From Mobula hypostoma (lineage: Eukaryota), in assembly GCF_963921235.1 (NCBI RefSeq), contig NC_086109.1:84568001-84632000 (forward strand): a stretch of DNA of 64,000 bases. The letters run 5' to 3'. The notes under the pieces were generated by a model that had not been told where the DNA came from, did not search any database, and saw nothing but the letters and a program-made list of their open reading frames with translations. The translations under genes and the position numbers were made by a program. Shown here one piece after another: positions 1-64,000 of this stretch. Positions within the stretch are counted from its first letter, which is position 1, and every line of letters starts with the position of its first letter.

Positions 1-15
1 TAGAGTGCACTCAAA

Positions 16-1300
16 TCAGGGTGAGATCATCAGTCTGATGGCCTGGTGGAAGAAGCTGTCCCGGAGCCTGTTGGTCCTGGCTTTTATGCTGCGGTACCGC
101 TTCCCAGATGGTAGCAGCTGGAATAGATCGTGGTTGGGACGGCTTGGGTCCCCAGTGATCCTATGGGCCCTTTTTACACACATGTCCCTGTAAATGTCCT
201 GTTCATAACTACAGATGCGCTGGGCTGTCCGCACCACTCTCTGAAGAGTCCTACAATTAAGGGAGGTACAGTTCCTATACCAGGCAGTGATGCAGTCAGT
301 CAGGCTACTCTCAGTTGTGCCCCTGTAGAAGGTTCTTAGGGTTTGGGGGCCCATAGCGAACTTCCTCAACTGTCTGAGGTGAAAGAGGCGCTGTTGTGCA
401 TTTTTCACCACACAGCTGGTGTGTACAGACCACGTGAGGTCCTCGGTGATGTGGATGCCAAGGAATTTGAAGTTGTTTACCCTTTCAGCCCCAGATCCAT
501 TGATGTCTGTCTCAATTCCTCCTGTAATCCACAATCAGCTCCTTTGTATTTGCGACATTGAGGGAGAGGTTGTTTTCTTGACACCACTGTGTCAGAGAGA
601 TGACTTCTTCCCTGTAGGCCACCTTGTTATTGTTTGAGATAAGACCAATCAATGTAGTGTCGTCGGCAAAGTTAATTAGCAGATTGGAGCTGTGGGTGGT
701 GATACAGTTACGGGTATACAGGGAGTAAAGGAGGGGATGCAGTACACAGCCCTGAGGGGCTCCTGTATTGAGAGTCAGAGGGTTGGAGGTGAGGGAGCAC
801 ACTCCTACAACCTGCTGGTGATCTGACAGGAAGTCCAGGATCCAGCTGCACAAGGCAGGGTGAAGGCCGAGGTCTCTAAGGTTCTTGTCGAGCCTGGATG
901 GAACTATGGTGTTGAATGCTGAACTGTAGTCCAAGAACAGCATTCTCACATAAGCATCCTTCTTTTCCAGATGTGTAAGGATGGTATGTAGAGCAGTGGC
1001 CATTGTGTCATCTGTCAATCGGTTGTGTCGGTAGGTGAATTGTAGGGTGTCCAGTTTGGTGGGTAGCAAGCTGCAGACGTAATCTTTGACCAGCCTCTCA
1101 AAGCATTTGGTTATTATTGAGGTGAGTGTGACAGGACACCAGTCGTTCAGGCATGTTACCTTGGTCTTTTTTGGTACAGGGAAAATTGGTGGATAATTTG
1201 AAGCGGGAGGGCACTCTACACTGGGAGAAGGAGAGATTAACAATATCTGTAAACACACCTGCCAGTTGTGCTGTGCACATCCCAAGTACTCGCCCTGGGA
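16..1300 (-). mobile_element. Rex1/Babar-type non-LTR retrotransposon RT fragment (frameshifted)
   Basis: PVPKK..LNDW.PV.LTS..KCFERLV, DYSSAFNTI, GAPQGCVL, FADDTT, then FLGIHITEDLTW C-terminal region in another frame. Confidence 0.85.
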
Positions 1301-1689
1301 GTACTCAATTGGCCGAATGACCCAATTCTGTTATTGTGTCTAATAGTCGTATGGTCTTATCTGCAGTCTCTCGGGCCATCATTAAAATGATGACTGAATG
1401 TCTATTATTGGCCTCCTCATCAAGGGAATGAAACACAAAATGAGGCCAATGATGGGTTTATCTTTCTAGATTGTTGGATAGTGTGGTATTCTCCTTAGGA
1501 GCCACGCATTATGGAAAAGTATCAAGCTGAAACGGGATTTATGACAGGACGGCAGACAATGAAAATGAAGAAAGATCAGTGAGCTAAGTGGCCCCAATTT
1601 GCTTAAAAATCTGTCAGTTTGTTGTTTTCAGATTCCTGCCAGGATCAGTGCGTGAAGAATATGTGTTTTATCAAACAGTCTCAGAGTAC

Positions 1690-2130
1690 AGGATGCTGCC
1701 TGGATCAGAGAACATGTCTTACGAAGGTAGGTTAAGCAAGCAAGGGCTTTTCTCTTTGGAACAAAGGAGGATGAGAGGTGACTTGATGTATGTAAGATGA
1801 TAAGAGGCATTGACAGAGTGGACAGCCAGCACCTTTTTCCCAGGGTGTAAGTGGTTAATATGAGAGAGCATAACGCAATTGGAGAAAAGTATAGGGGGAA
1901 TGTCAGAAGGGGGTTTGTTACACAGAGAGTGGTGGGTGCATTGAACGTGCTGCTTGGGGTGGTGGTAGAGACAGATACATGCGGGACATTTAATAGTCTC
2001 TTAGATAGGCACATGTTTGAAAGAAAAATGGAGGGCTATAAGGGAGAGGAAGGTTAGATTGATCTTAGAGTAGGTTAAAAGATCAGCACAACATCATGGA
2101 CTGAAGGGCCTGAATTATGTTATACTGTGT
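1690..2130 (+). mobile_element. CR1 3' fragment
   Basis: SYEGRL..GLFSLEQRRMRGDL and FVTQRVV remnants. Confidence 0.8.
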
Positions 2131-2167
2131 TCTACAGATGTTACAGCACAGGTGGTACCTAGCTTAC

Positions 2168-2312
2168 CTGTTCCCTTCTTACAGGTGTACGGCAAGTGGT
2201 AATTGCAGGGAACGTCGTTCCACTGGCCGTTCTCATGCCATATCATGACTACGCAATCTTCACCGGATCTGAAGAAGCTATCAGGTTGATTGGGCCGCCA
2301 GTTCTCGTATAA
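2168..2312 (-). CDS. ACAN: ACAN G3 C-type lectin exon 3
   Basis: [48 protein letters not shown]; 145 nt; QPD and WND motifs. Confidence 0.96.
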
Positions 2313-5300
2313 CTATTTGAGAGAAAGAATGATTGACTGCATCCTAAAATAACAGCTACATAACAGCACCATTTAATTACAGTGCACTGTAGGATCAAAA
2401 TCAAACAAACCTGTAGACATTGGAAATAAAAACACAATAGGTTGAAACAGGAAAACTGATGTTCCTGAGAAATTAATTAATGTTTCATATGTCGGTTTAT
2501 TATTAACATCACTTTGATTTTCAGCTCAGGATTTATATTTTATACTCTGTCTCGTGATCTCAGACTCTCCTTCAGAAATTTCTTTGAGAAGGTAATTTAA
2601 GGACCAATATAGGCTCAGAAAAGTTCAATATATGTATCAGAAGATGATGGTCTGAAATTATGTGGATTGCTGGAATTTCCCTAGATCATGTGCTTCATTT
2701 ACATAATTGGTAACATGCAACATGGTTGAAATTTAACTCCAGGGTCTCCATGACACCACTTTTGCAGAAAAAAAAGGACCATGTGAATATTATCACATTT
2801 AACATTTTGGACATGCCTCATCAATGACAATATGACATGAAATTCTTTCTTCAGCCTTGGCCAGCCATTATTCCAATGTTTCTCTCTGAGGTGACTGCTT
2901 CATAGTAGGGTAAAACAATGGCTTTATTTTGCAGCCAGCCTCTTCAACAATCAATTAAAGGTTCAATCAGTTATTCACTGCTAAATTTTGCTTTTCATTT
3001 CCACATGCTTCCCGGACAGTGTTCCTCGTTCTTATTTCTCCTGAGCTAACTTTTCTCAGGAAAGCTATGTTTCCTTTTGAAAAAAAGAAGATGGCCAGGT
3101 GATCTGAGGCCAAAAACTCACCAGTGGGCTGGCATCTGTCCACCGGAAGTCTCCTTCTATTGTCTTATCATTCAGTCCAATCCATTGATAATCCTGGGCA
3201 TAACCTGCAAGATGACAGTAAAAGGATCAGTGTCACTGGGAAAAGCTCTTGACAGAAGAAATGTCATGCAATTACTTGCAAAACCAAAATAAACAGCTGG
3301 TACACTGATATTTCTTGATGGTATCTGAGCTAGTATTTGATCAACTATAGCCATACAGCTCAATAATTCTACAGTTTTATGTATTGAAAGTTAGGTTAAA
3401 TAGGCAAAACATCAGAGTACTAAGGAAGAAGAAAGGGGAGGTACATTATGGAACTGTTAGCAGTTGATAATTACACTCAGATGCCACACTACTAGATACA
3501 TCCTGTACCTAATAAAGTGTCCTCTGAGTGTACATTCTCGGACCTCTACTGCAGAAGCCCATCCACTTCAAGGTTTGATGTGCAGTGCTTTCAGAGATGC
3601 TCTTCTGCACACTACTGTTGTAACACGTGGTTATTTGAGTTACTGTCGCCTTCTTGTCAGCTTGAACCAGTCTGGTGATTCTCCTCGGAACCCTCTCATT
3701 GAAAAGGCATTTTCGCCCACAGAATTGCTGCTCTTTTGTTTTTTTTTTCTTTGTTGTACCATCCTCTGTAAACTCTAGAGAAGCCTCTATGTGAAGATCC
3801 CAGGAGATTAGCAGTTCTGAGATACTCAAATCACTCTGTCTGACACCAACAATCATTTCACAGTCGAAGTCACTTAGATCACACTTCTTCCACATTCTGA
3901 TGTTTGGTCTGAACCATTGAGCCTCCTGACCATGTCTGCATTCTTTTGTGCATTGAGTTGCTGCCACATGATTGGCTGATCAAATATTTGCATTAATGAG
4001 CAGATGTGCCTAATAAAGTAACCACTGAGTATATGTGTTTATAAGCAAAGACTGGAGGAACCAATAGGTTATGTTGAATATTATAACAGATTACAGCAAT
4101 GATGGTATATTGACGAGACCCGACGCAGAGTGGGAGACTGTTTTGCCAAGCACCTAGGCTCTGTCTGCCAGAAGAAACGGGATCTCCCAGTGGCCAGCCA
4201 TTTTTATTCCACTTCCCATTCCCATTCTGATATGTCAGTCCATGCCCTCCTCCACTGTCGTGATGAGGCCACACTCAGATTGGAGGAACAACTCCTTATA
4301 TTCCGTTTGAGTAGCGACCAACCCGATGGCATAAACATCGATTTCTTGAACTTCCGGTAATGCCCTCCTTCACCATTCCCCATCACCTTTTCCCTCTTCC
4401 ACCTTATCTCCTTGCCTGCCCATCACCTTGCTCTGGCGCCCCTCCCCTCTTTTGTTTCTTCCATGACCTTCTGTCCTCCCCTATCAGACTCTCCCTTCTC
4501 CAGCCCTGTATCTCTTTCATCAATCAACTTCCCAGCTCTTTACCTCACCCCTCCCTCCTCCCAGTTTCACCCATCATCTTGTGTTTCTCTCTCCACTCCC
4601 CCACCTTTTAAATCTTCTCCTCATCTTTTTTTCTCCAAACCTGCCAAAGGGTCTCGGGCCGAGACGTCGACTGTACTTTTTTCCATAGACGCCGCCTGGC
4701 CTGCTGAGTTCCTCCAGCGTTCTGTGTGTGTTGCAGGGTGAAGTGATGTGACTGACCGTAACATAAAGAGTGATCCATATAAGGATATCATATACTCACT
4801 GTTAACGAATGCCTGCTCCTCTGGAGTGACAAGGCTGGCCAGGTGGGCTCGATGCTTCCTGCACTGGTTCTCTGCTTCTTCCCAAGTCTGTCTGTCAACG
4901 AAGTGCTTGTAACAGTGACCCTGAAACTTAGCCCAACCAACTTCACACTTCTCCACATCTACAGAACAAAATTTGTCCATTACACACTGCTCATTAAAAT
5001 CCTCCACTAGTGGGCTCAGCACCCGTCTGAAACATGATTCATGAATATGATATCAAAAATCAGAATAAGCAGATTACAACACATTTAAGATTTCAGAAAC
5101 TCATTCCCTTAAACCCATGAAGATTTAAAACAACGCCTTGAACAAAATCTTGCCTGTGCTGTCACCCATTAACTCATGTGCAGAGCAAGGCAAATGTGGT
5201 AAACTTTAAACACTGGTCCAAGTTGGACAATTGTCATGTGACTTGTGACATGTTAATATGAGGTTCGTTCTTTTGAATGTTTTAGATATGACACATTTCA

Positions 5301-8300
5301 CACCATTGCAATGTTAGCTCCTACTCAAACAAAGTACATAGAAGTGGCTGCACTGGACTTCATTTAACGTGCTCCTGCAGAAAGCTGATTTGTTACAGTG
5401 GCCTTGGCCTTCCAGTTCCCCTATACTTTCAAGTGGCACGCGCTTGGTGTGTGTATTGCAGTGAACTGGTGCAAATCCCTACCCTCTGAGCTCCTCTGTC
5501 AATGAGGCTCCTCAGATTCTCTGTACAGAGGGTCTCCCTGTGAAGTAGGAGGCAAGGGCAAGTGCTACAGCAGTTTGGCAGTGCCAGAGCTTGGCCTGCA
5601 CAATGCTGGAGACCGGCAGTCCTTGTTCTGTGCTGCCATCTTCCTTGTGGTCTCCTCTTGGATGTGACGGAAGCTGCTGTATCTTCTCTACCACCATGCT
5701 TGTTATGGTAGAAAAACCCCTGGGCTGGGGAGAGCTGTGCAGACAAGCAAACAGCGGTGGAGGTAACAGATTCCACCCCACCTTAGAGAGAGCGAAGGAT
5801 GTGGGCAGCCTGTCATTGGAATTGGCTCTGTCAATCCCCCCATGTTTCAATGCTGAAGGGTCTTGACACTTGTCCCATTGCGACCCCCACCAGCCCTCAC
5901 TGAGCTGTGAAGAATTCATTGCTGGTTTCACACCAGCTTCCTATCATTGTCAGTAATGCATCTCCGACATATAATACTCTAATTACACTCCTTAATATTG
6001 ATTCATTAATTCCTATTTTCCTGGAAATGCAACCCTAGAGCAAAACAAAGTATTAGAGCATCACGTTTCCCAGAATCATATGCTTATTTAAATCAGCATA
6101 TGAAATGATGTAAACCAACATCCCAATGAATGTGGAACACACTGGAGAAAGTTATTGTCAACAATGGAAAGGAGTTTAAAACTTCGAAGACATCATCAGA
6201 TCAACAGTAATATATATTCAATTAACACCATAAACCAGGCAAACCTGCAATAATTGTTAAGATTAATGGCAGAATTTTCACCTTGATCTGGCCTCAGTTC
6301 GGACAACATAACGAGTTAAGGACAGCATTACCTGTTGCCCCTTGAACCCTGAAGCACTGAAAGGTGCAGTTTGTTTAATGAAAAGACCTCACTAAAATAT
6401 TTATTTTGCTTGCACATGCTTGCTACATAGATCATATGACAGATCAAAATTGTGCCAGAAGGTTAGATAAGTGGATGATCTGAAAGCTGACAATAGGTGG
6501 ATATCTTCAGGAGATGGCAGAAAGAAACAGATTAATCATCAAACTGTGTTGTGTATTTAATATTTTAGTAATATTATAAATATATTGTTTGATTAAGCAT
6601 TCTTGTTTGTTTATGTAATTCATTATGGGTTACATGTAAAGATGAGTGAACAGCATACATCATGACACTATCACGTTATATGTGCATGCCTCACTTAAAG
6701 TAAACATGAAGTTAGATATGTTATTCCAGACATTTTACTTCAATTAGTCTTTATGTTTTGGCGTTACAAGACATAACAATCTGGGTATAAGATTCAAGCA
6801 AAATAAATTGATATTAAGAACAAACAAGCTGTTGAAACCTTCATTCTTACAAACAGTATTATTGAAAGTAAAAAGGACAGAGGAAGATACACATCTTGTC
6901 ATTAGATCTGTTGTAACATTAGGTATAGATGCCTATTATCTTCTTCAAACATAACTGTTAACCTTCTGAATTTACAATATTCCAGCACTAGTTCACAGCT
7001 GGAATTGTTCACAAAATATGAGCTCAATTGCTGTCCATAAAAATTGAGGGAAGCAACACAAGGGTGAACAATAATCTGTTGCCATTTCCTCCTACCAGCA
7101 TAGCAAGTTTCAGTGCAGGGTTTATCAAGAAACCAAAGGTATCGTCCCAGACAGCGCTGGAGTAGAAACCACAGCAAGAGGATGAGAAACAGAAATAAAA
7201 CCTGCCAGTCAAGCAGCATTTCAGGAGACAAAACTGTTCTGAGGAAAAGCCATCTACCTGAAATGTTAATTCTGTTCCACAGATCCAGTCTATTACCATT
7301 TATATTTCTGTTTTTAAATTTCAGATTTTCTGTGTCTGCAGTGTTTTGCTTTTGCAAGATGAAGAATTGCCGTTGAATCATGGTGAAAATTTTGCCAAAG
7401 GGACTATGAGCAATATTAGATGGAAAAGAAGACAATTGTTATAAAGGTTCAAATTCTAAGCAGCTTTACAAAGATCTAGGTGATCTAAGATAGTTTGGCC
7501 ACAACACATGAAGTGGAAAATGAGACCTCTTATACTGAGGTTGGATCACAAGTGAAGATTTATCCTCGTGCCTCATATCAACTTTATAGCACAGGTTCTA
7601 TTGTCTGTCTGTAAGATTCTTAATTTCAATGAGCTAAAGTCTCTTTATTTAACCACTCTGCCAATGATGACCAGGGAATTCATTCGCTTCAATTGAATTG
7701 GAGTCTCTCTCCTGACATACATCCTGAGCTGAGGCATCTTGTTAATACCCGGCTAACAGCCTGGACTCTAAACTAACTTAAACTTCAGATTAACCAGCTC
7801 ACCAAAATAAAATCAAATGTTTTTGAGAAGGTCGATACCAAGTTAGAGAGGCAATGGAAAGTGGAACTGACAACCCATAGGACTGTTGATTGTAAACTTC
7901 CATTATTGTAAACTTTATTAAAGTTATTCATATATCTAACCCATGCTCTGGATTTCTGTTCCAGTGAAAGTTTCAGTTAATATGGCATTGAATGTGGGCT
8001 TAGTTGTTAATTTATGGCTAAAGTAAGCATTCAATCTTTTATCATGAATTTGTTAATTCAAGAGCTGAAGCAAAAGGGTATTGTGAGATGAAAATCCCAG
8101 TTTACAAGGTATGAATTCCATAGCAATAAGAGAGATAACTTTGGAATATCAATAATGACAATAATTATGAGGTTGGATACAGTTTTTAAATAGGGGTTCA
8201 CTGGATCACTGACACCATCTGACACAACATTTTGTTCCCCTTTCTTCCAACCCTACTCATCCATGATAATCAGATGACCATTCTTTATACCTGCAGCCTT

Positions 8301-11300
8301 TGGTAATCTCAGCTGAGCCCAACCTCATAACATGTGGATTTGTGTTCTTTTTAGCATTATAGCTTCTCTCTATGTGTGGAATTTGGCAGAACAACTCTGG
8401 TCATATGGTAGTTTGGTCTGAACAGAGAAACTTGGCCTCTTTGTTTATCATTTCTTTTATGTCATACCAAAAATACAAATGGGAGCCGAAGTACCATTGT
8501 GGCTGGCGCAATGCTATTACAGCTCAAGCCCTTCTTGACTTTACAGTTCAATTCCAAACTCCAGCATTTTATGTGTGTTGCTTGGCAATGAGGCATTCAT
8601 CTTGTCTGAACTAAATAAAGATTGGACAATATCCCCAATGTCTAATCAATCTTCATGAGGGAAATGGATTACTGCACAGAATTACTAGATTTATTGAAGT
8701 CTGAGAATGGGAATTTACTATAATGTTTCGGATTCCCTTGGGTCACACATAATACTTTACACTATAAAGATGATTGCAAAGCGTCTTTGCTCCCGCCAGA
8801 TCCCCGTACCTGACAGGTTAAAAACAAATGTGATGCAATAAAAGCCCATAAATAACAATTTGATTCCAGGTTTTATCTGCTGCATTTTTTCCAACTCTGA
8901 GGATCTCAGTTTGGGCATTTCTGGAGAATTGGCTCAGCACGCCTGGCCAGAAAAGGAAAGCAAAGAAAATATCAAGTATGTAAAATGGTCACAGCTGGCA
9001 ACAGAAAGATGAAGAAGAAAGCATGAATCAGTATCCTCAGGAGAGAGTGGGGAAAATGTATATTGGAACTGAGGAGAGTGGAGATGCAGACTTAAGGTAC
9101 ACTAACTTATCTCCTTGATGGTCCACTCAGCTTGATTTTCCTTCTGGAAAAATTTACCAATAAAATCGTCAGAAATTCATGAATCTGGGAGTCAGACCAT
9201 TCCTCATTGCTTTCTCATTAGCCCAATGCTTGAACCTTGGCTGATGTGCTTGAAAACTTGGCTATAGTTAGTTGGCTATATTAATCACCATGCCAAAACT
9301 AATTTCTTACAAGTTCAAACATTATCAGTAACTTATAATAATGTTTAAGGTGAAACTTCTTATTTGGATAGAACAGAGTCTCACAGAGTAGTCTTAAGAT
9401 GTTAGTGGGCCTATCTTTTTGCCAGGGTATTGCCTTCATGGGAAAGAGAGGGAGGGTTCCTTGCAGTGAATAGAACCATCTAGTACATTGAGAAGTTTGA
9501 GTGATTATTATCATTGTTGTGCACAAACTATCAGAAAAATCACTGTTGAGTCCCTAAGAATGAAAGAGACGGTTAATCTGAAACAAAAAGAAATACAATG
9601 AAAAGTCAAACCCAGAACAAGTTGCCCTCACGAAGTTGGGCTAGTGTTTGTAAGCTGTTAGTAGAATTAGCTGAAGCCTCTTTCTCGTACCAATTTCACA
9701 GAGGTCCCCTCCATAGCTGGGTAGGCACAAGCATTTGAAAGAGTCGATGCCATCGATACAGGTAGCTCCATTCTGACAAGGGCTCGAGTGGCACTCGTCA
9801 ATGTCTGCAAGAAATCAAGTTCTGCCATTAGGATTTCAAGCAGGGAATTATTCGACAGGGATGGGCGAAAGAGAAAGAGAAAGGGGTTTCCTCTGTACAC
9901 TTATTCTGGAGGCATCCATTTGCAGTCATGAGTGATGTTTTAGCCAGAGATACATACTGAACAATTTAAACCTGACTATTTGCTTGAGGGAAACTCTGAA
10001 TGGAAATGTTACCATTATCAGCTGGTAATCACTTCCTTTATTTATCTTTTCACCCAGTTCCCTATTTTTATTCTCATCTTGCTTCAGTTACGCTTGCCTG
10101 TTTACCTCCTAGGAATGTGAATTAAGGATTTTAGAACCCAAGTAGGGTGATAGAAAAGTTTTCCCTGGAATAGGGGTCTCATGTTCTCCACTGGAATATT
10201 CACTTGGAATGACCTGTAACCACATATTTTGGAACTTTCAGGTGAAGTTACTGCATGCTATTAACAAAATAGGTCTGAGTCCACTAATTCAATCAGTGTG
10301 GAGTGGGACCATTTCAGAGCAACTTGTTCAGTCTAGTTGCCAGTTGGATTTTGTAAAAGTAATGCATAGTCTTGAATATCAGCATCCTTAAATTCAGAAG
10401 TATCTAAATATCTAAAATTATAAAACAGAACAGAGTTCTGAATTTATCAAGATAAGGAATGCAACTGGGGAAGATGTAATCTGTATTTTTTATGGAGAGT
10501 AAGCACAGACATAACAGGACAAAAGATTGTCTTTTCTATTGAATGTTTGTCTACTTGAGGCAGTATTAACTTTTCCTCAGTCAATGGCTAGGCCAAGTCA
10601 AATTCCCTCTACAATGCTTCAGGCGTGTGCATCATGACCTTTTGTGGAAGAATGACCCTTTGATCAGCCAACCAGTCAGTGGCCGTGTGTAAATTGCCAA
10701 TTTATAGCCAATTAGTAATGAAGAAACTTTCATTGCATGGGATCTGAGAGGAAAGGTTGATATTTGGAATGTGATGCGAGAGAAATAAGTGGAGTCAGAT
10801 GCAATTTTAAGAGACCTTTCGATAGACTTCTCTTTGGACATACCTCTGCAAACAGTGTCCATTTGGGGTTGTTTTACAATAATCCATCAGCAAAGAAATT
10901 ACTGAATGTAACTATCCAGATTCATTCACTTGGGAAAGATACCTAAGACAACTGGCATTTGTAGAATTGTTGCATAAATTAGGATTCCTGATTCCTGAAT
11001 TGAAAGCAAAAACAAAACATTTTAATCATTGGATATAATTGGGATTTTTAGGTGAACGTGTTTAAAGGCATAATCCTGCTTTGTTTGGATGAAGATTGAA
11101 GTGCTGGGCTGTATTGGAGAGGTTGGGTACAGACCGAATTGAGGTGGCAGGGTACAGGCCCCAGTGCATATCAAAGCGACTGAATCTGATGTTTGGATGA
11201 TGACTTAGGTGCTGGGCCAGATTGAAAAGGTCAGGGTGTTAGGGCCTGAAGTGAGGGATGGAATGGTTAATTTCACTGCTCCGCTAAGGGTCTGGAGATG

Positions 11301-14300
11301 GACTCTGTGGTCTTTAGTTCAGAACACTATTTTTTTTGCATTTACTGTTTGCATGATTTGTTGTTTTTTTTTCCTTTCTGCACATTGGGAGTTTGATGGT
11401 CCTCTTCTTTTTTTAATGGCTTCTTTTAGATTTCCTTGTTTTGTGTCTGCCTGTTTGGAGATGAATCTCAAGGTTGTATAATCTATACATACTTTGATAA
11501 TAAGTGTATTTTGAACCTTGACCTTTGAACTTTTTAACCATCTAACTTGTAGCTAAATAGTCTATTTTTGTCTTGTTTATGTTCTTAAAGTTACAGTCAA
11601 CATGCATCTTTTCAGCAGCAACATCACACATGGCTCAAGACGGAGGTCTGTAGAAAAGTATACAAGTGTCCCCCTTTCATTAGTACCTGCTAAAAGCAGA
11701 GTGTTACAGTGCTGCGAGAGTTTAGGGCTACAGAAGGTTGGATCAGGAGTATAAATAGTATTCAAAATGGCGTCTAGGTCACTCAGGTTTCATGACTCTG
11801 AGAGGTAAATGCGTTAGCTGACTTTAGACTGCGGCAGAGCAACACTGTCTGAAACTGTAAATTTTCAGTGTCTAAATGAAACAACCTCTCAAGACTGAAT
11901 GCAAATGTTTTGTAAAGATAGAGCAAAATAACTGTTGAATAAACTAGCAAAAGAGTTAGTATCTACAAATACCAGAGCAATACATTTTTCTTTGCAAATG
12001 AGGGCAAAGAATCAAATAATTTAATGAGATCTAATCTTCCAGTGTGACAATTGCATTAGAGTTGAATTGACAACAACATAGAATCTTGTGATTGAAACCA
12101 TTAGGTACTGCAGGCAACCCACATTTCCATTTCACACAAAATTTTGTGTCTTATCCTGTAAAAGAACATCTCCAGATGCAAATATAAGACATCTTCATAA
12201 CTTAATGCAAAGGAATCTGATTGCAGTGGGAAATCCCAATTTTTTTCCTAAAAATAAGATGGAGGTTAGACTTTCATTCTTCAACCACCAGTTTTAGACT
12301 AACTTCATCTGTGCTTCTCATTCATTGAAACACCTTCATCTTCATTGTGCAATGGGTATGCACAAAATAAAACCATGGTATTGCTTGTGTGCAACGCAAA
12401 TAAGTTGGAAACGATGAGCACTGTTTCCTCCTTCTCTCTTAATCAAAAGCTTTGCTGGACATTGCATCGTGATGCAAAGCACAAAAAGATCATTCCTGAA
12501 TTCTCAGTAGCGCCAATCTGATCAGCCAGGAGTGCAGGAATTATTGCGATTCTAGGTATCCATGCCTTTCGACTTTTAAGTATTCAATGCATCTACAGAA
12601 CAGTGTTTTCGAATTGCAATCTGCAGTATGTGCACTCTTTTGAAGAAGTTTTGTAAACAGTGAAATTCAAGTTGCTATTTTATGAGTTTCCTATACAGTT
12701 TGGGTAAATCTATCCAGAATGATCAAAGAGAGCTGTGACACAAAGTAAACATCAGTGTTAATCATCAATTGCATGTAATTCTGCTATTAATGTGTTGCTG
12801 TTGGAGTAGAATATTTTAAACTCTTACCATTTGATTTGCATTTTATATTTTGTGACACAGCAACTTGCAAAACCAATGTAAAGAAATTGTTGATATTACC
12901 AAGAGTCTTAGCCAATAGTTCAGCTGCTGCTGGGATAGAAAATTTAATACACTCCACCCCTTTTCTCAGATGTTCTATTGTCATGGACCTGTTTTGTGTT
13001 GGTGTATGCTGCTATGTCTTTAATGGCATTGGCAAGAATGGAACACAGAACACAGAACTTAGAAGAGTACAACACTGGAACAGGCCATTCAGCTCAAAAT
13101 GTTGTGCAAACCAGCTAAAAAGTAAATTAAAAAAAACTCAAACACTAATCCCTCCTACCTACACAATGTCCATTATCTCTCCATCTTCCTTAATCCAAGT
13201 GCCCATCCAAACATCTCTTAAAATGGTGACTTATAGCAACAAAAACAAACTGGATTCTGTGGCTTCCATAATTATATTAATTATTTGGATATTTATTCCT
13301 TGTTTAGTGTCCATATGGGGCCCAAGATTTAGCTCTTGGGTAAAATGTTTCCAAGAAAACCATTGGGAAATTTGCCACTGGGTTGGATTGTTATGGTGAT
13401 TTCCAGTGTTGAGCATCTTACAAAGAGTAACAGGTTGGAGAGAACTCCCTAGGTTCACTTACCCTGGACCACACACTGCCCACTGGCTTCCAGTGTGGTG
13501 AAATGCTCTTGTAAACAGACAATTAATTTGCACCACAATAACTTGCAGTTTGTTCAAGGTACTATGGCCCACTTACTTACCCACATTCAATAGGAAATAA
13601 AAAGATTGGTGGTAAGAGCATGAAAGGTATGAAGTTCAAACTACCCAAGCAAGTCAATGTTGACAGCGACACTCAACAGCACCATGACAGGCAAAACACA
13701 AACTCTCTTTACCACTTCTGTTTTTGCTGAGAGTCTGGCCTCTGGCTTGTGATGTTTTCTGGGGCTAGCCTCTTCTATAGTCAATGGGAGGAGAATGGAA
13801 TGTTTGTGATGAGAAAGGATGACAACAGACCATCTACAAATGGTACCTCGTAATATGAAACAGTAACTTCGAACAGCACCAAGATCCTTGAATATTGTAT
13901 CCCTCAAGGCAGAACTGAATCAGTCACAAACTGCATTGAGCTGGACAATTAACCCATGTCTTGCTTACACTTCAGAAAAGCAAAAAGATTAAACTTTGGT
14001 AATAAAAAGATTCATTGAGAACAACAGACATCCAGAAAGAAACAGATGGAGTTATTGTATTCTTCAACACACCAATCAAGTGATGGCCCTTGGAAGGAGT
14101 AAATAGAAATACACAATACAAAATGATTGGCAAATTTATTTTATTTTCACTGATACTCTCTTACGATCACTTTGATTCTTTTTTGCTTTTGTTCTTCCGA
14201 TGATCCCAATGTTTATAATATGACAAGGTGCTGAGAACTAATCTAATGGCTCACAGCTTGGTGTTAGGAACATTTCACTTTAATCCATCTGGGGTTTGGC

Positions 14301-17300
14301 ACAAGGTTTGGTGCAAGTCCAGTACCTTAAGAATATGTCTGTTGACTTCCTCATCCGGTAATGTTCTTTACAATGATGGTGTAATTTTACTTTGAAATCT
14401 ACAAACTCTTCTTGATGCATGAAGATGAGAATGTGGCTGTCTTTGTCTGAGAATACTTTAATATTTCCAAAGGGTATGCCAGTAGGGTTATTAAGACGCC
14501 TGCTGTTCATATGGAAATCCTGGAATGTATCTATAATGGAAATGCATACATTCAGGTTGCTTCCCCTCCCTGTCACTCTGTCTCTTCACGTGGTAAACTG
14601 CAGGGGTTCCTAACCTGAGGTCCATGGACCCCTCGGTTAATGGTAGGGGTCCAGGGCAGAATAAAGGTTGGGAACCCCTGGTATAGAGATATAATATAGA
14701 ATCTGAAGTAATCGTTAAACATTTTGAACAGGCTAGAATTCTTCAGCAAATGGAAGTTGATAGTTTTGTGTCACTGTCTTGTAGCCAAGGTGAGAATCAG
14801 TCGAGGTTATTACACTGGAGATACTGCACACTTTAACATCTATTTATTCATCCTGTAACCTCCTCCAGCTTTCCAGAAAATTCATGTTCCTTCATTTTAG
14901 TATCTTACTCAGTTCTGAATTCAATTCTTATGGCCATTGGTGGCCATGCCTTTGGCTTTTAAGCTCAAGAAATTCCCCCCTCACTCCCTCTCCACAGTCC
15001 ACTCTGTTCTCTACATGTACTCCTTAAAACCTACCTGTTTGACAGACTTTGGTCATGTGCTTATGTGACTCGTTTTCTCAAGATATTGTGATTCACCTGA
15101 TGTTATATAAGAACGAGTTGGTTTTGTTGTATCTGGTCCTGTATGTTTCTTTCAAGACTCAGAAGCCTAAACTCCTTCAGAACAAACTTACATCCATGAA
15201 TACCTTCAGATTTGGAGAATCTCTGATGTTTAGAAGCGGTAAGAAATATTGTCTACACAATTCATTCATTTATAGATGAGAAAGTGCATCAAGTGCAATC
15301 AATAAGCAAATCCAATAAGTAAAGTTCAATATTATAGATACACAAAGTCACATAGAATTGAAACAGGTCCTTTGCCCCACCGTATTCATTCTGCCTGTTA
15401 AATCTATCAACAGAAATCCCTTTTACCCACAAGCTGGACTTTGCATCTTGATAGAACTTAAATTAAATGCCGTGAAAAGCCGTCCTGCATGGGATTGAAC
15501 AGTCTTCCCAGTTGGCTATATAGCAAAATAATTGGGTCACGTACCTATTTCACAATGTTTGCCTATCCATCCAGTTGGACATTTACAAACAAAGGTGTTG
15601 TTTCTCACCACACACGTTCCTGGACCACAGGGGCTGTCTTGGCATGGATCATGGACAACTATGGAGAAACCATTAAAATTACAGAGTGACACAGGTACTT
15701 AATATTGACACAAGCAGTACTAAACATCTAAAGAACTATTCATCAATGAAGTTAAAATACACTTGCAAGCAGTCTCTTTTTGTGCATGATGCTTCTTTCC
15801 AGAATTTTACTTTTTAAGATGAGTTGATCAAAATTTTCAGTAACATTAGACCATAAGACTAGAAGACATAGGAGCAAAATTAGGCCATTCAGCCCATTGA
15901 GTCTGCTCCGCCATTCCATCATGGCTGATTTATTATTTCCCTCAACCTTATTTTCCTGCCTCCCACCATAACCTTTGATGGCTTTACTAATCAAAAACCT
16001 ATCAACTATTATTTTAAATATACCCAATGACTTGACCTGCACAGCTGTACGTGGCAAAGAATTCCATACATTCATCACCCTCCGGCTAAAGAAATTACTC
16101 CATATCTCTGTTCTAAAGTGACGTCCTTTTTTCAGAGGCTGTACCCTCCGTCCTAGACTTACCCACTATAGGAAACATCCTCTACAGATCCACTCTATCT
16201 AGGTCTTTCAATATTTGTCAGGTTCCAATAAGATTCCTCCCCCCACACCCCCATTCATCTAAACATCAGTGAATACATGCACAGAGACATCAAATGCTCT
16301 AAAAACATTTTTAAAAATCTGTGTGAAATTTTCCAAAAAGTGTTTTTTTTTAAACGTATGCCCAATTTGGAATGGTTAAGTGCTTAGTAAATGCAGTACA
16401 AAGCACTTGAATGCCACTCCCTAAATTACAAGTTCAATGCCCAGGTTTGGATCTTACAGCAGCTCCTTATTCTCAAATATGGAACTTTGGGAATCCTTAC
16501 TTAGGCTGCTGGTGATCAAACTTCTGGTAAAATAAGATGGATTTCTTTAGGGGAGGTAAAAATCAATATTAATCTAGCCTATCTTCCTTGGAGGAAATCT
16601 CCACAGAAAAAGATAGTATGAGTCATCCCTTTAGAACAGTGGAGAGGAATTTCTTCCTCTAAGGGTGGCGAAACTGTGGAATGCATTGCCACAGATGGCC
16701 ATGGGGACCGATATCATTAGGAATATTTAAAGCAGAGGTTAATTGATTCTTGATCAGTAAAGGTGTCAAAGGTTATGGGGAGAACACAGGAGAATGGGGT
16801 TGAGAGGGTAATAAAGCAGTCATGAGTGGCAGAGAAACATAGAAACATATGTAAGGGGTTTTCGTCTTTTATGTTACTGCGGAGGCTAATTAAAATGGCT
16901 TCTTTGTTATGTCAAATGCTGAGAAAGTCTCAAGCTAGACATTTGCTTGGGTTAATACAGATAGCAGTGTGCTATTAACCAATTAGGATAGTTGTTATGA
17001 TTTTGGTGTATCTGGAAGATTTGTATGCGCGGGGTTTTGGGGGAGAAGGCGGGAGAGAGGGACAGAGAATGAACCAGGTGCTGTGAGTCCATTAACGGGG
17101 TCGGACCCTGAGGAGGGCGTTCGGCGAGGAGACGAAGACGGACTCGTGTGGAGCGTCTGGTCGACCACTGTTGTTGGTCCGAGGCAGCTGGTCGAGGTGG
17201 TCTGAGGGGTCGCAGGGTGAAGAAGAAGGGTCCTGAGCTCCAACTGTTTGTGCACGAAGAGATTGAACTTTGATAAGTGTGGCGCCTTTTATCTTCCTTT

Positions 17301-20300
17301 TATATTTTATTCTCTCTTAATTATATAGTTCCAGTAATATCTATAAACTGTAAATCATTTAATCGTATCTGGTGTATTGTATGTTATTTGGGCAGGGTGT
17401 GGTACATCACACAGCATCCACACAAACTAATTACCCATCTTGGCGGGGCCGAGAGCTGTTTCCCTAGACGACAGCGAGCCGAGCGACCCTGAGGGTGGCC
17501 AGGGGGGCTACAGATAAAAAACCTACAGCACAATACAGGCCCTTCAGCCCACAAAGTTGTGCCGAACTGTATAGTCATAAATATAGTCATAAATATAGCC
17601 ATATTATGTCCCTACCTTAGAAATTACTAGGCTTACCTATAACCCTCTATTTTTCTAAGCTCCATGTACCTATCCAAAAGTCTCTTAAAAGACCAAAATG
17701 TTTAATGTTTTTAGAGCATTTGATGTCTCTGGGCATATACTCACTGATGTTTAGATGAGTGGGGAGTGGGGGGGGCGGGGTGATGGTATCTTACTGGAAC
17801 CTGCCAAATATCGAAAGACCTAGATAGAGTGGATCTGCAGAGGATGTTTCCTATAGTCTCTATTGTATCCGCTTCCACCACCGTTGCCAGCAACCCATTC
17901 CACGCACTCACCACTCTCTGAGTAAAAAACTTACCCCCTGACATCTTTTCTGTGCCTACTCCCCAACACCTTAAACCTGTGTCCTCCTGTGGCAACTATT
18001 TCAGCCCTGGGAAAAGGCCTCTGAATCCACACGATCAAGGCCTCTCATCATCTTATACACTGAAGACTCAATGGGCCAATTCTTATAGCCTTATGGTCTA
18101 ATGGAGATCTATAAATAATGTGCAAGTCTTGAGTTGGCATGGTGGCACTGTTCTCAGATAAAACTTTATAAAATTTAGGCATTTGTATGACCTGATGATC
18201 CAGAAATCAAAGATCAATGCTTTGGAAAAGTAGTACAGTATGTGAGATAACATTCTTCTGTGTGAGTGAAGCGAACAACATTGATGAAAGTACAGGATAT
18301 GACCAGAACCTTGAATCCATCTGAGGAAAATATAGCCATGAGCATGCAGTGTATGCTATAGCAGTGAATATTTTCCATATTTCCCTACCATTAAGGAGGC
18401 TATTTGGCCCATGGAATTTATTCTGGCTCTCAGTGCAATCCCATCAGTCCAATCCATTCTCTATGTCCTTGTAACCTCTTCTCAGGTCCTCTGCCTCCTA
18501 ATTCTCCTGCCCTCACCTATACTAGGGGAATTTTAACAGAGGACAATTGATCTGCCGACTATCCGACCTACCAATCATACGGCAGGTGAAACCAGAGTAT
18601 TGATTGGATAACCACCGGTTTACAGAGGGGGAACGTGCAAACTGCACCCGAGGCCAGAATTGAACTAAGGACACTGAAGCTTTCAGCAGTACTATGCCAA
18701 CCCTGGTGCTTCAGGAAATTGGTACAGGGCTTTAAGATGGGAGCAAAGATTGCTCACTAGAATAAAATAGTGGGTCTACAAGGAAAAAGCTAAACAATGT
18801 GTAGGCGGTCGTGATCTCCATTGAAGCTAGATTTAAATGCTGAAATTCCCTATCCAATAACATAAGTGGAAGTGTTTTCTTCAGAAGGATGGCAGAAAAT
18901 GATTCAGATTCTGATCTTTCTCAGGAACATTCAGGGTTGGACATACCGAACAAAAAATGTTGGAGGAGATTGAAACAGATCTTTTAATGCCAACTAGCAG
19001 CCAAGTGTAGGAGATCAACTAACCACAAACGTGTTCCTCAGGAGTATTCTGCATATCCAACCCAATCAATTATTTAATAAATAATAAAAACTGCTATACA
19101 GAGAAGCAATTGATCAAGTACCCCATTCAAATATGTATTCTCAGCATGATATAACTGTCAGCAACTCAGCTGTAAATTTGTTAATCCAGAATGTAAACAC
19201 GAGGTGAAAAGGATGATAAAGAACCGCAGATGCAGAAAACCTGAAATCAAAGCAGATGACAGTGGAAGTACTCAGCAGGTCAGGCAGTATCTTTAATGTT
19301 CAAAGTTCAAAATAAGTTTATTATCAAAGTATGTATATTCCACCATATACTACTCTGAGATTCATTTTCTTGCAGGCATTCACCATAGAACAAAGAAGTA
19401 CAATAGAATCAATGAAAAAAAATACACACAAAGACTGACAACCAATAAGCAAAAGGAAACAAAGCATTTTTTGGAGAAAGTATAAATTAATATCACAGGT
19501 TAATGACCTTCCCTTGCAAATGGGAAATTTTAGAAAACCGGTGTGTTTAAACTTGCCGAATCTGTTTTGAGTGGATAGTGGAATGGAGACAAAGTAGTTT
19601 TGTTCCTTTGTAGTCAATCCTAAGGCCATTGCGAATGCAATGTTCTGCCACTGCCAACAGCACAGGAGGAGTATCAGTTTGGGTTACCCGGAGGAATTGG
19701 TGGTCGCAGGACATTGCATTTGCAGAGGGCATAGGATTGACTTTGATGGCACAAAGCTACTGTGCCATACCAGTGGCTGTTGGGACCGCCTGTTAATGGA
19801 AGCCATTGAAATAAAACTAGAGGAAATTTTTTTTTTATCAAAGGTGAAAGTCTTGCTTGAAGAAACAACTGGAATTCGATTGTGAACAAGGTTTGGAGAA
19901 CAGACTAACCAATCTGGAGGCACGGACTACAGGAATATAAATACCACTGGGCTAGTCGTGCCCAAGCATCAACCCTGATGAAGGTGGTAGAGTTTGCAAT
20001 CAAAATGCCAGTTATTACCATATTTGTACCTGGCTGGAAGCCTGAGAAGAGTTTATTTGTCATATACACCCGGAAAGCATCAGATCCTTTTTCACTAGAT
20101 TAATTGCTTTGACATAACACCCATCCCCCCCCCCCCACATCTCATTTTCTACAATATCTGATCTTTTCCAATTCTGAAGAAAGAACATTGACCTGAGACA
20201 TTAACCCTTTCTCTCTGCACAGATGCAACCTACCTCGTTGGTTATTTCCAGAATTTTCTGACTTTATTACTGAACCAAAAAATGCCCTCTTTAAGATTGA

Positions 20301-23300
20301 AACTATTCTTGCAAGATTGGCATCAAGCTCTCAACGCTGATGTATGTAGTTCAAAGCTACATGCCAAATCCTGGGTGTCCACATCTCTGAAGATTTGTCC
20401 TTGGCCCAACATATCGATGCAATTACAAAGAAGGCACGACAGCAGCTATATTTGATTAGGAGTTTGTGGAGACTTGTTGTGTAACTGAAGACACAAAAAT
20501 TTCTGCAGGTGTATGGTGGAGAACATTCTAACTGGTTATATCAACCATCTGGTGTAGAGGTGCCACTGCACAGAAATAAAAAATCTGCAGGAAGTTGTAA
20601 ACTCAGCCAGCTCCATCATGGGTACTAGTCCCCCCGGTATCCAGGACAACTTCAAAAGGCAATGCCTCAAAAAGGAGTCAATCATCAGTAAGGACCTCCA
20701 TCACACAGTACATGCCCTTGTCTCATTTCTCCCATCAGGAAGACTGAAGACCCACACTCAGCTTTTCAGGAACAGCTTCTTCCTCCTCACCATCAGATCT
20801 TGGAATGGACAATGAGCCTATGTACACTACCTCACATTTTTTGCTCTCTTTTTGCACTATATATTTAATTCAATTTCTCCTATATATTTTGTGTTGTAAT
20901 TTATGATATTTAATTGTGTGTTCCAATGTACTGCTGCTTCAAAACAGCGGATTTGATTTCACAATCTATGCCATGGGTATCAAACCGAATTCTGAGTAAA
21001 CACCTTCATGCATTTCTTACTAGTATCCTGTGACACAGTTAGAAAAATTAAAGGTTTATAGTCAGTATTTTATGAAGCATATTACTACTCCAAAAACAAA
21101 TTACTTACTCAGACTCAGTCACTGGGTATACTTAAAGTGGAAGTTGTTAGGTTCTTGATTAGTAAGGGTGTCAAAGTTTATGGGAAGAAGGAAGGAGAGT
21201 AGGTCTGAGAGGAATAATAAATCAGACATGATAGAATAACAGTCCAGACTCGATGGGCCAAATGGCCTAACTCTGCTCCCATGTTTTATGGTCTTATGAC
21301 AGCACTAGTACTTTTGTTTTAACCATGATGCAATGTCACAAGGCAGTTTATGGGATTATGATCAGTCAGAAGCATAGCTAGGGAATGGAGTTTTTGGAGG
21401 AACTGAGGGAAATTTGCTCCAGCCTTTCCAATATTTCATTAGAAGTAATCCCTTCCAATCCATAACAGGAGGTTGGACTCTTAACCTGAGGTGGAGCAAA
21501 GAGTTGTGGAATCGCAGAGCATGTAAAGGGGCCTTTCAGTCCACTGACTCTGTGCTAACATTCAGGCATCCATTCACAATGATTCTACGTTTTACTCCCC
21601 CATATTCCCATCAATTTCCCCCATCTATAAAACCATAAGACCATAAGTGATAGGAGCACAACTAGGCCATTTAGTCCAGCCAGTCTGCTCTGCCATTTCA
21701 TCATGGCTGATCCATTTTCCCTTGCAACTTGATTCTCCTGCCTTCTCCCTGTAACCTTTCTTGCCTGGACTAATCAAGAATCTATCAACCTCTGCCTTGA
21801 ATACACCAAATGACCTGGCCTCTACAGATGCCTTTGGCAATGGATTCCAAAGATTCATTACTCTCTGGCTAAAGAAATTCCGCCTCATCTCCGCTCTAAA
21901 TGGTTGTCTCTTTATACTGAAGCTGTGCTCTCTAGTCCTAGACTTCCCCAACATAGGAAACATCCTCTCCACATTCATTCTATCTAGGCCTTTCAACATT
22001 TGATAGGTTTCAATGTGATACGACCGTCATTCTTCTAAATTCCAGTAAGTACAGGCCCATCGCTGTCAAATGCTTCTAATACGATAACTCTTCCACCCAC
22101 CTGCACACTAGGGCAACTTGCAGTGACCACATGTCTTTGGGATGTGGGAGGAAGCCATGAGGTAGAAGCTCTACCAGTGTGCAGTGGGCTAAGAGTTAGG
22201 GAAGTCTGGAGATTGTCTCGCAGTTGCTGACAAACATGCCAATATCTCTATTCACTCTCTCCCTGAAGTAGAGTTGCCAAGTAGTTGGGAAGTTCTGGCT
22301 GGAACATCTTCATTGGAATATTCACTTGGAATTACTTCTAACCATGTATTTTGGAATTAGCAGGCAAAGTTATTGCATGGTATTAAGAAAGAAGAGCTGT
22401 CTGAGCCCACCAGTTCAACCAAAGTGGAGTGGAACCAATTCAGAGCAAGCTGCTCAGTTTAGTTACCAGTTGAATTTTGTAGAAGTATCTCATAGTTTTC
22501 ATTATCAGAAACTTTAGTGAAAGTATATAAATATCTAATATAAAAAAACACCATAGATATCTGAATTTATCAAAACGAGGAGATGTAATTGGGGGAGATA
22601 TATGATGCATTTCTTATGGAGGGCCAGCACAGACTTAATGCACCAAATGAATTAGAGTTGCTAATATCTTAGGAACATAAACTCAGAAGTAAACATGCTC
22701 TGCCATTCATTGTGTCATGGCAGACCCCTGCTCCTCATAATGATCACCCAAAAGAAATGGATGTTACGTTAATGAAAATGATCTAAATTCAAGCAGTGTC
22801 GTCTCTTCGCAGCAGTGGGCCACATGCTTGTGAAAAATGTGTATGAATGCACATTACTTCTTTTAGTGCGATAATAGACTAAGGAGCTGGTGGTAGACCT
22901 GAGGAGAGCTAAGGTACCGGTGAGCCCTGTTTCCATCCAGGGGGTCAGTGTGGACATGGTGGAGGATTACAAATACCTGGGGATACGAATTGACAATAAA
23001 CTGGACTGGTCAAAGAACACTGAGGCTGTCTACAAGAAGGGTCAGAGCCGTCTCTATTTCCTGAGGAGACTGAGGTCCTTTAACATCTGCCGGACGATGC
23101 TGAGGATGTTCTACGAGTCTGTGGTGGCCAGTGCTATCATGTTTGCTGTTGTGTGCTGGGGCAGCAGGCTGAGGGTAGCAGACACCAACAGAATCAACAA
23201 ACTCATTCGTAAGGCCAGTGATGTTGTGGGGATGGAACTGGACTCTCTGACGGTGGTGTCTGAAAAGAGGATGCTGTCCAAGTTGCATGCCATCTTGGTC

Positions 23301-26300
23301 AATGTCTCCCATCCACTACATAATGTACTGGTTGGGCACAGGAGTACATTCAGCCAGAGACTCATTCCACCGAGATGCAGCACAGAGCGTCATAGGAAGT
23401 CATTCCTGTCTGTGGCCATCAAACTTTACAACTCCTCCCTTGGAGGGTCAGACACCCTGAGCCAATAGGCTGGTCCTGGATTTATTTCATAATTTACTGG
23501 CATAATTTACATACTACTATTTAACTATTTATGGTTCTATTACTATTTATTATTTATGGTGCAACTCTAATGAAAACCAATTTCCCCTGGGATCAATAAA
23601 TTATGACTATGACTATAAATATGAATAGATCCTGTTTGTTAATCAACAGTCGGATCTCCATGTGTTCAGTTTTGCTTAAGCCAATAGCAGCATATTTGGG
23701 CCTATTTTCAGTTAGGTCAGTTTTCACACAGTGAGTTCCTTCACAAGCAATGTCCATATAATCTGATATTTCAGATGCTGATATAGGAGTACATATAGGA
23801 GAAATAAACAATGAATATACCGCTTACTTTGAGAAGCAGAGGGGTGGAATCTGTTACATCTACTCAAGAGGGTAAGGAGGGCTATTGTATAAAATATCAC
23901 CTGACACCTAGTATGTATGACAGTGCAGCAGTCCCTCAATGCTGGAGTGTCAACATGGATTACATATGACACAGCGTGGGACTTGAACTCACAATCTTCT
24001 GACTCAGTACTGCCCATTGGGCACTGCTAGGACAATCGATGTTTGACCAGGTAAAGATGGTTGTCTTCTTTCCCTAATGGACATTAGTGAACCTGCTGAA
24101 CAATTCCAACAAGAAGACAAATTTACATTTACAGACACTGTCTTCTTTACCTCTTTGCTTTCAAATCTGCATTCAAGTTCTCTAACTGAACTCAAGGTCT
24201 GAAAGAGAACAGAATTTGAACTCACATGTGGACTGCCCAATTATTAACCAGTTGGTCTATCTTGATTGGCGGAGGTTAGAAGTTACTTAATCATGGAAAC
24301 TTGAGATGAATCAGGACATTGAATAATCCTTACATGTATGGGGATAAATCTCATCTCTTCCTGACAGTGCAATCATAGGGGAAGGATTTTTGATAAAAGA
24401 TTTGCTCTTTTAGTAACATCCTGTACAAAGTGTACAAAGATTATGCTAATTCCCTGGTAATTTATTGATGAATATTTTGGGAGAGAACATAGATAGGTTA
24501 GGACACTTTTAGGGTCTAGTCCTCATGTAACACACTAAGGTGGGATGGATGGACTGCTATCTTACAGTCCGTGGGTGATCAGGAGGTCTTGAACACTCCC
24601 ATGGACCAACAATGGAAGCATTTTTACCTTGTTCTTAGTAGCTTTGTCAGCTTCTAGTTGTTAACAACATCTATTTTACAGATCATGTACCATTGCACCT
24701 CATCGAGAGCAGCCACTTCCCTTCAGGAATTCAGTTCTCGAACCAACCTATGCAACCCTAATCGTTACTACAGCATAGCAGTACTATGACCACCTTGACA
24801 ACTTTGTACTGCAATGGTCTTTGTTATCTTTTACGCTACTTGTGTTTTTTCTTGTCTAATTTTGCATAGTTTACTTTATGTCTTTTTGTGAGCATTGAAC
24901 CTCCAATGCAATTTGGCTGTGATACTGCTGCAAGTAAGTCTTTAATTGCATCTGTGCATACATCTACTTGTGCGTTCTGTATGACAATAAACTTGACTTT
25001 GACTTCCTCTATTCCCCACTCTGACCTTTCACTCCTTCCAACCTGCCTATTACTCCCCCCAGGGTCTTCTCCTCCTTCCCTTTCTCCTATGATCCACTGT
25101 CATATCAGATTCTTTCTTCACCAGCCCTTGACTTTTCCCACACGCCTTTCTCCTCCCACCCCCCACCCAGAATTTTATTCTGGCATTTTTCCCCTTTCTT
25201 CTCAGTCCTGAAGAAGGATCTCATTCTGAAACGTTGACTGTTTACTCTTTTCCATTGATGCTGCCCGCCCTGCTGAGTTTCTCCAGCATTTTGTGTGTGT
25301 TGCTTTGGATTTCCAGCATCTATAGACTTTTTTGTGTGTGTGATTGGCTTTGACTTTTGACTTTGAACAAAGACCCACCTTAAATATATATAATGGCAGT
25401 TAAACGAAACACATATTCACATGTAACAACCAGATCTGCCCCAGTTGAATACACAATTGTGTCAAACCTCAGAGGAACTGTGTTTTAGAGTGTTTTGAAT
25501 AATAACCAGAACCAGAAGCATTATCAGTGCACCTGGGCTGGTTACTTATGCATTTTGTGCATTTTATGATGTGTTAAATGAGTTTCTAATAATCTAGGTT
25601 AAATACTGGTGAGAGCTTTGGTGACAACATTCTGGTGTTGCTGCATTTGGAATCATTGAGTTCAAGGAACTGAATGTCAGGATAGAAATAAAACCAATGC
25701 ACTCATACCTGGCAACAATTTTGTCCTCGTAATCGGGACATACAGCACCAGGGAAAAGTAAGGTTAACTATTGACTATGGACGCTTTGTCGATCTTCCAG
25801 TCATTCTTAAAACAGCCCTGATGAAGAGAATATGAATCAAAATATTTAATACCTTCAGCTGGCAGAGGTTCAGTCACTACTTCGGGTGACACTTGAGGTG
25901 GAACTGTCGTGATGAGAGCTGGTGTGGCTGGAGTAACTTTCAGCATATCCATAGTCCTGGTAGGTTCTTGAACTGTTGTACTGTCTACTGGTATTGAAAG
26001 AACCTCATCCTTTTTATGCTGAGATTCTTCTCGTAATGAAACATCTGTAATACCAGGTGTTATAGGCAATGGCACCACAGGGGATTTGCTGGTAACTTCA
26101 GGAGATCCTAAAGGTTCTTCAATGTCTTCTGGTTCTTTACTTATGTCAATAATTCTGGATGCAATAATACTTCGGGAAACTTCAGAAGGCTCAACACTGA
26201 CCTCATGTGGTTTTCCATTGACTTCTGAACCCCTGCTTATAATTGGAATTGCAGATGGCTCCCCACTTATTTCAGGAATCCCAGACGGCTCCCCACTTAT

Positions 26301-29300
26301 GTCTGGAATACCAGACGGCACCTCGGTTATTCTAGGAATCCCAGACAGCTCCCCACTTATGTCTGGAATACCAGAGGGCACTTCGGTTATTCCAGGAATC
26401 CCAGACGGCTCTCCACTTATGTCTGGAATACCAGACGGCACCTCGGTTATTCTAGGAATCCCAGATGGCTCCCCACTTATGTCTGGAATACCAAACGGCA
26501 CCTCGGTTATTCTAGGAATCCCAGACGGCTTCCCACTTATGTCTGGAATACCAGAGGGCACTTCGGTTATTCCAGGAATCCCAGACGGCTCTCCACTTAC
26601 GTCTGGAATACCAGACGGCACCTCGGTTATTCTAGGAATCCCAGACGGCTCCCCACTTATGTCTGGAATACCAGACGGCACCTCGGTTATTCTAGGAATC
26701 CCAGACGGCTCTCCACTTATGTCTGGAATACCAGACGGCACTTCCGTTATTATAGGAATCCCAGACGGCTCTCCACTTATGTCTGGAATACCAGACGGCA
26801 CTTCCGTTATTCTAGAAATCCCAGACGGCTCCCCACTTATGTCTGGAATACCAGACGGCACCTCGGTTATTATAGGAATCCCAGACGGCTCCCCACTTAT
26901 GTCTGGAATACCAGACGGCACCTCGGTTATTATAGGAATCCCAGACGGCTCCCCACTTATGTCTGGAATACCAGACGGCACCTCGGTTATTCTAGGAATC
27001 CCAGACGGCTCCCCACTTATGTCTGGAATACCAGACGGCACCTCGGTTATTATAGGAATCCCAGACGGCTCCCCACTTATGTCTGGAATACCAGACGGCA
27101 CCTCGGTTATTATAGGAATCCCAGACGGCTCCCCACTTATGTCTGGAATACCAGACGGCACCTCGGTTATTATAGGAATCCCAGACGGCTCTCCACTTAT
27201 GTCTGGAATACCAGACGGTACCTCGGTTATTCTAGGAATCCCAGACGGCTCCCCACTTATGTCTGGAATACCAGACGGTACCTCGGTTATTATAGGAATC
27301 CCAGACGGCTCTCCACTTATGTCTGGAATACCAGATGGCACCTCAATTATTTCAGGAATCCCAGATGGCTCCCCACTAACATCTGGAATTCCAGATGGCT
27401 CTTCAATTATTTCAGGAATCCCAGAAGGCTCCCCACTATCATCTGGGATTCCAGACGGCACCTCAGTTATTTCTGGAATCCCAGAAGGCTCCCCACTAAT
27501 ATCTGGGATTCCAGACGGTACCTCAATTATTTCTGGAATCCCAGAAGGCTCCCCACTTATGTCCAGAATCCCTGAAGGCTCCCCACTAATATCAGGAATC
27601 TTTGAAATATGTTCCTCAATAGGCCCTTTCCCAACTTCAGAAAGTTCAGTGGCTATTGTTGGATATTCCCGCTCTTCTGAAGGTAGCAAGATTACCTGGA
27701 TTCCAGAAGGTTCCCCACTTACATCAGATATCCCAGAAGGTTCCCCACTTATTTCAGGTATTCCAGAAGGTTCTCCACTAATATCAGGTATTCCAGAGAG
27801 TTCTCCACTAATGTCAGGTATTCCAGTTGGTTCCCCACTAATTTCGGGAATTTCAGGTTCGCCACTAATATCTGGTAATCCAGAAGGCTCTCCGCTAATA
27901 TCAGGAATTCCAGGTTCCCCACTATTATCGGGTATTCCAGAAGGTTCTCCACTAATATCAGGTATTCCAGTAGGTTCCCCACTTATTTTAGGTATTCCAT
28001 AAGGTTCTCCACTAATATCTGGTATTCCAGAAGGTTCACCACTAATATCTGGTATTCCAGAAGGTTCTCCGCTAATATCAGGTATTCCAGAAGGTTCTCC
28101 ACTGATGTCAGGTATTCCAGAAGGTTCCCCACTAATATCTGGTATTCCAGAAGGTTCTCTGCTTATATCAGGTATTCCAGATGGTTCTCCACTGATGTCA
28201 GGTATTCCAGAGGGTTCCCCACTAATATCAGGTATTCCAGTAGGTTCACCACTAATATCGGGTAATCCAGAAGGTTCCCCACTTACATCAGGTATTCCAG
28301 AAGGTTCCCCACTTATATCAGGAATTCCAGAAGGTTTTCTACTAATATCTGGTAATCCAGAGGGTTCTCCACTTATATCAGGAAATCCAGAAGGTTCTCC
28401 GCTAATATCTGGTAATCCAGAAGGTTCTCCACTAATATCTGGTAATCCAGAAGGTTCTCCACTAATATCAGGTAATCCAGAAGGTTCTCCACTTATATCG
28501 GGTATTCCAGAGGGTTCTCCACTAACATCTGGTATTCCAGAAGGTTCTCCACTAATATCTGGTATTCCAGAAGGTTCCCCACATATTTCCAGAATTCCAG
28601 AAGGTTCTCCACTAATATCCAGTAATCCAGAAGGTTCCCCACTCACTTCAACTTCTGGCACAGGTGTTATGTCAGCAGATCCTGAAAGAAAACATAAAAG
28701 GGAACTTAGAGACGGTGTACAGTATGCAGTTTTTATTTAGACAGCGCTTTGGGCCCTCTTGCCTCTGAACAATCTCTCTTGCCATAGATCCCACATCCTG
28801 TATCCCTCTGTTATTTCAAAATGAGAAACGCTTGAACAGAGTTTGCAGAACTTATAATGCACCATTCCTGGACCATGTGTCTGGCTCCATGCTCTCGGCG
28901 AAACTATCAGAGAGCTGAGGAAAACATAGGAGAATGAAGAATAAGGCATGTGTGAATGTTTTGGCAACACTCATGTTTCGAGGCTGCTTGACCTGCCGGA
29001 GGAACTCAGATGGTCAATCATCATTGATGGAGGGCAATGAACAGCTGACGAAATCATTGCTCCAACCACGTGGTTGATCTTCCATTGTCAGCTGCCGTTG
29101 AGCCAAAATATTCAATGAAGCCTGGGCAACAATTCATTGGCAAGTTATAGAACTATGCAGTATAATTTCTATACTGCACTCAACGGTAAAGCTGAATAGT
29201 ATGGGAACAAGTCCTTTGGCCCAACACATCCATGTCAACCAAGATATCTAGCCAAGCCAGTCCCATTTTTGCCCATATCTTTCGAAACCTGCAGCAGCCT

Positions 29301-32300
29301 GGAAGATGTGCACCTTCACGGTGTGGTCCTGTGGGTGAACCACTTTGACGCTGATATTCCTAATTGAAGTGTCGTAGGAGACTGATACATTGGGACAGCA
29401 GGCAGTGTGCCCTGCTGTCGGAAGATGGCCCCTATACTCGACTGACCCTCTCTCGTTTGATGGTGAGTGAGAGCCTGTCGGCCCTCGAGCTGGTGGGGGA
29501 GGGGGGCCCCGGAGAAGTGACGTGGAACAGCAAGTTCTCGCAGTTGTAGGAGCAAACTCGCTCCTCTTTCTCCCTCACTGGTGAGAAAGACCCTATCCGA
29601 GATACCAAAGCGCTGGGTTATGGACTGTAGTTTTTGATGGACTCTAGTTCAAGATCACGTTGGGGGACTTTGGCTATTGCTTGCCTGGTTGGAGGGGGCT
29701 TCAGTGTTTCTACCATTGCAAGTGGTGGGAGGGAGAGGGTGAGGGTTAACGATTCTGCTGCTGCTTGTATGTGGGAGGGCAGTGAGGGGCCTTGGGGCTG
29801 AAATACTCCTCTCATTTATTCTCTGGGTTTTTTGATTCATGGACGTCTGTGAAGAGTAAGAATTTCAGGTTGTGTACTGTATACATTCTCTGAAATGAAA
29901 TTGAACCTCTGAACCTTTCTTATTCATTTGTCTGTACAACTGTCTTTTAAAATTTGTTATTCTATTTTATCATATTTTCTTATGACAAAGAAAGCTATTC
30001 AGCCCATTGAATCTATGCCAGCTCTCAGATCGTCTCTCTCACTTCCCCACTTCTATCTCACATGTGTCCATCAAATTCCACCGCCCCCCCCCATTCGGAT
30101 TTCTGTATCGCCTGCCTACAGTAGGAGTAATTTACAACAGCCCAATAGTGCAAAAAGCTACACTACTGTAAACTGAGAGGAAACCGGAGCAGAAGGGAGA
30201 AATACAAACACAACTGCAATAGTGTGAAGGCACTACACAGGCAGTACCAAGGCTGGGACTGAACCTGTGTCACTGCAAACCCAAACACCCAATCATTTGT
30301 CTCCCAGTGTAACACAAGGTTCTCTCTCAGTACCATAACTTGCCAATCATTGTAAATTATCTGAGAGAAGGAGGTGATTTAACCCACTATATCCATGCTA
30401 ACTGCATGGGGTGGTATGGTAGTGCAGTGGTTAGCACAACGCTTCACAGTACAGGTGACCCAGGTTCAATTCCCACTGTGGCCTGTAAAGAGCTTTGTAC
30501 GTTCTCCCTGTGGCTTTCGGGAGTTGCTGAGTGGTGTGAGGGGCCCACTGCACACTGTTTCTCAATAAATAAATAACAAATTGATTATGTTAATCTGTTT
30601 CTTGGCCCATAGATTAGAACATGCCAAATACTCATCTTAAACATGATGAGTTTCAGATGCCCACCTTCAGTGAGTAGAAAGACACATCTCCCTTCGCCCA
30701 TTACCTTAGATCTGTTCCCCAGTGATACAGTCCTCTCTGTTATAAAAATAGGTCTATCCTGTTAAAACTGTGAATGTCTTCAATGATTTCCCAATCACAT
30801 TTCTCTCCAGTTATTAACATAATACCACTTAGCATCTTTAGAAATGAAGGGATAAATTTATAAATATATAATTTGCAGCTTTTTAATGGGAGAAAGTTCA
30901 GTTGCTCTAATATTTGGTTGCTTGGCAGTCAGTGTCAGTCAGTAACAATTTCCTGCCTTCTTGTCAACAAACTCACCAGGCTCTACTGTAGGTGTTGCAG
31001 TTGCCAAGAGTTCCTTATCCTCTTCAGTTATGGGATATAGATCTGGGATGGATTCAGTGGTGGCCTCAGAAATTTGGGATACTGTAGGTAATTCAGGAGG
31101 TAGTATCTCCACCCGAGGCACCACCTGGGTTGCTATGGTCTCTTCAATCACACCGATTGTGATGGTGGGTTGCTCAGTAGTCTCCTTGACAAATACATCG
31201 GTTTTGCCTAGCTCGGCTTCCTCTGGCCTCACAGTCCTGGCTATTTCGAGCTCTACCACAGGAGTCTGTGTGACTTCACTCACTGGGATCACAGGTACTG
31301 TCAGCTTCTCGACCTCGGGCCTCCTCGTCACCACGGGAGTTATGGCATCTGAAACATATTAAAAAAAGCAACAAAACCATTTTATTCTGAAGATTCACTT
31401 AAAATATTACTGTAAAATAAAAGCTCTTGCCAGTGAGAAAATGCCAAAAAGTATAATGGAAACTTTCCAAGGTGATTTCCCAATCTCACACTTCAACATC
31501 CTGTAATGGGTGACAAAGTTGCTTACACCTTTCCTGGGATGCTTCTGCTAATTCTGTACCAACATTACGGGAGAAGAAGAGGAGAAGTTGCTGTCGATCA
31601 TAGCTGGTCACTAACCGCAGTTAACTACTGCCTCTCAGTTTATGCCCTCGCTTCCTTTCAGCTTTTGAATCTTTAGGTCCATGGCCTACATCTCTCACAA
31701 GGCTTCATAATTCAGATAAAGCCTTTTCATGCTGTTTTTATCTGTTTGAGTGAGAAATCAGGAATGATGTACATAGATGTGTTCTCTCTGTTCAAGAGAG
31801 GATATACTTACATTGGAGAAACTTGACAAGGTTTACTAGGCTGATTGCTGAGATAAACTTGTTATATGAAGAATGGTTGAGCAAACGTGTACATATTGGA
31901 TTTTAAAAACTGAAAAGTCATCTCCTTGAATCTTTTAAAATTATAATGCCTAGAATAATAATACTCCATTATTCATCTTTTACCTTGTTATTTATCTTTC
32001 GCACTATTTAGTAATTTTTGTGTCTTGCACTGTACTGCTGCCCCGAAACAAGGAATTTCACGACATATGTCAGTGATAGCAATGGAGGAATTCTGTCAGA
32101 GGGACGTGAATCTTCGGAATCCTCTACACAATAAGCTGTAGTGACTGAGCAATTGAACATCATGGATTTTCGGACTGTTGGGAATTCAACAGACACTTGG
32201 GAACAAGGCAGAAAAGTGCAGGCAAAGCCAAGGCCTGCAATCTTATTCAATGGCAGAGTAAGTCTGAGGAGCTACGTGGATTACTTAGCCCCCAATTACT

Positions 32301-35300
32301 CTGTTCATGTGTTTTGTTTATTACCATCATGTTGAATACCTGAGTTATATGAGCATTTTTTTACCAGCATCATAGATTCCTTATGCATCATAGATAGTCT
32401 CCTTCAGTGACAGTATATAAATTTATAATAGACTACCAATATATATTTTTGCTTATGGCACGGTCATGTACTGTTAGCACAATGCTTTACAGTACCAGTG
32501 ACCGGGGTTCAATTCCAACCGCTGCTTGTAAGGAGTGTGTACATTCTCCCCGTGACTGCGTGGGATTCCTCCGGGTGCTCTGATTTGCTCCCACAGTCCA
32601 AAGATGTACTGGTTGGTAGGTTAATTAGTCATTGTAAGTTGTCCCGTGATTAGGTGAGGGAGATGATTAGGCTGTGTGGCTCGAAGGGCTGGAAGGGCAT
32701 ATTCAGTGCTGAATCTCAATAAACAAATAAATAAACAATTCCAAATAAACAGTGTCTTTCAGAGACAGTATACAAACTTATGATAGAATACCAGTAGACG
32801 TTCTTTCCTAAAGTTTATCCTACTGCTTTATATTTGATAATTGATGCAGGCCACACTCATATATAACGTGTCGATGAGGATAAACTTTCGCAAAGAACGT
32901 ATTTTGGTGGTCTATTATGAATTTGTATACCTTAGCTGAAGGAAACATTAATGATAAGTCAAAGAAACATTCTCTCAAGGTGTAGACTGCTTTACCAGTG
33001 TAATAAATATATTGACTATATTAATTTTAATTGTATTTGAAGCTTAAACCTCAAATTTTCTTTCCTTTTTAATGATTTTTATAGCACTAATAAAAATACT
33101 TCAGGATCTTAGGCTCACAATCTTAGTGTCAGTCTCGCTCAGATGCTAACATAACATGGGATAGAAAGGGAGCTAAATTTGTTCCTACATTTCTCAGAAA
33201 CTTGTTACCGGGCATTAGTGCTGAGGATCAGATTCTTGTGTAAAGCAGACTGTACAATATTCCAGTAACAAGCAACATATACTCAACTAAGGGTATTCTT
33301 CATAGTTGTGTAGTCTAGGTCTGACCTCTGAAGACAGCTATACCAGTTTGATTGTGACATTTTTGCCATTTTCACACCAAGCATCCTTGTAGAGCCATTT
33401 TGCAATTTATGGTTTGTCTTTTAGGAATACATCATCATCATCATCATCAGGTGCCATGCCCAGTTTGAGCTTTGACTGCCATGGCCCACACACTCCTGTT
33501 TCGGGTCAAGTGGATCAATTTAGGAATACATGCAGACTGAATAAATTCTGTATCAGCTCCATTGGAGATGAGTCTTTGCTAAATGGTAAACAGTCTACGA
33601 GAGGAACTCAGAGGATCAAGTAGCACCTGTGGGGGAATTGATTTGGGTTGAAACGCTGCATCAGTCCTGAAGCAGAGTTTTGGCCCGAAACTCAGACAAT
33701 TCCTTTCCCCTCCACAGATGCTGCTTGGCTTGCTGAGTTCCTCGAGCAGACTGTTTGGAGTTCCAGATTCCAGCATCTGCAGTCTCTTGTGTCTTTGTTC
33801 ATTGAAGTTGGGTGGGGTCATACTGCCCCAATCCCACAATTGTTTCATCTTCCACAAGTTTGGGAAATGGAAAGGCATTTCCTTCCTACATACCTCTAAA
33901 GCAGTAGACATCGTAGTGTGACTCTGGGTCAGGGTATCTGGTCTGATCCAGGTTCAGGTACACCGTTCTCACTCCAGCTTGCCCAGTGCCGCAGTATGGT
34001 CTCGGAGTTTGGATAGGGTATCTAACACTGCCGTCTGACAGCCACCCTGCTCGGCACCTGTCCATGCCCTGTTTCCACGCCGCGTACAGCTGGCCAGTGC
34101 TGGCTATCTTCGCGTTATGGCTGAGACAGTAGTCAACTGCTTCGTCATAAGTGAATCCATCTGCCACAGTGGCGTGGAATACCTTCCCTATGAAAAGCCG
34201 GCAGAACGACACAAACTTAATGATAGAAACATAGAAACATAGAAAATAGGTGCAGGAGTAGGCCATTCGGCCCTTCGAGCCTGCACCGCCATTCAGTATG
34301 CCATTGTTTTGCATCAAGACTCATTTTAACTTTTGAATATGTAGTATAATTTTGGAAATAGCATCCACAAAATTTTCAAGAGCTTTTAAAAATTTTAATG
34401 GACAGGTTATATGGTGGTATCATCCTTTACTTTAATAAAGTATAATTTTTTTTTATCATTGTCATTACATTTAACCAACTCATTAGCATAGAGATTATTA
34501 TTTAGGACCTCTGGAATAATACTGTTTTGGCACCTTAGTACAATCTGTCTATTCACTGTTAGAAGGCTTTATTGTACACTTCAAGTCAGGTGGTGTCTTA
34601 TGTGCCCACCACCCTACAGCTTCAGTGCTCTATAGGGTCATAAAGCCATAGAGCACTACAGCACCAAAACAGGCACTTCAGATCATCTAATCCACACAGA
34701 ACTGTTTTTCTGTCTAATTCCATTGGCCCAAACCGGGAACATAGCTCACCATACCCCTCCCATCGCTGTATTTATCCAAACTTCTCTTGAATGTTGCGAT
34801 TGAACCCGCATCCACCACTTCCACTGGTAGCTCGTTCCACACTTGCACCACTCGCTGAAGAAATTCCCCCTCAGGTTCCCCTTAAATATTTCGCCTCTTA
34901 CCCTTAACCTATGACCTCCAGCTGTAGTCTTACCCAATCTCAGTACAAAAAGCCTGTTTGCATTTACTCTGTCTGTACCCCTCATAATTTTGTACATCTC
35001 TATCAAATCTCCCTTCATTCTCCTCTGCTCCATGGAAATAAAATCCTAACCTATTCAACCTTTTCCTATAACTCAGGTCCTAAGTTCATGCCAACATCTA
35101 TGGTAACCATTAAAAAACAAATTAGTTTGTTATAGGATTGGTGGATGGTCCCCTTACATAAGATTTAGCTGTGCCTCTTTGATGCTGAGGAGAATAATTT
35201 TATCCTTCATTTCTTGAGAGGAAATATATCTGCTTAATATAAAATATTACACCTGTCAACCTTCTCGTTATTGGCCTCAAGTTTATTTTGTAACCATTTT

Positions 35301-38300
35301 CCTGTTTCTAGTTCCTTATTGTTGCCGGGTCAAAATTCTGGGAGTCTCTTCCTAACAACATTACACATTCTTAGTAACAGATTAACAGCATTAGTGCCTC
35401 TACTTCCTCAGGAATCCGTGGAGATTCGGCATGTCATTAAAAATCTTGGCAAACTCCAATCAGTGTGTGGTGGGAAGTGTGCTGACTGGCTGCATTATGG
35501 CCTGGTATGGGAACACCAATGCCTTCGAGCAGAAAATCCTGTTAAAGGTAATGGATTTTGTCCCAGTACATCATGGGTAAAACCCTCCCAAACATCGAGC
35601 ACATCTACATGAAACATTGCCATAGGAAAGCAGCATCTATCATCAAAAATCCTCACCACCCAGGCCACGCTCTTTTCATGCTGCTGCCATTGAGTAGAAG
35701 GTACAAGAGCCTCAGGATCTGCACACCAGGTTCAAGAACAGATACTACCCCTCAATCATCAGGCTTTTGAACAAAGGGGTCAACTGCACTTATTTAAGGA
35801 CCATTATTTCATGCTCATTATTTATTGCTGTTTTTTAATATCTGAATTTGCACAGTTTGTTCTACATTGATCCTGTTTACAATTACTGCTCTATGGATTT
35901 GCAAAGTATGCCCGCAGAAAAAGAATCTCAGGGTTGTATGTGGTGACATGTATGGACTCGGATATTACATTTCACTTTGACTTTGACTTTGAGGTGTATA
36001 CCCACACCTCAAGGACCACAGTGGTTCAAGAAGGCAGATCACCACCACCTTCTCAAAGGCAACTTGGAATGAGTAACTAAGTGCTGGCTGATCCCACGTC
36101 CCTTAAATGAATATACAGGTGGCGGGGTGGAGATACATCTCTACCGAAAGAGATATAAAGTACTCCTTCCCTCTACTAGCCTGCAGGTCAGCTTTGGGAA
36201 AGGTGTAGCACCTGCTTAACCCCGTGGTTAGGGTCACCTGAAGCCATGGGAGCAGGTGGTGGATGGTCATATGAGCAACTGGTGCATATCACAAGTCCTG
36301 GTTATGCAACCACTGACATCATGTAGACAATCTCTGAAGAGTATTAATAATGGCTGGGGTCATCCATCTTGTGAAGACACTGCCCAGAAGAAGGAATTGA
36401 CAAATAAGCTCTGTAGGAAAATTTGCCAAGAACAATCTCGGTCATGGAAAGACCATGATTGCCTATGTCACATGACATGGCACATAATGAATAAATGAAA
36501 ATAGTTAAATGAAGATGAAAATGATAAAGAATGTAAAGAACTGAAAATCCTACATCAAGTAATGGATATGGGCCAGTCCATCATGGGTAAAGCCCTCCCC
36601 ACCATTGAGCACATCTACATGAAGCAGGAAAGCAGCATACATCAGCAGGGACCCCCACTCACTGCTGTCATCAGGAAGAAGGTACAGTAGCCTCAGGACT
36701 CACATCACCAGGTTCAGGAACAGTTATTACCCCTCAGCCATCATATTCTTGAACCAAAGGAGATAACTTCACTGAATTTCACTTGCCCCATCATTGAAAT
36801 GTTTCCACAACCCAGGGACTCACTTTTAATGGCTTCTTATCTCATGTTTCTGATATATTGCTTATCTATCTATCTATCTATTTATTATTCTTATTTTTTT
36901 CTTTTTGTCTCTGCACAGCGTGTTGACTTTTGCACATCGGTTGAATGCCCGAGATGGTGCAGTCTTCCATTGATTCTATGATGGTTGTTATTCTATTATG
37001 GATCTATTGAGTTTGTCTACAAGAAGATTAATCTCAAGGTTATATATAGTGACGTTTATGTATTTTGATAATAAATTTACTTTGAACCTTGAAGGCATTG
37101 CAACAAACTTGAATTTTTCACAATTGTTGAAATGAATTCTAAATATTTTATGGCAATAATTTTGGCATCCACACATCATTTACTGTCTCTTACACTTCTT
37201 CTATAGGTCTGCAAACCATGAAATTCGAAGTCCTTATATTTCATACTTGTATCTATAACCTCTATAGTAAACTTCGGGTCACCCAATCTATATTTCTCAA
37301 TATACCACATCTCACATAAGCTGCCTGATTTGCTGAGTGTTTCTAACAGTTTTTGTTCTTAACTTATAATTTCTGGCATCTGGAATCTCTGCTTTTACCT
37401 CTTATGTTGGGGGGGGGTGATTAACTGGATGATTAAGGGGTTGGGACTACGGTTCCCAGGCAAATCTGCATACTGTACCGTTTAGAGCTTCAATGTAGCA
37501 GTAGACATCATAAGTTTCTTCAGGACTGCGAACACCATAACTCCTTACTCCTGGAAAGCCACCCTTGTCACCAAAGCAGCGATCACGAGGGTCAGCCATT
37601 GGGTACCTAAGAATAAGGGGTTTGAGATAAGGAAACTTTACAAATTTATCCCCTAAGTAATAACAATTCTGTGGACAAAGAAAGAACAGCAAGGCCAATC
37701 AGTAGGCAACTTGGATAACTTACTTCAGGGGATCTTTTGATTGAGAATATTATGGCATGAAAGTGGTCAAAGCTTGGAGGAAGGTGAGTGGGGAAGTGTG
37801 AAAAATTGGAAATTGCTTTATATTTATTTCTGTGCTGTCAGTTTTGTTTCATTTAAAAAGCAAAAATCTACATTTTTTCGCTCTACTATGCCACTGGTAT
37901 TGTAGAAATGCGGACTGCAACAACTTAAGGTGGAAGATCATGACTGTCTTTAGGAATAGGCAATAAATGCTGGTTTGCCAGTATTATGCATGTCTTATAA
38001 CAAGATAGGAGAGGGCAACCCAGTATAGATGGGAAGGCCCATTGTAGCCAGGCCAAAGTGAAGGGCACAATTATTGGCAAAGTCTTTTTCTGTTCTGCAA
38101 TGTTTTAGATGCCTATTAAGACTGGTAATCTGTGAGGTTTCAGAAGAATGTAGTTAAATTTAGATCTCTGACTTCTACCTGACACATTGCTGGAATATCA
38201 TGTCAATGATACAGGGTGAGTGCAGTGCTAATAGGTGTTCCTGAGGTGCTGGTGGTGTTGTTAGGGACTACTTAAGTCTCTGTGCCCTAGTTGTAAAGGC

Positions 38301-41300
38301 TTATGCCAGGGATGAAATGATCCAGATGTCATGGTAAAGAAGATGTATAAAACTGTAGGTATTCAGAGACAATTTTAGCTTGAGAGAAGAAGTTCCTCAT
38401 TCACTAAGCCTCTTTTATAAGAAGATATCCATCTGTGGTTTAGAGTCAAGTTCGTTTTTTCTTTATGAAGTATTATCACTCAGGCAATGTACAAAACATG
38501 CCACCAAATTCGTGCAGAATAACTACTTGTAGGACTGATAATAGCCAGATAATTTTTTATTTCAATGACTTTGGTTGAGATATAAATATATACCAGGATA
38601 TGGAGATAACTCCCATGATGCTTTACAGAATATTGGATGGAATCGTTGAGAGATCAGAAGAGAAATTCTCATCTGAAAGGTCCTCACTCTGAAGGGGCTC
38701 TGTTGTGGGACGTTAACTCTCCAAACCATTTCCAAAGCACCAAACCAGAAGTGGAATCAGGAAGTTTTCTTTACACGTGAAAGAAAGTAAATAAAAATGA
38801 AACAAAATCTGATCACCAGGAAGCCTAGAGCCTACATTTTTGTTCAATATTAAGGTCATGTAGCTATGGTTCTGAGTTGGATGATCAGCCATGATCATAC
38901 TGAATGGCGGTGCAGGCTCGAAGGGCCAAATGGCCTACTCCTGCACCTATTTTCTATGTTTCTGTGTTTCTCTGAAATTGATGCCAAGATTAGCCATGAT
39001 CTAAGTAAATGGCTAACTAGCTATGAGGGGCTGAATGGCCTCTAACTTTGATTGATTTATATTACATTAAAAATTGTAAATACTGATTTGCAGTTTAAGG
39101 TAGTCCCAGCCCATGGACTATCATCACTGTTAGTTGAAATAGAATAGTTATTAATAAATTTATGTTAATTTATGACAATTTATGTTAGTTTATTAATTTA
39201 TGTTGATACATGTTTGTCGTGTTTGCAGTGCCACTGCTGCAAAAAAGCAAATTTCTTTGGCATTTATACCATGTACATGTATGCCTATGACAGCAATAAA
39301 TTGTCACGTAACAAGCTTCAAGTCAGTGATAATCAGAATCCGAAGCAGGTTTAATATCACTGGCATATGTCATGAAATTTGTTAAATTAGCGGCAGCAAT
39401 AGAAAGTAATACATGATAATACAGAAATATAAGTAAATAAATCAACTACAGTAAGTATATATATGTATATTAATTAGTTAAATAAAACAGTGCAAAAACA
39501 GAAATAAGAAAAAGAAGTGAGGTAATGTTCATGGGTTCGATGTCCATTTAGGAATCAGATAGCAGAGGGGAAGAAGCTATTCCTGAAACGCTGAGTGTGT
39601 GCCTTCAGGTTTCTGTACCTCCTTCCTGACGGTTACAATGAGACAAGGGCATGTCCTGTGTGATGGGGCTCCTTAATAATGGACGCCACTTTTCTGAGGC
39701 ACCACTCCTTGAAGATGTCTTGGATACTACAGAGACTAGTACCCATGATAGGGCTGACTAATTTTACAACTTTTACTGAGAGAACTGAGTCCGAACTTGA
39801 ATATATCACATGATTACATAGCCACTGGGGCCAGGATTTCTAGTTTACAAAATACATGATCCATAGAATTGAGAAATGGGAAGCTTTACCTGACAGTCTG
39901 GTCGGAAAGCCAGCCTGCATCACACTGGTTGTATCCTTTCTCATAGGCTGCCTGCAGCTGCTCTGGAGTGGCAATATAGGCATTGTTTTCCAAGCAGGCT
40001 AGCTGGGCCTGGGTGAAGTTAAAGCTGTACCTACTTGAAATGGCACGGTAATGGAAAACAATCCCTGTTAAAGAAACAGATAAACAGGCAATTGAGCTGA
40101 GCCGTATTAAGTTCAAGGTCAAATTTATTGTCATTCAACGTGTATACCTTCAATACAAACAATGTGTTTCCAGACCAAGGTGCAGAAAACAGTACATTTA
40201 CCTCACACACAAAACATAAATCGTGAACACGGCCCAGCAAATCACACAAACCAATCTTCTGTCCTTGGACTCACTTTACGCCGCACGCTGTCGGATCAGT
40301 GCTACCAGGATAATCAAGGACACGACCCACCCAGCCAACACACTTTTCGTCCCTCTTCCCTCCGGGAGAAGGCTCAGGAGCTTGAAGTCTCATACGGCCA
40401 GGTTAGGGAACAGCTTCTTTCCAACTGTGATAAGACTGCTGAATGGATCCTGACCCGGATCTGGGCCGTACCCTCAAAAATATCCGGACCTGCATCTCAT
40501 TTTTTTTTACACTGCCTTACTTTCCATTTTTATATTTTCTATTTATGATTTATAATTTAAATTTTTAATATTTACTATCGATTTGTAATCCAGGGAGTGG
40601 GAAGTGCAGAATCAAATATCGCTATGATGATTGTACGTTCTAGTATCAATTGTTCAGCGACAATGAAGTATAAAGTAATATTATGACAAATAAATTAACA
40701 GATAATAAAATATGTTCCAGAAGACTGACATTCACAATAATCATGTCGCAATGGAAACAAAGGATGTTGGAAATGCTCAGCAGGTCAGGCAGCATCTGTG
40801 AAGGGTGAAAAACAGATAACATTTCAGATTGATGACTTTTTATCAGAACCTGAAATGTTAACTGTTCCTCTATCACAAAATACTGCCTAACCTGCACAAT
40901 GTTTCTGGCATTTTCTGGTTTTATTTCAGATTTCCAGCATCCACACTTCCATTTTGCTTTTAAAACGAAGCACACTCCTTTCCTTTATACTATATATGTA
41001 TTCCTTAGCATAAATGCATCTTAGGATTTCAGTAAATAGAGATCAGATAAATCTTATTGTTCATCCTTTGCCATTAAACAGGGCTCCCAAAGATGCATGA
41101 TATGGAAAGTTTCATTGTATTTTGAATAGAAAAATTCTATAACAATTGTTGCCATTCCAACTGGGGTTACTTGAACTCTCTATCACGTGCTCAAGAGAGT
41201 ACCTAACAAAAGTCCTATAATCTCTAGAAACATAAAAGAATACATACTAGATTTTTTAAAAATCTGATGGAAGACTGGGGCCGCTATGTTTGTTGCAGTT

Positions 41301-44300
41301 CTAATCAAAAAAATGAGGACAAATTTTGATATTTGCATTTCACTCAAAATTTGGATGAAATTAAAGCAATGTTTTGCTCAAAAGTTAAATGATCATACCA
41401 TAAGTGCGAAGTAAATTTCTCTAATTATATCATCCCTAGTGCCTAAAATGGTACAAACAGTGAATCTGTAAGTGGAGAGCTAAGAATTTAATATGGGAAT
41501 CCAGAATCTAAATTTGGAATCAGTACAAGAACTATAGAGATTATATAGGCATCCGTTAGTCTTGTGAGACCATGGATTTGCACCTTGAAAGGTTTCCAGG
41601 GCACAGGCCTGGGCAAGGTTGTATGGAAGGCCGGCAGTTGCCCATGCTGCAAGTCTCCCCTCTCCACGCCACCGATGTTGTCCAAGGGAAGGGCATTAGG
41701 ACCCATACAGCTTGGCACCAGTGTCATCGCTAAGCAATGTGTGGTTAAGTGCCTTGCTCAAGGATACAACACGCTGCCTCAGCCAAGGCTCGAACTAGCG
41801 ACCTTCAAATCACTAGACGAGCACCTTAACCACTTGGCCAATAGAGATTAAAACCAGATAGAACATACGCAATATGTTAAGAAACCTCAGCGTGTACTGC
41901 TGTGCCATCACCAAATTCCTAATAAATTTAAATGTATATGGTGAATAAAGTTGATCCTTGATTCTTAATAACAAGTAATTGCTGAAGTCAAGGCAATCAC
42001 AATTTTTAAAAGATAAACAATACTTAAGAGAGTGTAAAGAAGGACCAGTGCGATGTGATTAACTTTTGTATGCTGACTGTGTGAAGTATTTTAACTCACC
42101 AGTTGGAGCCATTGGGCTGATGGGACATAACGTTGAACTCTCATCCACTTTAACCAGTTTTTCGGTGATGGCTGCCGTAATCGGGGTCACTGTCTCAGGC
42201 GGAGCTGCTGTTAGCCCTTCGGGGGGTGTTGCCAGGACATCTGGAGCTGCTGTTACCTTGGGAATAATCTCTTCTATGGTGTGTGGAGCAGGAGTTGGAA
42301 TTTCTGTGACTTCTAGTCCTACAGTTCCAGTCAGTTCTTCGATGGGTACCGAGACCCCGACAGTTGCTACCACAGATACTGGCACTTCTGGACTGGAGAT
42401 CTCCTCAGGGGTGATTAGATCTTTGGGTAGGCCTGTAATGTTAGGAAGGATAATCCCCTCAGTAACAGGTTCTTCAGTAACTGGGATTCTGACAGTTTCT
42501 GGGCTGAGAGATATGGTCAACTCAGGAGCTTCCTCAGTAGATGGCAGAGTCACTGGAGTGAAAGGACTTAGTGTAAAAACGTCTCCCCTTACTTCTCCCT
42601 CTTCAGTAGGCTTTGTGAAGAATACTTCTACCTTTTCAGGTATGGTTTGGATGGTAAAGGCGCTTCCCTCTTCAGTAAACAACTCTTCTGCCTCAGTGGC
42701 TAGGTGGGTGAGTGAGATTTCTGTGACTGCTTTTATAGCAGGCTTTCCTGTTGAGAAACAGCAGAGTATTGAAGAGATTATCAATGAGGAAGACAAACAG
42801 CCCTGTGCAGGTTACCAACAAACTGAATTCTCTATCAATCAATGCGTGGCCTCGGCCTATCTTGCTTCCCTTATGGACTGTCAGCTCTTCTGTTGAGGTA
42901 GGGAACCAGCCACACTTGATTGTGAGCAGTTTTGGGGTCCCCTATCTAAGAAAGGATGTACCTGCATTTGAGTGGGTCCAAAGGAGGTTTCCGGGAATTA
43001 AATGATTAACACATGAGCAGCATATTTTGACGCTAGGTGTGTACTTGCTGGACTGGGTGTACTCATTGGGTCGCATTGAAACCCAGCAAATATTGAAAGG
43101 CCTAAATAAAGTGGATGTGCAGAGGATGTACAGTTGTGGGGGAATCTAGGACTAGAGGGCACAACTTCAGAATACAAGGACGTCCCTTTAGAACAGAGAG
43201 GAGGAAGATTTTCTTTAGCTAGAGGGTGGTGAATCTGTGCAATTCATTGCCACAGGCAGCTCTGGAGCACAAGTCGTTGGGTATATTTAAAGGTAGAGAT
43301 TGATAGGCTCTTGATTAGTAAGGGTGCCAAAGATTACAGGGAGGTGGCAGGAGAAATAGAGTTGAGAGGGATAATAAATATGGCATATGGTTGAATGGTA
43401 GAGCAGACTTGGTGAATTGAATGGTCTAATTCTATTTCAATATCTTATTTCAAATCCATTAGGACTCAGTGGGATTTGCATGTTAGCCTTGAATGCTGGG
43501 AACGAAGTTTGAACTTTACCAGCTTTGGGGGATGTAACAGATAGTGTGCATGGGGAAAAATAGGACGCTTGGAGATTATGTTTAGCGTTGGTGTGGCTCT
43601 GTGGGAAGATCACTGGTTCCTCAGCTTCATTTGCATCTTCATTTCACTTTTTGTGGTGGCTTGTGTTTGGCTGCAGTCACCAGTACAAAACTCTAGAGTA
43701 GTGGGTCCCAATCTTTTTTTTTAAAGTCATGGACCTCTTCCATTAACTGAGGGGTCTGTGGACCCCAGGTTTGGAACCCTCAAGCCCCATCCACTTACCA
43801 GTCACCAAATCAATGCAAATATTCCATATGTCATTGTAACAGGTACCTCAATATACATCATTCATGTGCATGCTACAATGATGTTTGATACTGACATTGA
43901 TTGCTTTATGCAGTCTGATTAAGTTAGCTTATTTGCAGCTTTATTAGAACATAAAAGTGGCAAATGAAATATAATGTTGGAAAATGCATGGTCATGCAGT
44001 TTGGTAGTAGGAATAAATGTGCATGACCATGTATTTCTAAACGGGAGAAAATCCAACAACCTGAGATGCAAGAGGACTTGGGAGTCCTTGTGCAGAATAC
44101 CCTAAAGGTTAACTTGTAGGTTGAGTTGGTGGTGAGGAAGGCAACTGCAACATTAGCATTCGTTTCAAGACATCTAGAATACAAGAGCAGGGATGAGATG
44201 CTGAGGCTTTATAAGTGACTGGTGAGGCCTCACCTTGAGTATTGTGAACAGTTTTGGACTCCTCATCTTAGAAGAGATCAACTGGCATTGGAGAGGTCCC

Positions 44301-47300
44301 AGAGGAAGTTCACAAGGATGATTCCAGGAATGAAAGGGTTATCATATGGGGAATGTTTGATGGCTCTGGGTCTTACTCGCTGGAAATTAGAAGGATGAGG
44401 GGGGATCTCATTGAAACCTTTCAAATGTTGAAAGGCCTGCACAGAGTAGATGTGGAAAGGATGTTTCCTACGGTGGGAGAATCTAGGACAAGACAGCACA
44501 GCCTCAGGATAGAGGGGCATCCATTCAAAAGAGAGATGCGGAGAAATTTCTTTAGCCAGATGGTGGTGAATTCGTGGAATTGGTTGCCACGTGCAGCTGT
44601 GGAGGCCAGGTCATTGGATGTACTTAAGGCAGATGTTGATAGATTCTTGATTGGACATGGCGACAAAGGCTATGGGGAGAAGGCTGGGAAATGGAGTTGA
44701 GGAGGAGGAAAAAATGGATTTGCCATGTTTGCATGGTGGAGCAGACTCAATGGGCCAAATGGCCTAACTCTGCTCTTACATCTTATGATCTTATAAAACA
44801 ATATAGAAACAGGCTCTTTAGCTCAAGATGTCTGTACTGACTATTATGTCAAATTAAACTGATACCTTCTGCCTGCACATGACACATATCCCTCCATTTA
44901 GAAACATAGAAACATAGAAAATAGGTGCAGGAGTAGGCCATTCGGCCCTTCGAGCCTGCACCGCCATTTATTATGATCATGGCTGATCATCCAACTCAGA
45001 ACCCAGCCTTCCCTCCATACCCCGTGACCCCTGTAGCCACAAGGGCCATATCTAACTTCCTTTTAAACATAGCTAATGAACTGGCCTCAACAGTTTGCTG
45101 TGGCAGAGAATTCCACAGATTCACCACTCTCTGTGTGAAGAAGTTTTTCCTAACCTCGGTCCTAAAAGGCTTCCCCTCTATCCTCAAACTGTGACCCCTC
45201 GTTCTAGACCTCCCCAACATCGGGAACAATCTTCCCGCATCTAGCCTGTCCAATCCCTTTAGGATCTTATACGTTTCAATCAGATCCCCCCTCAATCTTC
45301 TAAATTCCAACGAGTACAAGCCCAGTTCATCCAGTCTTTCTTCATATGAAAGACCTGCCATCCCAGGAATCAATCTGGTGAACCTTCTTTGTACTCCCTC
45401 TATGGCAAGGATGTCTTTCCTCAGATTAGGGGACCAAAACTGCACACAATACTCCAGGTGTGGTCTCACCAAGGCCTTGTACAACTGCAGTAGTACCTCC
45501 CTGCTCCTGTACTCGAATCCTCTCGCTATAAATGCCAGCATACCGTTCGCCTTTTTCACCGCCTGCTGTACCTGCATGCCCACTTTCAATGACTGGTGTA
45601 TAATGACACCCAGGTCTCGTTGCACCTCCCCTTTTCCTAATCGGCCACCATTCAGATAATAATCTGTTTTCCTATTTTTGCCACCAAAGTGGATAACTTC
45701 ACATTTATCCACATTAAATTGCATCTGCCATGAGTTTGCCCACTCACCCAACCTATCCAAGTCACCCTGCATCCTCTTAGCATCCTCCTCACTGCTAACA
45801 CTGCCACCCAGCTTCGTGTCATCCGCAAACTTGGAGATGCTGCATTTAATTCCCTCATCCAAGTCATTAATATATATTGTAAACAACTGGGGTCCCAGCA
45901 CTGAGCCTTGCGGTACCCCACTAGTCACCGCCTGCCATTCTGAAAAGGTCCCGTTTATTCCCACTCTTTGCTTCCTGTCTGCTAACCAATTCTCCACCCA
46001 CACCAATACCTTACCCCCAATACCATGTGCTTTAAGTTTGCACACTAATCTCCTGTGTGGGACCTTGTCAAAAGCCTTTTGAAAATCCAAATATACCACA
46101 TCCACTGGTTCTCCCCTATCCACTCTACTAGTTACATCCTCAAAAAATTCTATGAGATTCGTCAGACATGATTTTCCTTTCACAAATCCATGCTGACTTT
46201 GTCCGATCATTTCACCGCTTTCCAAATGTGCTGTTATCACATCCTTGATAACTGACTCCAGCAGTTTCCCCACCACCGACGTTAGGCTAACCGGCCTATA
46301 ATTCCCCGGTTTCTCTCTCCCTCCTTTTTTAAAAAGTGGGGTTACATTAGCCACCCTCCAATCCTCAGGAACTAGTCCAGAATCTAACGAGTTTTGAAAA
46401 ATTATCACTAATGCATCCACTATTTCTTGGGCCACTTCCTTAAGCACTCTGGGATGCAGACCATCTGGCCCTGGGGATTTATCTGCCTTCAATCCCTTCA
46501 ATTTACCTAACACCACTTCCCTACTAACATGTATTTCGCTCAGTTCCTCCATCTCACTGGACCCTCTGTCCCTTACTATTTCTGGAAGATTATTTATGTC
46601 CTCCTTAGTGAAGACAGAACCAAAGTAATTATTCAATTGGTCTGCCATGTCCTTGCTCCCCATAATCAATTCACCTGTTTCTGTTTGCAGGGGACCTACA
46701 TTTGTCTTTATCAGTCTTTTCCTTTTTACATATCTATAAAAGCTTTTACAGTCCGTTTTTATGTTCTCTGCCAGTTTTCTCTCATAATCTTTTTTCCCCT
46801 TCCTAATTAAGCCCTTTGTCCTCCTCTGCTGAACTCTGAATTTCTCCCAGTCCTCAGGTGAGCCACTTTCTCTGGCTAATTTGTATGCTACTTCTTTGGA
46901 ATTGATACTATCCCTAATTTCTCTTGTCAGCCATGGGTGCACTACCTTCCTTGATTTATTCTTTTGCCAAACTGGGATGAACAATTGTTGTAGTTCATCC
47001 ATGCAACCTTTAAATGCCTGCCATTGCATATCCACCGTCAATCCTTGAAGTGTCATTTGCCAGTCTATCTTAGCTAATTCATGTCTCATACCTTCAAAGT
47101 TACCCCTCTTTAAGTTCAGAACCTTTGTTTCTGAATTAACTACGTCACTCTCCATGTTAATGAAGAATTCCACCATATTATGGTCACTCTTACCCAAGGG
47201 GCCTCTCACGACAAGATCGCTAATTAACCCTTCCTCATTGCTCAAAACCCAGTCCAGAATAGCCTGCTCTCTAGTCGGTTCCTCGACATGTTGGTTCAAA

Positions 47301-50300
47301 AAACCATCCCGCATACATTCCAAGAAATCCTCTTCCTCAGCACCTTTACCAATTTGGTTCACCCAGTCTACATGTAGATTGAAGTCACCCATTATAACTG
47401 CTGTTCCTTTATTGCACACATTTCTAATTTCCTGTTTAATACCATCTCCGACCTCACTACTACTGTTAGGTGGCCTGTACACAACTCCCAGCAGCGTCTT
47501 CTGCCCCTTAGTGTTACGCAGCTCTACCCATATCGATTCCACATCTTCCCGGCTTATGTCCTTCCTTTCTATTGCGTTAATCTCTTTTTTAACCAGCAAC
47601 GCCACCCCACCTCCCCTTCCTTCGTGTCTATCCCTCCTGAATATTGAATATCCCTGAACGTTGAGCTCCCATCCCTGGTCACCCTGGAGCCATGTCTCTG
47701 TGATCCCAACTATATCATAATCATTAATAACAATCTGCACTTTCAATTCATCCACCTTATTACGAATGCTCCTTGCATTGACACATAAAGCCTTCAGGCG
47801 CTCTTTTACAACTCTCTTAGCCCTTTTTAATGCTTGCCCTGGATTTGTCGGCCTGCCACTTTTACTTTTCCCCTTTGTACTTTTTGCTTCTACGCTCACT
47901 TTACACTCCTCTGTCTCTCTGCACTGGTTCCCATCCCTCTGTTGTGAACTAACCTCCTCACACCTAGCCGCTTTAATTTGATTCCCACCCCCCAACCATT
48001 CTAGTTTAAAGTCACCTCAGTAGCCCCCGCTAATCTCCCTGCCAGGATATTGGTCCCCCTAGGATTTAAGTGTAACCCGTCCTTTTTGTACAGGTCACAC
48101 CTACGCCAAAAGAGGTCCCAATGATCCAAAAACTTGAATCCCTGCCCCCTGCTCCAATCCCTCAGCCACGCATTTATCCTCCACCTCATCGCATTCCTAC
48201 TCTCACTGTCGCGTGGCACAGGCAGTAATCCCGAGATTACTACCTTTGCGGTCCTTTTTCTCAACTCCCTTCCTAGCTCCCTATATTCTTCTTTCAGGAC
48301 CTCATCCCTTTTCCTACCTATGTCATTGGTACCTATATGTACCAGGACCTCTGGCTCTTCACCCTCCCACTTCAGGATATCTTGGACACGATCAGAAATA
48401 TCCCGGACCCTGGCACCAGGGAGGCAAACTACCATCCGAGTCTCTGGACTGCGTCCACAGAATCGCCTATCTGACCCCCTTACTATCGAGTCCCCTATCA
48501 CAACTGCCCTCCTCTTCCTTGCCCTACCCTTCTGAGCTACAGGGCCAGACTCTGTGCCGGAGGCAGGGCCACTGTCGCTTCCCCCGGGTAAGCTGTCCCC
48601 CCAACAGTACTCAAACAGGAGTACCTGTTGTTAAGGGGCACAGCCGCCGGGGTACTCCTCATCACCTGCCTTTTCCCCTTCCCTCTCCTAACCGTGACCC
48701 ACTTGTCTGCCTCCCGTGGCCCCGGCGTGACCACCTGCCTTCCACTCCTCTCTATCACCTCCTCGCTCTCCCTGACCAGACGAAGGTCATCGAGCTGCAG
48801 CTCCAGTTCCGTAACACGGTCCCTTAGGAGCTGCATCTCGATGCACTTGGCGCAGATGTAGACGTCCGGGAGGCTTGGAGACTCCAGGGCCTCCCACATC
48901 CGACACCGAGAACAGCAAACTGCCCTCACAGTCATAATGCCCCTCTCCTCAAATAGCAACAGAAAATGAATGTCAAACCTTCCTCGCCTCGCCCGCTTCC
49001 GCCTAAGCCCGTTGAGCCGAAGCCCTTAAGTCTTCACTCTGCTCCCGGCTCACTCTGCAGCCCGCAAACTACGCTGCCCGCTCTATGAGGCTTTGTTCCT
49101 TTTAAATCTGCCGCGCTGCACTGCCCGACGTCACACGCCTGCGCAGTCCCGCCTCTCAGAAAGCCGTTGGAGAAAAAAAAATAACGAAAATTTCAAAAAT
49201 CTCTTTCTCGGCACTCCCACTCAGACTCTCAGACTCCTTCTTCGAATCAAATCCGAAGCAGGATGTCTGCCCTTTTAAATCTGCCGCGCTGCACTGCCCG
49301 ACGTCACACGCCTGCGCAGTCCCGCCTCTCAGAAAGCCGTTGGAGAAAAAAAAATAACGAAAATTTCAAAAATCTCTTTCTCGGCACTCCCACTCAGACT
49401 CTCAGACTCCTTCTTCGAATTTTTCTAGCATATTTATGTCTCTATCTCAAAGACTTGTAAACACCCCTGTTAAATCTGCTTGAACCACCAATCCTAGCAG
49501 CACGTTTGAGGCCCCCACCACTCACTGTGTAAAGAAACTTGCCTTGCACATCTCTTTTTAAACTTTCCTCTTCTCAGCTTAAAGCTATACCCTCTAGGAC
49601 TCAATATTTCTCCCTGAGGCCATATATACTGATTGCCAACCCTATTTATAGATTTAATTTTTATTTATAGATAGATTTTTATTTGGGCAAAATTACAACA
49701 AAAAAAAACATAGATATTCTTTAAATCAGACCGAAAGGGTGTAGGCTGAAGCTACAGCTTATTACGCCTACCCTTCTTACTTATACAACAACATATTTGG
49801 CGTCAATCATCACATCAAAACAAAAAAATTCATAATCTTCTGTCACAAAATCCAAATCCAAGTATCATTTATTTACATTACTCCCATTCATTTTAAACCA
49901 CGTATTTTTATATTTGTTCATGAAATTATCTTTAAATAATTTTTTAAACTGGTTAAGTGTAGTGCATGTGTTTAAATTCTCACAACTGTGCCATAGATTC
50001 ACCTCTCTGACTGAAATACAATGATTTTTTACATTCGTTCTTATCCTTTGTTTTTGAAATACACATGTTCCTCTCAAATCATGTTGACTTTCCCTCAATT
50101 TAAACAATCTTTGGATACTTTGTGGTAGCTGTCCATTTTTTACTTTATGCATAACTTGTATTATTTTAAAATCTGCAAAATCTCTGAACTTTAAAGTGTT
50201 TAGTTGAATAAATTTATGCCTCTTGTTATCTTATAAACCTCGCTCAGGTCTCCCCTTGGCCTCTGACACTCCAGGGAAAACATTCCAAGTTTCTCCAGCC

Positions 50301-53300
50301 TCTCCTTTTGCTCATGCCCTCTAGTCCACGGGTTCCCAACCTGGGGTCCACGGACACCTTAGTTAACTGTATGGATCTATGCCATTTAAAAAAAAGGTTG
50401 GTAACTCTTGCTGTAATCCAAGCAGCATCCTAGTAGAAGTTTTTTGCACCCTGTGCTTGTTGGGTTCAAACATTTCTTGCTCCTAAAAAGATTTTAATAG
50501 AATCATAGAAGCAATTCTGCACCAGAGGAGATCACTTGTTTTATTAGACCATGCCAACTTCTGGTAAAACCTATCCAGATTTTTCTTTCTATTTTGTTAG
50601 TCTGTCCCCTGTGGTAATACATTTATTTTTCTTTCAAGTACTCAACCAATTCTCTTTGGAAAGATATGTCTGACACCACAGGAGTCCAATCCAAATCATC
50701 GTAGCTCACTCCTTGAAAATGGATCAGTGAAAAGCTCTCTAACAATCTTTAACTGGCTTTTCACCAAGTTCCTGACTTCTTTGATGTGTGTCACATGCTT
50801 TAAGAGATGTAGTTGCACACATCACCTGTTTAACATATGCAAGGGATGAACTCCAATATCTATGCCCATGTGTCCAAACAAAATTAATATTCTTAACTTA
50901 AAGTTTTTGAAGTTCAAAACTGAAGAGGAGTGAATCTTATCTCTCATCTGGACTCAGCACGGAGTTTTCCAGGTTGAGGTAGCTCACTCATTCCCTCTAC
51001 TTGCAGCAGAATGATGATTTCTGCCTGTCTTCATTTCAATAATAATAATAATAAACGACTATTTATATAACACCTTTCATACATTAGGATGCTGGCTCAA
51101 AGTGCTTTATACAGATTGTAAAGGTAAATTAATATTGTTATAAAAATATGAGACAAAATTGAAAATTGTTAAGCAAAGACAAACATTTTGTAGACTAAAA
51201 TGTAATTAAATATACCAAATTATACAAATATAATCAACATCAACAGGCATTAAGTAATCCTATAAGTAGACCAAATTAAAAAAAAGTAGATTTTTCAAAG
51301 TTTTTTGAAATGTTCCACAGTACTAGGCTGGTGTAACTCAGTTGGTAGAGCATTCCAGATTTTTGGAGCATAAGAGCAAAAGGCCACATTACTAGTTCTT
51401 ATAAGCTTGGCTTTAGGAACATTAAGCAAGCCAGCATTCGTGGATCTAAGTTTACAATTTTGGCTATTTCTATTTCTTTTGTATAGTTTGACTTGTTGGG
51501 GATATGGCACAGCTTCACTATTAATAATACAATCAAAATAGCATAATGTGGTGATAACTGCCCCCATTAACCTTTTTGATCTCACTCTATTCAAGATATT
51601 TCCTTTGTTCCTCCCATTCCACTCTGACCTTGACTGTTACTGAAAGCTAATTGGAGTTTCCCTCTTTACCAGCTCCAAGTCTGAAACATTTAACCATTTC
51701 TCTTTACTTAGATGCCGCCGTATTTGCTGAGCGTTCCAGAATTTTCCATTTCTACTATTGTCGTTATTGGCTTACCACTGAAGCAGTAGGCATCATGGTG
51801 ATCTGTAGGGTCAGGATAGCCAGTCTGGTTGATAAAACGGTACACGGTTCTAACTCCTAATAGGTTGCCGCCACAGTTAGGTCTTCGTTTTGAGATTGGG
51901 TATCTAACACTGCCATCAGCCAGCCAGCCTGTATTGCACTGATCCATGCCATCTTTCCATGCCAGGTATAACTGCCCTGTGGTAGCTAGCTGAGCTCCCT
52001 TGTCCAGGCAAGCTTCTACTGCTTCATTGAAGGCATATCTTCCAGTGGTGGTAATGTAGAAGACCTTGCCTACAAACAGAAGGGCAGAAAGCAGACCATC
52101 AATGATCTAAAACATCGAAAAATGCTTTTGACAAAATCTATTGACATGAAAAAATAGGGAGTTAGACATGGAAATGGAAGAGTATTCCACCAAAAGCAGT
52201 TTTCCTTTCTTCATTCTTATATAAACATGCGTATAGAAGACTCGTACGGCCAGATTTGAGAACAGCTTCTTTCCAACTGTGATAAGACTGCTGAACGGAT
52301 CCTGACCCAGACTTGGGCCGTACCCTCCAAATATCCGGACCTGCATCTCGTTTTTTTTTTGGCACTACCTTACTTTCCATTTTTCTATTTTCTATTTAAA
52401 TTTTTAATATTTACTATCGATTTGTAATCCAGGGAGCGGGAAGCGCAGAATCAAATATCGCTATGATGATTGTACGTTCTATTATCAATTGTTTGGTGAC
52501 AATAAAGTATAAAGTACAAAGAATAGCTCTTTACTTCAACCTATCATTGTTCAATCTGCAGGGAATGTCACTCAGAGACTTTTAATTATCTATCTACCTG
52601 TCTATTTATTTATTTGTTTGTTTGTTTCTATCTTAATCACAGGAACATTTACAATGAGCAAATAATTTACTAACTGGTACATCTCTGGTATGTGGGGGAA
52701 ACTGGAGGAAACCCACGTATTCATAGGGAGGACATTTAAATTCCATACAGAAGCTGCCAGAATCAAACTCTAATCTCCGACACCCCGAGCTGTAACAGCA
52801 TTGGGCTAACCATAATGCTACCACTGTGCTAGTATTTTTTTTGTGACTGTATGTGTAATAGCTACATATATTGTATGTGACTATATGCACTGTGCTTTTA
52901 CACCTTGGTCCCAGAGGAATGATGTTTCATTTAGCTGCATACGTGTGTATGATTGAATGACGATAAACTTGAACTTGAATAAGATGCCAGCATCCAAGAC
53001 AATCACTACTTCAGTAAAGCAACACTACATCTACTTTTCACCACAATGGGCTTTGGATTTTTATTTGTTCCAATTGTATAAATGCGTCAAATGTGTATTT
53101 AATTTCTGTTTTTCTTGGGAATGTTGTGTATCTGATGAAATGCATCTGTGCTGCTGCAGGAAGTAATTTTTTCCCCCTGCATTTCTGTATGCATGTGCTT
53201 GTGCATATGACAATAAACCTGACTTTGATTTTAACTAAAACATGAGCCCATTTTCTCCACAAGCCCATTTTCTCCTTCCATGCAACCTCATTTACGGATC

Positions 53301-56300
53301 TCAAGAGTATATTTCTCCAGACAAAAATATATTTCTCACCTTGCAATTCCTCTGCAAAGCAATAAACATCGTAAGTTTCATCGGTGTCTCTAATGCCATA
53401 TGACCTGACTCCTGGGTACTCATCCAGATTACCATAGCAACCCTCACGTGGTTTGTGAATTGGATACCTGTGAAAAGAATTTCAGAAATACGTCTCAGGG
53501 CTTCTGTTAGCATTGTCTCTTCATTCACTGTAAGTATTGGACTCAACTGTAAAAGATTAAAAAACGACATAACAGGAACTAACGGTCTGAGCCCAGACTA
53601 ACTTCCTTCTACTTCTGTCTCATTTTACGTTTTGGATTAAGCTCATATTTGGACAAGAAGCATGCTGGAGGAACTCAGAGGATCAGCAAGCATCTGTGTG
53701 GAGAAATGGACAGTCCATCAGTCCATGGGACTAGAAAAAGCACCTGATCCAAGACCTTGACTATCCATTTCATTTCCGAGATCCTGCTGGGCCCTTTGAG
53801 TCTCGCTAACATTTTGTTTGTTGCTCCAGAATTAATCTTCCTGAGCTCTTGTGGTTGATATTTATTCATCTCATCCGTGTGGTTTGTCTTGTTCACGGGC
53901 TGAGAACCCCGTGTTCATTTCAGTCAGACAATGCTATGGGTCTCTTGGACCAGGGTTAGGAGATTTCCCTTCCCAAATATCATTCGCAAACTGGATAAGA
54001 CCAGAAGACATGGGAGCAGAATTAGGCGATTTGCCTGATCGAGTCTGTTTCGCCATTCCATCATGGCCTGATTTATTACTCTTCTCAACCCCATTCTTCT
54101 GTCTTCTCCCCTTAACCTTTGATGCCTTGACTAATCAAGAACCTATCAACTTCTGCTTTAAATATACTTAATGACTTGGCTTCCAGCAGGTTGTGGGCAT
54201 GAATTCCAATGCTTCACCTTCTCTCTAAAGAAATTCCTCCCCACCTCTGTTCTAGATAGACAGCTCTCTATTCTGGAGGCTATGTCCTCTGGTACTGTAC
54301 TGGACTCTCCCACTATAGAAAACATCCTCTCCACATCCACTCTATCTAGGCCTTTCAATATTTGATAGGTTTCAGTATCTGATAGGTTTCTTCTAAACCC
54401 TAGCAAGTACAGGCCTGGAGCCATCAAACGCCCCTCATAGAGTATGTTAACCCATTCATTCCCAGAATCATTCTCATGAACCTTCTCTGGACACTCTCCA
54501 ATGCCAGCAACGGTCAGCAAAATGCTGACCAATGGATATTTGAAGGGTTAGATTAAATAAAGATTAGCTGTACTGTCACATGCACATTGAAACATCAAAG
54601 CATACAGTGAAATGCATTGTTTGCAACAATGGCCAACATAGTCTGAGGGTGTGGTGTGGGCTGCCATGCCCAGACCAAGAGTCACCATGCTTCCGTCACC
54701 AACATGGCACACCCACAACTTACTAACCCTAACCTGTGCGTCTTTTTGGTATGTGGGAGAAAACCTGAGCACCAAGGGGAAATCCACGCGGTCACAAGCA
54801 GAACATCCAAACTCCTTACAGATGTGAGATCATCTCTCATATGCTAAAGCATAAAATGAACCACTCACAGTATTTGTTCCAAAAGATAATCTGTACACTC
54901 ACTCTATAAACCCCACGTTGAAGAACACAGTACTTTGAAAATGCCTTAGGCACGTATGTATAGTTAGGGTGCCTAAGACTTTTGCACAGTACTGTATTTG
55001 TCAATGTGGAGCATAGAGCGAGTGTGTAAATCTGGCAGGAGCAAAGGATGTTGGGAATGCTGAGGGTGGAGTGCCACGGGAGGGGTGTGGGACATGTGGT
55101 AGAGAAGGAGTGCCGGGGTGGGGGTGGGTGGTTGACACAGGTGTAGACACACCCAATCCTGAGACATCAGGCAAGATCATTTGACTCCAAACAATTGATT
55201 TATTGATCATTACAGAATGTCTCCCTGGTGCTTCCCTCTACCTGCCCCCTTCCCACTCTCAGACCACAATATAGACCCATATCAGAATCAGGTTTATCAT
55301 CGCTCACAGCTGTCATGAAATTCGTTCTTTTTGCAGCAGTACAGTGCAATACATAAAATACAGTACTGTGCAAACCAAGATATATATATAGATATACACA
55401 TAAGGATAAATTGTGACAAGTTCCTTTGGAATTAATGGAGCTTCACTATGCATTGGAGGTTTGTGGACTGATTGCTTCCACAGAAGTTTGCTTCCCAATG
55501 TAGGCCCTTCTATCACATAGAGCACCCCCATTCCACAAAGGTTAGTGCGGCAAAACATGGAATTGGTCCAGACCTTACAGTCTGATCAGACATCCAGCCA
55601 GCATCACACTGATCAAATCCATCATCATAGGCTGCTTGTAGTTGTTCTGGGGTTGCAATGATGGCAGAGTTTTCGATACACGCCTGCTGGGCTTTGTAGA
55701 AGTCGAGGGTGTACCTGCTAGAGATGGCGCGGTAATGGAATACGACACCTGGAATCAGAGAAGAAAAGACACATAACAAATACCTTCCTGGTTTGAACTA
55801 CTGCATTTTTAAGAGCAAAAACAACCAAACTGCTGGAAGAGCTCAATGGAGGGAAATGGACACAGTACACACAGTATTGTGCAAAAGTCTTAAGGCATAT
55901 ATATATAGCTAGGGTGCCTAAGACCTTTGTACAGTACTGTATTTGTCAACGCGGAGCGGAGAGTGAGTTGGTAAATCCAGCAGGAGCAGAGGATAATGGG
56001 AATGGGGAGAGTGGAGTGCCACAGGAGGGGTGTGGGACAGATGGCAGAGAAGGAGCGCTGGGGCGCAGGGGGTGGGGAAAGGTGGGGTGGCGCGGGTGCT
56101 GATGCTCCAAGCCCTGACACAGCAGGCAAGGTCATCTGATTCCAAACGATCTGTTTTATTAAACCAATTAGTATGGCAAAAGTACCATTATGGTAAGATG
56201 GTGGTGCAGTTGTACGCTGTTGTTCCTACAGGCCCAACCAAACGTGTCTTTTTTAAACATAGGTTTTACAATCACAAGACCCGGCTGGACATTAAGAACT

Positions 56301-58710
56301 TGAAGTATTGTAGGTCTGCCCTATCAGTGAGTTGCTCGTTGCCAAGGAGCTGGTCTTGGTGAGGATTGTGCTGCTGCCTGCGTCAGAGAGGCATCGGAGG
56401 AATCGATGTGCGAAGGCAGTGTGCAGTCTAACAGCGAGTGATCTTTTCAGTCACTTTTCTTGTGATCACAAGACCCTGGTGGATATTGTTAATGTGGAAT
56501 GCTGCAAGTCCAATTCATTAATTTATTGGTGGGTGGTGGGAGAGCCGTGTGGTCTCAGTATAGTGAGGACTGGGCCCCAAGCCGCAACCATGCCTGTTTA
56601 CAGCCGCCCAGGAGAGAGGCGCTGGAGCTGGCGTGTTCCACCGGAGTGCTGGGGTGGTGTGGCACAGTGTACAAGCTGGAGTCGGTGCTGCCCACCAGTG
56701 TTCGCCCGGCAGAAGACAAGCCTCATTGTGCTCAACTGCAGACTGCTACAACATTCATGGACTCAAGGTCTTGGATTATATATTTTTTTGTGTGACGGCA
56801 TTTTACTGATAACCCTTTATGTAATTGCTATCTCATACCTACTATATGTGCCTTGTACTGTGTGAGACTGTTGGTACTGTGTTTTGCACCTTCACCTTGG
56901 AGTAATACTGTTTAATTTGGCTGTAGTTATGGGTATTCATGTATGGTTGAGTGACATTTAAACTTGAACTTGATTTAACTCATGAGAACAATTAGAGTAA
57001 CAGGAAACAGTAACAAATAAAGCTTTCCATTTACCTCTGACAACCAACTCTACAACATCCTGACTGTCCTCGATCCCATGCATCACCTCACAGCGGTACA
57101 TTCCGGAATCACTTGACAGTAGTTTATCCAGCTGTAGGGTGGCATCTCCTGGAATTTCATGGTAACTTGGAAGCTGGGCTCGACCTTTGTACTCCTGGTT
57201 GATCTTGACTTTTCCAGAAATAGCAACCACGATGACCGTCTCTTTTCCACCTTTGGCGATTTTGGTCCATTTGATTCTTGGGGCTAGCTGAGATGCCGGG
57301 GGAGTGTCCGGGGAAGAGTTCGTGGCAGAGATGAAGTAGCAGGGAATGGTCACGGAGCTCGCAAGCGCAGCCTTCACTGGTGACTGTGCCGCAATCTTCA
57401 CACTCAGTGCCTTAGCATTATCTAGCAAACATGGATAAAAGAAGACACCATCTTACTCCAGGAATGGGCCACATGATACATCCACCGCACAAAACAGTTA
57501 CTTGTTCAACCTCTGCTACACTGCTAGTGCACCATCTGTAGGATCAAACTTTAGATTAACTTAACTTTATTTGTTAGATGTACATTGAAACATATAGTGA
57601 AATGTGACGTTTTTCATCAGCAACCAACGCAGTCTGAGGATTAAGCTGGAGTGTTGTCATGCTTCCTGCATAGCATACTCACACTTATTAACCCTAACCC
57701 AAATGTCTTTGGAATGTGGGAGGACATGGTAGAACTCCACCCGGTCATGGGGAGAAAGTACAAACTCCTTACAGTCAGCAGCGGGAATCGAACCCCAATT
57801 CCCAGCGTTGTAGGGCGTTGCACTAACCACTCTGCTACTGCGCTGTCTTACTCTAAAAATGAACCACGCACTGCATCCTCCACATGAAACATTCACACCT
57901 TACACTTCTGGTACACTTTTAGTGCACCATCTGCAAGATTCTCTGCAGCATCTTTCCAAGGCTTCCACCCCCAAACTGATATCCTCACCCACTTAGAGAT
58001 ACAAGATCACAGAAGCAAGTCATGCACCATCCTGACTTGGAAATATATTGCTACCCCTTCATTATTGCTTGGTCAATATCCTGAAAACCCCCTGTCAACA
58101 ACATTGGGAATACTCTCACCAAACTGTCAAGTCTTATGAAGGAGGTTCACCACCAACTTCTGAAGTGCAATCAGTGACGGTTTATAATTGCTGGCGTTAA
58201 CAGTGATGAAAACCAGAATTAAAAAAAGATGCAGTTTGATAAAAAAATTCCAATCTCAATTAATATTCAGAAATTTTATAATGTGTAAATTCCTCAGGGT
58301 ATCTTGACACTGGTTTGAAATTTTTCCTAGAAGTTTGCAAGCCCAAATTATACTAATGGCTTCCCAGTCAAGGCTCAGCATAGTTCATAGGCAGCTGGGT
58401 CCCAGTTAAGTATACATTGTGCCTCAGAAATGACTTGATGTTAATCCACAGACTAATCTTAAAAACAATGTCGATGAAATTTGAAAAATCCCCATGAGTT
58501 TATTTGCACTGATGTATCACTGCAGCTCACGGAAGTGACAACTTGAATATCTGTTGAAAGTGTTAGAATTATTACAGATCGAGATAAAACATAATCTCAC
58601 AATTTAGATATAAACAAATGATCATTAATGCGTGACTTACCAGAAACTTCAACAGAAACAGTTGCTGCGATGACTCGCAAACATACAAATACTAAAAGCA
58701 GAGTGGTCAT
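2168..58710 (-). CDS. ACAN: Aggrecan core protein, spliced gene, 3'-incomplete: join(58641-58710,57035-57421,55574-55748,53340-53467,51776-52069,42100-42747,39890-40064,37479-37606,33894-34187,30977-31348,25853-28681,15545-15658,9691-9804,4800-4958,3122-3204,2168-2312)
   Basis: Domain order signal-Ig-Link-Link-IGD-Link-Link-KS-CS-EGF-EGF-CTLD. The second Link tandem (G2) is diagnostic of aggrecan among lecticans. All exons have GT/AG boundaries and compatible phases. Globular exon sizes (175/128/294 twice, 114, 114, 159, 83, 145) match the lectican pattern. Confidence 0.97.
3122..3204 (-). CDS. ACAN: ACAN G3 C-type lectin exon 2
   Basis: [28 protein letters not shown]; 83 nt, cag|...|gtgagt. 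Confidence 0.95.
4104..4735 (+). mobile_element. Penelope-like element 3' fragment (GIY-YIG C-terminus plus tail with degenerate hammerhead)
   Basis: HL.SV...LPVASHF.S.SHS...LEEQ.LIFRL...P.GINIDF; tail agggtctcgggccgagacgtcgactg. Confidence 0.75.
4800..4958 (-). CDS. ACAN: ACAN G3 C-type lectin exon 1
   Basis: [20 protein letters not shown]...[15 protein letters not shown]; 159 nt. Confidence 0.96.
6547..6778. mobile_element. Short solo LTR-like element (232 bp)
   Basis: TGTTGTG...CATAACA termini; flanks AACTG/ATCTG (5-bp TSD, one mismatch). Confidence 0.6.
9691..9804 (-). CDS. ACAN: ACAN EGF2 exon, calcium-binding type ([38 protein letters not shown])
   Basis: DIDEC cbEGF signature; 114 nt, phase 1-1. 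Confidence 0.95.
14601..14680. mobile_element. 80-bp hAT (Charlie-like) MITE; related copies at about 43699-43780 and 50328-50410
   Basis: TIRs CAGGGGTTCCTAACCT / AGGTTGGGAACCCCTG; the 50328 copy has 8-bp flanks CTCTAGTC/CTGTAATC. Confidence 0.7.
15545..15658 (-). CDS. ACAN: ACAN EGF1 exon ([38 protein letters not shown])
   Basis: Six Cys in EGF spacing; 114 nt, phase 1-1, tag|...|gtacgt. Not in the ORF track. Confidence 0.93.
15846..16300 (-). mobile_element. CR1 3' fragment
   Basis: VWNSLPR...[17 protein letters not shown] and CR1 tail. Confidence 0.8.
16850..17512. mobile_element. Solo LTR (663 bp, probably Gypsy-type) inserted in a CR1 3' tail
   Basis: TGTA...TACA termini; flanks CATA/GATA (4-bp TSD, one mismatch); interrupts gaaacata|..aaacctacagcacaatacagg. 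Confidence 0.7.
19630..20096 (+). mobile_element. Penelope-like GIY-YIG 3' fragment, second family
   Basis: VAGHC...[12 protein letters not shown]...[13 protein letters not shown]; tail with cctgatgaag degenerate hammerhead. Confidence 0.65.
20370..20995 (+). mobile_element. Degenerate Rex1/Babar 3' fragment
   Basis: LPSGRL...FRNSFF..TIR remnant and AT-rich 3' UTR. Confidence 0.65.
21633..22090 (-). mobile_element. CR1 3' fragment
   Basis: [14 protein letters not shown]...[13 protein letters not shown]. Confidence 0.85.
22879..23617 (+). mobile_element. Rex1/Babar-type 3' fragment, low divergence
   Basis: Open frame [14 protein letters not shown]...[16 protein letters not shown]...; AATAAA plus (atgact)n tail. 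Confidence 0.8.
25005..25340 (+). mobile_element. Penelope-type tail repeat
   Basis: Pyrimidine-rich segment followed by the same tail as at 4640-4735. Confidence 0.65.
25203..25240 (+). ncRNA. Minimal type I hammerhead ribozyme fold
   Basis: Stem I CAGUC/GACUG, core CUGAAGA, stem II AGGA/UUCU, GAAA, palindromic AACGUU stem III, GUU cleavage triplet. Confidence 0.55.
25853..28681 (-). CDS. ACAN: ACAN exon 12: chondroitin-sulfate attachment domain, 943 aa
   Basis: Ser-Gly repeats ([10 protein letters not shown])n; acceptor tttcag|GA TCT GCT, donor GAA G|gtatt; 2829 nt, phase 1-1. Confidence 0.94.
26270..27600 (-). repeat. Coding tandem repeat B: about 21-22 x 60 bp (20 aa, P[R/I/G/E][18 protein letters not shown])
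   Basis: Every 60-nt line from 26281 to 27541 begins ccaga; several units are identical. Confidence 0.95.
27697..28655 (-). repeat. Coding tandem repeat A: about 32 x 30 bp (10 aa, [10 protein letters not shown])
   Basis: Read directly from the translation; two units are shortened to 9 aa. Confidence 0.93.
30977..31348 (-). CDS. ACAN: ACAN exon 11: KS-region-like Thr/Glu/Pro-rich exon, 124 aa
   Basis: Open frame [16 protein letters not shown]...TATPTVEP; 372 nt, phase 1-1, cag|...|gtgag; lies between G2 and the CS exon. Confidence 0.88.
32457..32735 (+). mobile_element. tRNA-derived SINE (V-SINE-like); other copies at about 30410-30575(+), 52635-52828(-), 57680-57843(-), 62867-63150(+), 63200-63390(-)
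   Basis: B-box GGTTCAATTCC and core GGG(A/T)TTCCTCCGGGTGCTC..TTT.CTCCCACA. Confidence 0.75.
33894..34187 (-). CDS. ACAN: ACAN exon 10: G2 Link B'
   Basis: GKVFHAT...[26 protein letters not shown]...YDVYCFR; 294 nt. Confidence 0.96.
34223..34300 (-). mobile_element. Severely 5'-truncated copy of the young CR1 (stem-loop plus tail only)
   Basis: Near-identical to 44900-44975. Confidence 0.9.
34640..35090 (-). mobile_element. CR1 3' fragment
   Basis: [22 protein letters not shown]. Confidence 0.8.
35420..37090 (+). mobile_element. Cluster of degenerate Rex1/Babar 3' fragments with a nested SINE-like repeat
   Basis: IMGK.LP.IEHIY...[22 protein letters not shown] motif present twice. Confidence 0.6.
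37479..37606 (-). CDS. ACAN: ACAN exon 9: G2 Link B, second part
   Basis: [42 protein letters not shown]; 128 nt. Confidence 0.95.
38866..38973 (+). mobile_element. Truncated copy of the young CR1 3' end
   Basis: Reverse complement of 44900-45003 with few changes. Confidence 0.85.
39890..40064 (-). CDS. ACAN: ACAN exon 8: G2 Link B, first part
   Basis: [17 protein letters not shown]...[13 protein letters not shown]; 175 nt. Confidence 0.96.
40218..40676 (+). mobile_element. Rex1/Babar-type 3' fragment; sister copy at about 52210-52517
   Basis: [30 protein letters not shown] and a shared 3' UTR. Confidence 0.75.
41544..41840 (-). mobile_element. Complete tRNA-headed SINE with 10-bp TSD
   Basis: A-box TGGCCAAGTGG, B-box GTTCGAGCC; ATAGAGATTA at 41534-41543 and 41841-41850. 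Confidence 0.8.
42100..42747 (-). CDS. ACAN: ACAN exon 7: interglobular domain (IGD), 216 aa
   Basis: Thr/Glu/Pro-rich, contains GSAFTIQT and TEEGE-VRG; 648 nt, phase 1-1, cag|...|gtgag. Confidence 0.92.
42900..44795 (+). mobile_element. Two older CR1 3' fragments (about 42900-43450 and 43955-44795), antisense to the full-length copy
   Basis: [26 protein letters not shown]...RNFFSQ.VVN.WN. Confidence 0.8.
44996..48010 (-). CDS. CR1 ORF2: AP endonuclease plus reverse transcriptase, uninterrupted, no AUG before the endonuclease domain
   Basis: Endonuclease motifs NARS, GITETW, YRPP, GDFN, SDH; RT motifs [28 protein letters not shown]; about 1000 open codons. Confidence 0.95.
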   Translation of the reverse strand, partial: FKLEWLGGGNQIKAARCEEVSSQQRDGNQCRETEECKVSVEAKSTKGKSKSGRPTNPGQALKRAKRVVKERLKALCVNARSIRNKVDELKVQIVINDYDIVGITETWLQGDQGWELNVQGYSIFRRDRHEGRGGGVALLVKKEINAIERKDISREDVESIWVELRNTKGQKTLLGVVYRPPNSSSEVGDGIKQEIRNVCNKGTAVIMGDFNLHVDWVNQIGKGAEEEDFLECMRDGFLNQHVEEPTREQAILDWVLSNEEGLISDLVVRGPLGKSDHNMVEFFINMESDVVNSETKVLNLKRGNFEGMRHELAKIDWQMTLQGLTVDMQWQAFKGCMDELQQLFIPVWQKNKSRKVVHPWLTREIRDSINSKEVAYKLARESGSPEDWEKFRVQQRRTKGLIRKGKKDYERKLAENIKTDCKSFYRYVKRKRLIKTNVGPLQTETGELIMGSKDMADQLNNYFGSVFTKEDINNLPEIVRDRGSSEMEELSEIHVSREVVLGKLKGLKADKSPGPDGLHPRVLKEVAQEIVDALVIIFQNSLDSGLVPEDWRVANVTPLFKKGGREKPGNYRPVSLTSVVGKLLESVIKDVITAHLESGEMIGQSQHGFVKGKSCLTNLIEFFEDVTSRVDRGEPVDVVYLDFQKAFDKVPHRRLVCKLKAHGIGGKVLVWVENWLADRKQRVGINGTFSEWQAVTSGVPQGSVLGPQLFTIYINDLDEGIKCSISKFADDTKLGGSVSSEEDAKRMQGDLDRLGEWANSWQMQFNVDKCEVIHFGGKNRKTDYYLNGGRLGKGEVQRDLGVIIHQSLKVGMQVQQAVKKANGMLAFIARGFEYRSREVLLQLYKALVRPHLEYCVQFWSPNLRKDILAIEGVQRRFTRLIPGMAGLSYEERLDELGLYSLEFRRLRGDLIETYKILKGLDRLDAGRLFPMLGRSRTRGHSLRIEGKPFRTEVRKNFFTQRVVNLWNSLPQQTVEASSLAMFKRKLDMALVATGVTGYGGKAGF
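48001..48010 (-). promoter_or_regulatory. Candidate -1 ribosomal frameshift site U UUA AAC followed by UAG at the ORF1/ORF2 junction
   Basis: ORF1 codons ACT TTA AAC TAG; -1 frame TTT AAA CTA GAA TGG TTG GGG is the ORF2 frame. Confidence 0.6.
48001..48935 (-). CDS. CR1 ORF1: zinc finger / coiled coil plus SGNH esterase, with one frameshift in a G6 run at 48597-48602
   Basis: CSRC...CAKC, heptad region, then GDS, HIGTND and DGLH esterase blocks. Adding one G gives TVGGDSLPGG... and a continuous 311-aa ORF. Confidence 0.88.
49098..49420 (-). repeat. CR1 5' UTR tandem monomers: two apparently identical 150-bp copies (49098-49247, 49271-49420), period 173 bp
   Basis: Direct sequence comparison; CpG-rich, with GC-box, NRF1-like, CRE-like and TATA-like motifs. 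Confidence 0.9.
49675..50215 (-). mobile_element. L2-clade (Crack/Daphne-like) 3' fragment nested in an old CR1
   Basis: LP..IQ.LF..R...HDLRG....RTNVK..CISV..VNLW and terminal hairpin. Confidence 0.55.
51038..51460 (-). mobile_element. L2 LINE 3' fragment with (TTA)n tail
   Basis: LRS.NAGLL.VPK...[12 protein letters not shown]...FKKL. Confidence 0.7.
51776..52069 (-). CDS. ACAN: ACAN exon 6: G1 Link module B'
   Basis: GKVFY...[36 protein letters not shown]...DAYCFS; 294 nt. Confidence 0.96.
53340..53467 (-). CDS. ACAN: ACAN exon 5: G1 Link module B, second part
   Basis: [42 protein letters not shown]; 128 nt; cag|...|gtgag. Confidence 0.95.
53995..54510 (-). mobile_element. CR1 3' fragment
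   Basis: [18 protein letters not shown]. Confidence 0.8.
55574..55748 (-). CDS. ACAN: ACAN exon 4: G1 Link module B, first part
   Basis: [17 protein letters not shown]...[13 protein letters not shown]; 175 nt. Confidence 0.96.
57035..57421 (-). CDS. ACAN: ACAN exon 3: G1 Ig-V (A) domain
   Basis: Motifs [15 protein letters not shown] and [18 protein letters not shown]; 387 nt, phase 1-1, tag|...|gtaaat. Confidence 0.96.
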
Positions 58711-58717
58711 AATTTAC
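58641..58717 (-). CDS. ACAN: ACAN exon 2: 7-nt UTR plus start codon (58710) and signal peptide [23 protein letters not shown]
   Basis: Acceptor tttttctag|GTAAATT ATG, donor G|gtaagt. Very similar to the mammalian aggrecan N-terminus MTTLLWVFVTLRVI. Not in the ORF track. Confidence 0.95.
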
Positions 58718-59237
58718 CTAGAAAAAAGAAAGTTAAAGCGTGAGTTAACGTCATTAGTACTGAACAAATGTTGACGAATGTCGAAGGGTGTTGTGCGATG
58801 GAGCAATAAACAAAGGGTCCCGATGTAGGGTCTCGGTACGAAACATCAACTGTTCACTCTTTTCCACAGATGCTGCCCGGCCTGCTGAGTTCCTCCCGCA
58901 TTTTGTGTGTATTGTTTTGGATTTCCAGTATCTGCAGTCTTTCTAATTTTGGAAGGTATTGCCTACTTGGTGTATCATCAATTTATACATCAAGGGAGTT
59001 CTGAGCTTGGAATAAGATTGGAAGAAATAGAAGCATAGAAACATAGAAAACCTACAGCACCACACAGGCCCTTCGGCCCACAAAGCTGTGCTAAACATGT
59101 CCTTACCTTAGAAATCACCTAGGGTTCCCCGTGGCCCTCTATATTTCTGAGCTCCATGTACCTGTCAAGGAGTCTCTTAAAAGACCCTATTATATCCGCA
59201 ATAAAAGACATGATTAAAGAAATAGGTTTTAACTATA

Positions 59238-59755
59238 CAGTACTATGCAAAAGTCTTAGGCACATATATAGCTAGGGTGCTTTAGACTTGCACAGTACTC
59301 TGTTTGTCAATAATAAGCAGAGGGTGAGTTTGTAAATCTGGCGGGAGCAAAGGATGTTGGGAATGGCGAGAATGGAGCGCCACGAGAGGGGTTTGGGACA
59401 GATAGCAGAGAAGAAGGGGGTGGCACAGGTGCAGACACAACCAGCTCTGAGACACCAGCCATGGTTATTTGATTCCAAAGAATTGGTTTATTGATCATTA
59501 CAGAATGTCTCTCTGGTGCTTCCTGCTCCCTCCCCTCTCCCTTCCCCTTTTCCCAACCATGATTCCCCTCTCCCTGCCCCCTTCCCACTCTCAGTCCACG
59601 ATAGAGACCCATATCAGAGTCAGATTTATCATCACTCACACGTCATGAAATTTGTGTTGGCAGTACAGTGCGATACATAAAATTACTACAGTGCTGTGCA
59701 AAAATCTTCAGCACCCTAGGCATAAACATGTGTCTAAGACTCTTGCACAGTACTG
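59238..59755. mobile_element. Tc1/mariner-type non-autonomous element; partial copies at about 54928-55375 and 55872-56160
   Basis: TA|CAGTACT.TGCAAAAGTCTTAG ... CTAAGACT.TTGCACAGTACTG|TA. Confidence 0.75.
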
Positions 59756-61488
59756 TATTTCTCAAAGAAGACAAATGGTTTAAGATGGGAATTCAGAATT
59801 TTCCTTGCCCATCAGTCATGGGGAACCTGCGCTTGTCTCATTTGTTAGAAAGATTGAGCGCTGCAGATCTGGAAAGTCCTGAGATTAAGTAACAACATCC
59901 ACAGTGGGTTAGCTGATTTCAGCCATAGTAGGAATGGCCTGCTGAACTTAACAAGGAGACCCTGGGGTGTATTGCAGGACCATATCCCCTGTGGGCAGGG
60001 CTCAGAGATGTTCATTACACTCGACTTAATAATGATGCCCTCATTCCTGATGTGCACCTATGCATATCTATCAGCTAGACAAGCTTATTTGGTTACTGTG
60101 GATATGTTCACCACACAGACTGTCAAAGGAGCTGCACCAGCAACGTCTCCAGGGCAAACAGTGATGGTCAGTATTTGTTGGCCACACAATGGATGTCCAC
60201 AAACCACTCAAGAATGAAAAAAAGGATGCAGTATGATAAAATTACTACAAAATATCCTTGTTATTACTTTGGAGGTATTACTCGCTTCCATTCATTGTTA
60301 GTGAAACAAATTCTACCATCTGGCAGGAGACTGCGATGTATAAAGGCAGGAGCGGAAACAACTTCTTCCCTCAGGCCATTAAGCTTCTGAACTCCCTGCC
60401 ACATCGCATTCGAAGTGTCACTGGATAATTTGTGCTGTACCTTACAATATTTAATTTATGCACTTTTTAAAATCTATGTGTAATTCATTTGTAGATCTAA
60501 TTCTTACTTTCTTAAATTATTGTGTGTTATATGTGTGTTATGTGTACTACTGTGCTTTACACCCTGGTTTGGAGAAATGTTGTCTCATTTGTCAGTATAC
60601 ATGTATATAGTTAAATAACGATAAACTTGACTTGACTTGATCTAAGTAATACCAAATGATAGATAAAAGTTGATATGAAGGATAAAAGCAGATACAAACA
60701 TTCTAAGTGATTTACTGGGAAGAATATACCGAGTGACTCCTTACTGTGGGAAGTTAAAGCAATAATAGAAATTCCACCCCCACCCCCACCCCTTCCTCAT
60801 CTTACAAGAATGTTGCCTGAATTGGGGAGCATATCTTATGAGAATAGGTTGAGTGAACTTGGCCTTTTCTCCTTGGAGCGTCAGAGGATGAGAGGTGACC
60901 TGATAGAGCTGTATAAGATGATGAGAGGCATTGATTGTCTGGATAGTTAGAGGATTTTTTCCCAGGGCTGAAATGACAGTGAGTATACAGCTTGGTCTTA
61001 GCAGTCAGCTAAACTGTGAATCAGTTATACTGATTACTTGCGGAGGGAGGGACGGGACTTATTTTGCTGTTGTTCTGTTGTTGTTGCTGCTTGTGGCAAA
61101 TAAATGAATCTGACTGAATCTGAAGAAAGGAATAGAATCATTGTAGAAAGCTGGGTCAAGTGGATTCTATTCAGTCAGTAAAGATGAGCTTCTGTCACTC
61201 AATTCTCCAACACACTCATACACTGACTATTTTGGTTTCCTACTCTGCTCCAGTGCAGGTAAAAGTTACGCTCTGTTTACAGACCTGAACTGTTAACTCT
61301 GGAGCTCCCTCCACAGATTCTGCCTGACCTGGTCTGTATCTCCAACATTTTCTGTCTTAATCTCATATCAGTTATTTAGAATTTCTACTGATGTGGCCAG
61401 GTAGATTTTATTCAAACCTGTTCTGGTTTTCATAAACTAGTTTGACTTACTGTCTGAAGATTGACAGAGGGAAGAATATCGTGCAAAT

Positions 61489-61504
61489 TCGCCCTCTAGT
61501 GGCT
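61489..61504 (-). promoter_or_regulatory. Candidate CTCF site
   Basis: CCACTAGAGGGCGA matches the CTCF core CCASYAGRKGGCR. Confidence 0.45.
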
Positions 61505-62039
61505 TGGTGCCTATACAGCAGGCCAGGCGGACTCAGCTTCTGCACAATAAGTCATTCTTGGCTGAGTCTGCAGGCCGGAAGATTAAAGTCTGCCTTGCAT
61601 CCCTGGGTTAAAGGGGAGGGAGAAACACGACCTGCCATAGTTCTTGTTCCTGATTATGTGTTGTGACCCCTCTCATGGGGATTACCTTCACTTTCAGCAC
61701 CTGCACTAAATGGACTAAATGCAGATTCAATGGGGAGTGAGGCAGTACAATAAAAAAAAACAACAAAAATGCTGGAAATACTCAACAGGTCAGACTGCAT
61801 CTGTGGGAAGAGAAATAGAGCTCATGTTTTCTCAGAACTGGGAAGGAAACCAAAGTAGCTTGTTAAGCTGCAAGGAGGTTGGGGGAGCGGTATGTGTCTG
61901 AGAGCGTAAAACTGGGGTGACTGAGGAGGTAAGTTGAAAACAAGTGATAAAGCATCGCTAGATTCACAGGCTGAGTATGGGAGCATTGATCCATCTATAT
62001 GAATTTGATTTTTACCACAGTAACTAGATTTAAATTCAT

Positions 62040-62510
62040 GAATGTTACCTTGGTTTCATCACCTACGTTACAGAGAAAGGTTGAACAAGTTGGGTCTTTA
62101 TTCTTTGGAACGTAGAAGGTTGAGGGGGGACTTGATAGAGGTATTTAATATGAGGGGGATAGATAGAGTTAACATGGATAGCCTTTTTCCAATGAGAGTG
62201 GGGGAGATTCAAACAAGGGGACATGAATTGAGAGTTAAAGGGCAGAAGTTTAGGGGTAACATGAGGGGGAACTTCTTTACTCAGAGAGTGGTAGCTGTGT
62301 GGAACGAGCTTCCAGCAGAAGTGGTTGAGGCAGGTTCGATGTTGTCATTTAAAGTTAAATTGGACAGCTATATGGACAGGAAAGGAATGGAGGGTCATGG
62401 GCTGAGTGCAGGTCAGTGGGATTAGGTGAGAGTAAGAGTTCGGCAAGGACTAGAAGGGCTGAGATGGCCTGTTTCCGTGCTGTAATTGTTATATGGTTAT
62501 CTGGTTATAA
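62040..62510 (+). mobile_element. CR1 3' fragment
   Basis: [26 protein letters not shown]...FFTQRVVAVWNELP. Confidence 0.85.
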
Positions 62511-64000
62511 TGAAATAAGGTGGCATAGCTGGTTGAATTGTTGCCCTGTAGCTCCAGTGACTTGTGGTTGAAGTCTGCACCTTCTCCCTGCGACTGAGTG
62601 GGTTTCCTCTGGGTGCTCTGGTTTCCTCTCACATCCCAAAGTTGTGCTTGGCAGTAGATTAATTGGTCAATATAATCTGGTGTGTAGGTGAGTGGTAGAA
62701 CCAGGGAAGGTGTTGATGGAAATATGGGAAGAGAAAAATGAGTTCAGGTAGGATTTGTGTTTTTCACAGCTAGCATAAATATAAAGATAATAAAGATTAA
62801 CTTTTTTTGTCACATATACTGTACATCAAAACACTGAAACAGCGTCCTTTGTGTCAACAACCAAAGTGGCATGGTAGCATATTGCTTAGTGCAATGCTTT
62901 ATAGTACAGGGACCCAGGGCCAATTTCCGCCGCTGCCTACGAGGAGTTTGTACGTTCTTCCCGTGACCGCATAGATTTCCTCTGGGTGCTCTGGTTTCCT
63001 CCCACCGTCCAAAGTCATACTGGCTGGTAGGTTAATTGGTCATTGTAAATTGTCCCGTGATTAGGCTAGGATTAAATTAGGGCATTGCTGGGTGGTGTGG
63101 CTCGAAGGGACAGAAGGGCCTATTCCATGCTGTATCTCAGTAAGTAAATAAATCAAGCTGAGCTGTGGGCCGCCCACAAGTGTCGCCAAGCTTCTGGCAC
63201 CAAAGTAGAATACTCACAACTTACTAACCCTAAACTGTGTTTCGGGAGGAACCTGGAACACCCAGAGGAAACCCATGGGGTAACGAGGAGGACGTACAAA
63301 CTCCTTACAGACAGTGGTAGGAATTGAACCCTGTTCTTCTGGTTGCTGGCGCTGTAAAACATTATGCTAACCGTTACACCACTGTGCCACCATCATAAAC
63401 TTGGTGGGTTAAAGGGCCTGTTTCTGTGTTGTGTTTTTCTGTGGCTCCATATCTGTAATTAAAACAATTCTCAGTAACAATAACACAAATTTAGCTGATT
63501 GCATACAACAGAAGGACTACAGCCGTGCTGTAGGGTTTGGAAGCTTGCTTGCCTCAGTGACCCTGAGACCTATGTTGGCTGGAGTCAACGCTTTATGCTT
63601 TGGCTCTTGGTAGGGTCACCTATGTCAAACAGGTCAAAGTGTAAAGGCCAGACTAAGAGTGGTCCACTGATCCTCCAGGTTTGGGGGTTCAGCTCAGGGC
63701 TAACAACCCTGACTTGTAACACAGACCTGTTATGGAAACAGTAATGAAGAATTCTTCTACAACTGAATGGCCAAGGACTGACAGAGATGGAGGATCTTCA
63801 TTGCCGCCCCAAACACCAGCAGCATAACAGGCGGTAAGTAAGTAAAGTAATCTTATATTGAATATTTAGTGTAATTGATGGGATATGAACTGATTGCCGC
63901 TGTGTTAGGCATCAGATGAAGAGGAGGTCAAGGACAGGGTAATGATACCCAACAAAAACAAATAATGACTTAACACATCTGAAGCCTTTTCCCAGTAGAG

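Follow-up and report, generated by a model that had tools for sequence, protein, structure and literature searches.

Analysis of a 64,000-nucleotide stretch of DNA from Mobula hypostoma (hereafter the window), together with homologous junctions from other vertebrates, indicates that programmed -1 frameshifting very probably takes place at the ORF1/ORF2 junction of CR1 retrotransposons, giving an ORF1-ORF2 fusion protein of ~1313 amino acids in the style of Gag-Pol. The feature in the window is the ORF1/ORF2 junction of a full-length (~4.5 kb) CR1-clade LINE in a Mobula-like ray genome. The initial annotation had read this junction as a programmed -1 frameshift cassette, and the reading is supported by a near-invariant heptamer, a constant -1 offset and a stop codon that always adjoins the heptamer. 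Anatomy and phase of the junction, and its conservation across CR1 lineages including synonymous sites, were observed directly. The earlier estimate of a fusion of ~1310 amino acids holds for intact family members (311 + 1002 amino acids) but not for the window copy, in which ORF1 is broken.

The CR1 element in the window

The element lies on the minus strand and is assigned to the CR1 clade from its domain architecture, its 3' tail and the homology of its ORF1 to avian CR1 ORF1s. The ORF2 frame (44996-48016) comprises a junction linker, an AP endonuclease, a reverse transcriptase and a CR1-type C-terminal region, as judged from the translation and from Pfam matches to Exo_endo_phos (E 3.5e-12) and RVT_1 (E 1e-33). 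ORF1 is of the esterase type (Lipase_GDSL_2, E 8.5e-17), and homolog searches found ORF1 relatives in elasmobranchs, Xenopus and birds. An ORF1 with an SGNH/GDSL esterase has been described for canonical vertebrate CR1 (PMC13343379). The 3' end of the element consists of octamer repeats and not poly(A), 3.4 copies of an 8-nt unit lying at 44899-44924 (minus strand, Tandem Repeats Finder), and an octamer-repeat tail is named as a 3' hallmark of CR1 in the source cited here (PMC2612034). These repeats are preceded by a short hairpin-forming inverted repeat (~44925-44962, minus strand). In the 5' region a 173-bp unit is repeated 1.9 times (49098-49420, minus strand, Tandem Repeats Finder) and represents a putative internal promoter or 5' UTR monomers.

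ORF1 is divided over two minus-strand segments in the window copy. The N-terminal part, with a Cys-rich zinc-finger-like motif and a coiled-coil, occupies 48582-48935 (tblastn and ORF listing) and is 95% identical to residues 1-118 of P0001, an intact Mobula hypostoma ORF1. The SGNH/GDSL esterase part, which ends in EVTLN, occupies 48004-48600 (Pfam and tblastn) and is 99% identical to P0001 residues 113-311. The frame break between the two parts is located at ~48582-48600, and at ~48596 the window copy differs by one base in length from a large share of family copies represented in contigs. Since ORF1 is split over two frames, the full fusion cannot be produced from this locus; the window copy is a dead example of its CR1 family. 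A search of the window found no other copy of the element with ORF1.

Anatomy of the ORF1/ORF2 junction

ORF1 ends with ACT TTA AAC TAG, and the slippery heptamer T_TTA_AAC (48004-48010, minus strand) lies in the X_XXY_YYZ phase of ORF1; the initial annotation was exact here to the base. The ORF1 stop codon TAG (48001-48003, minus strand) abuts the heptamer. ORF2 was confirmed to be in the -1 frame, which is closed upstream by a TGA at 48019-48017 and is open from 48016 to a stop codon at 44998-44996, a total of 1006 codons. The two reading frames thus overlap by 16 nt. The earlier claim that the first AUG in the ORF2 frame lies about 200 codons in also holds, as this codon was found at about codon 206 (VIMGDFN), within the Pfam endonuclease match. 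An ATG at 47999-47997 belongs to the third frame and meets a stop after 10 codons. Downstream of the stop is a tract of the form G6-T-G3 (47984-47993, minus strand), a candidate frameshift stimulator; GG at 47997-47996 is followed by G6 at 47993-47988, a T, and GGG at 47986-47984. A G tract had been noted near the heptamer and is indeed present; the part conserved between lineages starts 11 nt after the heptamer and not at the 6 nt given for it.

On this anatomy, ORF1 would be translated first into a protein with a zinc finger, a coiled-coil and an SGNH esterase (311 amino acids in intact copies), and most ribosomes would end translation at the UAG. A minority would move back by one base at U_UUA_AAC: in the P site tRNA-Leu would re-pair from UUA to UUU, and in the A site tRNA-Asn would exchange AAC for AAA. 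These ribosomes would then read CUA GAA UGG and continue through the endonuclease and the reverse transcriptase, so that an ORF1-ORF2 fusion would be made at low stoichiometry, as in the Gag-Pol strategy of retroviruses. The likely stimulators are the abutting stop codon (a 'shifty stop') and the conserved G-run 11 nt downstream. What we infer from the sequences compared is the slippage itself, its efficiency and the part played in it by the stop and by the G-run.

Conservation of the heptamer, the stop codon and the frame

Junctions were retrieved with an ORF1 protein query, a procedure blind to the junction sequence. Every CR1-type junction obtained in this way carried NNT TTA AAC followed by a stop, and ORF2 was open in the -1 frame. 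These junctions came from Mobula hypostoma, Leucoraja erinacea, Stegostoma tigrinum, Mustelus asterias and Pristis pectinata, from a Xenopus-like contig, from two further lineages and from avian CR1 copies. A set of 59 distinct CR1 junctions, spanning Mobula, skate, sawfish, two sharks, a Xenopus-like lineage, avian CR1 and further lineages, contained TTTAAAC in 49 cases; the other 10 differ from it by a single base, as decayed copies would be expected to do. A stop codon directly follows the heptamer position in all 59 (TAG in 50, TGA in seven and TAA in two). Many of these junctions are decayed copies from one avian-derived sample and hence are not independent, a point addressed by a set of 14 lineage representatives whose flanks are <70% identical. 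Among these representatives TTTAAAC occurs in 13 and GTTAAAC in one, and the adjacent stop is present in all 14. GTTAAAC belongs to lineage L060, which has an ORF2 of 833 codons, and is the single variant found in an apparently intact element. The long frame is -1 in all lineages compared. Alignment of many junctions, the check proposed for the cassette, hence gave a near-invariant TTTAAAC, suppressed synonymous change and a constant -1 offset across deeply diverged lineages.

An independent lineage, L093, carries A_AAA_AAC directly before TAG with ORF2 at -1, and outside L093 K-N is conserved at the protein level in this A_AAA_AAC lineage. L-N-stop had been suggested as the ending of ORF1 in other CR1 elements as well, and this was borne out: LN was the ending in 44/87 and 80/120 homologs, with variable residues upstream, rising to 39/51 and 36/39 homologs with an intact C-terminal esterase block.

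Synonymous constraint on the heptamer

Analysis of codon usage shows that the heptamer is conserved beyond protein-coding need. The residue that precedes L-N varies (T/G/L/Y/H/A/S), and its codon has T at the third base in 13 of the 14 representatives. In the same ORF1s TTA accounts for 13.9% of leucine codons, AAC for 45% of asparagine codons and T for 23% of third positions. If only the protein were selected, this usage gives an expectation of ~0.014 for the heptamer per lineage. Free synonymous variation, which would speak against the cassette, was not seen, as 13 of 14 lineages keep TTTAAAC.

Downstream G-run and RNA structure

Positions +8 to +12 after the stop are occupied by G in 11-14 of the 14 lineages and at 92-97% across all 59 junctions, and the run is kept even at +8 and +11, the third codon positions of the ORF2 frame. 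It starts further out than the usual spacer of 5-9 nt. Folding of the downstream RNA gave RNAfold z scores of ~0 for 13 of the 14 lineages (60 and 100 nt). RNAalifold predicted no pairs (0) for 27 avian junctions, and Rfam gave no relevant match at the junction. A stable stem-loop 5-9 nt downstream is thus not predicted by RNAfold, RNAalifold or Rfam, in searches that covered structures other than pseudoknots. A hairpin 6 nt past the heptamer (z -1.7) is predicted in lineage L007 alone, where the G-run is lacking. Because no significant downstream structure was predicted, the usual hairpin or pseudoknot stimulator appears to be missing from the cassette. The proposed G-quadruplex stimulator also found poor support: a three-tier motif was present in none of the 14 lineages (0/14) and a two-tier motif in 8/14, the window included.

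Start codons and alternative routes to ORF2

No AUG precedes the endonuclease domain in the ORF2 frames of the window, skate, zebra shark, sawfish and L007 elements, and no conserved start or near-cognate codon was found at the junction in the lineages compared. An ORF2-frame AUG upstream of the endonuclease is present in the avian, L004, L006, L009 and L060 lineages, which makes reinitiation possible in these. Reinitiation at the ATG just after the stop was considered and rejected: in Mobula, skate and zebra shark this ATG falls in the +1 frame and meets a stop after 10-17 codons, and elsewhere it is absent.

The most probable of the alternatives, and still an improbable one, is that ribosomes produce the ORF2 protein on its own through AUG-independent termination-reinitiation or through internal entry, a route put forward for human L1, with the TTTAAAC-stop kept for another reason such as a landing or retention signal for post-termination ribosomes. 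Translation of L1 ORF2 is referred to as unconventional and AUG-independent (Alisch 2006, as cited in PMC3708506 and PMC5009743), and the lack of a predicted downstream structure of the usual frameshift type would suit this route. It leaves unexplained why the motif is exactly the canonical X_XXY_YYZ in the correct phase, why ORF2 is always at -1 and open across the heptamer, and why a second lineage has the canonical A_AAA_AAC at the same place. Less probable still is that ribosomes reach a downstream ORF2-frame AUG by conventional reinitiation or by leaky scanning, the overlap being incidental. An AUG stands 14-30 codons past the junction, ahead of the endonuclease motif, in avian CR1 and in some other lineages, and the avian variant L047 has an overlapping TGATG; however, such an AUG does not occur in the family of the window, skate, zebra shark, sawfish or L007, its position is not conserved where it is present, and the TGATG of L047 is unique within its own subfamily. 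Leaky scanning past an ORF1 of >900 nt is also implausible.

Two further explanations of the frame relation were given almost no weight. According to one, chance or a copy-private indel such as an extra G shifted ORF2 and the family really uses the ATG at 47999, a suspicion to which the window copy lends itself by having at least one frame-breaking indel elsewhere. The same frame and heptamer are nevertheless shared by the five elasmobranch species named above, by avian CR1 and by other lineages, and the post-stop ATG is missing in most lineages and out of the ORF2 frame in shark and skate too. The initial annotation had named five rather than six G, which would bring this ATG into frame, as evidence against the cassette. 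This was not found: skate elements without the G6 run have the same frame relation, and no one-base length difference at the G-run was present at 10% of depth or more in Mobula-family contigs from four runs. These contigs are putative RNA but may be DNA, and they show presence, not expression. A G5-versus-G6 artefact was rejected on these two results, and comparative frames, heptamer and G-run length data together rule out chance or a private indel. The other explanation, equally far-fetched in our estimate, places the frame change in transcriptional slippage or RNA editing. The A6 run of the A_AAA_AAC lineage could in principle slip, but the homopolymers of TTTAAAC are too short for polymerase slippage and nothing comparable favours it there. 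Contigs of the putative RNA runs had no indels at the junction, a weak argument as contigs drop rare variants. Programmed -1 frameshifting is hence the preferred reading of the junction.

Comparison with known recoding systems

In Rous sarcoma virus the site is A_AAU_UUA with the gag UAG directly after it, and the pro-pol site of HTLV/BLV is U_UUA_AAC. As in retroviral gag-pol and pro-pol, the first ORF of CR1 ends at a canonical heptamer and the polymerase ORF is in the -1 frame; a minority fusion protein would be expected, and the stop abuts the heptamer as in Rous sarcoma virus. Unlike retroviruses, CR1 is a non-LTR element (LINE) with an esterase-type ORF1 instead of Gag, and in place of a predicted stem-loop or pseudoknot it has a short conserved G-run. 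The U_UUA_AAC of coronavirus/arterivirus ORF1a/1b is identical to the CR1 heptamer, and G_UUA_AAC, the ORF1a/1b frameshift site of equine arteritis virus, equals the GTTAAAC of lineage L060. These viral sites, which are not homologous to CR1, differ in needing a pseudoknot 5-7 nt downstream and in having no 0-frame stop next to the heptamer.

PEG10/Edr and PNMA (Ma3) are domesticated Ty3/gypsy elements of vertebrates in which -1 frameshifting is used (PMC5009743). They resemble CR1 as retroelement sequences of vertebrate genomes in which a heptamer-directed -1 shift joins two ORFs, but they are single-copy host genes of LTR origin with pseudoknot stimulators, whereas CR1 is a multicopy LINE family. 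Known routes to LINE ORF2 are the UAAUG stop-start coupling of SART1 and the AUG-independent termination/reinitiation of human L1 (PMC3894237, PMC3708506). SART1 and L1 face the same problem as CR1, namely how ORF2 is to be expressed from a bicistronic LINE RNA whose ORFs lie close together; they give separate ORF1p and ORF2p, whereas the CR1 heptamer predicts a fusion and the junction is without a conserved start codon. Protein-stimulated frameshifting uses spacings of ~10-14 nt. The PRRSV nsp2TF frameshift is trans-activated by nsp1beta and PCBP on a C-rich motif, and cardiovirus 2A frameshifting is likewise protein-stimulated (PMC5009743). The CR1 G-run, 11 nt after the heptamer, is similarly an unstructured, sequence-specific element at a longer distance than usual, a likeness that is analogy only, as the CR1 element is G-rich and not C-rich.

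Implications for CR1 retrotransposons

Frameshifting at the CR1 junction was not mentioned in the full-text literature searched; some older CR1 papers lie outside this search, and a prior description is possible. Translation of ORF2 from bicistronic RNA is a long-standing question for LINEs, called unclear by reviews outside SART1 and L1 (PMC3894237, PMC3708506), and a conserved slippery site offers a concrete and testable mechanism. We tentatively extend this to the whole CR1/L2 group, which may make an ORF1-ORF2 fusion by recoding, in a reading whose parts taken jointly fall somewhat short of being probable: U_UUA_AAC-stop would serve in CR1 and A_AAA_AAC in a sister lineage; L2-type elements would rely on stop-codon readthrough at an in-frame UGA followed by CUAG or CUG; and in CR1 stimulation would come from a novel type of signal, a short G5-N2-G3/4 tract without structure that starts 11 nt past the slip site. 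Together with the adjacent stop this tract would work not by an RNA fold but perhaps by way of a bound protein or a contact with rRNA.

Among retrotransposons CR1 dominates in birds, reptiles and cartilaginous fishes, and it accounts for 22-34% of elasmobranch genomes (PMC13343379). Annotations of CR1 ORF2 should continue it from ORF1 through a -1 shift and not begin it at the first ATG. With this mechanism the -1 frameshift sites of vertebrates would gain a very large class, and an unusual unstructured G-rich stimulator would be indicated; the predicted Gag-Pol-like fusion would change views of CR1 ribonucleoprotein assembly and cis-preference.

Organization of the CR1 element and its ORF1/ORF2 junction

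The CR1 element on the minus strand starts with a perfect 173-bp tandem unit in 1.9 copies (49098-49420), candidate promoter monomers, and terminates at its 3' end in 3.4 copies of an 8-nt unit (44899-44924). The inverted repeat preceding these octamers as a small hairpin (GGTGCAGG .. CCTGCACC; 44899-44962 together with them) is a candidate for the 3' hairpin that the reverse transcriptase recognises. Domain matches were found for Lipase_GDSL_2 (E 8.5e-17) in the ORF1 frame and for Exo_endo_phos (E 3.5e-12) and RVT_1 (E 1e-33) in the ORF2 frame. Both repeat-marked ends and the domains of both ORFs mark the element as a full-length LINE of CR1 type, about 4.5 kb long.

Across the junction the ORF1 frame reads ...GAG GTG ACT TTA AAC TAG AAT GGT TGG GGG GTG GGA..., with the heptamer T_TTA_AAC in X_XXY_YYZ phase at 48010-48004 and the TAG stop at 48003-48001, both on the minus strand. 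ORF2 lies one base back (TTT AAA CTA GAA TGG TTG GGG GGT GGG AAT); its frame is limited upstream by a TGA (48019-48017), comprises 1006 open codons to 44998-44996 and has its first AUG at about codon 206, within the endonuclease match. The heptamer, its phase and the -1 position of ORF2 described in the initial annotation are thus confirmed by direct reading of the window sequence.

The window ORF1 is 99% identical to P0001, the intact Mobula hypostoma ORF1 protein, which places the genome with the devil or manta rays or a near relative. This ORF1 is divided between two frames near 48582-48600, a point missed in the initial annotation, and the window locus is a dead copy. The proposed fusion of about 1310 amino acids is hence predicted for intact family members (311 + 1002 amino acids) and does not apply to this copy. 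Same-family contigs from four runs and two organisms were placed on 47400-48700. At about 48596, 27-62% of the depth, depending on the run, differs by one base in length, which means that many family copies have the alternative length. Copies of the family are extremely numerous: one DNA run yielded 36,140 contig pieces on this 1.3 kb, and about a quarter of these pieces are 99% alike or more, which suggests recent activity. Near-identical copies also occur in at least six organisms of a sequencing-run index.

Some CR1 ORF1 sequences carry misleading public names (P0022, P0012, P0045 and P0047). These include 'SGNH/GDSL hydrolase family protein [Pseudomonas aeruginosa]', likely contamination by fish or shark DNA, and the chimeric gene models '40S ribosomal protein S24 isoform X2 [Pristis pectinata]' and 'transmembrane protein 204 isoforms [Mobula birostris]'.

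Conservation of the heptamer across CR1 lineages

Programmed -1 frameshifting on U_UUA_AAC is well established for coronaviruses, arteriviruses and some retroviruses. Junction DNA of CR1 relatives was gathered by searching with ORF1 protein sequences, so that the junction itself played no part in the selection. Exact-protein look-ups gave nine loci, eight of them CR1-type (L001-L007 and L009), namely Mobula hypostoma, Leucoraja erinacea, Stegostoma tigrinum, Mustelus asterias, Pristis pectinata, a contig with 51% ORF1 identity to a Xenopus tropicalis protein, the distant lineage L007 (37% ORF1 identity) and the Logan contig L009. All eight have NNT TTA AAC followed by a stop (TAA in Mustelus asterias), with the endonuclease-bearing ORF in -1. 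A metagenome scan with ORF1 alignment added 80 loci, mostly from one sample, whose ORF1 and ORF2 match avian CR1, with homologs from penguin, pelican, duck, crane and swallow. Among 59 distinct junctions, TTTAAAC occurs in 49 and the remaining ten are single-base variants, as expected for decaying copies; a stop directly follows the heptamer in all 59 (TAG 50, TGA 7, TAA 2). The 14 representatives with flank identity below 70% comprise 13 with TTTAAAC and one with GTTAAAC, all with the adjacent stop, and positions +1 to +4 past the stop are almost random.

Two individual junctions deserve mention. L060 (680-689) has G_TTA_AAC TAG and an apparently intact ORF2 of 833 codons; G_TTA_AAC is also the heptamer variant of equine arteritis virus. 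An avian TGA-subfamily copy, L047 (1740-1752), reads TTTAAAC TGATGG, so that the stop overlaps a start of the ORF2 frame (TGATG), and its seven subfamily relatives have TGAAGG or TAAAGG, without TGATG.

Analysis of ORF1 homologs revealed a Leu-Asn C-terminus in 44 of 87 proteins in the elasmobranch and amphibian search and in 80 of 120 in the avian search, as the initial annotation had suggested for other vertebrate CR1 ORF1s; with the last esterase block intact the counts are 39/51 and 36/39, respectively. The residues just before Leu-Asn are variable, the preceding one being T, G, L, Y, H, A or S by lineage, yet the codon for this residue ends in T in 13/14. Codon usage in the same ORF1s (TTA 13.9% of Leu, AAC 45% of Asn, T 23% of third positions) gives an expectation for T_TTA_AAC of about 0.014 per lineage if Leu-Asn were kept only at the protein level. 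Synonymous change at the heptamer is suppressed, which the initial annotation had named as support and which points to selection on the RNA in addition to the protein.

Alternative routes to ORF2

A family consensus with five in place of six G, which would bring the post-stop ATG into the ORF2 frame, is rejected. Skate has GGGGCGAGGG instead of G6 with the frame relation unchanged, and the contigs of the four runs on 47400-48700 contain no length difference of at least 10% of depth at the G-run; the only two such differences are both in ORF1 near 48581-48596. None of the substitutions listed for these contigs lies between 47971 and 48026, a weaker result. In Mobula, skate and zebra shark the post-stop ATG belongs to the third frame and meets a stop within 10-17 codons; the other lineages lack it.

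Production of ORF2 by reinitiation or internal entry is hard to reconcile with the lineage comparison, in which the ORF2 frame has no conserved start or near-cognate codon near the junction. An AUG before the endonuclease domain is absent in 5/14 lineages and variable in position where present (avian and some others). Furthermore, L093, an independent esterase-ORF1 lineage, ends in TC A_AAA_AAC TAG (751-763) at the same place, with ORF2 (VLYTNARSLIPK..) at -1. A_AAA_AAC is the other textbook slippery heptamer. At the protein level, K-N occurs near the C-terminus in about 50 of 61 L093 homologs, most extending about 10 residues further. The variable or absent starts and this second heptamer fit frameshifting by tandem slippage.

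Three L2-like esterase-ORF1 LINEs, with ORF1 not ending in LN, have ORF2 in the frame of ORF1 with a lone TGA between, followed by CTAG (L011:1031-1040; L008:4287-4296) or, in Hemibagrus, by CTGG (L092:4281-4290). UGA-CUAG is a high-readthrough stop context in vertebrates, which suggests that L2-type elements may form the ORF1-ORF2 fusion by stop-codon readthrough.

Candidate stimulator

The stimulation mechanism is the least certain part of the frameshift reading. The second conserved block is a G-run beginning 11 nt past the heptamer, and not 6 nt as initially annotated, with G at +8 to +12 past the stop in 11-14 of the 14 lineages, then two variable bases and G3-4. Read in the ORF2 frame, +8 falls on the third position of a variable codon (TTG, AAG, TGG, GAG, CAG) and +11 on that of a Gly codon, nearly always GGG; constraint therefore acts on the RNA. 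The G-quadruplex suggested initially was not borne out, as none of the 14 lineages has a three-tier motif and only 8/14 allow a two-tier one. Nor does a predicted fold account for the G-run: downstream folding gave RNAfold z-scores of about 0 for 13 of the 14 lineage representatives, RNAalifold found no base pair in 27 avian junctions, and the junction had no Rfam match. L007, the one lineage without the G-run, has a hairpin 6 nt past the heptamer (RNAfold z -1.7), a single case that hints that the two could be interchangeable stimulators. The stop is always adjacent, whichever of the three codons is used, and could serve as a 'shifty stop'. At the gag-pol site of Rous sarcoma virus a heptamer is followed by UAG and then a G-rich start, an order resembling the CR1 junction, and the longer spacing of the CR1 G-run resembles that of the protein-dependent stimulators of PRRSV and cardiovirus. 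The CR1 stimulator is possibly of a new type.

Implications for CR1 expression

Overall, the strong comparative evidence from junctions across CR1 lineages supports the initial interpretation, and CR1 LINEs very probably make an ORF1-ORF2 fusion by programmed -1 frameshifting. Reviews of LINEs describe stop-start coupling in SART1, unconventional reinitiation in L1 and 2A peptides, and call ORF2 translation unclear (PMC3894237, PMC3708506); a large frameshifting review names no non-LTR elements other than Drosophila HeT-A and TART and mammalian LINE-1 (PMC5009743), and recent surveys of CR1 pass over the junction (including PMC13343379). Our literature search for the heptamer motif or frameshifting with CR1 or non-LTR elements found nothing relevant; early CR1 papers were outside it, and an older remark on the -1 overlap is possible. 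The frameshift reading allows a direct test of how a major clade of vertebrate LINEs expresses ORF2.
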